From Sandaracinaceae bacterium (GTDB taxonomy: Bacteria > Myxococcota_A > Polyangia > Polyangiales > Sandaracinaceae), in NCBI GenBank assembly GCA_044220955.1, contig JBGAQA010000053.1, positions 1 to 45,732 on the forward strand: a DNA stretch of 45,732 nt. The letters are read 5' to 3'. Position 1 is the stretch's first letter, and every line of letters begins with the position of its first letter. The position numbers were made by a program, and so were the translations under genes. Shown one piece after another: positions 1 through 45,732 of the stretch. The notes under the pieces are model-generated. The model was not told the origin of the DNA, made no database searches, and saw only the letters and a list, made by a program, of their open reading frames with translations.

Positions 1-849
1 CGCTTCCCGCTCGGCGTCGCCGCCGCCGCTGCGCTCGCGCTGGGTGCGCTCGGCGCCTTCGGGCTCTGGTCGCTCACGCGCGCGACGCCGGAGCCTGCGC
101 CGCCGCCCCCTCCTCTCGAGGTCACGCCCGTCGCCGAGGACGCCGCGACCCCGCCGCCCGTGGAGATCTGGCCCGACGGCACGACGCGCTGGTGGCGCGG
201 CACCTGGACCAAGCCGACGTCACCCTCGACCTTCTCGTTCGTCCTGCACCTGCACCGGAGCGGCGGCGCGATCGACGGAGTCATCGACTGGACGCAGGAG
301 ACGGATCAGGCGCCGGGGATCGAGTGGGTGCACGGGAGCTACCAGGACGGGACGCTCACCTTCGAGGGGGATCAGGCCAGGGGCGCCGTCGTGACCGACG
401 CGTACCGGCTGACGCTCGAGCCGGACGGCATGCTGCACGGTGCGACGCGCACGGGAGAGGGCGATTGGGCGGGCGTGATGACCGGCGTGGCCAGCGGTCG
501 CACGCCGCCGCCCGCCCCGTTCGACGTGGCCGCAGCCCCGGCCTCGGCGCCGACGAGCCCCGCGGGCGTCGCCTCGCGCTCGATCGGCGTGTCCACCGCG
601 ACGGGTGCGCGGCCCGTGGCGACGGATCGGGTGCGCATCGAGTACACGGTGTGGACGCCGGACGGTGTGCTCGTGTCGAGCACCTATTCCCACGAGGCAG
701 CCGACGAGACGTCCGTCTCGAGCCTCTTGCCGGCGCTCTCGGAGGGCGTGCAGACGATGCGCGTCGGTGACCGACGCCGCTTCTGGATCCCCTCCGGCGG
801 CGGCCACGACGCGCTCGTCGCGGACGTCGCCCTGCTCGAGATCCTCTGA
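1..849 (+). CDS. 5'-truncated membrane-anchored protein with C-terminal degenerate FKBP-type PPIase-like domain
   Basis: Frame is open from base 1: TM helix (LGVAAAAALALGALGAFGLW), Pro-rich linker, beta-rich domain, then FKBP-like GARPVATDRVRIEYTVWTPDG...LSEGVQTMRVGDRRRFWIP...LVADVALLEI. Confidence 0.7.
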   Translation, partial: RFPLGVAAAAALALGALGAFGLWSLTRATPEPAPPPPPLEVTPVAEDAATPPPVEIWPDGTTRWWRGTWTKPTSPSTFSFVLHLHRSGGAIDGVIDWTQETDQAPGIEWVHGSYQDGTLTFEGDQARGAVVTDAYRLTLEPDGMLHGATRTGEGDWAGVMTGVASGRTPPPAPFDVAAAPASAPTSPAGVASRSIGVSTATGARPVATDRVRIEYTVWTPDGVLVSSTYSHEAADETSVSSLLPALSEGVQTMRVGDRRRFWIPSGGGHDALVADVALLEIL

Positions 850-904
850 TGCCCAGGCGCCGGTTCACGGCGCCGAGCTCATGGGGGAGCTAGCTTCACA
901 CCCG

Positions 905-3900
905 TCAGCCACAGACCCCCGCGTTGCACCGGCGCATCCCGGTGCACGGGGCCCGCATCCCGCAGGCGCAGTTGCCCGCGGCCGTGCAGCTGTCCGAGCG
1001 GCCGTCCGCGGTGCAGTCCGTGCACGCTCGCCCGTTCGAGCCGCACGTCGCTGGCGCCCGTGCGCGGCAGACGTTGCCCGAGCAGCACCCGTCGGGGCAC
1101 GAGGTCGCGTCGCACGCGCACGCGCCGCCGACGCAGTGCTGGCCCGGGGCACAGGCCGCGCCTCCGCCGCAGGTGCATGCGCCCAGGGCGCAGCCGTCCG
1201 CCCCGACGCCGCACGTGACGCACGAGCTGCCCGTCGCCCCGCACGCCATCGCGGTCGGGGGCGAGGTGCAGGTCGAGCCCGAGCAGCACCCGCCGGGACA
1301 CGTGGACGCGTTGCAGCTCGCGCACACGCCCGACGCGCACGTGCCGGAGGCGCAGCTCGTGCACGCGGCGCCGCCCGTGCCGCATGCGCTCGACGACGTG
1401 CCCGCCATGCACGAGCTGCCCTGGCAGCAGCCGCCGCACGAGGACGGGTCGCACACGCACGCGCCCCCCGAGCATCGCTGCCCCGCGCCGCACGCGGGCC
1501 CGGCGCCGCAGGTGCACGCGCCGAGCGTCGAGCAGCCGTCGCCGGCGCCGCCGAGGGAGCAGTCGACGCAGCTCACGCCGCCCGTGCCGCAGGTGTCCGT
1601 GGCGCGTGGCGCGCACGCGGTCCCCATGCAGCAACCGGAGGGACAGGAGCTCACGTCGCACGTGCATGCCCCGCTCACGCAGCGCTGGCCCGAGGCGCAC
1701 GGCGGGCCCGAGCCGCAGGAGCACACCCCGAGGGTGCAGCCGTCCGATCGAAGGTCGCACGCGACGCAGGCCGTGGCGCCCGTGCCGCACGCGCTCGCCG
1801 TCGGAGGTGTGCATGCCGCGCCGTTGCAGCACCCGCTCGCGCAGGTGGCCGCGTTGCAGCTGCTGCAGGTCCCGGCGCTGCACGTGTCGCCGGCGCTGCA
1901 CGCCGTGCACGCGCTGCCGCCCGAGCCGCAGGCGCTCGCGCTGCTCCCCGACGTGCACTCGTCGCCGTTGCAGCACCCCGCGCACGAGGTCGCGTCGCAC
2001 CTGCACGCGCCGCCGACGCAGCGCTGGCCGGCCGCGCAAGCGGGCCCGGCGCCGCAGCTGCAGGCGCCCGCGCCGTCGCAGCCATCGGCGGTGGTCGCGT
2101 CGCACGCGATGCACTGGGCGCCAGGCGCGCCGCACGCGCTCGTGCCCGTCGCCCGGCACGCCGTTCCCGCGCAGCACCCCGCGGCGCACGAGGTCGCGTC
2201 GCAGACGCACGCCCCGAGGAGGCAGCGCTGTCCCACCGCACAGGCGCCGCCGCCGCCGCAGCTGCACTCGCCGCTCGGCGTGCACCGATCGGCCAGCGTG
2301 ACGTCGCACGCGGTGCAGATCAGGCCGGCGGCAGCGCAGGTCGCGGTCGTCAGCGGCCGGCACGTGTCGCCGTCGCAGCAGCCCGTCGGACACGAGGTCG
2401 CGTCGCACGTGCAGGCCCCCCCGGCGCAGTGCTGGCCGGGCGCGCACACCGCGCCCGCGCCGCACGCGCAGCCGGCGCCGGCGCATCCATCCGCGCGGAC
2501 GGGGTCACACGCGAAGCACGCGGCCCCGCCGATCCCGCAGCTCCCCACGCTCGGCACGTTGCAGCTCGCGCCGGAGCAGCAGCCGCCCGGACAGCCCGCC
2601 GCGCACCCCGTACAGACGCCGGCCGCGCAGCTCCCCGTCCCGCAGGGCTCGCACGCGCCGCCGCCGCTTCCGCACATCGCGTCCGCGTCGCCGGCGCGGC
2701 ACGTGGTGCCGTCGCAGCAGCCGGCGCACGAGGTCGCGTCGCACACGCAGGCGCCGCCCGCGCAATGCTGTCCCGGCGCGCACGCCGCCCCCGCGCCGCA
2801 CCGGCAGAGGCCCGCCGCGCATCCGTCCGCGGTGGTGGGGTCACACGCCGCGCAGCTGCCGCCCGCCGGGCCGCAGCTCGCGAACGAGATCGGTGAGCAC
2901 GTGTCCCCGTCGCAGCATCCCGACGCGCAGGACGCGGGGTCGCAGACGCAGCGCCCCGACGCGCAGCGCTGCCCGGGGCGGCACGCGGGACCGGTGCCGC
3001 AGCCGCACGTCCCGGTTCCCGAGCATGCGTCTGCGAGCGTCGGGTCGCACGCGATGCAGCTCGCGCCGCCCGATCCACACGTGCCGAGCGCGCGCAGCCG
3101 GCAGCTCGCGCCGTCGCAGCACCCGGCGGTGCACGACGACGCGTCGCAGATGCAGAGGCCCGTGACGCAGTGCTGTCCTCCGGCGCACGGGGGGCCGTCG
3201 CCGCACGCGCACGTCCCGTCGAGGGCGCACGCGTCCGCGCGCATCGAGTCGCAGACGCGGCACGTCGCGCCGGCCGCGCCGCACGCGGCTGCCGAGCTCA
3301 GCACGCAGCTCGAGCCCGAGCAGCAGCCGGACGCGCACGAGCTCGCGTCGCACCCCGAGCACGCTCCGCCCGAGCACGTCTCGCCCGCGGGGCAGGCGGT
3401 GCATGCCTGACCCGCGCTGCCGCAGGCCGTGGCCCCGTCGCCGGGCCGGCACGTGTCCCGGTCACAGCACCCCGTCGCGCACGACGTCGCGTCGCAGGCG
3501 CAGTGCCCCGCCACGCAGCGTTGGCCGGGCCCACACGCGGGGCCGCCGCCACAGCCGAAGGAGCACGTCGATGGCGAGCCGGGCGCGGCCTCGCACGTCC
3601 ACCCGGCCTCGATCTCGCAGCTGCTGCTGCAGCCGTCGGCGGGGGCCGTGCCGCCGTCGTCGCAGGCCTCGATCAGGGCCCGCACCTCGCCGTCACCACA
3701 CAGGGCCGGCGCGCCGAGGTGCACCGCCACGCCGACGATCTGCCCGCGGACGATCTCGATCGCCGCTGCGCCCGAGCCCACGAGCGCGCCAGCGGAGAGC
3801 CCGTCGACCCGGGCGGTGAAGCTCGCGCCGTCGGCCGACTCGGGCAGCAGCACCACGAGGCTCTCTCCCTCGGGCGAGAGGGCGCGCGCGCCCTCGGGTC

Positions 3901-4102
3901 GGAGCGTCGGCGGCAGCGCCTCCGTCGGCGCGCTCCCCGCCGTGGCGAGCTGGCCCGAGAAGCGCAGCTGGTCGACGGGGACCTCGTAGGTCACCTCGAT
4001 CCGGACGCCGGTGAGGCCCGACTGCACGCGGGCCGCGCATCCAGGCGCCACGACGCCGACGAGCGAGCACGAGAGCACGAGACCGCACGTCAGGCGGCTC
4101 AT
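905..4102 (-). CDS. Large cysteine-rich repeat lipoprotein (1065 aa) with one Myxococcus Cys-rich (DUF4215-like) repeat and 14 GCC-centred modules
   Basis: ATG at 4102 overlaps the upstream stop (ATGA). Signal peptide ends VVAPG-C. CGDGEV...EACDDG...DGCSSSC motif, then 14 CDxxSCxxGCC modules. Confidence 0.85.
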   Translation of the reverse strand: MSRLTCGLVLSCSLVGVVAPGCAARVQSGLTGVRIEVTYEVPVDQLRFSGQLATAGSAPTEALPPTLRPEGARALSPEGESLVVLLPESADGASFTARVDGLSAGALVGSGAAAIEIVRGQIVGVAVHLGAPALCGDGEVRALIEACDDGGTAPADGCSSSCEIEAGWTCEAAPGSPSTCSFGCGGGPACGPGQRCVAGHCACDATSCATGCCDRDTCRPGDGATACGSAGQACTACPAGETCSGGACSGCDASSCASGCCSGSSCVLSSAAACGAAGATCRVCDSMRADACALDGTCACGDGPPCAGGQHCVTGLCICDASSCTAGCCDGASCRLRALGTCGSGGASCIACDPTLADACSGTGTCGCGTGPACRPGQRCASGRCVCDPASCASGCCDGDTCSPISFASCGPAGGSCAACDPTTADGCAAGLCRCGAGAACAPGQHCAGGACVCDATSCAGCCDGTTCRAGDADAMCGSGGGACEPCGTGSCAAGVCTGCAAGCPGGCCSGASCNVPSVGSCGIGGAACFACDPVRADGCAGAGCACGAGAVCAPGQHCAGGACTCDATSCPTGCCDGDTCRPLTTATCAAAGLICTACDVTLADRCTPSGECSCGGGGACAVGQRCLLGACVCDATSCAAGCCAGTACRATGTSACGAPGAQCIACDATTADGCDGAGACSCGAGPACAAGQRCVGGACRCDATSCAGCCNGDECTSGSSASACGSGGSACTACSAGDTCSAGTCSSCNAATCASGCCNGAACTPPTASACGTGATACVACDLRSDGCTLGVCSCGSGPPCASGQRCVSGACTCDVSSCPSGCCMGTACAPRATDTCGTGGVSCVDCSLGGAGDGCSTLGACTCGAGPACGAGQRCSGGACVCDPSSCGGCCQGSSCMAGTSSSACGTGGAACTSCASGTCASGVCASCNASTCPGGCCSGSTCTSPPTAMACGATGSSCVTCGVGADGCALGACTCGGGAACAPGQHCVGGACACDATSCPDGCCSGNVCRARAPATCGSNGRACTDCTADGRSDSCTAAGNCACGMRAPCTGMRRCNAGVCG

Positions 4103-4893
4103 GGGCGCGCGTCGATGGTGCCGAGGCTGCCCATCGGCAGCGTCGTGGTCCCGTCGCTCGCGACGACACCGAGGGTCACGCCCGCGCCGGCGAGGGCGAC
4201 CCCGCCGACGATGACCCAGAACCACCACTGCTCGTAGACCTCGTCGTGCTCGGCGGGCGGGACGTCGTCGAAGGCAGACGTGGCGGCGAGCTCCGGCGCG
4301 ACGCTCGGCTCGAGGGCCGGCTCCTCGGGAGCTGGCGCGGGACGCTCGGGGATCGCCAGGTCGACCTCGACGCGACCGGCGGGCTCGACGTCGACCGCCG
4401 CGCTCGCGACGATCTCCCCGTCACGACGCGCCTCGATCGCGTGGTGCCCGGGATCGCAGGGCGCCGCGATGCCGAGCAGCGATGTGTGGTCCGCCCCGTC
4501 GACGAGCACGACGAGCCCTTCGGTGGGCCCGCTCGCGTGGAGCGTCAGGCGGCCGATCACCTGCTCGAGCTCGTCGATCGATTGCGCGGCGTGGGCGCGC
4601 AGGGCCTCGCTCGCCGTCGCGTCGCGCAGCACGGCGCGGAAGGCCTCCGAGGCCTCCACCGCGCGCCCCAGGTGCGTCAGGGCGATCCCGTAGTTCGAGG
4701 CGATGACCGGGGAGGCACGCAGGGCGTGGGCCCGACCGAAGCGTTCCACCGCGCAGGCCCAGTCCTGCCCGTCCGCGCACTGCACCCCTTCCTGGAACAG
4801 GGCGCGAGCGGCCGCGGCGGCGCGGGCACCGTCCTGGGCGTGCGCCGAGGAGGCAGTCGCGAGCAGGAGCACCGTGAGGATCCGGGTGCGCAC
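4099..4893 (-). CDS. Secreted TPR + PEGA-like protein with C-terminal WWFW/hydrophobic anchor
   Basis: Signal peptide (AHA-Q); TPR-like ARALFQEG...AVERFGRAHAL...NYGIALTHLGRAVEA; PEGA-like GRLTL...VLVDG...DPGHHAIEA; YEQWWFW followed by a TM segment. Confidence 0.8.
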   Translation of the reverse strand: MRTRILTVLLLATASSAHAQDGARAAAAARALFQEGVQCADGQDWACAVERFGRAHALRASPVIASNYGIALTHLGRAVEASEAFRAVLRDATASEALRAHAAQSIDELEQVIGRLTLHASGPTEGLVVLVDGADHTSLLGIAAPCDPGHHAIEARRDGEIVASAAVDVEPAGRVEVDLAIPERPAPAPEEPALEPSVAPELAATSAFDDVPPAEHDEVYEQWWFWVIVGGVALAGAGVTLGVVASDGTTTLPMGSLGTIDARP

Positions 4894-4916
4894 GGTCGCA
4901 TGATCGTCGGTTCCAG

Positions 4917-4945
4917 TTGGATTGCAACCGCGGCTTCTCTACACT
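4917..4945 (+). promoter_or_regulatory. Putative sigma70-type promoter of the kinase gene
   Basis: TTGGAT (4917-4922), 17-nt spacer, TACACT (4940-4945). Confidence 0.4.
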
Positions 4946-4985
4946 GCTCGTTCCCGGGCACCCCCGTTCAGGACGAGGTCTCACC

Positions 4986-6419
4986 ATGAGGACCGCCGAG
5001 GTCGCACCCCGCGCCACACTGCACGCCGTCCGTGAGGGGAAGCGCGTTTCCGTCGGCACGGAGGGTCAGATCCTCGGGGGCAAGTACCGCCTCGAGCGCC
5101 GGATCGCCACGGGCGGCTCCGCGTCGGTCTGGAGGGCGATGCACGAGACCCTCAACCGGCCGGTCGCGGTGAAGTTCGTCGATGCGCGCAGCACGGCGGG
5201 CGACGAGGAGCGGGTGGGGCGCTTCCTGCGCGAGGCGAAGGTCGCGGCGTCCGTCCGCCACAAGAACGTGGTCGACATCCTCGACTTCGGCGTGTGCGAG
5301 CACGACGGAGTCGCCGAGCCGTACATGATCATGGAGCTCCTCGAGGGCGAGGCGCTCGACGAGATGCTCGGCCGCGGGCTCTTGCCGGTGCAGTCGGCCG
5401 CGAGCGTGGTGAGGCAGATTCTCAGTGGTCTCGAGGCCGTGCATGCGGCCGGGATCATCCATCGCGATCTGAAGCCGGGAAACGTGTTCGTCACGGAGGA
5501 TGGAGACGGCCTCTTCGCGCGCCTGCTCGACTTCGGCATCTCCCAGAACTCGGACGACACCTCCGATCGCACGGTCGTCGGGACGCCCGAGTACATGTCG
5601 CCCGAGCAGGCGTTCGGAGACCCGCTCGACGCGCGCTCGGACATCTACTCGGTCGGCGTGATCCTCTACGAGATGCTCGCGGGCTATCCGCCGTTCGAGG
5701 ACGAGGACCCCTCGCGCGTGCTCCGCCTCGTCGTCGAGACGCGTCCGCCCTCGCTCGCGGCGGCTCGTCCCGACGAGCCGGCGCTCTGTCAGGTGGCGGA
5801 GAAGGCGATGTCGCGCGAGCCGGCCCAGCGCTACTCGAGCGCCCGCACCATGCAGCGCGCGCTCGTCGACGCGATGGGCGGGCCGGACACCACGGGGCGC
5901 CACTCGGTGCCGGATCCGGCCTCGCGCCCCAGCGGGAAGTACCGGCGCGAGGCGCCCACGCTCGACGCCGTCGTCACGCCGCGGCCGACGCCACCGACGC
6001 GCCCGTCCGGTGGGCTCGTGGCGCCCCGACGTCCGCGGCCGGCGTCGCGCCGCGGGCGCACCATCGGCCTGACCCTCGCTGCCATGGCGATCGTGGCCGC
6101 CGTGGTTGGCCTCTGGCTCGCGCGGCACGGTGCGTCCGCCGCCCCCGGCCCCGGTACGTCGAGCGCGAGCCCGTCGCCCCCGGCTCACACCTCGGCGGCG
6201 ACGACCCCGGCCGCCGCGCCGCCCTCGTCCGCCGCGGCGCCGGCCTCTTCGGCGCGCGTTCCCGATCCTTCGTCGGTCGCGGCGCAGGAGCCGGCCGACC
6301 CGAGCGCGCCGCCGCGCCCCGAGCCGCCGCGCAGCGCCCGCTCCCGCCGCGCCGCGTCCGGCTCGGCGCCCGCGCCAGCGCCCGCGCCTGGCGGCATCAC
6401 TCGCGAGCTCGACTTCTGA
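4986..6419 (+). CDS. Membrane-anchored Hanks-type Ser/Thr protein kinase (RD type)
   Basis: VAVK, HRDLKPGN, DFG, GTPEYMSPEQ, DIYSVG; TM helix and Pro/Ala-rich tail; GAGG upstream of ATG 4986. Confidence 0.95.
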   Translation: MRTAEVAPRATLHAVREGKRVSVGTEGQILGGKYRLERRIATGGSASVWRAMHETLNRPVAVKFVDARSTAGDEERVGRFLREAKVAASVRHKNVVDILDFGVCEHDGVAEPYMIMELLEGEALDEMLGRGLLPVQSAASVVRQILSGLEAVHAAGIIHRDLKPGNVFVTEDGDGLFARLLDFGISQNSDDTSDRTVVGTPEYMSPEQAFGDPLDARSDIYSVGVILYEMLAGYPPFEDEDPSRVLRLVVETRPPSLAAARPDEPALCQVAEKAMSREPAQRYSSARTMQRALVDAMGGPDTTGRHSVPDPASRPSGKYRREAPTLDAVVTPRPTPPTRPSGGLVAPRRPRPASRRGRTIGLTLAAMAIVAAVVGLWLARHGASAAPGPGTSSASPSPPAHTSAATTPAAAPPSSAAAPASSARVPDPSSVAAQEPADPSAPPRPEPPRSARSRRAASGSAPAPAPAPGGITRELDF

Positions 6420-6442
6420 GAGAGCAGCGCCGATCGACCCGG

Positions 6443-7297
6443 TCAGCGGGACGCGCGGATGGCGCGGCCGACCCGCACGACCCGCGGGAACATGGGGTAG
6501 CGGACGTGGCTGCGATCGCGGTGCGCGTGATCGCGCTGGCGAACGACGCGCGTGCGCAGCACCGTCCAGCCGGTCGCGCCCTCGTCGACCAGCCGGCGCG
6601 TGCCCGCGGCGAGGTGCCGGTCGCGCTCGACCCGCTCGCGCGGCTGCGTGGTCTGCTCGATCGTCGCGTCCCAGGCGACCTCGAGCGGTGCGGCGTCGGT
6701 CGTCAGCGTGACGAGCAGCTGGTCGCGCTCCGTGCGCGCGTGGATGGTGAGCACGTGGTCGAAAGGGTTCTCGACGACGAGGTCGAGGCGCCCGTTCGCG
6801 ATCGCCGCGTCCATCCCGGGACGCGCGTAGTGCGGCAGGCGCGTGTGCGGGTGCACCTCGGAGACGGGCAGCCCCGCCGTCCAGGCGGCGACGAAGAGCG
6901 TGGTCGCGACCTGGCAGATGCCGCCGCCGATCCCGGGCGTGGGCACGCCGCCGAGCAGCGTCTCGGCATCGAGGAAGCCGCGGTCCTCGGTGCGGGGCCC
7001 CACCCGCGCATCGAACGAGAGCGTGCGTCGGGGTCGGATCGTCGCTCCGTCGAGGAACGACGCGGCCAGGCGCACGTTCGTCACGCGCGCGGTCTCCGAG
7101 AGATCGAGGCTGGTCGCGTGGCGCCCGACCATCCCGTCGGGGAGCTGGAGATCGGCGGTGCGCCCATGCGTTTCCAGCGCCTCGGGCGGAGGTGCCGACG
7201 CGGGAGGCTGCGCGACGAGCAGCGTCGGCGCGAGCAGCGCCGCGCCCAGCGCACACGCCGTCAGGCTCGTCAGGGCTCTCGTGGCGACTGGGCGCAC
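6443..7297 (-). CDS. VanW family exported protein
   Basis: RVTNVRLAA..LDG..I.P...SF...VGPRT..RGF, GIGGGICQVATTLF, HPH..YARPGMDA; N-terminal signal peptide. Confidence 0.9.
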   Translation of the reverse strand: MRPVATRALTSLTACALGAALLAPTLLVAQPPASAPPPEALETHGRTADLQLPDGMVGRHATSLDLSETARVTNVRLAASFLDGATIRPRRTLSFDARVGPRTEDRGFLDAETLLGGVPTPGIGGGICQVATTLFVAAWTAGLPVSEVHPHTRLPHYARPGMDAAIANGRLDLVVENPFDHVLTIHARTERDQLLVTLTTDAAPLEVAWDATIEQTTQPRERVERDRHLAAGTRRLVDEGATGWTVLRTRVVRQRDHAHRDRSHVRYPMFPRVVRVGRAIRASR

Positions 7298-7355
7298 CTT
7301 CGACTCCGCGCGGTGAGACGCCCAGGGTAGTCCAGGTGTTCCGGGCAGGCGAGGA

Positions 7356-8999
7356 TCAGGCGTTGATGCTCGCCGTGATCCGCGACGGCAGCAGGAACGT
7401 GTAGGGCAGCGGTCGCGAGGCGTTTCGCGCCGCGGTCGCCGCCTCGATGGCCCCGAGGTCGGCCTGGAACGCCGCCACGAGCGGTGCGACCCGCGGATCG
7501 ACGAAGTGCCCCGGGTCGTACTTCCCGAGCCAGTTGACGTGCAGGTTCGCGACCTGGAACGTCGCCGTGATCGTCTCCCAGCCGATCTCGGCGGGCGGGA
7601 GCAACGCGTACAGGTCGGCGTCGCTCGCCGTCGCGCGGTCCGGGAGCACGCTCGCCCCCGCAGTGGGCATGCTCGGGACGAACGCGGCCCAGTCGTAGTT
7701 CGAATTGTTGATCGTCGCGTGGTACGCGGTCGCGCGGAAGACGATGCGCGCGATCAGGTCGACCACGTCGGCGACGGTCGCGGGCGCCACGCCGCTGACC
7801 ATCGTGGGCAGGCGCCCACCGTCCGCGGCGCCCACCTCGCGCACGAACGCCTCGAGCTCGGCGTCCCCGCTCACGTCGGCGTCGCTCGGGTAGTAGAGGC
7901 GCACGTAGCTCTCCACGAAGGTCCGTAGCGCCGACCAGATCGGAAGCGCGTCGTCCCGGAACGGGTACTCGAGGAGCACGCCAGCGTCGCCGACGCCCCG
8001 GCGCGCGTAGTCGATCGTCGGGTCGAGCGATGCGAGATCGAGCGTGGCCACGCTGCGGTCGAGGATGTCCGTCTGCGCCTCGATCGTCGGTGCGAGCAGG
8101 CGATCCTGCACGCCTCCGGGACTCACGACCGACTTCCTGGCGACCTGGTTGACCGCGAGCGTCGTCTCGAAGTGCGGCGCCAAGAGGACGAAGAGCGGAT
8201 GGTCCTCCGAGAGCTGCCTGTGCGCCGCGAGGATGAAGCGCTCGATCACCATGTGGCACCACCCGAGGTGCACCAGCACGCCCTGCAGGTTCTCGTCGGC
8301 GACGTTCGCGGCGGTGCGCGCGAGCATCCAGTCGCGGTCGCCCGGGTAGTACAGCGTGGCGCGCCGGCCGGCGTGGCCCGCGACCTGGATCGCGAGCGGC
8401 CGCAGCTTCCCCGGGAACGACGCGTCGACGCAGAACAGGACGATGGGCGCCCAGAGGAACTTGGCGTGCCCATCGGTGACGCCGGTCGGGGCGCCGTCGA
8501 AGAGCGCGTAGTCGGTGACGAAGAGGCGGTGCGAGGCCAGCGCGTCCGCGATCGAGGCTCGCTCGGTGCCGAGCACGCGGCGCAGGTCGGCGTCCGTCAC
8601 CGGCAGCGCCTCCGGCAGCGCGTCGAGGCGCCTGAGAGCGTTCGGCGTCGGTCCCGCGAGCCGCTGCCAGGCGAAGCACCAGTCTTCTCTCCAGTGTGCC
8701 ATCGCGAGCGGTGCCGGCAGGAGCGGGAACATCTTCGCCCACGAGTCGATCGGGCGGCCGTCCTTCGCGACCCAGCTCTCGAGCTTGGCCGCCGCGCGGT
8801 TGGCCTGGAGCTTGATCGTCACCTCCGCGCCCTGGGCGAGGTAGCGCGGAGGGAACATCTCGCGCAGCGGCAGAGACCTCACGAAGCAGAGGTTCGCGTA
8901 CGAGAAATCGTATGCGTAGTCGTCGCGGGCTCTCGCGAGCCGGTCGGCGCGCGCCGCGGCGTCGCTCGCGTGCTGGGGAAGCGTGGGCTGCGCGCTCAT
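7356..8999 (-). CDS. Lipoxygenase family protein LOX1 (547 aa, atypical active-site residues)
   Basis: FAWQRLAGPTP, LRPLAIQ, HLGWCH, HPLFVLLAPHF, EYPFRDDA, HATIN, C-terminus ASINA; GAGGG RBS before ATG 8999. Confidence 0.92.
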   Translation of the reverse strand: MSAQPTLPQHASDAAARADRLARARDDYAYDFSYANLCFVRSLPLREMFPPRYLAQGAEVTIKLQANRAAAKLESWVAKDGRPIDSWAKMFPLLPAPLAMAHWREDWCFAWQRLAGPTPNALRRLDALPEALPVTDADLRRVLGTERASIADALASHRLFVTDYALFDGAPTGVTDGHAKFLWAPIVLFCVDASFPGKLRPLAIQVAGHAGRRATLYYPGDRDWMLARTAANVADENLQGVLVHLGWCHMVIERFILAAHRQLSEDHPLFVLLAPHFETTLAVNQVARKSVVSPGGVQDRLLAPTIEAQTDILDRSVATLDLASLDPTIDYARRGVGDAGVLLEYPFRDDALPIWSALRTFVESYVRLYYPSDADVSGDAELEAFVREVGAADGGRLPTMVSGVAPATVADVVDLIARIVFRATAYHATINNSNYDWAAFVPSMPTAGASVLPDRATASDADLYALLPPAEIGWETITATFQVANLHVNWLGKYDPGHFVDPRVAPLVAAFQADLGAIEAATAARNASRPLPYTFLLPSRITASINA

Positions 9000-9114
9000 G
9001 GTGGGACCCTCGCGCGGCAGGGTACCTCGGCCCCGCGCTCGTCTTCCATCCACACACCGGCTCACGCCTCGCGCCGCGTGGCGACCGCCGGTCGTCGGGG
9101 GACGCGGAGGTCGA

Positions 9115-10758
9115 TCAGATGTGAATGCTGGCCGTGAGGAGAGAGGGCCGCAGGTACGGGTAGGGCAGCAGCCGACGCGCGTCGCGCTCCGCGATGACCG
9201 CGTCGGCGTCCGCGAGCGTGGCCTGCAAGCGCGCGAGCAGCGGCGCGACGCGCGGGTCCGTGAAGTGCTCTCGCGGATACTGGCCGAGGCGGTCGTCGCG
9301 GATCTGCGACTGCTGCCACATGAAGGCGAGCTGCGCGGCGGCCAGACCATGCGCGGGGAGCACCGCCTGCCACGCCGCGCTCCGGTCCCCCCCGGGCGCC
9401 GCGGGCGGTGGGGCGAAGGCGGCCGTCGGCGCGTTCGGCGCCCAGCCGAAGAAGTCGGCCTGCGTGTAGTTCAGCGCGGCATGGTGCGCGCTCGTCGTGA
9501 AGATCACGAAGGTGATCAGCTCCGTCAGCGCGGCGAGTGTCTCGATCTTCTCGGGGACGCCCCTGAGCCGGCCGCCGTCCTGTGCGCGCAGCTCGCTCAC
9601 GAACGCGCGCAGCTCGGCGTCGCCCGCGACCTCGGCGTCACCCTCGTAGACGAGCCCGAGGTAGTCGCGCACGAACGTGCCGAGGGCCAGGTCGATCAGC
9701 GCACCGTCGTCACGGAACGGGTGATCGGGCAGGGCGCTCCGGTCGTCGAGCCCGCGGATCGCGATGTCCCGAGCGAACCCGGCGCTCGCGAGGTCGAACG
9801 TCGCGAGCCCCGCGCGCACGAGCGTGAGCGAGCCCTCGAGCGAGGGCGCGAGCAGCTCGTCGAGCTGCCCGGCCGGGACCACGAGCTTGTCGCGCGCGGC
9901 GTCGTTGATCGCGAGCGTCCCGTGGAAGTGCGGGGAGAGCAGCACGAAGAGCGGGTGGCGCGTCGAGAGCTGGCGCTCGGCGGCGAGCGCGAACGCCTCG
10001 ATCAGGAAGTGTGCGCGCCCGAGGTGCTGGAAGCTCTCCTCGTGGTTCGCGTCGGCGACCTGGACCGCGACGCGCGCCATCTCCCACGCAGCGCCGTCCT
10101 GGGGGGTGAAGATCGGCGTCGCGTGCGATGGCCGCTGTCCGCACTGGACGGCGACGGGCACGAGCCCACGGCCCTTCGCAACACGCACGAAGAGCGCGAG
10201 CGGCGCCGAGATCCAGCGCGGCACGCCCGTCGTCGTCTGGCCTGCCGGCAGGCCGTCGAGCACGGCGTAGTCGGCGAGGAACAGGCGGCCCTCGCCCGAG
10301 GCCGCCGCGAGGGAGTCGCCCTCCGTCGATCGCGTGAAGATCGCGTCGGTCACCGGGAAGTTCTCCGGCAGCCGATCGATCCGGCGCAGCACGAAGGGGT
10401 TGGCGCCCGCGAGGCGCTGCCACCCGAACGCGCGGTCGTCGAGATGGGTCGCGACCGGGGGTGGGGTCAGGAGCGCGTAGAGCGCGCTGCACGCGGCGAT
10501 CGTGCTCGGGGCGTCGTCCGCGACGCCCCGCAGGCCTTCCTTCAGCCGGGCGGCGGCGCGGTTCGCCAGGAGCGCTGCCTGCGCTTGCGCGACCTGCGCG
10601 ACGACTCCGAGGGGGAAGCCCAGCCGCCTCGGCAGAGAGCGCGCCATCGCGACGCCCACCGGGCGGTCCCAAGCGTACGCGAGCTCGTCGCGGGCCCTCG
10701 CCAGCCCGTCCGCCCGGCCGTCGGGGTCGGGGTCGTGCTGCGGAAGCGCCGGCGTCAT
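9115..10758 (-). CDS. Lipoxygenase LOX2 (547 aa)
   Basis: FGWQRLAGANP, LVPVAVQ, NHEESFQHLGRAH, HPLFVLLSPHF, HPFRDDG, HAALNYTQ, C-terminus ASIHI. Confidence 0.95.
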   Translation of the reverse strand: MTPALPQHDPDPDGRADGLARARDELAYAWDRPVGVAMARSLPRRLGFPLGVVAQVAQAQAALLANRAAARLKEGLRGVADDAPSTIAACSALYALLTPPPVATHLDDRAFGWQRLAGANPFVLRRIDRLPENFPVTDAIFTRSTEGDSLAAASGEGRLFLADYAVLDGLPAGQTTTGVPRWISAPLALFVRVAKGRGLVPVAVQCGQRPSHATPIFTPQDGAAWEMARVAVQVADANHEESFQHLGRAHFLIEAFALAAERQLSTRHPLFVLLSPHFHGTLAINDAARDKLVVPAGQLDELLAPSLEGSLTLVRAGLATFDLASAGFARDIAIRGLDDRSALPDHPFRDDGALIDLALGTFVRDYLGLVYEGDAEVAGDAELRAFVSELRAQDGGRLRGVPEKIETLAALTELITFVIFTTSAHHAALNYTQADFFGWAPNAPTAAFAPPPAAPGGDRSAAWQAVLPAHGLAAAQLAFMWQQSQIRDDRLGQYPREHFTDPRVAPLLARLQATLADADAVIAERDARRLLPYPYLRPSLLTASIHI

Positions 10759-10761
10759 CCG

Positions 10762-10777
10762 CGCACGGTACCATGCG
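10762..10777. promoter_or_regulatory. Near-palindromic element carrying back-to-back -10 boxes for LOX2 and LOX3
   Basis: CGCACGGTACCATGCG. Minus strand reads TG-G-TACCGT 6 nt before the LOX2 ATG; plus strand reads TACCAT at 10769-10774. Confidence 0.5.
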
Positions 10778-10821
10778 ACAGCCGTTGCGGGCCGCGACCC
10801 GCCGAGGGCACCCTCTTGCCG

Positions 10822-12567
10822 ATGCTCGACCTCCTGGAATCCCTCCTCCCCCACCGTGAGACCTCCCCGGAGGAGCGCGCGACCCAGCTCGGAAGGGCTC
10901 GGGAGATCTACCGCTACAGCTACCAGTGGCCGCCCGAGGTGGCCGTGGCCGCCGAGGTGCCGCCGCAAGACAGCTACTCGGCGCTCTACGTGGCGGCGTT
11001 GCTCCCGAGCGCGTGGGAGATCTTCAAGAACACGATCGGCCTCGTCGACCTCGTGCACGAGAAGGACGGCCTCGCGAGGTTCTTCGCCGAAGAAGGGCAC
11101 CGCGTCCCCAAGCTCGCGTCGTCGGCGATCGGCGACTGGTACCTGCGCGTCGCGAACGATCTCGCCCGCTACGTCGCGTCGACCACGCCGCCGACCGTCG
11201 CCGCGTACCACGATCTGTACCCGGGCATCGGGCTGCCGAGCGTGAGCGACAAGTGGCAGAGCGACGAGACGTTCGCCTGGCAACGAATCGCGGGCGTGAA
11301 CCCGACGACGCTCACCCGCATCACGCGGATGAGAGACGACGTCCGCATCGGCGAGGCGGAGTACGCGCGCGTCCTGCCGGGCCGCGGCTCGCTCGCCGGC
11401 GCCCTCGCCGAGGGGCGCGTCTTCGCCTGCGACTACACGTTCCTCGACGGGGCGAAGACCGGGGAGTCCTTCGGGATGAAGAAGTGGCTGCCGGCGCCCT
11501 ACGCGGTGTTCGTCGCGGACGGCGGCAAGCTGCGGCCCCTCGCGGTCCAACTGGGCAAGCAGGCGGGCCACCGCATCGTGACGCCGGTCGACGCCAGTCT
11601 CTGGACGATCGCGAAGCTCGCGGTGCAGATCGGCGACGCGAACCACCACGAGACGGTGGCGCACCTCGGGCGTACGCACCTCGTGATGGAGGCCGTCGCG
11701 CTCGCGCTGAAGCGGCAGCTCGCGGAGCGTCACCCGCTCCATCGCCTCCTCTGGCAGCACTGCGAGTACACGCTGCCGATCAACCACTCCGCGGCGACCA
11801 ACCTCATCGCGACCGGTGGCGCGATCGACCTGACGTTCGCGGGCACCATCGAGACGAGCGCGTCCTTCGTCAAGATCGGGCTCGATTCGTTCGACCTGGG
11901 GCGATCGTCGTTGCCGATCGACCTGGCCACGCGCGGGCTCGACGACCGCAGCGTGCTCCCCGAGCTCCCGTATCGAGACGACGGGCTGCCCGTGCTCGGG
12001 GCGATCCGGCGCTTCGTCGATCGCTACGTGCGGCACGCGTATCCGGCCGATGCCGACGTCGCCGCGGACTCCGAGCTGGCGGCGTTCTGCGCGGAGCTCG
12101 GCGCGAGCGACGGGGGGCGCATCCGCGGCGTCGTCGCGCCGGCCACGATCGACGCGCTCGTCGAGCTCGTGACGACGATCGTGTGGATCGGCACCGCACA
12201 GCACGCGGCCGTCAACTTCCCGCAGTTCCCCTTCATGGGGTACGTCCCGAACATGGCGGGCGCGTTCTGGGGCGAGTGGCCGCCGAAGGATCTCGACGAT
12301 CCGAACCTCTACGCGACGCTGCTGCCGCCCTACAACGTCGCGGTGCTGCAGCTGCACACGCTCTATCAGCTCTCTTCGCTGCGCATCAACCACCTCGGCC
12401 ACTACGGCGTGACGACGTTCTTCCACCCCGCGGTGCTCGAGGCGATCGCTCAGTTCAAGTCGGAGCTCGCCGAGATCGAGAAGGCCACACGGGAGCGAGA
12501 CGCGAGTCGCTACATGAGCTACCCGCACCTCTTGCCGAGCAACATCCCGCTGAGCATCCACATTTGA
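10822..12567 (+). CDS. Lipoxygenase LOX3 (581 aa)
   Basis: FAWQRIAGVNP, WTIAK, NHHETVAHLGRTHL, HPLHRLL, PYRDDG, QHAAVNFPQ, C-terminus SIHI. Confidence 0.96.
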   Translation: MLDLLESLLPHRETSPEERATQLGRAREIYRYSYQWPPEVAVAAEVPPQDSYSALYVAALLPSAWEIFKNTIGLVDLVHEKDGLARFFAEEGHRVPKLASSAIGDWYLRVANDLARYVASTTPPTVAAYHDLYPGIGLPSVSDKWQSDETFAWQRIAGVNPTTLTRITRMRDDVRIGEAEYARVLPGRGSLAGALAEGRVFACDYTFLDGAKTGESFGMKKWLPAPYAVFVADGGKLRPLAVQLGKQAGHRIVTPVDASLWTIAKLAVQIGDANHHETVAHLGRTHLVMEAVALALKRQLAERHPLHRLLWQHCEYTLPINHSAATNLIATGGAIDLTFAGTIETSASFVKIGLDSFDLGRSSLPIDLATRGLDDRSVLPELPYRDDGLPVLGAIRRFVDRYVRHAYPADADVAADSELAAFCAELGASDGGRIRGVVAPATIDALVELVTTIVWIGTAQHAAVNFPQFPFMGYVPNMAGAFWGEWPPKDLDDPNLYATLLPPYNVAVLQLHTLYQLSSLRINHLGHYGVTTFFHPAVLEAIAQFKSELAEIEKATRERDASRYMSYPHLLPSNIPLSIHI

Positions 12568-15500
12568 CCCGGCCGCTCTCCTCCGCGACGCTCGACGAGC
12601 CGGTTCGACTCGGGCGCTACGACGTCACCGGGCTGATCCGTGCCGGCGGCATGGGCACCGTCTACGACGCGGTCGACCGCGAGCACGGGACGAGGGTCGC
12701 GCTCAAGACGCTGACCGAGCTCGACGCGGAGAGCCTGCGCCGCTTCAAGACGGAGTTCCGGGCCGTCGCCGATCTCGCCCATCCGAACCTCGTGCCGCTC
12801 TACGAGCTCAGCTCGGACGACGGGATCTGGTTTCTCACGATGGAGCGCATCGAGGGGGTCGACTTCCTCGAGGGGCTGCGCGGGCCCTCGGCGCGGGAAG
12901 CCCCGACGTTGGAGGAGCGGCAGCAGGCGGAGGCCACCACCCGCCCGCGCCCCGGCGACACCCCGCGCGCGATCCCTCCCGAGCTCACGCCCTCGCTCCC
13001 CGACTCGCTCCCTGGTCTTCGTGACGCGTTCGCGCAGCTCGCCCGCGGGGTTCGCGCGCTGCACGACGCGGGTCTGGTCCACCTGGACCTCAAGCCCAGC
13101 AACGTGATGATCGATCCGCGTGGGCGTGTCGTGGTGCTGGACTTCGGCCTCGTCCGGGGGATGGGCGAGGGGCCGACTCGGACGCTCGACGGCGAGGGCG
13201 AGGGCGGCGTGTCCGGCACGCCGGCGTGGATGGCTCCCGAGCAATTCGCCGGTGAACCGATCGGTCCGGCCGCGGACTGGTACGCGGTCGGGCTGATGCT
13301 CTACCGGGCGCTGACGGGTGTGCCGGCGTTCCCGCCCGCGAGCGTGGCGGTCACGTGGTTCGCGAAGACGCACCTGCCGCCGACGCCGCCGAACGAGCTG
13401 CTCTCGGGCGTGCCGGCCGACCTCTCGACGCTCGCCATGGAGCTGCTCCATCCCGATCCGGCCTCGCGCCCCGGTGGCGACACGATCGTCGAGGTCCTGA
13501 CCGGGAGGGGGACCACACCCTCGTCGGCCGGCGCGATCCCCTCGCGCACCGACCTCGTGGGCCGCGCGGCCGAGCGCGACGCCACGCTCGCGGTGCTGCG
13601 CCGGGTCGGCGCGGGCGGGGCGGGTCTGGTGCATCTCCGCGGGCCCTCGGGGGTCGGCAAGTCCGCGCTCCTCGGCGATCTGCGCAGGGCAGCGCGCGCC
13701 AGCGGGGACGCGCTGGTCCTTCGTGGCCGGTGCTACGAGCGGGAGTCGGTCCCCTACAAGGCGTTCGACGGCATGTTCGACGAGCTCGCGCGCGAGCTCG
13801 GGCTCCTGACCGACGCCGACGTCGAGCGCGTGCTGCCGCGCTGGATCGCCGAGGTCGCGCGCGTGTTTCCCGTGCTCGGCACCGTGCGGATCATCCGCGA
13901 GCGGATGGAGCGTTCGAACGTCACGTCCGCGATCGTCTCCGCGATGGAGCTGCGGAGGCGCGCGCTCGTCGCCGCGCGCGAGCTGATCAGCAACCTCGCG
14001 TCGCAGCGCGTGGTGGTGCTGGAGATCGACGATCTGCAGTGGGCGGACGCGGACAGCATCGCGCTCCTCGATGCCCTGCTCGCAGCTCCGGCTCTCCGTC
14101 GCGTGCTCGTCGCGGCGTCGTTCCGCCCGCACGAGGCGAGCACGTCGACGGCGAGCGCCGCGTACCTGAGCGCGGTCCCCGAATTCGCGGCCCGGGACGA
14201 TCTCGAGCTCGTGACCATCGACGTCGGTCCTCTGTCGGAGCCCGAGGCGCGCCGGCTCGCGGCCGCCACGCTCGGCACCCACGACGAGCGCTCGACCCGG
14301 CTGGCCGCCGCGATCGCGGGGGAGTCCGGGGGGGTGCCCTTCTTCGTCGAAGAGCTGGCGCGCTTCGCGAACCAGGAGCGGGAGGCCGGGCGCGAGATCT
14401 CGACGAGCGGCGTCACCCTCGAGGGTCTGCTGGTGCAGCGGATCGAGACGCTGCCCTCGGCCGAGCGTGCTCTCGTCGAGGTGCTCGCCATCGCGAACAA
14501 CCCGATCCCCCTCTCCGTGGCCTTCGCCGTGGCGGGGATCGAGACGGGCGTGCTCCGCGCGCTCTGGGCGCTTCGGGGTGGTCACTTCGTCCGCGCGACG
14601 GGCGCGCGTGCGAGCGATCGCATCGAGCTGCATCACGATCGCATGCGCGAGTCGGTGGTCGCCTCGATGCCCGCCGCCCGGATCGAGTCGCACCGCCTCG
14701 CGCTCGGCCGCACGCTCGCCGCGCTGGGGCCGCAGAGCCCCTGGCTCTTCGACGCCGTGCGCCACCTGAACGGCGTGATGCATCGGATCGACGGCGAGGA
14801 GCGTGTCGCGGCGGCCCGTCTGAACCTCGCCGCGGGGCGCCAGGCGCGGCGGGGCGCTGCGTTCGCGCTGGCGTTCGAGTGCTACCGCGCCGCGAGCCGC
14901 TGGCTCGACGCGAACGCGTGGGAGACGAGCTACGATCTCGCCCTGGCGGTCCACGAGGGCGCCGCCGAGGCCGCGTACCTGAGCGGCTCGTGGGGCGAGC
15001 TCGACGGGTTCGTCGCCGCGGTCAAGGAGAACGGGCGGACGGTCCTCGACCGCCTCGCGGCGTCGGAGGTCGAGATCGACGCGCTCATCGCGCGCAATCG
15101 GTACGGCGAGGCGGTGGCCGTGGCCCTGCGCGCGCTCCGTTCGCTGAACGTCGAGCTGCCGGAGGATCCGGGCGAGGCCGAGGTGGGCGTGGAGGTCGGC
15201 GCGGCGATGAGCGCGCTGGGCGCCATCGGCCCCGAGGGCGTCGCAGGGCTCGGCGTCGCCACCGATCCCGCCGTGCTCGCGGAGATGCGGATCGAGAGCC
15301 GGATCTCGTCGGCCGCCTATTTCGCCAAGCCGATGCTCCTGCCGATCCTCGCCTGCCGTCTGGTCACGCTCTCGGTCGCGCGGGGCGCGAGTCCGGCGAC
15401 CGCCTACGCGCTGGCCGTCTACGGCATCGTGCTCAACTCGATCGGCATGCTGCGCGAGGCGCACACCTGGGGAGGCGTCGCCGAGCGCCTCATCGAGCGC

Positions 15501-16400
15501 TTCGACGACCGCAGCTTCGAGGCACGTACGCGGCACGTCGTGCACGACCTCGTCTGCACGTGGATGGTCCCGCTGCGAGGCACGCTGGCCAGCCTCCGCG
15601 CCGTCGTCGACGTCGGCAAGAGCACGGGCGACCTCGAGTACGCCGCCTACGCGGCGCACGCGTACGTCCACAACGCGTTCTACGCGTCGGTCGACCTCGA
15701 CGCGCTGCTCGACGAGGCGCTCGACCTCGGCGCGTTCATGCGCGGCCAGGGGCAGGTGAACGCGCTGCACGTCCACGAGCCCTTCGAGCAGCTGCTCCGG
15801 TGCTTCACGGGGCGCGCGCAGAGCCCGGCCACCCTCGACGGCCACGGCTTCCGCGAGGCCGACGCGCTCGCGCGCGCACGCGCCCAGGGATCGCGCAGCG
15901 CTCAGTGCCTCGTGCCCTTGCTGATGGGCATCGTCCGCTACCACTTCGGCTCTGCGGTCGAGGCCAGCGCCCAGCTCGAGGCCGCTCGGCCCTTCCTCGA
16001 CGGGCTGGCCTCGACCTGGCACCAGCCGATGCTCCACCAGTACGCGGCGCTCGCGATCTGGGCGCTGCCCGACGGCGCCCGCGCGCCGCTCGAGGCGAGC
16101 GCGGACGCCAGCCTCGAGGCGCTGCGCAAGCTCGCCGAAGCGGCGCCGTTCAACTTCGCGCATCGCGTGCAGCTGGTCGAGGCCGTGCGCGCGGTGGCGC
16201 GGGGAGAGCCCGAGCTCGCGCGGGAGCGATTCCGGCAAGCCGCGAGCGCCGCCGAGGCCAGCGCGTTCTGGCTCGACCTCGGCGTGATCCACGAGCGCTG
16301 GGCCGAGCTCGACGAGCCGAGCGCGCACCGCGAGGCCGCGAACCTGGCGTACGCGCGGTGTCGCGCGCACGCCAAGTTCGGCCGCTCCGTGGCCCGCTGA
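12564..16400 (+). CDS. Ser/Thr kinase (non-RD) - STAND/AAA ATPase - helical repeat protein (COG3899-like, no GAF/His-kinase tail), about 1278 aa
   Basis: TTG start overlaps the LOX3 stop (TTGA). GGMGTVY, VALK, HLDLKPSN, DFG, MAPEQ; Walker A GPSGVGKS; Walker B LEIDDLQWAD; GGVPFFVEEL; HHDRMRE; long helical C-terminal half including GDLEYAAY. Confidence 0.9.
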   Translation: MTRPLSSATLDEPVRLGRYDVTGLIRAGGMGTVYDAVDREHGTRVALKTLTELDAESLRRFKTEFRAVADLAHPNLVPLYELSSDDGIWFLTMERIEGVDFLEGLRGPSAREAPTLEERQQAEATTRPRPGDTPRAIPPELTPSLPDSLPGLRDAFAQLARGVRALHDAGLVHLDLKPSNVMIDPRGRVVVLDFGLVRGMGEGPTRTLDGEGEGGVSGTPAWMAPEQFAGEPIGPAADWYAVGLMLYRALTGVPAFPPASVAVTWFAKTHLPPTPPNELLSGVPADLSTLAMELLHPDPASRPGGDTIVEVLTGRGTTPSSAGAIPSRTDLVGRAAERDATLAVLRRVGAGGAGLVHLRGPSGVGKSALLGDLRRAARASGDALVLRGRCYERESVPYKAFDGMFDELARELGLLTDADVERVLPRWIAEVARVFPVLGTVRIIRERMERSNVTSAIVSAMELRRRALVAARELISNLASQRVVVLEIDDLQWADADSIALLDALLAAPALRRVLVAASFRPHEASTSTASAAYLSAVPEFAARDDLELVTIDVGPLSEPEARRLAAATLGTHDERSTRLAAAIAGESGGVPFFVEELARFANQEREAGREISTSGVTLEGLLVQRIETLPSAERALVEVLAIANNPIPLSVAFAVAGIETGVLRALWALRGGHFVRATGARASDRIELHHDRMRESVVASMPAARIESHRLALGRTLAALGPQSPWLFDAVRHLNGVMHRIDGEERVAAARLNLAAGRQARRGAAFALAFECYRAASRWLDANAWETSYDLALAVHEGAAEAAYLSGSWGELDGFVAAVKENGRTVLDRLAASEVEIDALIARNRYGEAVAVALRALRSLNVELPEDPGEAEVGVEVGAAMSALGAIGPEGVAGLGVATDPAVLAEMRIESRISSAAYFAKPMLLPILACRLVTLSVARGASPATAYALAVYGIVLNSIGMLREAHTWGGVAERLIERFDDRSFEARTRHVVHDLVCTWMVPLRGTLASLRAVVDVGKSTGDLEYAAYAAHAYVHNAFYASVDLDALLDEALDLGAFMRGQGQVNALHVHEPFEQLLRCFTGRAQSPATLDGHGFREADALARARAQGSRSAQCLVPLLMGIVRYHFGSAVEASAQLEAARPFLDGLASTWHQPMLHQYAALAIWALPDGARAPLEASADASLEALRKLAEAAPFNFAHRVQLVEAVRAVARGEPELARERFRQAASAAEASAFWLDLGVIHERWAELDEPSAHREAANLAYARCRAHAKFGRSVAR

Positions 16401-16424
16401 GGCGCGGGCGCTCGTCCCGGCCCT

Positions 16425-18050
16425 TCAGCGTCCGTAGCTCGAGCTCGAGAACCACCACTCGACGCCGATGCCGAGGAAGTGCTCGATGGGCTGACGAGAG
16501 CGTGGGTCGAGGTCGTTGTACAGCGAGCGCGCTCCGTCGTCGCGCGCCGTCATGACGTAGATCAGACGGATCTGCGGTCGGGTGTAGGTGCCGCGGCCGA
16601 AGGGAGACAGGAACGGCATGATGCCGAGCTTGAAGATCCCGCCGCCCTCGGGCGCGCCGGTGCGCTCGTCGATCGCGGCCGTCTGCATCGCCTGGTAGGA
16701 GAGATCCAGCGCGACGCCGGCGACGTCACCGATCCAGACCATCGGGCGGGCGCTGACGGCTCCCTCGCTGATCGCCGAGCGGTTGAAGACGGCCGGGTCG
16801 GCGTCGCGGAAGAGCCGCCACCAGCCGCCGACCTGCACGCCGAACGCGACGTCCGCGCTCTCGCGCCACTCCCAGTTGCCGCTGATCGCGAGCCGGATCT
16901 CCTCGGCGCGGCCGGTCTGGATCACGGTGCCCGTCCTGAACGGGACGCCGAGCGGATCGTAGGCCCCGAGGCCCCGCGCGTAGCGGAAGAACGCGTTCAG
17001 AAACGCGTGCTGATCCCCGAGGTAGCCGCCCACCTGCGCGCCGACGACGTAGCCGGAGTCCTCGGGCAGGCGCTCGACCGTCGCGTCGTCGCGGCGGCGC
17101 TCGCCTGCGCCGAGGTAGTGCTGTTCCCCGTAGAGGCGGGCGAGCATCCCGGTGGTGGCGAAGCGGCCGAAGGGCCACCACGTCACGCGGCCGCTCGTGA
17201 CGATGCGCGGCCGGTCGAGCACGAAGACCTGGTCGGGCAGGAATCCGATGCGCGCGGGCGCGAGCGTCTGTTGCTGCTGGTAGGGGTTGTTCGGCTCGGC
17301 CATACCCACCTGCAGCCGGAGCTCCAGATCGTCCTCGAAGTCGTAGCCGAGCCCGCCGCCGACCATGTTGAGGTTGTCGAGCGGCCAGAAGTTCATGAGG
17401 TACACGTCGTCGCCGCGCACCATCCGCGAGCCGCCCCAGAACGAGAGCCCGCGCGCGAGGATGTTGCGCGCCTCGACGAAGAGGTTGCGGACGGCGATCC
17501 GCGTCGTGAAGTCGCCCGTGTAGTGGAAGAGCGGGCCGCCGTACGCGACGGTGAACACCACGCGCGTGTCGACGCCGAAGAACTGGTCCTCGCGGCGCAG
17601 CTCGAGCTCCGCGTAGGTGTCGTCCTGATCGACACGCGGCGCGAACGCGACGATGCCCGACTGGCGTCCCGTCTGGCCTTGGAGATCCGAGGCGGCCGTC
17701 ACGCGGCCGTACGAGCCGAAGTGGAAGCCGTTCATGAAGCGCGTCAGCTCGTCGATGTGCTCGTCCTGGCCACGCTCGTGGGCCGCGTCCGCGTCGCCCT
17801 CCGTCTCGAGCGAGTCCTCGGCCGCGGCGAGCTCCGCGTCGTGCGCCTCCGTCTCGGCCGTGGTCGTCGTCTCCGCGGTGGCTCGAGCCGCGGCAGCGGC
17901 GCGCGCCTGGTCCTCGCGCGCCATCCGCTGCGCGAGATCCTCCGGCACGTCGGTGTTGCCCGCCGTGTCCTGCGCGCGCGCGTGCCCGGCGCCGAGCGCC
18001 ACGAGAGCTGCCGCGAGCCAGACCCTCCGCACGGCGCGACAGTACCTCAA
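16425..18050 (-). CDS. LamB/maltoporin-like carbohydrate porin (start 18050 TTG or 18032 GTG)
   Basis: Signal peptide ARA-Q, helical N-terminal extension, FHFGSYGR, YAELEL, RNLFVEARN, DDVYLMNFWPLD, RPQIRLIY, LGIGVEWWF near the C-terminus. Confidence 0.75.
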   Translation of the reverse strand: MRYCRAVRRVWLAAALVALGAGHARAQDTAGNTDVPEDLAQRMAREDQARAAAAARATAETTTTAETEAHDAELAAAEDSLETEGDADAAHERGQDEHIDELTRFMNGFHFGSYGRVTAASDLQGQTGRQSGIVAFAPRVDQDDTYAELELRREDQFFGVDTRVVFTVAYGGPLFHYTGDFTTRIAVRNLFVEARNILARGLSFWGGSRMVRGDDVYLMNFWPLDNLNMVGGGLGYDFEDDLELRLQVGMAEPNNPYQQQQTLAPARIGFLPDQVFVLDRPRIVTSGRVTWWPFGRFATTGMLARLYGEQHYLGAGERRRDDATVERLPEDSGYVVGAQVGGYLGDQHAFLNAFFRYARGLGAYDPLGVPFRTGTVIQTGRAEEIRLAISGNWEWRESADVAFGVQVGGWWRLFRDADPAVFNRSAISEGAVSARPMVWIGDVAGVALDLSYQAMQTAAIDERTGAPEGGGIFKLGIMPFLSPFGRGTYTRPQIRLIYVMTARDDGARSLYNDLDPRSRQPIEHFLGIGVEWWFSSSSYGR

Positions 18051-18997
18051 CCGATCCGGTCGCGGCCTGCTTGTTTCGCCGCCAGCAGGCGCTCGTCGGC
18101 GACGCGCATGAGGCCCGGCTCGTCCCGCGCGTCGGCGGGAAGGAGCGCGATCCCGGCCGAGATCGTCGTGCGCAGCTGCAGGTCACCGAAGCCGATGCAG
18201 AGCGCCCGCACCTCGCGGAGCACCTGCTCGACGAGCGACGTCGCGGCGGCGGAGTCCGTCCGAGCCATCGCGATCGCGAGCTCGTCCCCGCCGAGGCGTG
18301 CCGTCAGGCCGCGCGCGCCCACGATGCGGCCGAGGAGCCGGCCGATCTCCTTGATCGTCTGCGCGCCCGCGAGGTGGCCGTGCGCGTCGTTGATGGCCTT
18401 GATCCCGTCGATGTCGAGCATGACGATCGCGAGCGGCTCGCCCGAGAGGTTCGCCGCCTCGACCAGCGCGGCGAGGTCGGTCTCGAAGCGACGGCGCGAG
18501 AGCAGACCCGTGAGGTCGTCGCGCGCGATGCGCTCGATCACGGCGTGGTCGAAGGCCTGCTCGACGGGGTCGTGCATCTCGAGCCGCATGAGCGTGTCGC
18601 CGACGCCGAGCTGATCGCCGCGCACGAGGAACGCCTCCTTCCGGATCGGCGCGCCGTTCACCTCGGTGCCGTGCTTGCTGCCGAGGTCGCGCACGCGGAT
18701 GCCTCCCAAGCGGCCGTCCTTGGCGCGGACGACCTCGACGATGGCGTGCTTCCACGAGACGGCGGGATCGCGGAGCACGAGGTGGTTCTCCGGGCCGCGG
18801 CCGATCGTGACCGCGCCGTCCACCAGGGTCCGCTCGCCCAGCTGCGGGCCGGCGAGCACGACGAGGACGGCCTTCTTCTCGTCGTCGGCCGGTGGACGGC
18901 TCGAGCCGGGCCGGATGGCGGTGAGGTCGGGCAGGGTGCGCGTCCCGTCCCGCACCGTCGTGTGCAGGTCATGGGGCGGTTTGCCGCTACGCGTCAC
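18047..18997 (-). CDS. FHA domain + GGDEF-family dinucleotide cyclase (GGDEL)
   Basis: FHA: TIGRG...VSWKHA...DLGSKHGT. GGDEF: DDLTGL, DIDGIKAINDAHGH, RLGGDEL, TISAG, AD..L..AK..GR. Confidence 0.92.
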   Translation of the reverse strand: MTRSGKPPHDLHTTVRDGTRTLPDLTAIRPGSSRPPADDEKKAVLVVLAGPQLGERTLVDGAVTIGRGPENHLVLRDPAVSWKHAIVEVVRAKDGRLGGIRVRDLGSKHGTEVNGAPIRKEAFLVRGDQLGVGDTLMRLEMHDPVEQAFDHAVIERIARDDLTGLLSRRRFETDLAALVEAANLSGEPLAIVMLDIDGIKAINDAHGHLAGAQTIKEIGRLLGRIVGARGLTARLGGDELAIAMARTDSAAATSLVEQVLREVRALCIGFGDLQLRTTISAGIALLPADARDEPGLMRVADERLLAAKQAGRDRIG

Positions 18998-19101
18998 GCA
19001 GGCAGCTTAGCAAGCCGCCACGAGGACCGAGAAATGCGTCGCAGGCGGAACCCACGGAACTTCCCGACACGGCCGGTGTCGGACCGGGCGCGGAGGTGTC
19101 C

Positions 19102-19320
19102 ATGCGCCCCTTGATCCTCGCGATCCTGCTCTGTGCCCCGAGCCTCGCCCTGGCCCAGGATCCGGCGCCCACGGTGCTGCCGCCGGTCGTCGTCCACGGC
19201 ACTCCGCCGGCGCCGATCACGGTGTTCATCCCGCGGGCGCGGATGCACTACGAGCGCACGGACCTCTCGCGCCACGCCGTCGATCGCATCGTCGAGAGCG
19301 TCCGGCACGCCCCGTTCTGA
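19102..19320 (+). CDS. Small secreted hypothetical protein (72 aa)
   Basis: GGAGG RBS at 19092-19096; signal peptide ALA-Q; C-terminus RIVESVRHAPF. Confidence 0.7.
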   Translation: MRPLILAILLCAPSLALAQDPAPTVLPPVVVHGTPPAPITVFIPRARMHYERTDLSRHAVDRIVESVRHAPF

Positions 19321-19326
19321 GGCCGC

Positions 19327-19749
19327 TCAAGACGGGCGGACGACGGTCAGACCCTCGGCGAGCGCCGCTGCCGAGAGCACGTGATCGGTACACCAGAACC
19401 GAACGGCGCCGCCCTTGCGTAGCTCGAGGGCCGAGGCGAGCTGCACGGCATCGTAGCCGCGCAGCGGGTGCCGACACACCAGGACGCGTGTGGCTGCGGT
19501 CACGCGCGGACGCAGCTCGACGATTCGCCAGCGTCGGACGTCTTCGTCGAGTCGATCGAGCGCCGCGTCACGCTGACCCTGGCCGAGCACACCGTCACGC
19601 GCCAGGCGGGCGAGCGTCGCAGCGACCTCGACGTGGGCGATCCGCGCGACCGCCACGGCGACGGATCGCGTGGCGCGCTCAACCGCCGCGGAGCCCGGCT
19701 CCGCTGCATAGCGCTTCACGAGCGCGCTCGAGTCGAGGAACTCGATCAA
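19327..19749 (-). CDS. vapC: Type II toxin, VapC PIN-domain ribonuclease
   Basis: FLDSSALVKRY..EPGS, HVEVAA, LRGYDAVQLASAL, FWCTD; start overlaps the antitoxin stop. Confidence 0.9.
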   Translation of the reverse strand: MIEFLDSSALVKRYAAEPGSAAVERATRSVAVAVARIAHVEVAATLARLARDGVLGQGQRDAALDRLDEDVRRWRIVELRPRVTAATRVLVCRHPLRGYDAVQLASALELRKGGAVRFWCTDHVLSAAALAEGLTVVRPS

Positions 19750-20018
19750 CGACGATCCTCGAGAAGGTAGTCGGACGCGAGGACCGCGCGTCGCAGCTTG
19801 ATCGGCTCGAACTTCCGCACGCGCCTCTTGTCCTCCCGCGTGATGACGCCGTCCGCCTCGAGCTGCGCGAGTGCGGCGTCCTCGTGTCGCGTCGCCACGA
19901 CGGCGCGGATCTCCGCCACCACGGTTCCGCGATCCGTGATCTCGACGAGCTCGCCCGCGCGGACTCGCCGAACGTAGTGGCTGAGCCGGTTCTTCAGTTC
20001 CTTGGTTCCGACGCGCAT
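19746..20018 (-). CDS. Type II antitoxin, Phd/YefM family (90 aa)
   Basis: MRVGTKELKNRLSHYVRRVRAGELVEITDRGTVVAEI; lies directly upstream of the PIN toxin. Confidence 0.92.
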   Translation of the reverse strand: MRVGTKELKNRLSHYVRRVRAGELVEITDRGTVVAEIRAVVATRHEDAALAQLEADGVITREDKRRVRKFEPIKLRRAVLASDYLLEDRR

Positions 20019-20024
20019 GCCAAG

Positions 20025-20045
20025 ATGGTAGCTACGGTAGCTACC
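20025..20045 (-). promoter_or_regulatory. TA operator (two GTAGCTAC palindromes) overlapping the -10 box TACCAT
   Basis: GTAGCTAC at 20028-20035 and 20037-20044; minus-strand TACCAT lies 6 nt before ATG 20018. Confidence 0.75.
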
Positions 20046-20056
20046 GAGAGCCAGCG

Positions 20057-20341
20057 TCAGCTGGCCCACTCTCCGTGTTCCGGGAACTCACCCTTCCGGC
20101 GGCACCGCAGCAGCCACAGACTGACGCGGCGAAACACGTGGTCACCCCGGTCCCACTCGGCGCCTGCGAGTCGCTCGATCCGCTCTTCGTCGAGGTAGAC
20201 GCGGGCTCTCCCGAGGAGGACGCCGACCTGCAGAAGCCGTGTCCGGCGCTCCGGATCCTGGCGCCAGTCCGGCTGTTCGTACTCGTACTCGGCGTACTCC
20301 AGCTCGAGTGCGACCCGGCGGAGCGGAATGTGGAATGCCAC
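20057..20341 (-). CDS. Possible small hypothetical protein (94 aa)
   Basis: GTG 5 nt after the alaS stop; fills the alaS-antitoxin gap; composition differs from Arg/Ala-rich shadow ORFs; no recognised motif. Confidence 0.4.
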   Translation of the reverse strand: MAFHIPLRRVALELEYAEYEYEQPDWRQDPERRTRLLQVGVLLGRARVYLDEERIERLAGAEWDRGDHVFRRVSLWLLRCRRKGEFPEHGEWAS

Positions 20342-20346
20342 GCCGC

Positions 20347-23052
20347 CTACTTCACGAGCTCGTACACGCGCGCGACGGCCTCGGCGAGCTTGCTGGGATC
20401 GTTGCCACCCGCCTGCGCGAAGTCGGGGCGGCCGCCGCCGCCTCCGCCGACGATCGCGGCTGCGTCCTTGACGATGTCGCCGGCCTTGAAGCGCTCGCTC
20501 GCGTCCTTGCTCACGCTGCACGCGAGCAGCGCGCGGCCGTCCTTCGTCGCCGTTCCCACGAGGACGACGGCAGGGGCGAAGCGATCGCGAAGCCCGTCCG
20601 CAAGCTCGCGGAGCAACTTCGGGTCGCCGCAGTCCACCACCTCGCCGATCACGTTCAACCCGCCCACGGCCCGGACGCTCGGGCGTGTGTGGCTCTCGTG
20701 CGCCGTGCCCCCGAGCCGGGAGCCGCCCTGCATGAGCTTGCGCCGGAGCTCCTCGATCTCCTTGTCCTTCTCCTTCACGCGCCCGAGCAGGTGCTCGACC
20801 TTCTCGGCGGTCTGCGCCGGCGAGCCCTTCAGGAGCGCCGCGGTCTTGCCGAGCTCGCGCTCGATCGTCCGCACGTGCGCGAGCGCGCCGGTGCCGGTGA
20901 CGGCCTCGACGCGCCGCACGCCCGCGGCCACCCCGGTCTCGCTCAGGATCTTGAACATGCCGATGTCGCCCGTGCGGCCCGCGTGCGTGCCGCCGCAGAG
21001 CTCGATCGAGTCGTCCGTCATGCGGAGCATCCGCACGACCTCGCCGTACTTCTCCTCGAAGATGCCGATCGCGCCTCGGGCCTTCGCGTCGGCCATCGGG
21101 AGCACCTCGGTCTCGACGGGCGCGTTCACGAGGATCTTCCCGTTGACGAGGTCCTCGATCTTCTGGAGCTCTCCCAGCTCGAGCGGGCGGTTGCCCGAGT
21201 AGTCGAAGCGCAGACGATCGGGCGAGACGAGCGAGCCCTTCTGCATCGCGGTCGGGCCGACGACGGTTCGCAGCGCCCAGTGGAGCAGGTGCGTCGCCGA
21301 GTGGTTGCGGCGCGTCGCGCCGCGGCGCGCGTGATCGACCTCGAGATCCACCCCCGCGCCGAGCTCGATCGACCCCCTCTTCATCACGCCGCGGTGGACG
21401 AAGAGGCCCTCGACGGGCTTCTGCGTGTCGTCGACCTCGAACACCGCGTCGCCCGTCTGGCCCGCGTGCGAGGCCCGGATGACGCCGTGGTCGCCGACCT
21501 GTCCGCCCGACTCGCCGTAGAAGGGCGTGATGCGCGTGACGATCTCGCCCCGCTCACCCTCGCGGAGCGCCGGAACACGAGCGCCGTCCCTCACCAGGGC
21601 CGCGACCGTCGAGCCGGCGCGCTCCTTGTCGTAGCCGACGAACGAGACCGCGCCGATCTCTCTCGCGATCTCGTGGTGGACGTTGCTCACGGCCTCCTCG
21701 CCGACCTTGCTGCCCTGGCTGCGCTCGCGCGCGCGCTCGAGCTCCTGCTCGTAGCCGGCGTGATCGATGGCGAAGCCCTGCTCGGCGGCGATCACGTCCT
21801 GCAGGTCGAGCGGAAAGCCGAACGTGTCGTGGAGGCGGAACGCGATGGCGCCCGGCAGGAGCCGGAGGCCGTCGGGCGTCACGCGCCACTCGGTGTTCTT
21901 CGCGAGCAGCTCGAGGCCCTTGTCGAGCGTGCGGCGGAAGCGCTCCTCTTCCTGCCGGGCGACGTCGGCGATCAGCGCCGCGCGCTCGCGCAGCTCCGGA
22001 TAGATGTCGCCCATCATCTCGACGACCTTCATCGCGCACTCGTGCAGGAAGGGGCGCTCGATACCGAGGCGGTGGCCATGGCGGATGCCGCGGCGCATCA
22101 CGCGGCGCAGCACGTAGCTGCGGCCATCCTTGTCGGGCGTCACGCCCTCGGCGATCAGGAACGCCGTCGTGCGCGCGTGGTCGGCGATGACGCGCATCGA
22201 CACGTCGTCGGGCGCGAGCGTCGCGCCGTACGTCTTTCCGCTGATCGTCGCGGCGAGCTCCACGATCGGCCGCAGGAGGTCGGTGTCGTAGTTGCTCGTC
22301 ACGCCCTGCGCCGCGGCGGTCAGCCGCTCGAGGCCGGCGCCCGTGTCGACGCTCTGCGCGGGGAGCGGCACCAGCGTCCCGTCGGCGAAGCGCTCGAACT
22401 GCATGAAGACCAGGTTCCAGAGCTCGACCCAGCCCGCGCCGTCCGGACCCGGCTCCTGATCGAAGCGCGCGAGGTCCGGCGCTCCCGTCCCCATCCAGTA
22501 GTGGATCTCGGTGCACGGGCCGCAGGGGCCCGTGTCGCCCATGGACCAGAAGTTGTCCTTCTTTCCCATGCGGATGATCCGCTCGGGCCCGAAGCCGGTG
22601 GTCTTCGCCCAGAGCTCACCGGCCTCCTCGTCGGCGGGCACGCCGTCTTCGCCGCCGAAGATCGTGACGACGAGGCGCTCCTGCGAGAGCCCGAGGCCCG
22701 ACGCGTCGGTGATGAAGGCCCACGCGAGCTCGATCGCGTCCTTCTTGAAGTAGTCGCCGAACGAGAAATTCCCCATCATCTCGAAGAAGGTGTGGTGTCG
22801 CGCCGTGACGCCCACGTTCTCGAGATCGTTGTGCTTACCGCTGATCCGGATGCACTTCTGGGCCGTGGTCGCGCGCCTGTACGGGCGTGGGTCCTTGCCC
22901 GTGAAGACGTCCTTGAACTGCACCATCCCGGCGTTGGCGAACATGAGCGTCGGGTCGTTGCTCGGGACGAGCGGACCGGAAGCGACGCGCTGGTGCGCGT
23001 GCGCGGCGAAGTGGGAAAGGAAGGCCTCCCGGATCTCTCTCGACGTCTTCAT
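20347..23052 (-). CDS. alaS: Alanine--tRNA ligase
   Basis: DPTLMFANAGMVQFK, HHTFFEMMGNFSFGDYFK, VDTGAGLER, DHART, HSATHLLH, ELCGGTH, GGGGRPDFAQAGG. Confidence 0.99.
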   Translation of the reverse strand: MKTSREIREAFLSHFAAHAHQRVASGPLVPSNDPTLMFANAGMVQFKDVFTGKDPRPYRRATTAQKCIRISGKHNDLENVGVTARHHTFFEMMGNFSFGDYFKKDAIELAWAFITDASGLGLSQERLVVTIFGGEDGVPADEEAGELWAKTTGFGPERIIRMGKKDNFWSMGDTGPCGPCTEIHYWMGTGAPDLARFDQEPGPDGAGWVELWNLVFMQFERFADGTLVPLPAQSVDTGAGLERLTAAAQGVTSNYDTDLLRPIVELAATISGKTYGATLAPDDVSMRVIADHARTTAFLIAEGVTPDKDGRSYVLRRVMRRGIRHGHRLGIERPFLHECAMKVVEMMGDIYPELRERAALIADVARQEEERFRRTLDKGLELLAKNTEWRVTPDGLRLLPGAIAFRLHDTFGFPLDLQDVIAAEQGFAIDHAGYEQELERARERSQGSKVGEEAVSNVHHEIAREIGAVSFVGYDKERAGSTVAALVRDGARVPALREGERGEIVTRITPFYGESGGQVGDHGVIRASHAGQTGDAVFEVDDTQKPVEGLFVHRGVMKRGSIELGAGVDLEVDHARRGATRRNHSATHLLHWALRTVVGPTAMQKGSLVSPDRLRFDYSGNRPLELGELQKIEDLVNGKILVNAPVETEVLPMADAKARGAIGIFEEKYGEVVRMLRMTDDSIELCGGTHAGRTGDIGMFKILSETGVAAGVRRVEAVTGTGALAHVRTIERELGKTAALLKGSPAQTAEKVEHLLGRVKEKDKEIEELRRKLMQGGSRLGGTAHESHTRPSVRAVGGLNVIGEVVDCGDPKLLRELADGLRDRFAPAVVLVGTATKDGRALLACSVSKDASERFKAGDIVKDAAAIVGGGGGGRPDFAQAGGNDPSKLAEAVARVYELVK

Positions 23053-23219
23053 GGCGGACGCGGAACGTGAAGCGCCCGCGCTGCCAGGGCAAGGCCATCG
23101 GCCGGGCTCGTGTTCGGGTCACGTCGATCGCGTGCACCTCGGCGTGTGGGCGCGCGCGCGAGGCGCACGCGCGAGCGCTGAGCGGCCGTGGGCACGGCGT
23201 TCGCTTCGGGAAGATCTCC

Positions 23220-24062
23220 ATGCGCGCGTGGCTCACATCGACACTGCTCCTCTGTGCGTTCGTGGCCGGCTGTCTCGCGCACGAGCGGCCAGGCGAGCTG
23301 ACCGACGCAGGTGGGACGCTGCCGGACACGTCGACCGAGGCCCGGGACGTGGGGCCTCCGCCGCCGATGCTCGACGCTGCCCTGGTGCTCGACGCCGGTC
23401 CCGCGCCCGCGTGCACGCTCGACGAGACGTCCGTGGGCGTCCGCATCGAGCCGGTCACGGCCGAGGTCGCTCGCTGCGCGTTCACGCACGCCGACGGCGC
23501 GACCCTCATGGGGATCGACGGGGCACCGGCCGACGACGGCATCCGCGTCCACCTCGATCTCTGTCCGCTCGCCGACGCCGACTGTCGCTGCGACGTGGTC
23601 GTGAGCCACGTGGGCACGGACGTCGCGAGCGACCTCGGGCCCGTCGACGGCGTCGTGATCGATCTGGCGCAGGGCGAGGGCTTCTTCCCGGGCGCCTACC
23701 TCTCCATCACGAAGGTGCCGACCTGCGAGTGCAACGGCTGCGGCTGCAGCGAGCCGCTCTACCTCTATGCGGCGAGCGCGCCGCCCGACTTCGCGCAGCA
23801 CGTCCCGGCGCCGATGACCTTCTCGAACGGGCCGACCGTCTGTCCGATGGCCGACTGCACGTTCGGCGGCAGCTCGATGTTGCACGCGGTCGGCGACGCG
23901 GGTGAGGCCGACATCCCCGGCGGGGAGCAGCGCGACATCGGTCCGGTGCACGTGCGCACCGTCCGTGACGTGGAGGTCTTCGCGCCGTGCGCGGCGTGCG
24001 CGGGCTGCGGCACGCCGACCGGCGCGTGGATCGCCTGGATCTCCAGCGCCCTCACCCCGTAG
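23220..24062 (+). CDS. Cys-containing lipoprotein, hypothetical
   Basis: Lipobox FVAG-C, DAG-rich linker, multiple Cys motifs (CECNGCGC, CAACAGC). Confidence 0.75.
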   Translation: MRAWLTSTLLLCAFVAGCLAHERPGELTDAGGTLPDTSTEARDVGPPPPMLDAALVLDAGPAPACTLDETSVGVRIEPVTAEVARCAFTHADGATLMGIDGAPADDGIRVHLDLCPLADADCRCDVVVSHVGTDVASDLGPVDGVVIDLAQGEGFFPGAYLSITKVPTCECNGCGCSEPLYLYAASAPPDFAQHVPAPMTFSNGPTVCPMADCTFGGSSMLHAVGDAGEADIPGGEQRDIGPVHVRTVRDVEVFAPCAACAGCGTPTGAWIAWISSALTP

Positions 24063-24182
24063 CGCCTGGACCGGGCACTCTCGCTGATCAGCAATTGCGT
24101 CGGCTCGCCGCTCCGGCCCCTCCCGTCCGCGGGCTGCGCCCGCTTCCGTCCGGGACCTCCGTGGCGAGCTCTCCCGTGGTGA

Positions 24183-25124
24183 TCAGCGTAGCCAGTAGTC
24201 GCCGAAGAGGCGCGCGCCCGCCCAGCCGACCTCGGGACAGCTGACGTTCCCGTTGTGGTCGAGATCCTCGGCGTCTCCGACGCGATGCGCGTGGAACGTG
24301 GAGCCGGGTCGCACCATCACCTGCAGGCTCGTCGCGATCGAGAGGCAGGGGTCGCTGTAGCCGAGCACCTGCTGATCGACGCCCGGCTCGGCGCTGCCCT
24401 CGAACACGTCGAGGTCGGTCACCGTGCCGCTCAAGAGGACCGACGCGCGGAACGCGGCGTACGCTTGCTGCGGGCCGCTGCACACGACCGCGGTCGCGTC
24501 GATGGTCACGCCGGGGTTGCCGTCCATGTCCTCGTCCACGGCCAGGGCCGGCTCCATCATCGTGGGCAGCGGATCCGTCTCCGGCATCGCCAGGGTCGCG
24601 CCGATGACGACCGTCGCGCGAGGCGGAGAGAAGACCGCGCCGATCGGGCTCGCGTCGGAGAGGTAGTCGCCCTGGAAGTCGAGGATGTGCGTTCGGATGG
24701 CCTGCTCGGCTGCTGGGGCGAAGGTGAGCGAGGCGACGCCGTTGATGGTCGTCAGATCGATCACGCACGCCTGGATGCGCGCGCGCACGTTCGTTCCGTT
24801 CTGCAGGATGCGCACGCGGTAGAGCTGGCGCGTCTCGATGTCGACGACGACGTTCGCGAGGACCACGACCTCCAGGGCGAAGATGCCGGTGAGCGGGCCC
24901 GCGCCCGTCGTGTCCCAGTCCTCGAGCGGCTCGGGCGGTACGTCGGGGGGCCCCGAGTCCACGTGCACGCCGGTGTCGTGCGGCCGGTTCGCGTCGCGGC
25001 TCCCCGCGTCACAGCAGTGATCCTCGTGAAGGATCGCGTAGCCGTCGCGGCTCGGACCGCAGGAGAGCGCCAGCAGCGCGGCGACCGCGATCGTCTGGCT
25101 CGACGCCTTGGCGCGGGCGCTCAC
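24183..25124 (-). CDS. Lipoprotein, last gene of the FadL-like operon
   Basis: GTGA overlap with the upstream gene; lipobox LALS-C; DxDxDG-like motifs DEDMDGNPG and EDLDHNGNVS. Confidence 0.75.
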   Translation of the reverse strand: MSARAKASSQTIAVAALLALSCGPSRDGYAILHEDHCCDAGSRDANRPHDTGVHVDSGPPDVPPEPLEDWDTTGAGPLTGIFALEVVVLANVVVDIETRQLYRVRILQNGTNVRARIQACVIDLTTINGVASLTFAPAAEQAIRTHILDFQGDYLSDASPIGAVFSPPRATVVIGATLAMPETDPLPTMMEPALAVDEDMDGNPGVTIDATAVVCSGPQQAYAAFRASVLLSGTVTDLDVFEGSAEPGVDQQVLGYSDPCLSIATSLQVMVRPGSTFHAHRVGDAEDLDHNGNVSCPEVGWAGARLFGDYWLR

Positions 25125-26470
25125 CACCGCGCCTCCGCCGAGATCTGCACCGACGGGACGAATCCGCCGTAGGAATAGCCTGCGCCGCCGAGGTAGCCCG
25201 CGTTTCGCATCCACGTCGCATCGTCGCGGAAGCGGCGGAAGTCCTTCTCTTCGTGCGCCTCCTCCAGGATGGAGAGGCGGAAGCTCGCGCGCAGCGTGAA
25301 GGTCAGGGATCGATCGCCCGTGAGCTCGTCGAGGCGGGCCGCGGCGCCGAGCGAGGCGTGGTGCGTGTCGTTGATCAGGATGTTGGAGGGGCCGCCGAAG
25401 TTCTGGAAGGGCGCGCGCACGTACGTGTAGCCGAGCATCAGATCGAGGCCGGGCGTCGCCGTGATGCGGACTCCTCCCGCGGGGACGAGCGTGTCGCCGA
25501 AGCGCCCGGGCGCAGGATCGTGGTAGCCGGTCATCGCCTCCGACCAATGTTGCCACGTCAGGTCGGCGCTGAGCTCGAGCCAAGAAACCGGCCTTCCGGA
25601 GACGCCGAACGCGAGCTCGTGGGGGCGCACCCAGTGCGCGAAGCGATGCACGTAGCCGATGTCGGCGAAGCCGGGCACACCCTGGATGCGGCTCCAGCCC
25701 CAGTCGTCGATGTAGCTGGCCGCGCGGTAGGTGACGCCGAAGCGAAGCTCGTCGATCGGCATGATCGCGACGCTCGCGATCGGCGAGACGCGCGCGGAGA
25801 CCTGGCCCTGCGCGCCGATGCGAGTGCCGACGTCGATGACGCCGGGCGTGGTCGTGGAGTCGACGTTCGTCTCCGCGGCGGTCGTGTACAGCGAGACGGC
25901 CAGGCCGAGGCGTGCCGAGAGGCCGAGGGAGAGCCAGTCCACCGGGCGGTACGCGATGCCGGCCTCGAGCGAGAGGTGACGCGAGCCGTCGGTGAGCGTC
26001 ATCCACTGGATGTCGTCGTCCGGACGCACCGTGTACGCGAAGAGGCTGGTGACCGGCGTGGAGATCGAGAGGCCTGCCACGAGCCCCTCGACGCCCAGCG
26101 AGTGCCCGAGGTCGAAGCGGCCCCCGATCACGACCGAGCTGGTCTCGGCGAGGGCCGGCGTGCATGCGCCGCCCATTCCGCTCGGACAGATCCCCAGGGT
26201 CACCCCGCCGGACGTCACGTGGACGAGGGGCTGGCCGTAGACGAAGCCGATGGTGAGCTCCGCGAGGCCGGGCCGCATGCCGCGCGGCGCGAGCAGGGCG
26301 GGCGCGTAGTGGACCGATGCGAAGCCCACGGGCACGGCGGTGACGGCGTTGCCGAGAGCGGCGACCTCGGGGCCGACGCCCATCTCGTCCTCGAGGTCGG
26401 CGCGGGCGAGCGAAGGCGAGAGCGAGACCGCTAGCGAGAGCGCGAGGCCGAGCGTGAGCGGACGGCTCAT
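25121..26470 (-). CDS. OmpP1/FadL/TodX-like outer-membrane beta-barrel
   Basis: Signal peptide ARA-D; hatch-like AALGNAVTAV...HYAPALL; amphipathic strands; ADLTWQHWS; C-terminal Trp. Confidence 0.7.
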   Translation of the reverse strand: MSRPLTLGLALSLAVSLSPSLARADLEDEMGVGPEVAALGNAVTAVPVGFASVHYAPALLAPRGMRPGLAELTIGFVYGQPLVHVTSGGVTLGICPSGMGGACTPALAETSSVVIGGRFDLGHSLGVEGLVAGLSISTPVTSLFAYTVRPDDDIQWMTLTDGSRHLSLEAGIAYRPVDWLSLGLSARLGLAVSLYTTAAETNVDSTTTPGVIDVGTRIGAQGQVSARVSPIASVAIMPIDELRFGVTYRAASYIDDWGWSRIQGVPGFADIGYVHRFAHWVRPHELAFGVSGRPVSWLELSADLTWQHWSEAMTGYHDPAPGRFGDTLVPAGGVRITATPGLDLMLGYTYVRAPFQNFGGPSNILINDTHHASLGAAARLDELTGDRSLTFTLRASFRLSILEEAHEEKDFRRFRDDATWMRNAGYLGGAGYSYGGFVPSVQISAEARW

Positions 26471-27780
26471 CGCGACACCGTCGAGGGAGCGCCGAGGGCG
26501 AGCGTCATCGAGAGCCCGGCCTGCAGGTACAGGATGCTCGCGCTCATGCCCGGATACCCGAACGCGTCGATCTGCTGCCCCGGTACGGTCGGGAGCGCGT
26601 CGGGGAGCTGTGTCGGGTCCTTGGTGAACGAGATCCCGCCCATCGCGTGCGCGCGCAGGTAGAGGTCGAGGTGGAGCGGCGTGTGCGTGAGCGGCTCGAG
26701 GTCGAGGCCGAAGCCGCCGCTGAGCACGTGTCGATCGGTGTCGAGGAAGCTCGAGAGCGCGACCTGCGCGGGAACGGGCGTCGGCTCGTACGCATAGCCG
26801 AGCCGAAACGCCGCCCAGCGATCGACGACGTACTCACCGCCGATCCGGAGCGAGACCGTGTCGTGGAACCCGGGCGTCGGAGCCTGGTTGCGCAGCGTGC
26901 GGAACGACGACCAGTTCGCCCACGTCATGTCGGCGGAGATCGACGCCTCCGGGGAGAGCTGGAACGAGAGGCCGAGCGCGACCTCGTCCACGGAGAAGTG
27001 GTCGACGAAGTCGAGCGGGTCGTCGGCGAGGATGCTGCCCGCCCGGATCTCGATCGGGCCGGCCGCGCGCAGCGCGACGCCCTGCCGGTAGGCCGCCCCG
27101 ATCGCGAACTGCGGCACCGGCGCCCAGCGCGCGCCGACGAGGAGCGAGCCTCCGAAGCGCACGTCGCGATCGAGGCGCACGATGACGCCTTGGTCGACGG
27201 TCGTGCCGCGCCGGGCGTCGTAGCTCACGTAGGTCGGCCCGAGCAGCGAGGGCGCGACGGTCACGCCGATGCCGAGATCGACGTTGCCCGGCAGCGCGAT
27301 GCCCATCGCGAACGTGGCCGCCGTCCGCTCGAGGCGGGCCTCGTAGAGGAACGCGCTCGGCAGGTCGTCCCGGGTCGGAGCCTCGATCGTGATGATCCCC
27401 GACGACGGGACGTGGATCGCAGCGCCGAGGTGCACGCGCCGGAGCCACTCGGGGCCGGGCAGGGGCACGACGAGCGAGATGCCGTAGCCCCCGATACCGC
27501 GGTCGGTCGTCCGCGCGGGCTCGCCGGTGCGGGCCTGATCGAGCCGGTAGTAGCCGGCGTGCCCGAGCAGCGTGATCGTCGTGCGATCGAGATCGGCGAT
27601 GCCGGCGGGGTTGAACGAGATCGCGCTCGTGTCGCCCGGGCGTGCGACGACGGCGTCGCCGAGCGCCGCGGCCCGCGCCGACTCGCCGTCGGCGGCCCCC
27701 GAGTCGGCCAGGGCGAGCGAGGGCGGGAGCCAGAGCGAGAGCGAGAGCGAGAGCACGAGCGAGGGCGAGAGCGAGGTCAT
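26467..27780 (-). CDS. OmpP1/FadL/TodX-like outer-membrane beta-barrel
   Basis: SARAAALGDAVVARPGDTSAISFNPAGIA hatch motif; DMTWANWS; LRIGGEY; RLGYAYEPTPVP; LDTDRH. Confidence 0.85.
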   Translation of the reverse strand: MTSLSPSLVLSLSLSLWLPPSLALADSGAADGESARAAALGDAVVARPGDTSAISFNPAGIADLDRTTITLLGHAGYYRLDQARTGEPARTTDRGIGGYGISLVVPLPGPEWLRRVHLGAAIHVPSSGIITIEAPTRDDLPSAFLYEARLERTAATFAMGIALPGNVDLGIGVTVAPSLLGPTYVSYDARRGTTVDQGVIVRLDRDVRFGGSLLVGARWAPVPQFAIGAAYRQGVALRAAGPIEIRAGSILADDPLDFVDHFSVDEVALGLSFQLSPEASISADMTWANWSSFRTLRNQAPTPGFHDTVSLRIGGEYVVDRWAAFRLGYAYEPTPVPAQVALSSFLDTDRHVLSGGFGLDLEPLTHTPLHLDLYLRAHAMGGISFTKDPTQLPDALPTVPGQQIDAFGYPGMSASILYLQAGLSMTLALGAPSTVSR

Positions 27781-28352
27781 GAGGGCCTCGGCACGCACCC
27801 CATCTGCGCCGTGTCGCAGACGAAGCAAGGGGCGCACATCGCGTCGGTCGAGCAGCGGACGTTCGGCACGCAGGCGCTCGTGCTCGCGTCGCACGCGCCG
27901 CCCGGGCAGGCCGCGTCGCTCGAGCAGCGGCGCGGCCACGTCTCGGGCAGGGTGATGGGCAGGGTGCGCAGTGACGTCGCCGTGCCCCCTGCGAGGTTCG
28001 TGGTCGTGAGCGAGACGTGGAGCGGACGCTCGCCCGCGGCCGTCACCGTGAGCGTGCTCGTCGTCAGCGAGCCCGCCGTGACCGTGTGGGCGTCTCCGTC
28101 GAGGCGCCACGCGAAGGCGAGCGGCACCACCGTCGCCCCATCGGGGTACGCGGTGTCCTCCGGCGGAAGCGGTACGAGCGAGAGGTGCCGCGACGACATG
28201 CGCCCGTCGAGCGTGATGGGCGTGCGGTGCGCGTCGCCCTGGCAGAGCGTCTCGGGCGAGAAGAGGATGACCGCAGACGGCGTGTCCGCCGGCGGACCGC
28301 CGCACGCGAGGCCGAGCAGCGACACCAGCACGACCGGCCCCCGACGGAACAT
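27777..28352 (-). CDS. Lipoprotein with PKD/Ig-like domain and Cys-rich tail
   Basis: Lipobox GLA-C; ITLDGRMS...FAWRL...VSLTTTN; CSSDAAC and CSTDAMC repeats. Confidence 0.75.
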   Translation of the reverse strand: MFRRGPVVLVSLLGLACGGPPADTPSAVILFSPETLCQGDAHRTPITLDGRMSSRHLSLVPLPPEDTAYPDGATVVPLAFAWRLDGDAHTVTAGSLTTSTLTVTAAGERPLHVSLTTTNLAGGTATSLRTLPITLPETWPRRCSSDAACPGGACDASTSACVPNVRCSTDAMCAPCFVCDTAQMGCVPRPS

Positions 28353-28379
28353 CGAGCCTGCATGCTACACCGGCCCGCG

Positions 28380-29423
28380 ATGTGGCGGCGGACCATAGCG
28401 ATGCTCGCGCTCGCGGCCTTGCCCGGCTGTCCCCCGACCCTCTCGTCCGAGCGCGGCGACCGCTACCTCGACGCCATGGCGGCGGCGGATCGCGATCACG
28501 TGGCGGGTCGCGACGAGGCCGCGATCGAGGACTGGAGGCAGGCCGCGGACGCAGCGGAGCGGCGCGTCGATCGCGACGAGGCCGAGCACCGCGCGGCCCT
28601 CTCGCTCCGCCGCGAGGGGCGCCTCGACGAGGCGCTGGCGCTCTTCTCGGCGATCGCGGCGCGGCGGCCCATCTCCCGGCGCACGGTTCGCGCGATGTGG
28701 GAGGTGACCCGCATCCAGATGGAGCAGGGCCACCGCGACGAGGCCCTCGCGGGCCTGCGAACGATCGTCTTCGAGCACGCGGGCGACGGCCAGGCCTCGC
28801 GCTCGCTCCGCACGCTCGTGGCCGAGCTGCGGGCGCACGAGGGCGACGAAGCGGCGATCGCGCTCCTCGTCGAGCTCGACGCTCGGGTGCGCACGACGGA
28901 TCTCGGCGACGACGTGCTCACCGACCTCGCGCAGATCTACCGCGACCACGATCGTCGGCAGGAGGCGCGGGCCCTCTACGAGCGCATCGTCGCCGAGCAC
29001 GGCTACCCGCGCGGGCAGCGCTGGGACGACACGTTCATGCGCCTGGCCGACATGGCCCAGGAGGACGGCGACCACGAGGCGGCCGTGCGGTACCTCGAGC
29101 GGATGATCGACCCCCACGCGCTCGGCCTGCCGCCCGGGAGCTACACGCTGCCGCACATGCCCGACGCGGCGATGCGCATCGCGCACATCCTGCGCGACGA
29201 GATCCACGACGTCGACCGCGCTGCGGCGGCCTTCCGTCGCATGCACGATGCGTTTCCCACCTCGCTGCTCCGGGACGACGCGCTGGTGGAGATGGGCGAG
29301 ATGCTCCTCGACGCCGGGAGGCACGACGAGGGCTGCCACGCGCTGGAGCAGGCGATCGCGGAGACCGCCGTGAGCTCCGCCGTGACCCGCGCTCGCGAGC
29401 GGCACCGCGCGGGGTGCCAGTAG
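28380..29423 (+). CDS. TPR-repeat lipoprotein
   Basis: Lipobox LPG-C; repeated TPR helices (GRLDEALALF, EARALYERIVAEH, FPTSLLRDDAL). Confidence 0.85.
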   Translation: MWRRTIAMLALAALPGCPPTLSSERGDRYLDAMAAADRDHVAGRDEAAIEDWRQAADAAERRVDRDEAEHRAALSLRREGRLDEALALFSAIAARRPISRRTVRAMWEVTRIQMEQGHRDEALAGLRTIVFEHAGDGQASRSLRTLVAELRAHEGDEAAIALLVELDARVRTTDLGDDVLTDLAQIYRDHDRRQEARALYERIVAEHGYPRGQRWDDTFMRLADMAQEDGDHEAAVRYLERMIDPHALGLPPGSYTLPHMPDAAMRIAHILRDEIHDVDRAAAAFRRMHDAFPTSLLRDDALVEMGEMLLDAGRHDEGCHALEQAIAETAVSSAVTRARERHRAGCQ

Positions 29424-29455
29424 TCCAAGGTCGCCGTTCGCGGCACACTCCAAGG

Positions 29456-30289
29456 GTGATGCGATCGCCCGCGCTCCCGCTCTTCTCTCTCGCGCTCGTC
29501 GCGCTCGTCGCGCTCGTCGCGCTGCCAGCGATGCCGGCGTTCGCCGATCGCCTCGCGCCGCCGGACCCAGGTCCGGTCCCGAGCGGCGTCGGCCGCCGCG
29601 CCTCGACGAGCTCGGCGGAGGTCGAGGCGCTCATCGTGCCGCCGGGCGGTGGTGCGGGTGCGCGGGCGCGCCGAATCGAGCCGCCCGGGCCGGTCCCGGG
29701 GCTCGACGTCGCGACGCTCCGCGCCGCGCTCCAGGCCACGCGCGCCGATCTCGAGCAGTGCCTCGCCACCTCGGGCATCACGGGGACGATGCGGGTCACC
29801 GCCCGCGTGGCGGTGTCGCACGCGCTCGCGCTCGACATCGTGGCGCCGCGCCGCGACGCGGCCGCCGAGCAGTGCGCCGAGCTCGTCTTGCGCCGCGCGC
29901 TGACACACCTCGCCGCGGGTCCGGTCGGGCGCGCGGTGCGCGCCAGCCTCACGGTGCGCCGTCGCACGCCGCGCGTCCCGCGCCCGGCGCCCCCCGCGAC
30001 GGGAGACCTCGCCGCGTTCGAGGCGCCCGTTCACGAGGCGATCGAGCGCGACCGCGCGGCCATGCTCTCGTGCCTCTCGTCCGCGGCCCCCGGTGTCGTC
30101 GGCGAGGCCTCGCTGCGCGTGCGGCTCGCCCCCGACGGCTCGCTCACGCTCGCGAGCGCGAGCCTGCCGCCGGGCGTACCGGCCGGTCCGGCGCTCCCCT
30201 GTCTCTCGGCGCGGATCGCGAACCTCCGCTTCTCGCCCGCGCCGCGCCGCGCCGTGACCATCGTGCACACGCTCCCGCTCGGCTTGTGA
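29456..30289 (+). CDS. Secreted protein with two AgmX/PglI C-terminal (TonB_C-like) domains (start GTG 29456 or ATG 29459)
   Basis: Signal peptide AFA-D; two helix-Cys...beta...Cys units; second unit ends PCLSARIANLRFSP...VTIVHTL. Confidence 0.6.
   Translation: MMRSPALPLFSLALVALVALVALPAMPAFADRLAPPDPGPVPSGVGRRASTSSAEVEALIVPPGGGAGARARRIEPPGPVPGLDVATLRAALQATRADLEQCLATSGITGTMRVTARVAVSHALALDIVAPRRDAAAEQCAELVLRRALTHLAAGPVGRAVRASLTVRRRTPRVPRPAPPATGDLAAFEAPVHEAIERDRAAMLSCLSSAAPGVVGEASLRVRLAPDGSLTLASASLPPGVPAGPALPCLSARIANLRFSPAPRRAVTIVHTLPLGL
29492..29523 (+). repeat. 9-bp tandem repeat (GCGCTCGTC)x3.5 encoding ALVALVALV in a signal peptide
   Basis: Exact copies at 29492, 29501 and 29510. Confidence 0.9.
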
Positions 30290-30313
30290 TCGGGGACCGG
30301 CTCCTCCGGTCCC

Positions 30314-30958
30314 TCAGAGCCTGAACGCGACGACCGTCCGGCGCTGTCCGAGCTCGAGCACGACGTCGTAGGTCCCGATCACGCGTCCTGCCACCGAGAC
30401 GGCGACCCGCGCCGACGTCGGACCCGCGACGCCGCAGTCGCCCCAGTAGTGCAGCTCGACGCGGTAGCTGCCCGACGGCGGCCGCTCCGCCGCCCAGTAC
30501 ACGTTCTCGATCGTCTCGCCGCCGGGTATGCACGCGCCGCGTGCGTCGTGATCCAGCGTCCCACCGCCGGGTGACGTCCGGTCGAGGTAGCTGATCGTGA
30601 AGCCGGATGGCTCGGTGACGTAGAGATCCAGATCTGCGCCGCCGTCCCAGGCGAGCGTGATCTGCACGGGGCCGGTCTCCCACCCGCAGCCTTCGTCGAT
30701 CCGGCCGTCGCAGTCGTCGTCGCGCCCGTTGCAGGAGTCGGAGGACGCCGGCGTGCACAGCGTCGGCTCCGCGGTGACGCCCGGCGGCAGTGCTTCGAGT
30801 GTGGCGGAGAGGGCGAGCGGCGCTGCCTGCTGCACGGTCGTGTGCGCTTGCACCGCGGCGGCCGGCTGCGGCGGCCCCCCGCAGGCGAGCAGGCAGACGA
30901 GCGGTCCCGAGATCGGGATGGCACTTCTCGGCCAGCGATACGGAAGGCGAGGCTCCAT
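30314..30958 (-). CDS. Lipoprotein with putative metal-binding (MopE-like) motif and YfaP/DUF2135-like domain
   Basis: LLA-C lipobox; CNGRDDDCDGRIDEGC; VQITLAWDGGADLDLYVTEPSG...LDHD...IENVYW...PSGSYRV. Confidence 0.8.
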   Translation of the reverse strand: MEPRLPYRWPRSAIPISGPLVCLLACGGPPQPAAAVQAHTTVQQAAPLALSATLEALPPGVTAEPTLCTPASSDSCNGRDDDCDGRIDEGCGWETGPVQITLAWDGGADLDLYVTEPSGFTISYLDRTSPGGGTLDHDARGACIPGGETIENVYWAAERPPSGSYRVELHYWGDCGVAGPTSARVAVSVAGRVIGTYDVVLELGQRRTVVAFRL

Positions 30959-31132
30959 CGGTCTCACTCCCGACGGAGGGGGCCGCGCACCGTCCCCGGC
31001 AGACCGAGAGGAACGGCGCATGCCGGCCGGTGTCTGACGTGTCGTGGTGTTCGCACCTGATCCCGCTCCCCTCTCGCGTGTAGCAGCGTCGGTGGGCTCC
31101 AGGCGAGAAACAACGCTACGCTCGGAGAGACC

Positions 31133-32293
31133 ATGAAGGCCGCCCCCGCCGTGGCTCCTCGGGTGGACCGCACGGCGCTGCGGCTCCTGCCGGGTGAGGG
31201 CGTGATCTGGTCGGGCCGGCCGGAGCAGGGCGTCGCGCGGGACGGGTTCTGGGTGGTCACTCCGGCGATCGCGTGCGCGGTCTTCGTCATCGCGACCCTC
31301 TTCACCGCGCTGCTCGCCGTGGCCGATCTGCCCGGCTGGCAGGAGAGCGCCCTGGTCGTCTGCTACTCGGTCGTCCTCGGCGCCGGATCGCTGCTCGCGC
31401 CGCGCTACGTGCTCGATCCCTGCGAGTTCGTGATCACGGACCGTCGCGTGATCTGGCGGCGCGGCCGCTCGACGCGCTGGGTGGACCGCGACGCCATCTC
31501 GTTCGCGCGAATCCACTGGCACCGGAGCGTCCCGGGCGTGGGCCACCTCGAGGTGGTCCGCGCCGTGCCGTTCGGCCCGCTCGCCCGCAGCCAGCGCGTC
31601 CTCTTCCACGACGTGCGCTCGCCGGACGTGGTGCTGGCGATCGCGCGTGACGGTGAGCTCGGCGAGCGCCCCGGCGACTCGGACATCCCCCTCGCCGAGC
31701 GGCTCGACGTCGGGGAGCACGTCCTCTGGGGCGCGGGGCCGGAGGGGCCATTGCTCGGCGCGCGCGATCTGGCGACGGCCGGGCTGGGCGTCGTGATCGT
31801 GGGGATCGCGATGGTGTACGCCGCCGCCGCGGGGCGCGTGCTCATGGGGCTCGAGGCGATCGGGCTGCCCCCCGCCTCGCTGGTGTGGACGCTGCTCTTC
31901 TGCGCCCTGGCCGCGACGTTCCTCTTGCTCACCCTCGTCGGTGGAGTGCTGGTGTGGTGGGGGATCGTGCGAGCGCGCGCCGAGGGGCGTGACACCGAGT
32001 ACCTCGTCACCGATCGACGCGTCCTGATCCGTCGCGGCCGGACCGAGCTCTCGCTGGATCGCGGCCGGGTGTTCGACGTCGCGGCGCGGCCCGGGCTCTT
32101 CGGCCTCACGCACGCGTTCTTCATCCTCGACGGCAAGGAGGCGCGCGCGCTCGGCGACTCGGGCGCGCTCACGGGTCTCTTGCCGGCCCGCGACGGGGTG
32201 CCGCCGGTGTTCTACGAGCTACGCGACGTCGAGGCGCTGCGCGCGCTGCTCGTCGAGCGCACCTCCCGCCCTTCGTTTCCCGACGCGGCCTGA
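31133..32293 (+). CDS. Membrane protein with two internal repeats (2 TM + bacterial PH-like domain)
   Basis: LLPGEGVIWSGRPE / LDVGEHVLWGAGPE and EFVITDRRVIWRRGR / EYLVTDRRVLIRRGR; GGAG RBS. Confidence 0.8.
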   Translation: MKAAPAVAPRVDRTALRLLPGEGVIWSGRPEQGVARDGFWVVTPAIACAVFVIATLFTALLAVADLPGWQESALVVCYSVVLGAGSLLAPRYVLDPCEFVITDRRVIWRRGRSTRWVDRDAISFARIHWHRSVPGVGHLEVVRAVPFGPLARSQRVLFHDVRSPDVVLAIARDGELGERPGDSDIPLAERLDVGEHVLWGAGPEGPLLGARDLATAGLGVVIVGIAMVYAAAAGRVLMGLEAIGLPPASLVWTLLFCALAATFLLLTLVGGVLVWWGIVRARAEGRDTEYLVTDRRVLIRRGRTELSLDRGRVFDVAARPGLFGLTHAFFILDGKEARALGDSGALTGLLPARDGVPPVFYELRDVEALRALLVERTSRPSFPDAA

Positions 32294-32421
32294 CGTCGAC
32301 GTTCGCCGGCGTGCGCGCGCGGCGGGCGCCAACGCGGTTGTCGACGCTCCCGCGCACCCGTGCGCGATTCGAGCACTGGCGCGCGCGCTGCACGGACGTC
32401 TCGGGAACCGAGGAGACCGCC

Positions 32422-34241
32422 ATGCACGCGCGCACCACGTTCGTCATCGTCACCGCGATCGCGGCCACGCTCGCGCTCGCCGGGTGCTTCGAGCGCCCGC
32501 TGGGCGCGCTCACGCCCTGCACGCGCGCTCGCGTCGCGGACGACATCGACGTCGACTTCGTCGAGGACGTCGATCTGCTCTTCGTCATCGACGACTCCGG
32601 CTCGATGGCAGAGGAGCAGGGCGCGCTGATCGCGCAGATCCCGCGCCTCGTGGAGATCCTCGCCTCGGGCGACCGCGGGCTCGACGGCACGGTCGAGTTC
32701 CGACCCGCGCGCTCGATCCACGTGGGGATCGTGAGCACCGACATGGGCGTCGCCGCGTCGGCGAACATCGGTAGCTGCACGAGCGGGAGCGGCGACGATG
32801 GCCTCTTGCGCGTGGCCCCGGCGAGCTGCGGCCGGGCGCAGCGCGGGCCCGTGTTCGACTTCGAGCGCGGCGGCGACCCGATGACGTTCGCGGCCGACGT
32901 CGAGTGCGCGGCGAACCTCGGCACCGGCGGCTGCGGGCTCGAGCAGCCGCTCGAGGCGATGCTCAAGGCGCTCTCGCCGAGCGCCCCCGAGGTGTGGACG
33001 GTGCCGGGGTACGCGCCGCCCACGTTCCTCGCAGGCGGCGGTCACGGCGGCCACTCGGACGCGAACGCGGGCCTCGTTCGCGAGGGCTCGGTGCTCGCGA
33101 TCATCCTCGTCTCGGACGAGAACGACTCCTCGCAGCTCGACCCGAGCCTCTTCGCCGAGAGCGGCCCCTACGTGTCGTCCGATCTCAACGCGCGAGGGCG
33201 CGACTTCCCGGACGCGCTCCAGCCGGTGTCGCGCTACGTGCGAGGCCTGCTCGCGCTGCGGCAGCTGCCGAGCCGGGTGGTCTTCGGGGCCATCGTCGGG
33301 GTTCCCACGGAGGCGATCGACGCGCACCTGTCCTACGACGACATCCTCGCGCTGCCGCAGATGCAGGAGGTCACCGATCCTGCGCGCGCCGACCGGTTCC
33401 TTCCCGCCTGCCGCGGGCCCTTCCAGACCGACGGGGCCTACCCTGCCCGACGCGCCGTCGAGCTCGCGCGCGATCTCGAGTCTGCCGGTGCGGGCGTGGC
33501 GCTCGCGTCGATCTGCGGGACGAGCTTCGAGGCCGCGCTCGACGAGATCATCGGCCGCGTCGGCGAGGCCTTCCGCGGCACGTGCCTGCCGCGCGCGCTC
33601 GGTGCCGACGCAGAGGGTCGTGTCCCCTGCGAGGTCCACGAGGTGCTCCTGCCCGTCGGGAGCGCCGGCGACGAGCGCACGCACTGCGCGTCGCTCGCGG
33701 ACGCGAGCGCGTACGGCCTGGCCTCCATGGAGACGACGGCGGTGAACGGCGTGCTCGCCACGCGCGAGGTCTGTCGCATCCGGCAGCTCTCGCGGGACGA
33801 GGTCGCCGCGGGCATGCACGGCTGGTACTACGACGACGGGCCCGAGGCGCGCGCGGCGTGCCCGACGAGCGAGCGCGGTGCCCAGCGGGTGGCGCTCTCG
33901 AGCCTGACGCTCGTGAGCGGTGCCCAGCTGCGCTTCGTCTGCGACGAGCACGTCGAGGGCGACGGTGCTTCCGTCACGATCGGGACCTTCTGCAACCCCG
34001 GCGTGGCCGTCGACACGTGCGCCGCCGGGCTCGCGCCCGACCACCGCACGCCGCTCGCGTGTGACCTCTTCACGCGCTCGTGCGCCGTCCGTGCGCGAGC
34101 GACGCGGCGCGCACCGCCGCGGGGCTCGGCGGGCAGACGTGCGACACGCGCATGGCCGGCGAGGTGTTCGGCGCGGCGATCCCCGTGGGTCTCGATCCGC
34201 TCGCGACGCACGACGCGTGCGTGAACGCGATCTGTCAGTGA
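32422..34241 (+). CDS. CglB-like vWA-domain Cys-rich lipoprotein, frameshifted near 34090 (as read, stops at 34224)
   Basis: AGGAG RBS; LAG-C lipobox; MIDAS-type VDLLFVIDDSGSM; GCGLEQPLEA; LAIILVSDEND; natural-looking Cys tail continues in the -1 frame to TGA 34241. Confidence 0.8.
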
Positions 34242-34262
34242 GCGGCGAGCGCCCGGGACGGG

Positions 34263-34862
34263 TCAGGGCTCGACGCACACGTTCGCACTGCACACGAGCG
34301 GCACGGGGCAGGGCGTGGAGGCGCAGCTCGGACGCGCGCAGCGGCCGCTCGTGCCGCAGACGTGGGGCGCGGGGCAGGGCGCGCTCGGCGAGCAGCTGCG
34401 GATCGCGCAGCCCGCCGTCGCGCAGTACATCCCGGCGTTGCAGTCGGCGTCGCTCGTGCAGTCGCGCAGGCACGCGCCGAACGCGGAGCACGCGGTGCCG
34501 CTCGGGCAGCTGCCCCCACAGTCGCAGATCCCGCCTGGCGCGTCGCGCGCGCAGGTCCCGCCCCCGCAGTCGGCGCTGGTGCGGCACTGCACGGGGCCGA
34601 GCGAGAGCGTGCCGGCGTCCGCGCCGGCGTCGGCGAGCGTGGCCGCGTCCGATCCCGCGTCGAGCGCGGCGAAGGCATCGACGGGCGTGAAGGCGTCGGT
34701 GGCGAATGCATCCGCAGCGGAGGCGGCGTCGGTGCCTGCGTCGGGGACAGAGCTCGCGTCGTCCGCGGCCCGGGCGTCGACCCCCGCATCGCTCCCCGTG
34801 GACGCCGGTGCGCCACACCCGATCACGAGCCCGACGAGCGCGACTGCGATTCTGCCGTTCAT
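34263..34862 (-). CDS. Cys-rich lipoprotein (199 aa)
   Basis: VIG-C lipobox, DAG-rich linker, CRTSADC / CTSDADC modules. Confidence 0.8.
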   Translation of the reverse strand: MNGRIAVALVGLVIGCGAPASTGSDAGVDARAADDASSVPDAGTDAASAADAFATDAFTPVDAFAALDAGSDAATLADAGADAGTLSLGPVQCRTSADCGGGTCARDAPGGICDCGGSCPSGTACSAFGACLRDCTSDADCNAGMYCATAGCAIRSCSPSAPCPAPHVCGTSGRCARPSCASTPCPVPLVCSANVCVEP

Positions 34863-35132
34863 GGCGGCCGCTTGTACGAGCGAGAGCGGGAGCGCGCAAC
34901 CGAGCGAGAACGAGAGCGTCGGGGTCGGATCGGGGTGCGGGGCGGAGCCCCGCCGGAGGACGCGTCGCAGACGCCTTGGATCAGCGGAGCCCGCGACCAC
35001 GAACCGAGGCAGCGGCGGGCGGGTGTGAGGCTTCGACCGCGATGAGCGGAGCGCCGTCGTTCGCGCGGAGCGACCGCGGGCGAAGGGTCACACCCGCCCG
35101 CCGCGGTCCGGCGATCACGAGACGGACAGCCC

Positions 35133-36530
35133 TCACCCGTCGTCGCGGGCGTAGCCCTCGTACTCGTCGTCGAGCAGGTTCTCGAACCTCGTGAACTCGT
35201 GGAAGAACTTGCAGCGCACGATCCCGGTCGGGCCGCTGCGCTGCTTTCCCACGATGATCTCCGCGAGCCCGCGCAGCTGCTGTCGCTCCTCGTCGTTCGC
35301 GTACACCTCCGGCCGGTACACGAACATGATCACGTCCGCGTCCTGCTCGATCGCGCCCGACTCGCGCAGGTCCGCGAGCTGAGGGCGCTTGTCCTTGCCG
35401 GGGCGCGTCTCGACGCCGCGGTTCAGCTGCGAGAGCGCGATGACGGGGACGTCGAGCTCCTTGCTCAGGGCCTTGAGCGAGCGGCTGATCTCCGAGATCT
35501 CCTGCTCGCGCGAGTCGTTCTTGCTGCCGGAGCGCATGAGCTGGAGGTAGTCCACGACCACCAGCCCGAGACCGTGCTCGGAGCGCAGGCGCCGCGCCTT
35601 TCCGCGCAGCTCCATCACGCTGAGCGCCGCCGTGTCGTCGATGAACACGGGCAGCTCGCTCAGCGGTCCCGCCGCGTGGATCAGCTTCGTCCAGTCGCTC
35701 GTCGAGAGCTGGCCCGTCCGGAGGTTCGCGCCGTCCACGCGCGCCTCGCCCGTCAGCATGCGGCTGACCAGCTCCTCTTTCCGCATCTCGAGCGAGAACA
35801 CCGCGACCGAGACCTGTCGCTTCTGCGCCGCGTGCAGCGCGACGTTCAGCGCGAAGGCCGTCTTTCCCATGCCGGGTCGGCCCGCGATGATGATCAGCTC
35901 GCCGCCCTTGAGGCCGGCGGTCATCTCGTCGAGCTTGTCGAGCCCGGTCGGCAGGCCCGTGAGCCGCTCGCCCTTCTCGATGGCCGCCGCGAGCCGCCCG
36001 ATGGCTCGGTCGATGACGACCTTCACGTGCTCGTAGGGAGAGGAGGTGCGCTCCTTGCCGACCTCGAAGACCCGCTTCTCGGCGGTGTCGAGGTACTCCG
36101 CCGCCTCGCCGTAGTCACCGTAGCCCGTGGCGGCGATCTCGTGGCACGCGGTGATCAGCCGCCTGATGATCGCCTTCTCGCGCACGATGTTCGCGTGCTG
36201 CTCGATGTTCGCGACCGTCGGCACGGTGTTGGTCAGCGAGAGCAGGTGCTCGTCACCACCCGCCTTCTGCAGGCTGCCGCGGTCGACGAGCCACGCGCGG
36301 AGCGTGACCGTGTCCACGGGCTGGCCGCGGCGGAACAGCTCGGCCATCGCGTCGTACACCAGCGCGTTGCCGCGGCTGTAGAAGTCGTCCGCCGTCAGCA
36401 TCTGCGAGACCGTGTTCAGCGCGTTGTTCTCGAGGAGGATGCCCCCGAGGACCGCGCGCTCCGCGTCCAGCGAGTGAGGCGGGACGCGGCCGGTGGGCGC
36501 CGCGCGCGGGCTGTCGGTGTCGCCATACAT
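35133..36530 (-). CDS. dnaB: Replicative DNA helicase (start 36530 or 36548)
   Basis: PPHSLDAERAVLG, GRPGMGKT, FSLEM, VDYLQLM, LSQLNR, DLRESGAIEQDAD, KQRSGPTG. Confidence 0.99.
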   Translation of the reverse strand: MYGDTDSPRAAPTGRVPPHSLDAERAVLGGILLENNALNTVSQMLTADDFYSRGNALVYDAMAELFRRGQPVDTVTLRAWLVDRGSLQKAGGDEHLLSLTNTVPTVANIEQHANIVREKAIIRRLITACHEIAATGYGDYGEAAEYLDTAEKRVFEVGKERTSSPYEHVKVVIDRAIGRLAAAIEKGERLTGLPTGLDKLDEMTAGLKGGELIIIAGRPGMGKTAFALNVALHAAQKRQVSVAVFSLEMRKEELVSRMLTGEARVDGANLRTGQLSTSDWTKLIHAAGPLSELPVFIDDTAALSVMELRGKARRLRSEHGLGLVVVDYLQLMRSGSKNDSREQEISEISRSLKALSKELDVPVIALSQLNRGVETRPGKDKRPQLADLRESGAIEQDADVIMFVYRPEVYANDEERQQLRGLAEIIVGKQRSGPTGIVRCKFFHEFTRFENLLDDEYEGYARDDG

Positions 36531-36559
36531 CGTCGGGCCGCGCAGCATACACTCCGCGC

Positions 36560-37252
36560 ATGAACGCGAAAGAGGCCTACCTCACGAAGGACGGTGTCCG
36601 CTTCCTCGCCGAGCTCCGGGCCCACAACGAGAAGGCGTGGTTCGAGAAGAACAAGGCGCGCTACGAGGCGGGCGTCCGCGCGCCGGCGCTGCGGCTCGTC
36701 GCGGACCTCGCACCCGTGCTCGCGAAGGTCAGCAAGCGCTTCGTCGTCGACCCGCGCCCGAACGGTGGCTCGCTCTCGCGCATCCACCGCGACACGCGCT
36801 TCTCCAAGGACAAGAGCCCGTACAAGACGCACCTCTTCGTGCACTTTCGTCACGAGAGCGGCGACGACGACGCCTCGCCCGGGTTCTTCCTGCGGCTCGG
36901 ACCGGGAGCGTCGAGCGTCGGCGGCGGCGTGTGGCACCCCGCCCCCGCGAAGCTCGCCGAGATCCGCCGCGCGATCGCGACGCGCTCCCGCGACTGGAAG
37001 AAGGCCAAGCAGAAGAGCGACGTCGGCGCGGGGTGCATGATCACTGGCGAGTCGCTCAAGAACGTCCCGAAGGGCTTCGACCCCGCGCACGAGCACGCCG
37101 AGGATCTCAGGCGCAAGGACTTCGGCGCCTCGGTCCCGCTCCCGGACGCGTCCCTCACGAGCGCCGGGCTGGTCGCGGACGTCGCTGCCCGATTCCGCTC
37201 CGTCGCGCCCGTCGTCGCGTTCGTCTGCGACGCGATCGCGCTGCCGTTCTGA
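36560..37252 (+). CDS. DUF2461 (TIGR02453) family protein
   Basis: FLAELRAHNEKAWFEKNKARYE, RIHRDTRFSKDKSPYKTH, LKNVPKGF. Confidence 0.92.
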   Translation: MNAKEAYLTKDGVRFLAELRAHNEKAWFEKNKARYEAGVRAPALRLVADLAPVLAKVSKRFVVDPRPNGGSLSRIHRDTRFSKDKSPYKTHLFVHFRHESGDDDASPGFFLRLGPGASSVGGGVWHPAPAKLAEIRRAIATRSRDWKKAKQKSDVGAGCMITGESLKNVPKGFDPAHEHAEDLRRKDFGASVPLPDASLTSAGLVADVAARFRSVAPVVAFVCDAIALPF

Positions 37253-37312
37253 TCGCGGGCGGGCCGATCCGGCTCGCCCGACCCTGGCCTCCCACGAGAG
37301 AAGGATGGACCG

Positions 37313-38338
37313 ATGAGCGTGTTCCTCGATGCGTGTGCGAAGAAGCCCACGCCCCACACCCCGATCTGGCTCATGCGTCAGGCGGGCCGCTACCAGCCTT
37401 CGTACCGCGCGATCCGCGAGAAGGTGTCGTTCATGGAGCTCTGCCGCTCGCCCTCGCTCTGCTCCGAGGTGGCGCTGCGCGCGGTCGACGACCTCGGCGT
37501 GGACGCCGCGATCGTGTTCTCGGACATCCTCGTCGTCCTCGAGCCGCTCGGCATCGGCTTCGAGTTCACCAAGGACGACGGACCGAAGATCGCGCGCCCG
37601 GTGCGCGAGGCGAAGGACGTCGACCGCGTGAGGACCGAGATCGACGCCGCCGGCTCGCTCGCCTACGTGATGGATGCCATCCGGACGACGAAGCGCGACC
37701 TCGCGGGCAAGGTCCCGCTGATCGGCTTCTCGGGCGCGCCGTTCACGCTCGGCTCGTACGTGATCGAGGGCGGCGGCTCGCGCGAGCACCTGTTCGTGAA
37801 GAAGCTCATGTACTCGGACGAGGGCGCCTTCTCTTCGCTGATGGGCCGGCTCGCCGACGCCGTCGGGCGATACCTCTCCGCCCAGATCGACGCGGGCGCG
37901 CAGGCGGTGCAGCTCTTCGACAGCTGGGTCGGCACGCTCTCCGTCGAGGACTACCGGAGGTACGTGCTGCCGCACACCAAGCGCGCGATCGACGCCGTCG
38001 GGGGCCGCGTTCCGGTGATCCACTTCGGGACGGGAAATCCTTCGCTCTATCCCGCCATGCGCGAGGCGGGCGGCGACGTGATCGGGATCGACGCACGCGC
38101 GGATCTCGCCGCCACGTGGGACGCGCTCGGCGACGTCGCGCTGATGGGGAACCTCGAGTCGGCGGCGCTGCTGGGCGCGCGCGAGACGCTCTTGCGCAAG
38201 ACCGATGCGATCCTCGCCGCCGCCCGCGGCCGGCGAGGCCACGTCTTCAACCTCGGGCACGGCATCCTGCCCTCGGCCGACGTCGCGACCGCGCGCGCTC
38301 TCGTCGAACACGTGCACGAGAAGAGCGCCGCACGCTGA
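37313..38338 (+). CDS. hemE: Uroporphyrinogen decarboxylase
   Basis: PIWLMRQAGRY, DAAIVFSDIL, LIGFSGAPFTL, QLFDSW, FNLGHGI. Confidence 0.98.
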   Translation: MSVFLDACAKKPTPHTPIWLMRQAGRYQPSYRAIREKVSFMELCRSPSLCSEVALRAVDDLGVDAAIVFSDILVVLEPLGIGFEFTKDDGPKIARPVREAKDVDRVRTEIDAAGSLAYVMDAIRTTKRDLAGKVPLIGFSGAPFTLGSYVIEGGGSREHLFVKKLMYSDEGAFSSLMGRLADAVGRYLSAQIDAGAQAVQLFDSWVGTLSVEDYRRYVLPHTKRAIDAVGGRVPVIHFGTGNPSLYPAMREAGGDVIGIDARADLAATWDALGDVALMGNLESAALLGARETLLRKTDAILAAARGRRGHVFNLGHGILPSADVATARALVEHVHEKSAAR

Positions 38339-38340
38339 CG

Positions 38341-39720
38341 ATGGCCGCGCGGGTCATCGTCGTCGGTGCGGGGCTGAGCGGTCTGGTGGCCGCGCGGCGG
38401 CTGCGGCTCGCGGGGCACGAGGTGCGCGTGCTCGAGGCCGCGGACGCGCCCGGCGGCTGGCTGCGCACCGCGCGCGTGCAGGTCGACGCCCGGGAGCTGG
38501 TGGTCGAGCTCGGACCGGACTCGATCCTCGGCGAGAAGCCCTCGGGTCGGGCGCTCGTCGCGGAGCTGGGGCTCGAAGGCCGGGTGATCGAGACGCGCAC
38601 CGATCGGCACGGCGCCTACGTGGTGGCGCGTGGGCGACTCGAGCGGATCCCCGAGGGCTGGTCGCTCGTCGCGCCCGGTCGCGCGACGCCGGTGCTCCAG
38701 TCGCCGGTGCTCGGCCCGCCCGGGCGCGTGCGCGCGGCCCTCGAGCGCTGGGCGCCGAGCGAGCCGAAGGACGACGAGACCCTCGCGGAGTTCGCGCGCC
38801 GACGCGTCGGCTGGGAAGGGTTCGAGCGCCTCGCGCAGCCCCTGGCGTCCGGGATCTACGGCGCCGACGCGGAGCTGCTCGGCCTCGCGGCGACCCTGCC
38901 GCGCTTTCTGGCGATGGAGCGCGAGAGGGGGAGCGTCGGAGGCGCGCTCGCCTCCGCCCCGCCTCGCCAGCAGGGCAGCGGCGCGCGCTACGGGATGTTC
39001 TTCGCGTTCGACGGCGGGATGCAGGTGCTCGTCGACGCCCTCGCGGGCGCCCTGCCTGGTGCGATCGAGACGGGCGCCCGTGTCGAGCGCATCGAGCGGC
39101 AGGGCGCGGAGCTCGTGCTCTCGGCCGCCAGCGAGCGGTGGCGCGCCGACGCCGTCGTGGTCGCGCTCCCGGGGCCGAGGGCGGCGCCGCTGCTCGCGAG
39201 CGTGGCGCCCGAGGCCTCGCGTGCGCTCGCCGGGATCGAGCACGGCAGCGTCGCGACCGTCACGTTCGTGTTCCGCCGCGCCGACGTCACGCACCCGCTC
39301 GATGCCTACGGCTACGTCACGCCCGTCGTGGAGCGCCGGCGCGTGATGGCCGCCACCTTCGCCAGCGAGAAGTGGCCCGGCCGCGTTCCAGACGACCTCG
39401 TCCTGCTCCGGGCGTTCGTCGGCGCGATCGACGAGCACGCCGTCGAGGAGCGCAGTGACGAGGCCCTGGCCCGCGCGGCGCGCCGCGACTTCACGCAGCT
39501 GCTCGGGGTCCGCGGCGAGGCGCTCTTCACACGGGTGATTCGATATCCGCACGCGATGCCGCGCTACGCGCTCGGCCACCTCGAGCGCGCGCGGGCGATC
39601 GCGGCGCATCTCGAGAGGGCGCCGGGCGTGGCGCTCGCCGGCAACGCGCTCTTCGGAGTCGGGATTCCGGACGCGATCACCAGCGGCGAGCGCGCCGCGA
39701 GCGCGCTCGACCTCGGCTGA
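38341..39720 (+). CDS. hemY: HemY-type FAD-dependent protoporphyrinogen/coproporphyrinogen oxidase
   Basis: VVGAGLSGL, ELGPDS, SGIYGAD, GGMQVLVDAL, SEKWPGR, AMPRYALGH, GVGIPD; ATG 2 nt after the hemE stop. Confidence 0.93.
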   Translation: MAARVIVVGAGLSGLVAARRLRLAGHEVRVLEAADAPGGWLRTARVQVDARELVVELGPDSILGEKPSGRALVAELGLEGRVIETRTDRHGAYVVARGRLERIPEGWSLVAPGRATPVLQSPVLGPPGRVRAALERWAPSEPKDDETLAEFARRRVGWEGFERLAQPLASGIYGADAELLGLAATLPRFLAMERERGSVGGALASAPPRQQGSGARYGMFFAFDGGMQVLVDALAGALPGAIETGARVERIERQGAELVLSAASERWRADAVVVALPGPRAAPLLASVAPEASRALAGIEHGSVATVTFVFRRADVTHPLDAYGYVTPVVERRRVMAATFASEKWPGRVPDDLVLLRAFVGAIDEHAVEERSDEALARAARRDFTQLLGVRGEALFTRVIRYPHAMPRYALGHLERARAIAAHLERAPGVALAGNALFGVGIPDAITSGERAASALDLG

Positions 39721-39729
39721 CGAGGGTCA

Positions 39730-40683
39730 TCAGCGCGCGGCCGCGGCGATCGCGCAGCCCGAGCCGGGAGTGTAGTCGCTGCGGAGCGGGCCGAGGAGCG
39801 AGATGGAGATCTCGCCTTGCCGTACGGTGGCCTCCGCGCAGCCGATGAGCCTCGGGAGCTCGCCCGCGGTCAAGGTCGCCCACGTCTCGACGCGACACGA
39901 CGCGCTCGGCAAGATGTTGGCGCCCACGAAGTTGCCGCTGGCGCCGGTGAGGCCCGTGCGCGTCGGGGCCGTGCCCTCGAGGCCCGTGATCGTGGGCGCC
40001 GAGCGGTCTCCGATGGGTCCCGTGACCACCTCGGTGCCGTCGACGAAGACGCGCACACGGACGTTGGCGAGCGGGTGGTTCGAGCAGTCGATCGCGCGTC
40101 CGGACATCGAGCCGAAGCGCGACGGGTCGTAGGTGCGGCCGATCAGGTTGCCCACGATCGTGATCGTGGTCGGGGCGAAGACGGGGATGACGGCGAGCGT
40201 CTCGCTCGAGCTGGCGATCCAGGGCTGGTTGAACGCCGACACCTGCGCCGTCTGACCGCTCTCGGCGACGCGGAACGCGAACCACGAGCCGGCGGCGAGC
40301 GTCAGCGTGATGAAGCCGCTCCCGTCGGTGTTGTAGACGGTGCACCCGGGCGCGTCGCAGGTCGCGGCGAGGCGGTTGTCCGAGAACACCTCGACCCGGT
40401 TGCCCGTCAGGTTCGCGTGCGAGATGAACTCCTGGAACTGAGCCGGCCCGGACAAGGGCGCACCGCCCACCGGCACGGTGGCCGATCCGACGCAGCCGAG
40501 GTCGGCGGGGATCGTGGTGCCGGTCGAGGGGTCGGTCGCGACGACCATCGCCTGCGCGACCGGTCCAGCGTCCTCGCGGGGCCCGGTGTCCGGGACGGCC
40601 GTGGCGGGGGGCGTGTTGCACCCCGCCGCCGCCGTCACGAGCAGCGCAAGAGCCCCCCGAAGCACACCGCCGTTGCAGGCCAT
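39730..40683 (-). CDS. Lipoprotein, carboxypeptidase-regulatory-like beta-sandwich domains (paralogue A)
   Basis: AAAG-C lipobox; SGRAIDC...LANVRVRVF; aligns by eye with 40832-41812. Confidence 0.8.
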   Translation of the reverse strand: MACNGGVLRGALALLVTAAAGCNTPPATAVPDTGPREDAGPVAQAMVVATDPSTGTTIPADLGCVGSATVPVGGAPLSGPAQFQEFISHANLTGNRVEVFSDNRLAATCDAPGCTVYNTDGSGFITLTLAAGSWFAFRVAESGQTAQVSAFNQPWIASSSETLAVIPVFAPTTITIVGNLIGRTYDPSRFGSMSGRAIDCSNHPLANVRVRVFVDGTEVVTGPIGDRSAPTITGLEGTAPTRTGLTGASGNFVGANILPSASCRVETWATLTAGELPRLIGCAEATVRQGEISISLLGPLRSDYTPGSGCAIAAAAR

Positions 40684-40740
40684 TCTCTCCCTCTCTTGCG
40701 GGTCGTGCGCCGGCATCACCGCGAAGCGCCGAGGATGACA

Positions 40741-40785
40741 CACAAAGAGAAACGGGCCCCCGCGGATTTCGCGGGAGCCCGTTTC
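40741..40785 (-). terminator. Rho-independent terminator after paralogue B
   Basis: Minus strand GAAACGGGCTCCCGCG-AAATC-CGCGGGGGCCCGTTTC followed by TCTTTGT. Confidence 0.75.
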
Positions 40786-40831
40786 GACTGCCGTTTCGGG
40801 GCTCGACGATCCGGCCGCGCCGGACGCTCGA

Positions 40832-41812
40832 TCAGTGCCCGGCGGCGGTCGCGGCCATGTCGCAGGGCGAGCCGGCCGCGTAGTCGCTGCGGAGCGGGCC
40901 GGTCACGAGGACCGTGATGGCGCCCGCGACGACGCGGCCCTCCTCGCAGCCGATCAGCTCGGGCGTGCCGCCTGCCGTGCGCGTGCCCCAGATCTCGACG
41001 TGGTAGTCGTCGCCGACCGGGACGTTCGCTCCGACGAACGTTCCGCCGTCGCCCGTGAGGGTGCTGCGCGTCGGGTTCGTCCCCTGCAGGCCGTTGATTC
41101 GCGGCGAGGTGCGGTCGCTCGCGGGGCCGGTCACCACCTGCGTCGCGCCGTGGAACACGCGGGCCTCGGCGTTCGCGATGTGCGTCCCGGTGCAGTCGTT
41201 GACCTGGCCCGAGATCGCGCCAGCGGTCGCCGTCTGGAACGTGCGGCCGAGGAGGGAGGACACCAGGCTGATGGAGGACGCCGAGAAGGCGGCCGTCTCG
41301 AACGTCGTGCCCGCGGCCATCGGCCAGTCCTGGTTGTACGCGATCACTTCGGCCGTACCGGCCGACGGAAGGATGTGCACGCCGACCCAGGCGCCAGCGG
41401 GCGCGCTGAGGTCGACGTGACCCATGGAGTCGGTCATGCCCATGACGCAGCTCGGCGAGGCGCAGGTGCCGGTGGGCATGTCGTTCGTGTACAGCTCGAT
41501 CGTCGTGTCCGCGACGGCCGCCATCGAGACGTACTCGCTGACCTCGATGGTGGCCGTGGTGGCCGCGCCGCCAGCCGGGATCGTCGCGGTGCCGAGGCAG
41601 CTGAGGTCGACGGTGCAGGGCGTCATGTCGGAGTGCAGGCAGCCGAGGACCGCCGGGGCCGCGGGGCCGGTGTCCACCATCGGTCCGGGGCCGGTGTCCA
41701 CCATCGGTCCGGTGTCGTTGCCGGGCGTCACGCCCGAGTCCGTCGCCGGCGTGCTACCGCTGCAGCCCACCGCGATCGCCATCAAGCAGGTCAAGACCAG
41801 GCGCTTCTCCAT
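40832..41812 (-). CDS. Lipoprotein, carboxypeptidase-regulatory-like beta-sandwich domains (paralogue B)
   Basis: GGGAGG RBS; IAVG-C lipobox; SGQVNDC...IANAEARVF; GPLRSDY C-terminus shared with paralogue A. Confidence 0.82.
   Translation of the reverse strand: MEKRLVLTCLMAIAVGCSGSTPATDSGVTPGNDTGPMVDTGPGPMVDTGPAAPAVLGCLHSDMTPCTVDLSCLGTATIPAGGAATTATIEVSEYVSMAAVADTTIELYTNDMPTGTCASPSCVMGMTDSMGHVDLSAPAGAWVGVHILPSAGTAEVIAYNQDWPMAAGTTFETAAFSASSISLVSSLLGRTFQTATAGAISGQVNDCTGTHIANAEARVFHGATQVVTGPASDRTSPRINGLQGTNPTRSTLTGDGGTFVGANVPVGDDYHVEIWGTRTAGGTPELIGCEEGRVVAGAITVLVTGPLRSDYAAGSPCDMAATAAGH
41663..41710. repeat. Perfect 24-bp tandem duplication in the linker of paralogue B
   Basis: GGGGCCGGTGTCCACCATCGGTCC x2, encoding GPMVDTGP twice. 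Confidence 0.95.
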
Positions 41813-41924
41813 AGGATCCTCCCTAGACACACGTTGGAATTCGCCGGCCGGTTCCGGGACTGCCGCCGGCGCGAGCGCGCGAGCATGACACGGCCGCGGG
41901 AACGGACAACCGAAACGCCCTCCC

Positions 41925-41953
41925 TTGACCGTCCGGAAACGCCCTCCCATACT
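41925..41953 (+). promoter_or_regulatory. sigma70-type promoter of rpsO
   Basis: TTGACC (41925-41930), 17-nt spacer, CATACT (41948-41953). Confidence 0.75.
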
Positions 41954-41997
41954 CGCGCCTCTTTTTTCGAACCCAACGAACAGAGCAGCAGACACTC

Positions 41998-42267
41998 ATG
42001 ACGGTCACCGCCGAGCGCAAGACCTCCCTGATCAAGTCCTTCGCCACGCACGAGGGAGACACGGGCTCGCCCGAGGTGCAGATCGCGATCCTCACGGAGC
42101 GCATCTCGCACCTGACGGAGCACTTCAAGACGCACGTGAAGGACCACCACTCGCGCCGGGGGCTCCTGCACCTCGTCAGCCAGCGTCGGCGCCTGCTCGA
42201 CTACCTCCGCGGCAAGAACGTCGAGCGCTACCGCAAGGTCATCGGCGCGCTCGGCATCCGCAAGTGA
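41998..42267 (+). CDS. rpsO: 30S ribosomal protein S15
   Basis: [36 protein letters not shown]. Confidence 0.99.
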
Positions 42268-42281
42268 ACTGAGACGAACCC

Positions 42282-42319
42282 GCGAGCGTGAGAGCCACTT
42301 CTCACGCTCGCTTCGTTTT
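42282..42319 (+). terminator. Terminator-like hairpin after rpsO
   Basis: GCGAGCGTGAGA-GCCACT-TCTCACGCTCGC followed by TTCGTTTT. Confidence 0.75.
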
Positions 42320-42466
42320 GGCTCGCGCGCATCCGGACGAATCGGACTTCGTTTCGAGCGCTCGATGGTCTGCTCCGGTGGACGTCGAGCGCTCGAACCG
42401 AGGACCGAGCACCGGGGCGGGCGGGCACCGAACCGATCCGCAACCCCGAACCCCGAGAGTGTGCTC

Positions 42467-44662
42467 ATGGCTCAGATCATCAGAGAGAACGTCAAGATCG
42501 GCGACCGCGTGGTCACCCTCGAGACCGGTCGCATCGCCAAGCAGGCGCATGGCAGCTGTCTCGTCACGAGCGGCGAGTCGATCGTGCTGGTCACCGTCTG
42601 CGGTACGCAGGAGGCTCGCCCCGGTATCGACTTCCTCCCGCTCTCGGTCGAGTACGTCGAGAAGACCTTCGCGGCCGGCAAGATCCCCGGCGGCTTCTTC
42701 AAGCGCGAGGGCAAGCTCCGCGACGCCGAGGTGCTCGTCTCCCGGCTGATCGATCGTCCGTGCCGGCCGCTCTTCCCGGAAGGCTACCGCAACGAGATCC
42801 AGATCATCGCGACGGTCCTCTCGTTCGACCAGGAGAACCCGACGGACGTGCTCGCGGCCCTGGGCGCCTCGGCCGCGCTCGCGATGTCGCCGATCCCGTG
42901 GGCCGGCCCCATCGGCTCGCTGCGCGTCGGGCGGGTCGGCGGCCGTTTCGTCGCGAACCCGACCTTCCAGCAGATCGAAGAGGGCGACCTCGAGCTGGTC
43001 ATCGCGGCGAGCAAGGACGCCATCGTGATGGTCGAAGGGGAGGGCAACGAGGTCAACGAGGGCGACCTCGTCGACGCGCTGTTCTTCGGCAAGGACGCGA
43101 TCAAGCCGGCCATCGAGCTCATCGAGGAGATGGCCAAGGCCGCCGGCCAGAAGAAGTGGGCGTTCAGCCCGCCGGCCAAGACGCCGGGCCTGTCGGAGCG
43201 CGTGGAGGCGGTCGCGGGACCGGGCGCGAAGGCTGCGTGCAGCGTGGTCGTCAAGCACGAGCGCGCGGCGGCCTTCAAGGCTGCGCGAAAGAAGATGCTC
43301 GAGGTGCTCCTCCCGGAGCTCGGCGCCGACAAGGAGAAGGAGCTCAAGGAGGCCTACGAGGATCTCAAGTACACGACGATGCGCGAGCAGGTCCTGACGG
43401 ACAAGCGCCGCGTCGACGGTCGCGACTTCGTCACGGTGCGTCCGATCACGATCGAGCAGGGGATCCTGCCGCGCGTCCACGGCAGCTCGCTCTTCACGCG
43501 CGGCGAGACGCAGGGCATCGTCACGACGACGCTCGGCACCACCAGCGACGAGCAGCGCATCGACTCGCTCGAGGGCAACCACTTCAAGCGCTTCCTGCTC
43601 CACTACAACTTCCCGGCCTACAGCGTCGGTGAGGTCAAGCCGATGCGCGGCCCCGGCCGGCGCGAGATCGGCCACGGCAACCTCGCCGAGCGCTCGCTCG
43701 CCAAGATGGTGCCGAGCAAGGAAGAGTTCCCGTACACGATCCGCATCGTCTCCGAGATCACCGAGTCGAACGGCTCGAGCTCGATGGCGAGCGTCTGTGG
43801 CGGCGCGCTCTCGATGATGGACGCGGGCGTCCCGCTCAAGGCGGCGGTCGCGGGCGTCGCGATGGGCCTCATCAAGGAGGGCGAGCGCTACGCCGTCCTC
43901 ACGGACATCCTCGGCGACGAGGACGCGCTCGGCGACATGGACTTCAAGGTGTGCGGCACCAAGAAGGGCATCACCGGCATCCAGATGGACATCAAGATCC
44001 AGGGTCTCTCGCGCGAGATCATGGAGAAGGCGCTCGCGCAGGCCAAGGACGGCCGCATGCACATCCTCGGCAAGATGCTCGAGGCGCAACCGACGCCGCG
44101 CGCGGAGCTCAGCAAGTACGCGCCGCGCATCACGACGCTCAAGGTCAAGCCCGACCAGATCCGCGTCATCATCGGGCCCGGCGGCAAGACCATCAAGGGC
44201 ATCGTCGAGCAGACCGGAGCGCAGATCGACGTGGAGGACGACGGCACCGTGCACGTCGCGTCGAGCGATCCGATCAAGGCCCAGAAGGCGATCGACATCA
44301 TCCGCGGTCTCACGACCGAGCCCGAGGTCGGCAAGACCTACAAGGGCATCGTCAAGCGCGTGGAGGCCTACGGCGCGTTCCTCGAGATCATGCCGGGCAC
44401 CGACGGCCTCTGTCACATCAGCGACTTCGCGTGGGAGCGCATCAACCGCGTCGAGGACATCATGAACCTCGGCGACGAGGTCGAGGTTCAGGTCACGAAC
44501 ATCGACGGCGAGGGCCGCGTGCGTCTCTCGCGCAAGGCGCTGCTCGAGAAGCCGGAAGGCTACGTCGAGCCGCCGCCGCGCGAGGATCGTGGCCCGCGGG
44601 ATCGCGACCGTGGCGGTCCGCGCCGGGATCGCGACCGCGGCGATCGCCGTGACCGCCGCTGA
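42467..44662 (+). CDS. pnp: Polyribonucleotide nucleotidyltransferase (PNPase)
   Basis: [59 protein letters not shown] ([10 protein letters not shown]) and S1 domains. Confidence 0.99.
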
Positions 44663-45092
44663 GCTGCGCGTCCTGCGGCTCCGTCCGAGCGCACGCCTCC
44701 CCGCGCGCGCCTCGGAGGGAGCGGCGGGGCTCGATCTCTGCGCGGACCTCGACGCGCCCGTGAGCCTCGCTCCGGGCGCGTTCGCGCTGGTGCCGACCGG
44801 GATCGCGATCGCGCTCCCGCCGGGGCACGAGGGGCAGGTGCGGCCGCGCAGCGGGCTCGCCGCCAAGCACGGCGTCACCGTCCTCAACGCTCCGGGCACG
44901 ATCGACGAGGACTACCGCGGCGAGGTGAAGGTGATCCTCGTGAACCACGGGCGGGAGCCCTTCGTCGTCGCGAGCGGCGAGCGCATCGCGCAGCTCGTCG
45001 TCGCGAAGGTCGAGCGGCCGCGCGTGGTCGAGGTCGACTCGCTCGACGCGACGGCGCGCGGCGAGGGCGGCTTCGGCAGCACCGGGCGCTGA
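44649..45092 (+). CDS. dut: dUTP diphosphatase
   Basis: [47 protein letters not shown]. Confidence 0.97.
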
Positions 45093-45095
45093 GCG

Positions 45096-45611
45096 TCAGG
45101 GCGCGCGCTCGACGCAGAGGCCCGTGGCCGCGTCGCAGTCGAGGATCGGCACGCGCGTCGACCCGCCGGCGTCGATCGGCTCGGCCGGATCGCAGTCTCC
45201 GGGTCCTCGGCAGGGGTCGCCCGCTCGCCGCGGGAGGTTCTCGATGCACAGCGACGAGGGATCTCCTCCCCGTCCCACGCCGGTCCAGGGCCGGCAGCCG
45301 AGCGCGCACTGGCAGTACGTCGGTGAGCAGGGGCACTGCGGTATCGCGGCGCCGCAGACGGGGGGCTGCGGTGCGAAGGGGACCTCGCAGAGCACGCCGT
45401 CGCGACACTCGAAGCCGCCGAAGCAATCGAGGTGGCCGCCCGGTCCGCTGTCGCAGGGAGGGACGGGCGGTCCGGCGTCGAAGCCGGGCCTCGCGTCGGG
45501 GAGGAAGCAGCGGGACGCGTCGACCGAGCTCGCGCCGGTGGCCACGCAGCCAGGGGTCGCGAGCGCGAGCCCCAGTGCGACGGTGGCTCCCACGCGACAG
45601 GTGCGCGACAT
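45096..45611 (-). CDS. Small Cys-rich lipoprotein
   Basis: Signal peptide ending TPG-C; many Cys; TACGCT 6 nt upstream of the ATG. Confidence 0.75.
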   Translation of the reverse strand: MSRTCRVGATVALGLALATPGCVATGASSVDASRCFLPDARPGFDAGPPVPPCDSGPGGHLDCFGGFECRDGVLCEVPFAPQPPVCGAAIPQCPCSPTYCQCALGCRPWTGVGRGGDPSSLCIENLPRRAGDPCRGPGDCDPAEPIDAGGSTRVPILDCDAATGLCVERAP

Positions 45612-45648
45612 GCAGGCAGCGTACGCGCGGCGCGGAGGGGTGGCGAGC

Positions 45649-45732
45649 GAGGTCGAGAGCGAGAGCGAGAGCGAGAGCGAGAGCGAGGGCGAGGGCGAGG
45701 GCGAGGTCGAGGGCGAGGGCGAGGGCGAGGGC
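45649..45732. repeat. Hexanucleotide microsatellite GAG(A/G)(G/T)C x14 running off the window end
   Basis: GAGGTC, GAGAGC x5, GAGGGC x3, GAGGTC, GAGGGC x4. Confidence 0.95.

What the first reader, a model, noticed from the sequence alone, without database searches (positions are those of the whole stretch)
7356..16400. Three lipoxygenases coupled to a kinase-STAND (NLR-like) receptor: candidate bacterial oxylipin signalling/immunity system
Seen: three adjacent, diverged, PLAT-less lipoxygenases with no signal peptide (two on minus, one on plus, sharing a 63-bp divergent gap). The LOX3 stop overlaps the TTG start (TTGA) of a ~1278-aa protein with kinase, STAND ATPase and long helical-repeat sensor-like regions and no obvious TM. 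Known: LOXs oxygenate polyunsaturated fatty acids to oxylipins and occur in myxobacteria. STAND ATPases are ligand-gated switches in animal/plant NLRs and bacterial Avs systems. Inference: a cytoplasmic oxylipin-making cascade is co-expressed with a receptor kinase that senses its product or controls the LOXs. It could act in multicellular signalling, predation or lipid-peroxidation-based cell death/defence. I do not know of a described system with this architecture.
Basis: partly seen in the sequence, partly recalled or inferred. Interest (0 to 1): 0.9.

Follow-up and report, generated by a model that had tools for sequence, protein, structure and literature searches.

The report
Lipoxygenase cluster with kinase-STAND receptor
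In myxobacteria-like bacteria, genes for two or three lipid-oxidising enzymes repeatedly sit beside a large switch-type signalling protein, which suggests an undescribed circuit in which the cell makes an oxidised fatty-acid signal and reads it with an NLR-like receptor.

Summary
The four genes are real and at the stated places. The link is not chance: a kinase–STAND ATPase–TPR gene (KS) lay beside 17 of 40 lipoxygenase (LOX) loci sampled across the phylum (0.13 expected) and 17 of 30 in a held-out family, but 0 of 38 drawn cyanobacterial loci. The three LOXs are conserved types. Type III (LOX1) keeps the iron ligands but has an altered active site, and usually lies directly upstream of KS. 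Of 45 KS-bearing LOX loci, 30 had type III and 11 a coral allene-oxide-synthase-like protein, none both. The window's KS joins a swapped-in kinase-ATPase to the triad-linked TPR and lacks the GAF-cyclase or histidine-kinase tail of many relatives. Best reading (0.5): a two-step oxylipin synthase plus its receptor. Against a strict link: 5 of 9 close KS orthologues have no adjacent LOX, and the LOX3/KS overlap looks recent. No defence-island signal; immunity is the weaker reading. No ligand, binding or co-transcription is shown. The scan noted the catalase-like sister form before on other DNA (e1-3830587); I found no paper on either.

The parts
7356..8999 (-). LOX1, type III lipoxygenase, 547 aa. 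Metal ligands H244, H249, H427, N431 kept; Gly240 and Asn434 replace the Glu and Gln of canonical LOXs; ends in Ala, not Ile
   Evidence: model pLDDT 95.4, fold match 5med TM 0.94
9115..10758 (-). LOX2, type II lipoxygenase, 547 aa, all ligands and C-terminal Ile kept; the type found mostly in three-gene clusters
10759..10821 (.). 63-bp divergent gap between LOX2 and LOX3; no sigma-70-like site found
10822..12567 (+). LOX3, type I (canonical) lipoxygenase, 581 aa; best solved relative 8x8f (E 1.6e-94)
12564..16400 (+). KS, 1278-aa cytoplasmic kinase-STAND-TPR protein, no GAF or output tail; TTG start overlaps the LOX3 stop
12630..13490 (+). Ser/Thr kinase domain (aa 23-309) with intact glycine loop, K48, catalytic D175 and DFG 193-195
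13554..14111 (+). STAND-type ATPase core (AAA_16, aa 331-516): N-terminal GR..E, Walker A K366, Walker B D489-D490; GxP motif follows at aa 590-592
14736..16358 (+). TPR-like 26-helix solenoid (aa 725-1265), the presumed sensor; no Pfam or NCBIfam match; groups with the sensors beside other LOX triads

Best explanation
A signal synthase and receptor module. Shown: the genes, their domains and their recurrent linkage. Inferred: LOX3 (type I) oxygenates a polyunsaturated fatty acid to a hydroperoxide; LOX1 (type III), with LOX2 as an optional extra step, converts it to a specific oxylipin, most likely as a hydroperoxide isomerase or second oxygenase; in sister loci a catalase-like allene-oxide-synthase relative takes this second step. 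The product binds the TPR solenoid of KS, flips the STAND switch, and activates the output, which here is the Ser/Thr kinase and in many relatives a nucleotide cyclase or histidine kinase.
For: Linkage: 17 of 40 phylum loci against 0.13 expected from 49 KS genes in 25 genomes; in 9 of those genomes the only KS found is the one beside the LOX; 17 of 30 in a held-out family. Second enzyme: over 132 loci, type III in 35, the catalase-like family in 15, both in 0; of 45 KS loci 30 have type III, 11 the catalase-like gene, and the other 4 are cut by contig ends or frameshifted. One catalase-like member matches coral allene oxide synthase 1u5u at E 1e-62. Type III differs at fixed sites: Gly for Glu in 19 of 21, Gln lost in 21 of 21, C-terminal Ile in 1 of 21, against 22 of 22 canonical in type I, with all three His kept. 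All 12 type III loci of the held-out set have KS directly downstream. Over 16 loci TPR distances track type III (rho 0.79, partial 0.69) more than type I (0.54, partial 0.16). The TPR stays while the output changes: cyclase, histidine kinase or no tail; intact kinase glycine loop in 17 of 17 tail-less and 0 of 29 tailed proteins (read by eye). The genome encodes a PfaA PUFA synthase over the cut-off. Precedents: P. aeruginosa ODS (PMC6377657, passages); 12R-LOX then eLOX3 (PMC13059375, passages).
Against: No ligand, activity or expression data. TPR solenoids, including the structural neighbours Rap, NprR and LGN, mostly bind peptides or proteins (binding habit recalled). Of the 9 members of the window's KS clade only 4 are LOX-adjacent (G000, G004, G674, G680); G002 and G005 keep triad and KS apart, and no triad was found in G001, nor any LOX in G062 and G063 (incomplete genomes). 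KS-type genes occur in 80 of 361 genomes with no LOX match, so most of the family has other inputs. 23 of 40 phylum LOX loci lack KS, several being cut short. Kin are not independent, so the Mantel and chance figures overstate. The type III substitutions do not by themselves indicate isomerase activity; M. xanthus has two tandem LOXs that are both ordinary dioxygenases (PMC5760719, passages).
Confidence: 0.5

Rival explanations
1. The atypical LOX (or the catalase-like protein) is a protein partner: it senses a fatty acid or lipid peroxide and docks on the TPR, as MalY, Aes and MalK regulate the STAND protein MalT (recalled). The module then monitors lipid peroxidation state instead of sending a diffusible signal.
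For: TPR and type III co-diverge; stop and start codons overlap or abut between type III and KS in G006, G016, G024 and G025; TPR solenoids usually bind proteins (recalled); type III has a changed active site and C-terminus.
Against: Type III alternates with a structurally unrelated catalase-like protein beside homologous sensors, which fits a shared product better than a shared surface; all three His ligands are kept in 21 of 21 type III; KS persists unlinked or without a detected triad in 5 of 9 close orthologues.
Confidence: 0.2
2. KS is upstream: it senses stress or a phage protein and switches on the LOXs, whose lipid peroxides damage the membrane (abortive infection or programmed death).
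For: STAND-TPR proteins include phage sensors (10.64898/2026.01.04.697583, abstract start and passages); the window kinase has intact motifs; the module is patchy among relatives.
Against: Only 8 of 92 neighbouring proteins hit PADLOC, all through generic domains (helicase, ATPase, topoisomerase, kinase, WYL, patatin, sigma-54, Uma2); the window KS hits in the 25 rows shown are kinase-centred, and the LOXs and TPR have none; many relatives carry cyclase or histidine-kinase tails with a degenerate kinase loop; flanking genes are syntenic within the genus.
Confidence: 0.15
3. KS regulates expression or activity of a LOX pathway used for feeding on or detoxifying prey lipids; the link is regulatory with an unrelated input and no oxylipin sensing.
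For: KS-type proteins are general cytosolic signalling proteins present in 106 of 401 genomes; HstK-family members answer to nitrogen or iron status (PMC2176072, passages).
Against: It does not explain why the sensor domain co-diverges with one LOX type or why KS loci nearly always have exactly one kind of second enzyme; solo type I loci of the held-out set had no KS (4 of 4, one cut short).
Confidence: 0.12
4. Chance neighbours in a kinase-rich genome.
For: The genome has 24 AAA_16 matches over the cut-off and many kinases (192 tblastn hits); the overlap in the window looks recent.
Against: 17 observed against 0.13 expected; repeated in a held-out family; direct orthologues G674 and G680 in another family lie behind a type III LOX.
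Confidence: 0.03

Closest known systems
HstK-type dual kinases (cbSTKIII; kinase + COG3899 ATPase + GAF + histidine kinase) and CP1 pseudokinases (PMC2176072, PMC12599244; passages)
   Same: Cytosolic kinase-ATPase-helical layout; the window TPR aligns over its length with cyanobacterial and clostridial kinase-ATPase-GAF proteins at 20-28% identity
   Different: The window protein lacks GAF and histidine kinase, has an intact kinase loop and an ATPase from another lineage; no link of this family to LOX appeared in the passages read
P. aeruginosa ODS oxylipin quorum sensing: diol synthase operon PA2077-PA2078 and adjacent receptor OdsR (PMC6377657; passages)
   Same: Two-enzyme oxylipin synthase next to a receptor gene; the logic I propose
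   Different: No shared protein family: non-haem LOXs, not diol synthases; a kinase-STAND-TPR protein, not a LysR regulator
Mammalian 12R-LOX and eLOX3 (PMC13059375; passages)
   Same: A canonical LOX followed by an atypical paralogue that may act on its hydroperoxide
   Different: Isomerase activity of type III is untested; no PLAT domain; eLOX3 builds the skin barrier and has no linked receptor
Coral allene oxide synthase-LOX fusion (PDB 1u5u, 3dy5)
   Same: Sister loci carry a catalase-like homologue beside a LOX and a STAND gene
   Different: The window has no such gene in the locus or by tblastn in its genome; type III LOX takes that place
Avs and other bacterial NLR-like phage sensors (10.64898/2026.01.04.697583; passages)
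   Same: Effector-STAND-TPR architecture
   Different: No defence neighbourhood and no profile match outside the generic kinase region
M. xanthus MXAN_1744 and MXAN_1745 (11-LOX and 12-LOX; PMC5760719; passages)
   Same: Tandem myxobacterial LOX genes that make hydroperoxides and hepoxilins
   Different: Their type and neighbours were not examined here; both are active dioxygenases

Membership tests
Lipoxygenases (PF00305) | Profile match over the cut-off and LOX fold | tested here: met
   148-183 bits against 23.6; TM 0.93-0.94 to 5med for LOX1
Lipoxygenases (PF00305) | Three His plus Asn/His/Ser metal ligands | tested here: met
   Invariant in all three
Lipoxygenases (PF00305) | C-terminal Ile (rarely Val) as carboxylate ligand (PMC13059375) | tested here: inconclusive
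   Met for LOX2 and LOX3; LOX1 ends in Ala, and 10 of 21 type III end in Ala or Ser; effect on metal binding unknown
Lipoxygenases (PF00305) | Dioxygenase activity on PUFA | not testable with these tools
   Needs enzyme assay
STAND NTPases | N-terminal GR..E motif, Walker A, hhhhDD Walker B, GxP motif (feature list recalled) | tested here: met
   Residues 333-337, 360-367, 484-490, 590-592; AAA_16 82 bits against 32.6
STAND NTPases | C-terminal repeat sensor and N-terminal effector | tested here: met
   TPR-like solenoid; kinase 23-309
STAND NTPases | Ligand-triggered nucleotide exchange and oligomerisation | not testable with these tools
   Needs biochemistry
HstK-type dual kinases (cbSTKIII) | N-terminal Ser/Thr kinase domain | tested here: met
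HstK-type dual kinases (cbSTKIII) | GAF plus C-terminal histidine kinase | tested here: not met
   The frame ends at aa 1278, 13 residues after the TPR; no GAF or HisKA match. LOX-adjacent relatives L177 and L206 do have the tail
Avs / NLR-like antiphage STANDs | Match to a defence-system profile beyond a generic domain | tested here: inconclusive
   The 25 of 30 PADLOC rows shown are kinase-centred; TPR and LOXs have 0 hits; the library dates from 2023
Avs / NLR-like antiphage STANDs | Location in defence islands | tested here: not met
   8 of 92 neighbours with generic hits, mostly single genes per locus; no background rate computed
Avs / NLR-like antiphage STANDs | Protection against phage | not testable with these tools
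   Needs phage assay
ODS oxylipin quorum sensing | Diol synthase pair and LysR-type OdsR | tested here: not met
   The four proteins match PF00305, Pkinase and AAA_16 only
Allene oxide synthase-LOX systems | Catalase-like AOS domain fused or adjacent to LOX | tested here: not met
   None in the window, and no tblastn hit in G000 with catalase-like queries

The most novel reading that the evidence does not exclude
A widespread bacterial lipid-mediator circuit: a LOX cascade with a new, atypical LOX subfamily makes a specific oxylipin from the cell's own PUFA, and an NLR-like STAND-TPR receptor reads it, with exchangeable outputs (kinase, cyclase, histidine kinase) and orphan receptors that listen to neighbours. 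It would be the first ligand class for the HstK/COG3899-type receptors and the first STAND receptor for an oxylipin that I know of.
Probability: 0.4. Interest if true: 0.92.

Novelty: categorically new. Interest (0 to 1): 0.8.

Why it matters
The role of bacterial lipoxygenases is open: the papers read treat lipid signalling in myxobacteria as a suggestion (PMC6612559, passages) and name no receptor, kinase or operon. This locus names a candidate receptor and a candidate second enzyme, so the question becomes testable with four soluble proteins. It also offers a candidate input for a large orphan family of kinase-ATPase-TPR proteins, and type III LOXs may be new biocatalysts. 'Categorically new' refers to the gene module, which failed membership in each known system tested; if the best explanation holds, its logic resembles known synthase-receptor pairs built from other parts.

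Tried and rejected
Complex prediction, KS TPR residues 86-541 of the domain with LOX1: no answer (score 0.00 twice); not evidence either way. RNA runs: no RNA holder listed, so no reads were laid. Promoter and terminator scan: 0 and 1 sites, at shuffle level. The first KS-anchored scan gave 0 of 80 loci with a LOX; 65 of those 80 match only the ATPase half (read), so it tested the wrong family for most rows, but the three full-length close hits also had no LOX in their loci. The metagenome scan gave 5 short loci with no KS, too short to inform. Five named myxobacterial genomes had no match to the LOX alignment, so no named cultured carrier was found. NCBIfam: no family over its cut-off for any of the six queries. 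ESM Atlas named no family for the TPR. The careful LOX tree did not finish; the quick tree was used, FastTree elsewhere. Literature: nine answered full-text searches (searches are ten listings; all read as listings only) showed no paper on a LOX-kinase or LOX-STAND operon; term look-ups in 10.1101/2022.06.21.497025, PMC6612559 and PMC13319228 found 'kinase' 0 times, and in PMC7159879, PMC12419801 and 10.64898/2026.01.04.697583 'lipoxygenase' 0 times. Most subscription papers are not in the library, and no supplements were read; the STAND clade tables of the last paper may bear on the defence question. Rejected: GAF as the required sensor (tail-less KS stay LOX-adjacent in G000, G004, G006, G276, G296, G328, G674, G680); the TTGA overlap as proof of old coupling; VanW as part of the module (seen only within the genus).
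Full report
OBSERVATION. The four genes are as described: LOX1 7356-8999 (-), LOX2 9115-10758 (-), a 63-bp gap, LOX3 10822-12567 (+) and a 1278-aa frame from a TTG at 12564 to 16400. Pfam gives Lipoxygenase for each LOX, and Pkinase plus AAA_16 for the large protein, here called KS. The kinase and STAND motifs are intact. The last 541 residues have no family match but fold with pLDDT 95.8 into 26 helices that resemble TPR solenoids (best Z 19.2, rmsd 6.2, 434 aligned; Rap and LGN near Z 14). The tool notes that Z near 13-14 is common for helical repeats, so this shows a fold class and no function. The best named relatives of KS are myxobacterial metagenome genomes, the closest titled Sandaracinus sp., so the host is probably a myxobacterium (inference). 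The genome has three LOX genes, all here, one further KS-type gene on C15, and a PfaA PUFA synthase over its cut-off.

IS THE LINK REAL? Among 60 relatives, 19 had a LOX match. In three other genera and a fourth cut by a contig end (G006; G012, G021, G025; G020, G024; G016), two or three LOXs form a one-way run directly followed by a KS-type gene. Across 401 genomes drawn from the phylum, 40 had a LOX match (only two candidates were scored per genome). I fetched 40 of the 44 loci outside G000 (G047 was fetched before; three weak ones were left out) and found a kinase-ATPase-TPR gene within 1.5 kb of a LOX in 17. The 39 other LOX genomes hold 49 such genes in 25 genomes (the search profile included these neighbours), which gives 0.13 expected neighbours on a generous target. 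In 9 genomes the only copy found is the one beside the LOX. A second family, not used to build the profiles, gave 17 of 30 loci (no background count there; G669 left out as it repeats G047). Cyanobacteria gave 0 of 38 drawn loci (38 of 45 rows fetched) and 1 of 2 loci from genomes picked through a KS hit. Kin are not independent, but adjacent KS genes come from at least seven family codes and from several separate branches of the TPR tree.

THREE KINDS OF LOX. In an 89-row tree, 53 rows form one clade (99%) with three subclades: type I (22 rows, LOX3), type II (10, LOX2) and type III (21, LOX1) (FastTree). All keep three His ligands. Type I is canonical at 22 of 22 for the Glu four residues before the first His, the Gln three after the Asn ligand, and the C-terminal Ile. 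Type III has Gly at the first site in 19 of 21, never Gln at the second, and Ile in 1 of 21. That these two sites are second-sphere residues (soybean Q495, Q697) is recalled, not from a call. Of 22 genomes with this clade, 18 have KS adjacent; G002, G005 and G351 do not, and G407 is cut short. In the held-out family all 12 type III loci have KS directly downstream, and 4 solo type I loci (one short) have none.

TWO ALTERNATIVE SECOND ENZYMES. I met a catalase-like gene between a cyclase-ATPase gene and a LOX in G001; the scan's note e1-3830587 describes such loci on other DNA and led me to count them. Over 132 LOX loci, type III occurs in 35, the catalase-like family in 15, and both in none. 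Of 45 loci with KS, 30 have type III and 11 the catalase-like gene; the other four (L113, L220, L268, L285) are cut by contig ends or frameshifted. Of 84 loci without a STAND gene, 5 have type III and 1 the catalase-like gene. One member matches coral allene oxide synthase at E 1e-62. I did not check the haem-ligand claim of that note. The type profiles were built from part of these loci, so the held-out 30 are the cleaner test: 12 type III, 6 catalase-like, no overlap. This pattern suggests that the module needs a LOX plus one hydroperoxide-processing step plus a STAND protein (inference).

HISTORY OF THIS COPY. The window TPR lies in a 100% clade with sensors beside other triads (G012, G020, G021, G024, G308) and G043, which has no LOX match. 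Its ATPase groups instead with a myxobacterial kinase-ATPase family that has no such TPR; holding the ATPases of the TPR clade together is rejected (p-AU 2e-60 on 29 rows; the group was named after I saw the trees). So the kinase-ATPase half was exchanged and the tail lost while the TPR stayed. Tail-less proteins have an intact kinase glycine loop (17 of 17) and tailed ones do not (0 of 29; read by eye), which points to the kinase as the output here. Direct orthologues in another family (G674, G680; 45-50% in each part) lie behind type III; G674 reads I (reverse), II, III, KS. Inverting that LOX block gives the window's order, so the LOX3/KS overlap is probably recent (parsimony, no rooted test); G004 has the same order with a 110-bp gap.

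RESULTS AGAINST. Five of nine members of the closest KS clade have no adjacent LOX: G002 and G005 keep both parts on different contigs with other genes between, and no triad was found in G001 nor any LOX in G062 and G063. KS-type genes are in 80 of 361 genomes without a LOX match, and 23 of 40 phylum LOX loci lack KS. Orphan receptors fit a diffusible signal, as with solo LuxR proteins (recalled), but also fit a looser tie. LOX1 and LOX2 cannot share the KS transcript in this genome. Nothing here shows activity, ligand or expression.

MECHANISM. Best: synthase plus receptor (0.5). Type I makes a hydroperoxide, type III (with or without II) converts it, the TPR binds the product and the STAND switch fires the output. 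The TPR tracks type III more than type I over 16 loci (rho 0.79 against 0.54; shared descent inflates both). Rivals: type III as a bound sensing subunit (0.2); KS upstream, with LOX as a death or defence effector (0.15), weakened by ordinary neighbours (8 of 92 generic PADLOC hits; Pfam shows varied housekeeping and signalling genes); a regulator with an unrelated input (0.12); chance (0.03).

KNOWN SYSTEMS. It would work like P. aeruginosa ODS (PMC6377657, passages) and, for the enzymes, like 12R-LOX with eLOX3 (PMC13059375, passages), but is a member of neither. KS is a STAND protein related to HstK-type dual kinases (PMC2176072, PMC12599244, passages) but fails membership for lack of GAF and histidine kinase. 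Ten searches of the held library (listings) and term look-ups in six papers showed no description of this module; the library lacks most subscription papers and I read no supplements. The name SWACOS for kinase- or cyclase-linked STANDs appears in two papers; that KS belongs to that clade is recalled, not tested.

DATA NOTE. G026 is flagged unpublished. It supplies one locus without KS among the 132, rows in the trees, and one genome in the tallies; no conclusion rests on it.

VERDICT. A real, recurrent and apparently undescribed gene module; its catalase-like sister form was noted once by this scan. The coupling is well supported (about 0.95); the oxylipin-receptor mechanism is the most likely reading and is unproven. 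Interest 0.8.

Noticed in passing
L124:9659-17150 (G001): A cyclase-AAA_16 protein (1310 aa), a catalase-like protein (632 aa) and a LOX form a one-way run; the same ATPase-catalase-LOX order recurs in L280 and L286. A second kind of STAND joined to LOX, as in note e1-3830587.
   Followed up: partly
window 14736-16358: The ESM Atlas feature search ranks unnamed diatom-dominated clusters first for the TPR (0.95-0.96). Diatoms make many oxylipins (recalled); a lead only, no alignment.
   Followed up: no
L125:9525-12038, L126, L127, L130:8716-11226: About 840-aa LOXs fused to a START-like (Polyketide_cyc2) domain and a C2 domain, next to a second START-like gene in three loci; no STAND nearby. 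L130 is from the unpublished G026.
   Followed up: no
L123:7317-10702 and L128:9378-12331: A single divergent LOX followed by an FAD-binding ALO-type oxidase in two genomes of different families.
   Followed up: no
L256:7940-16300 (G455): A cyanobacterial locus with a type I and type III pair followed by KS-GAF: the module also occurs outside the window's phylum.
   Followed up: partly
G000:C15:4115-8035 (L172): A second tail-less KS in the same genome, with no LOX nearby, in the clade whose other members sit beside type I+III pairs; a possible orphan receptor.
   Followed up: partly
L168:6673-8328 and L201:17088-18638: A kinase fused to a cyclic-nucleotide-binding domain lies next to cyclase-tailed KS genes in two genomes, a possible downstream reader of their product.
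   Followed up: no
window 6443-7297: A VanW-like gene follows LOX1 in the same direction in G000, G002, G004 and G005, and 1.6 kb away in G003; not seen beside LOXs of other genera.
   Followed up: partly
L111:10096-10662 and L112:9205-10774 (G002): The start of LOX2 (residues 3-89) lies mid-contig followed by other genes, while residues 26-547 end another contig: a partial duplication or an assembly fault.
   Followed up: no
window 16425-18997: A LamB-like porin and an FHA-GGDEF gene follow KS on the opposite strand; the pair is also downstream of KS, at a distance, in G004 and G005.
   Followed up: no
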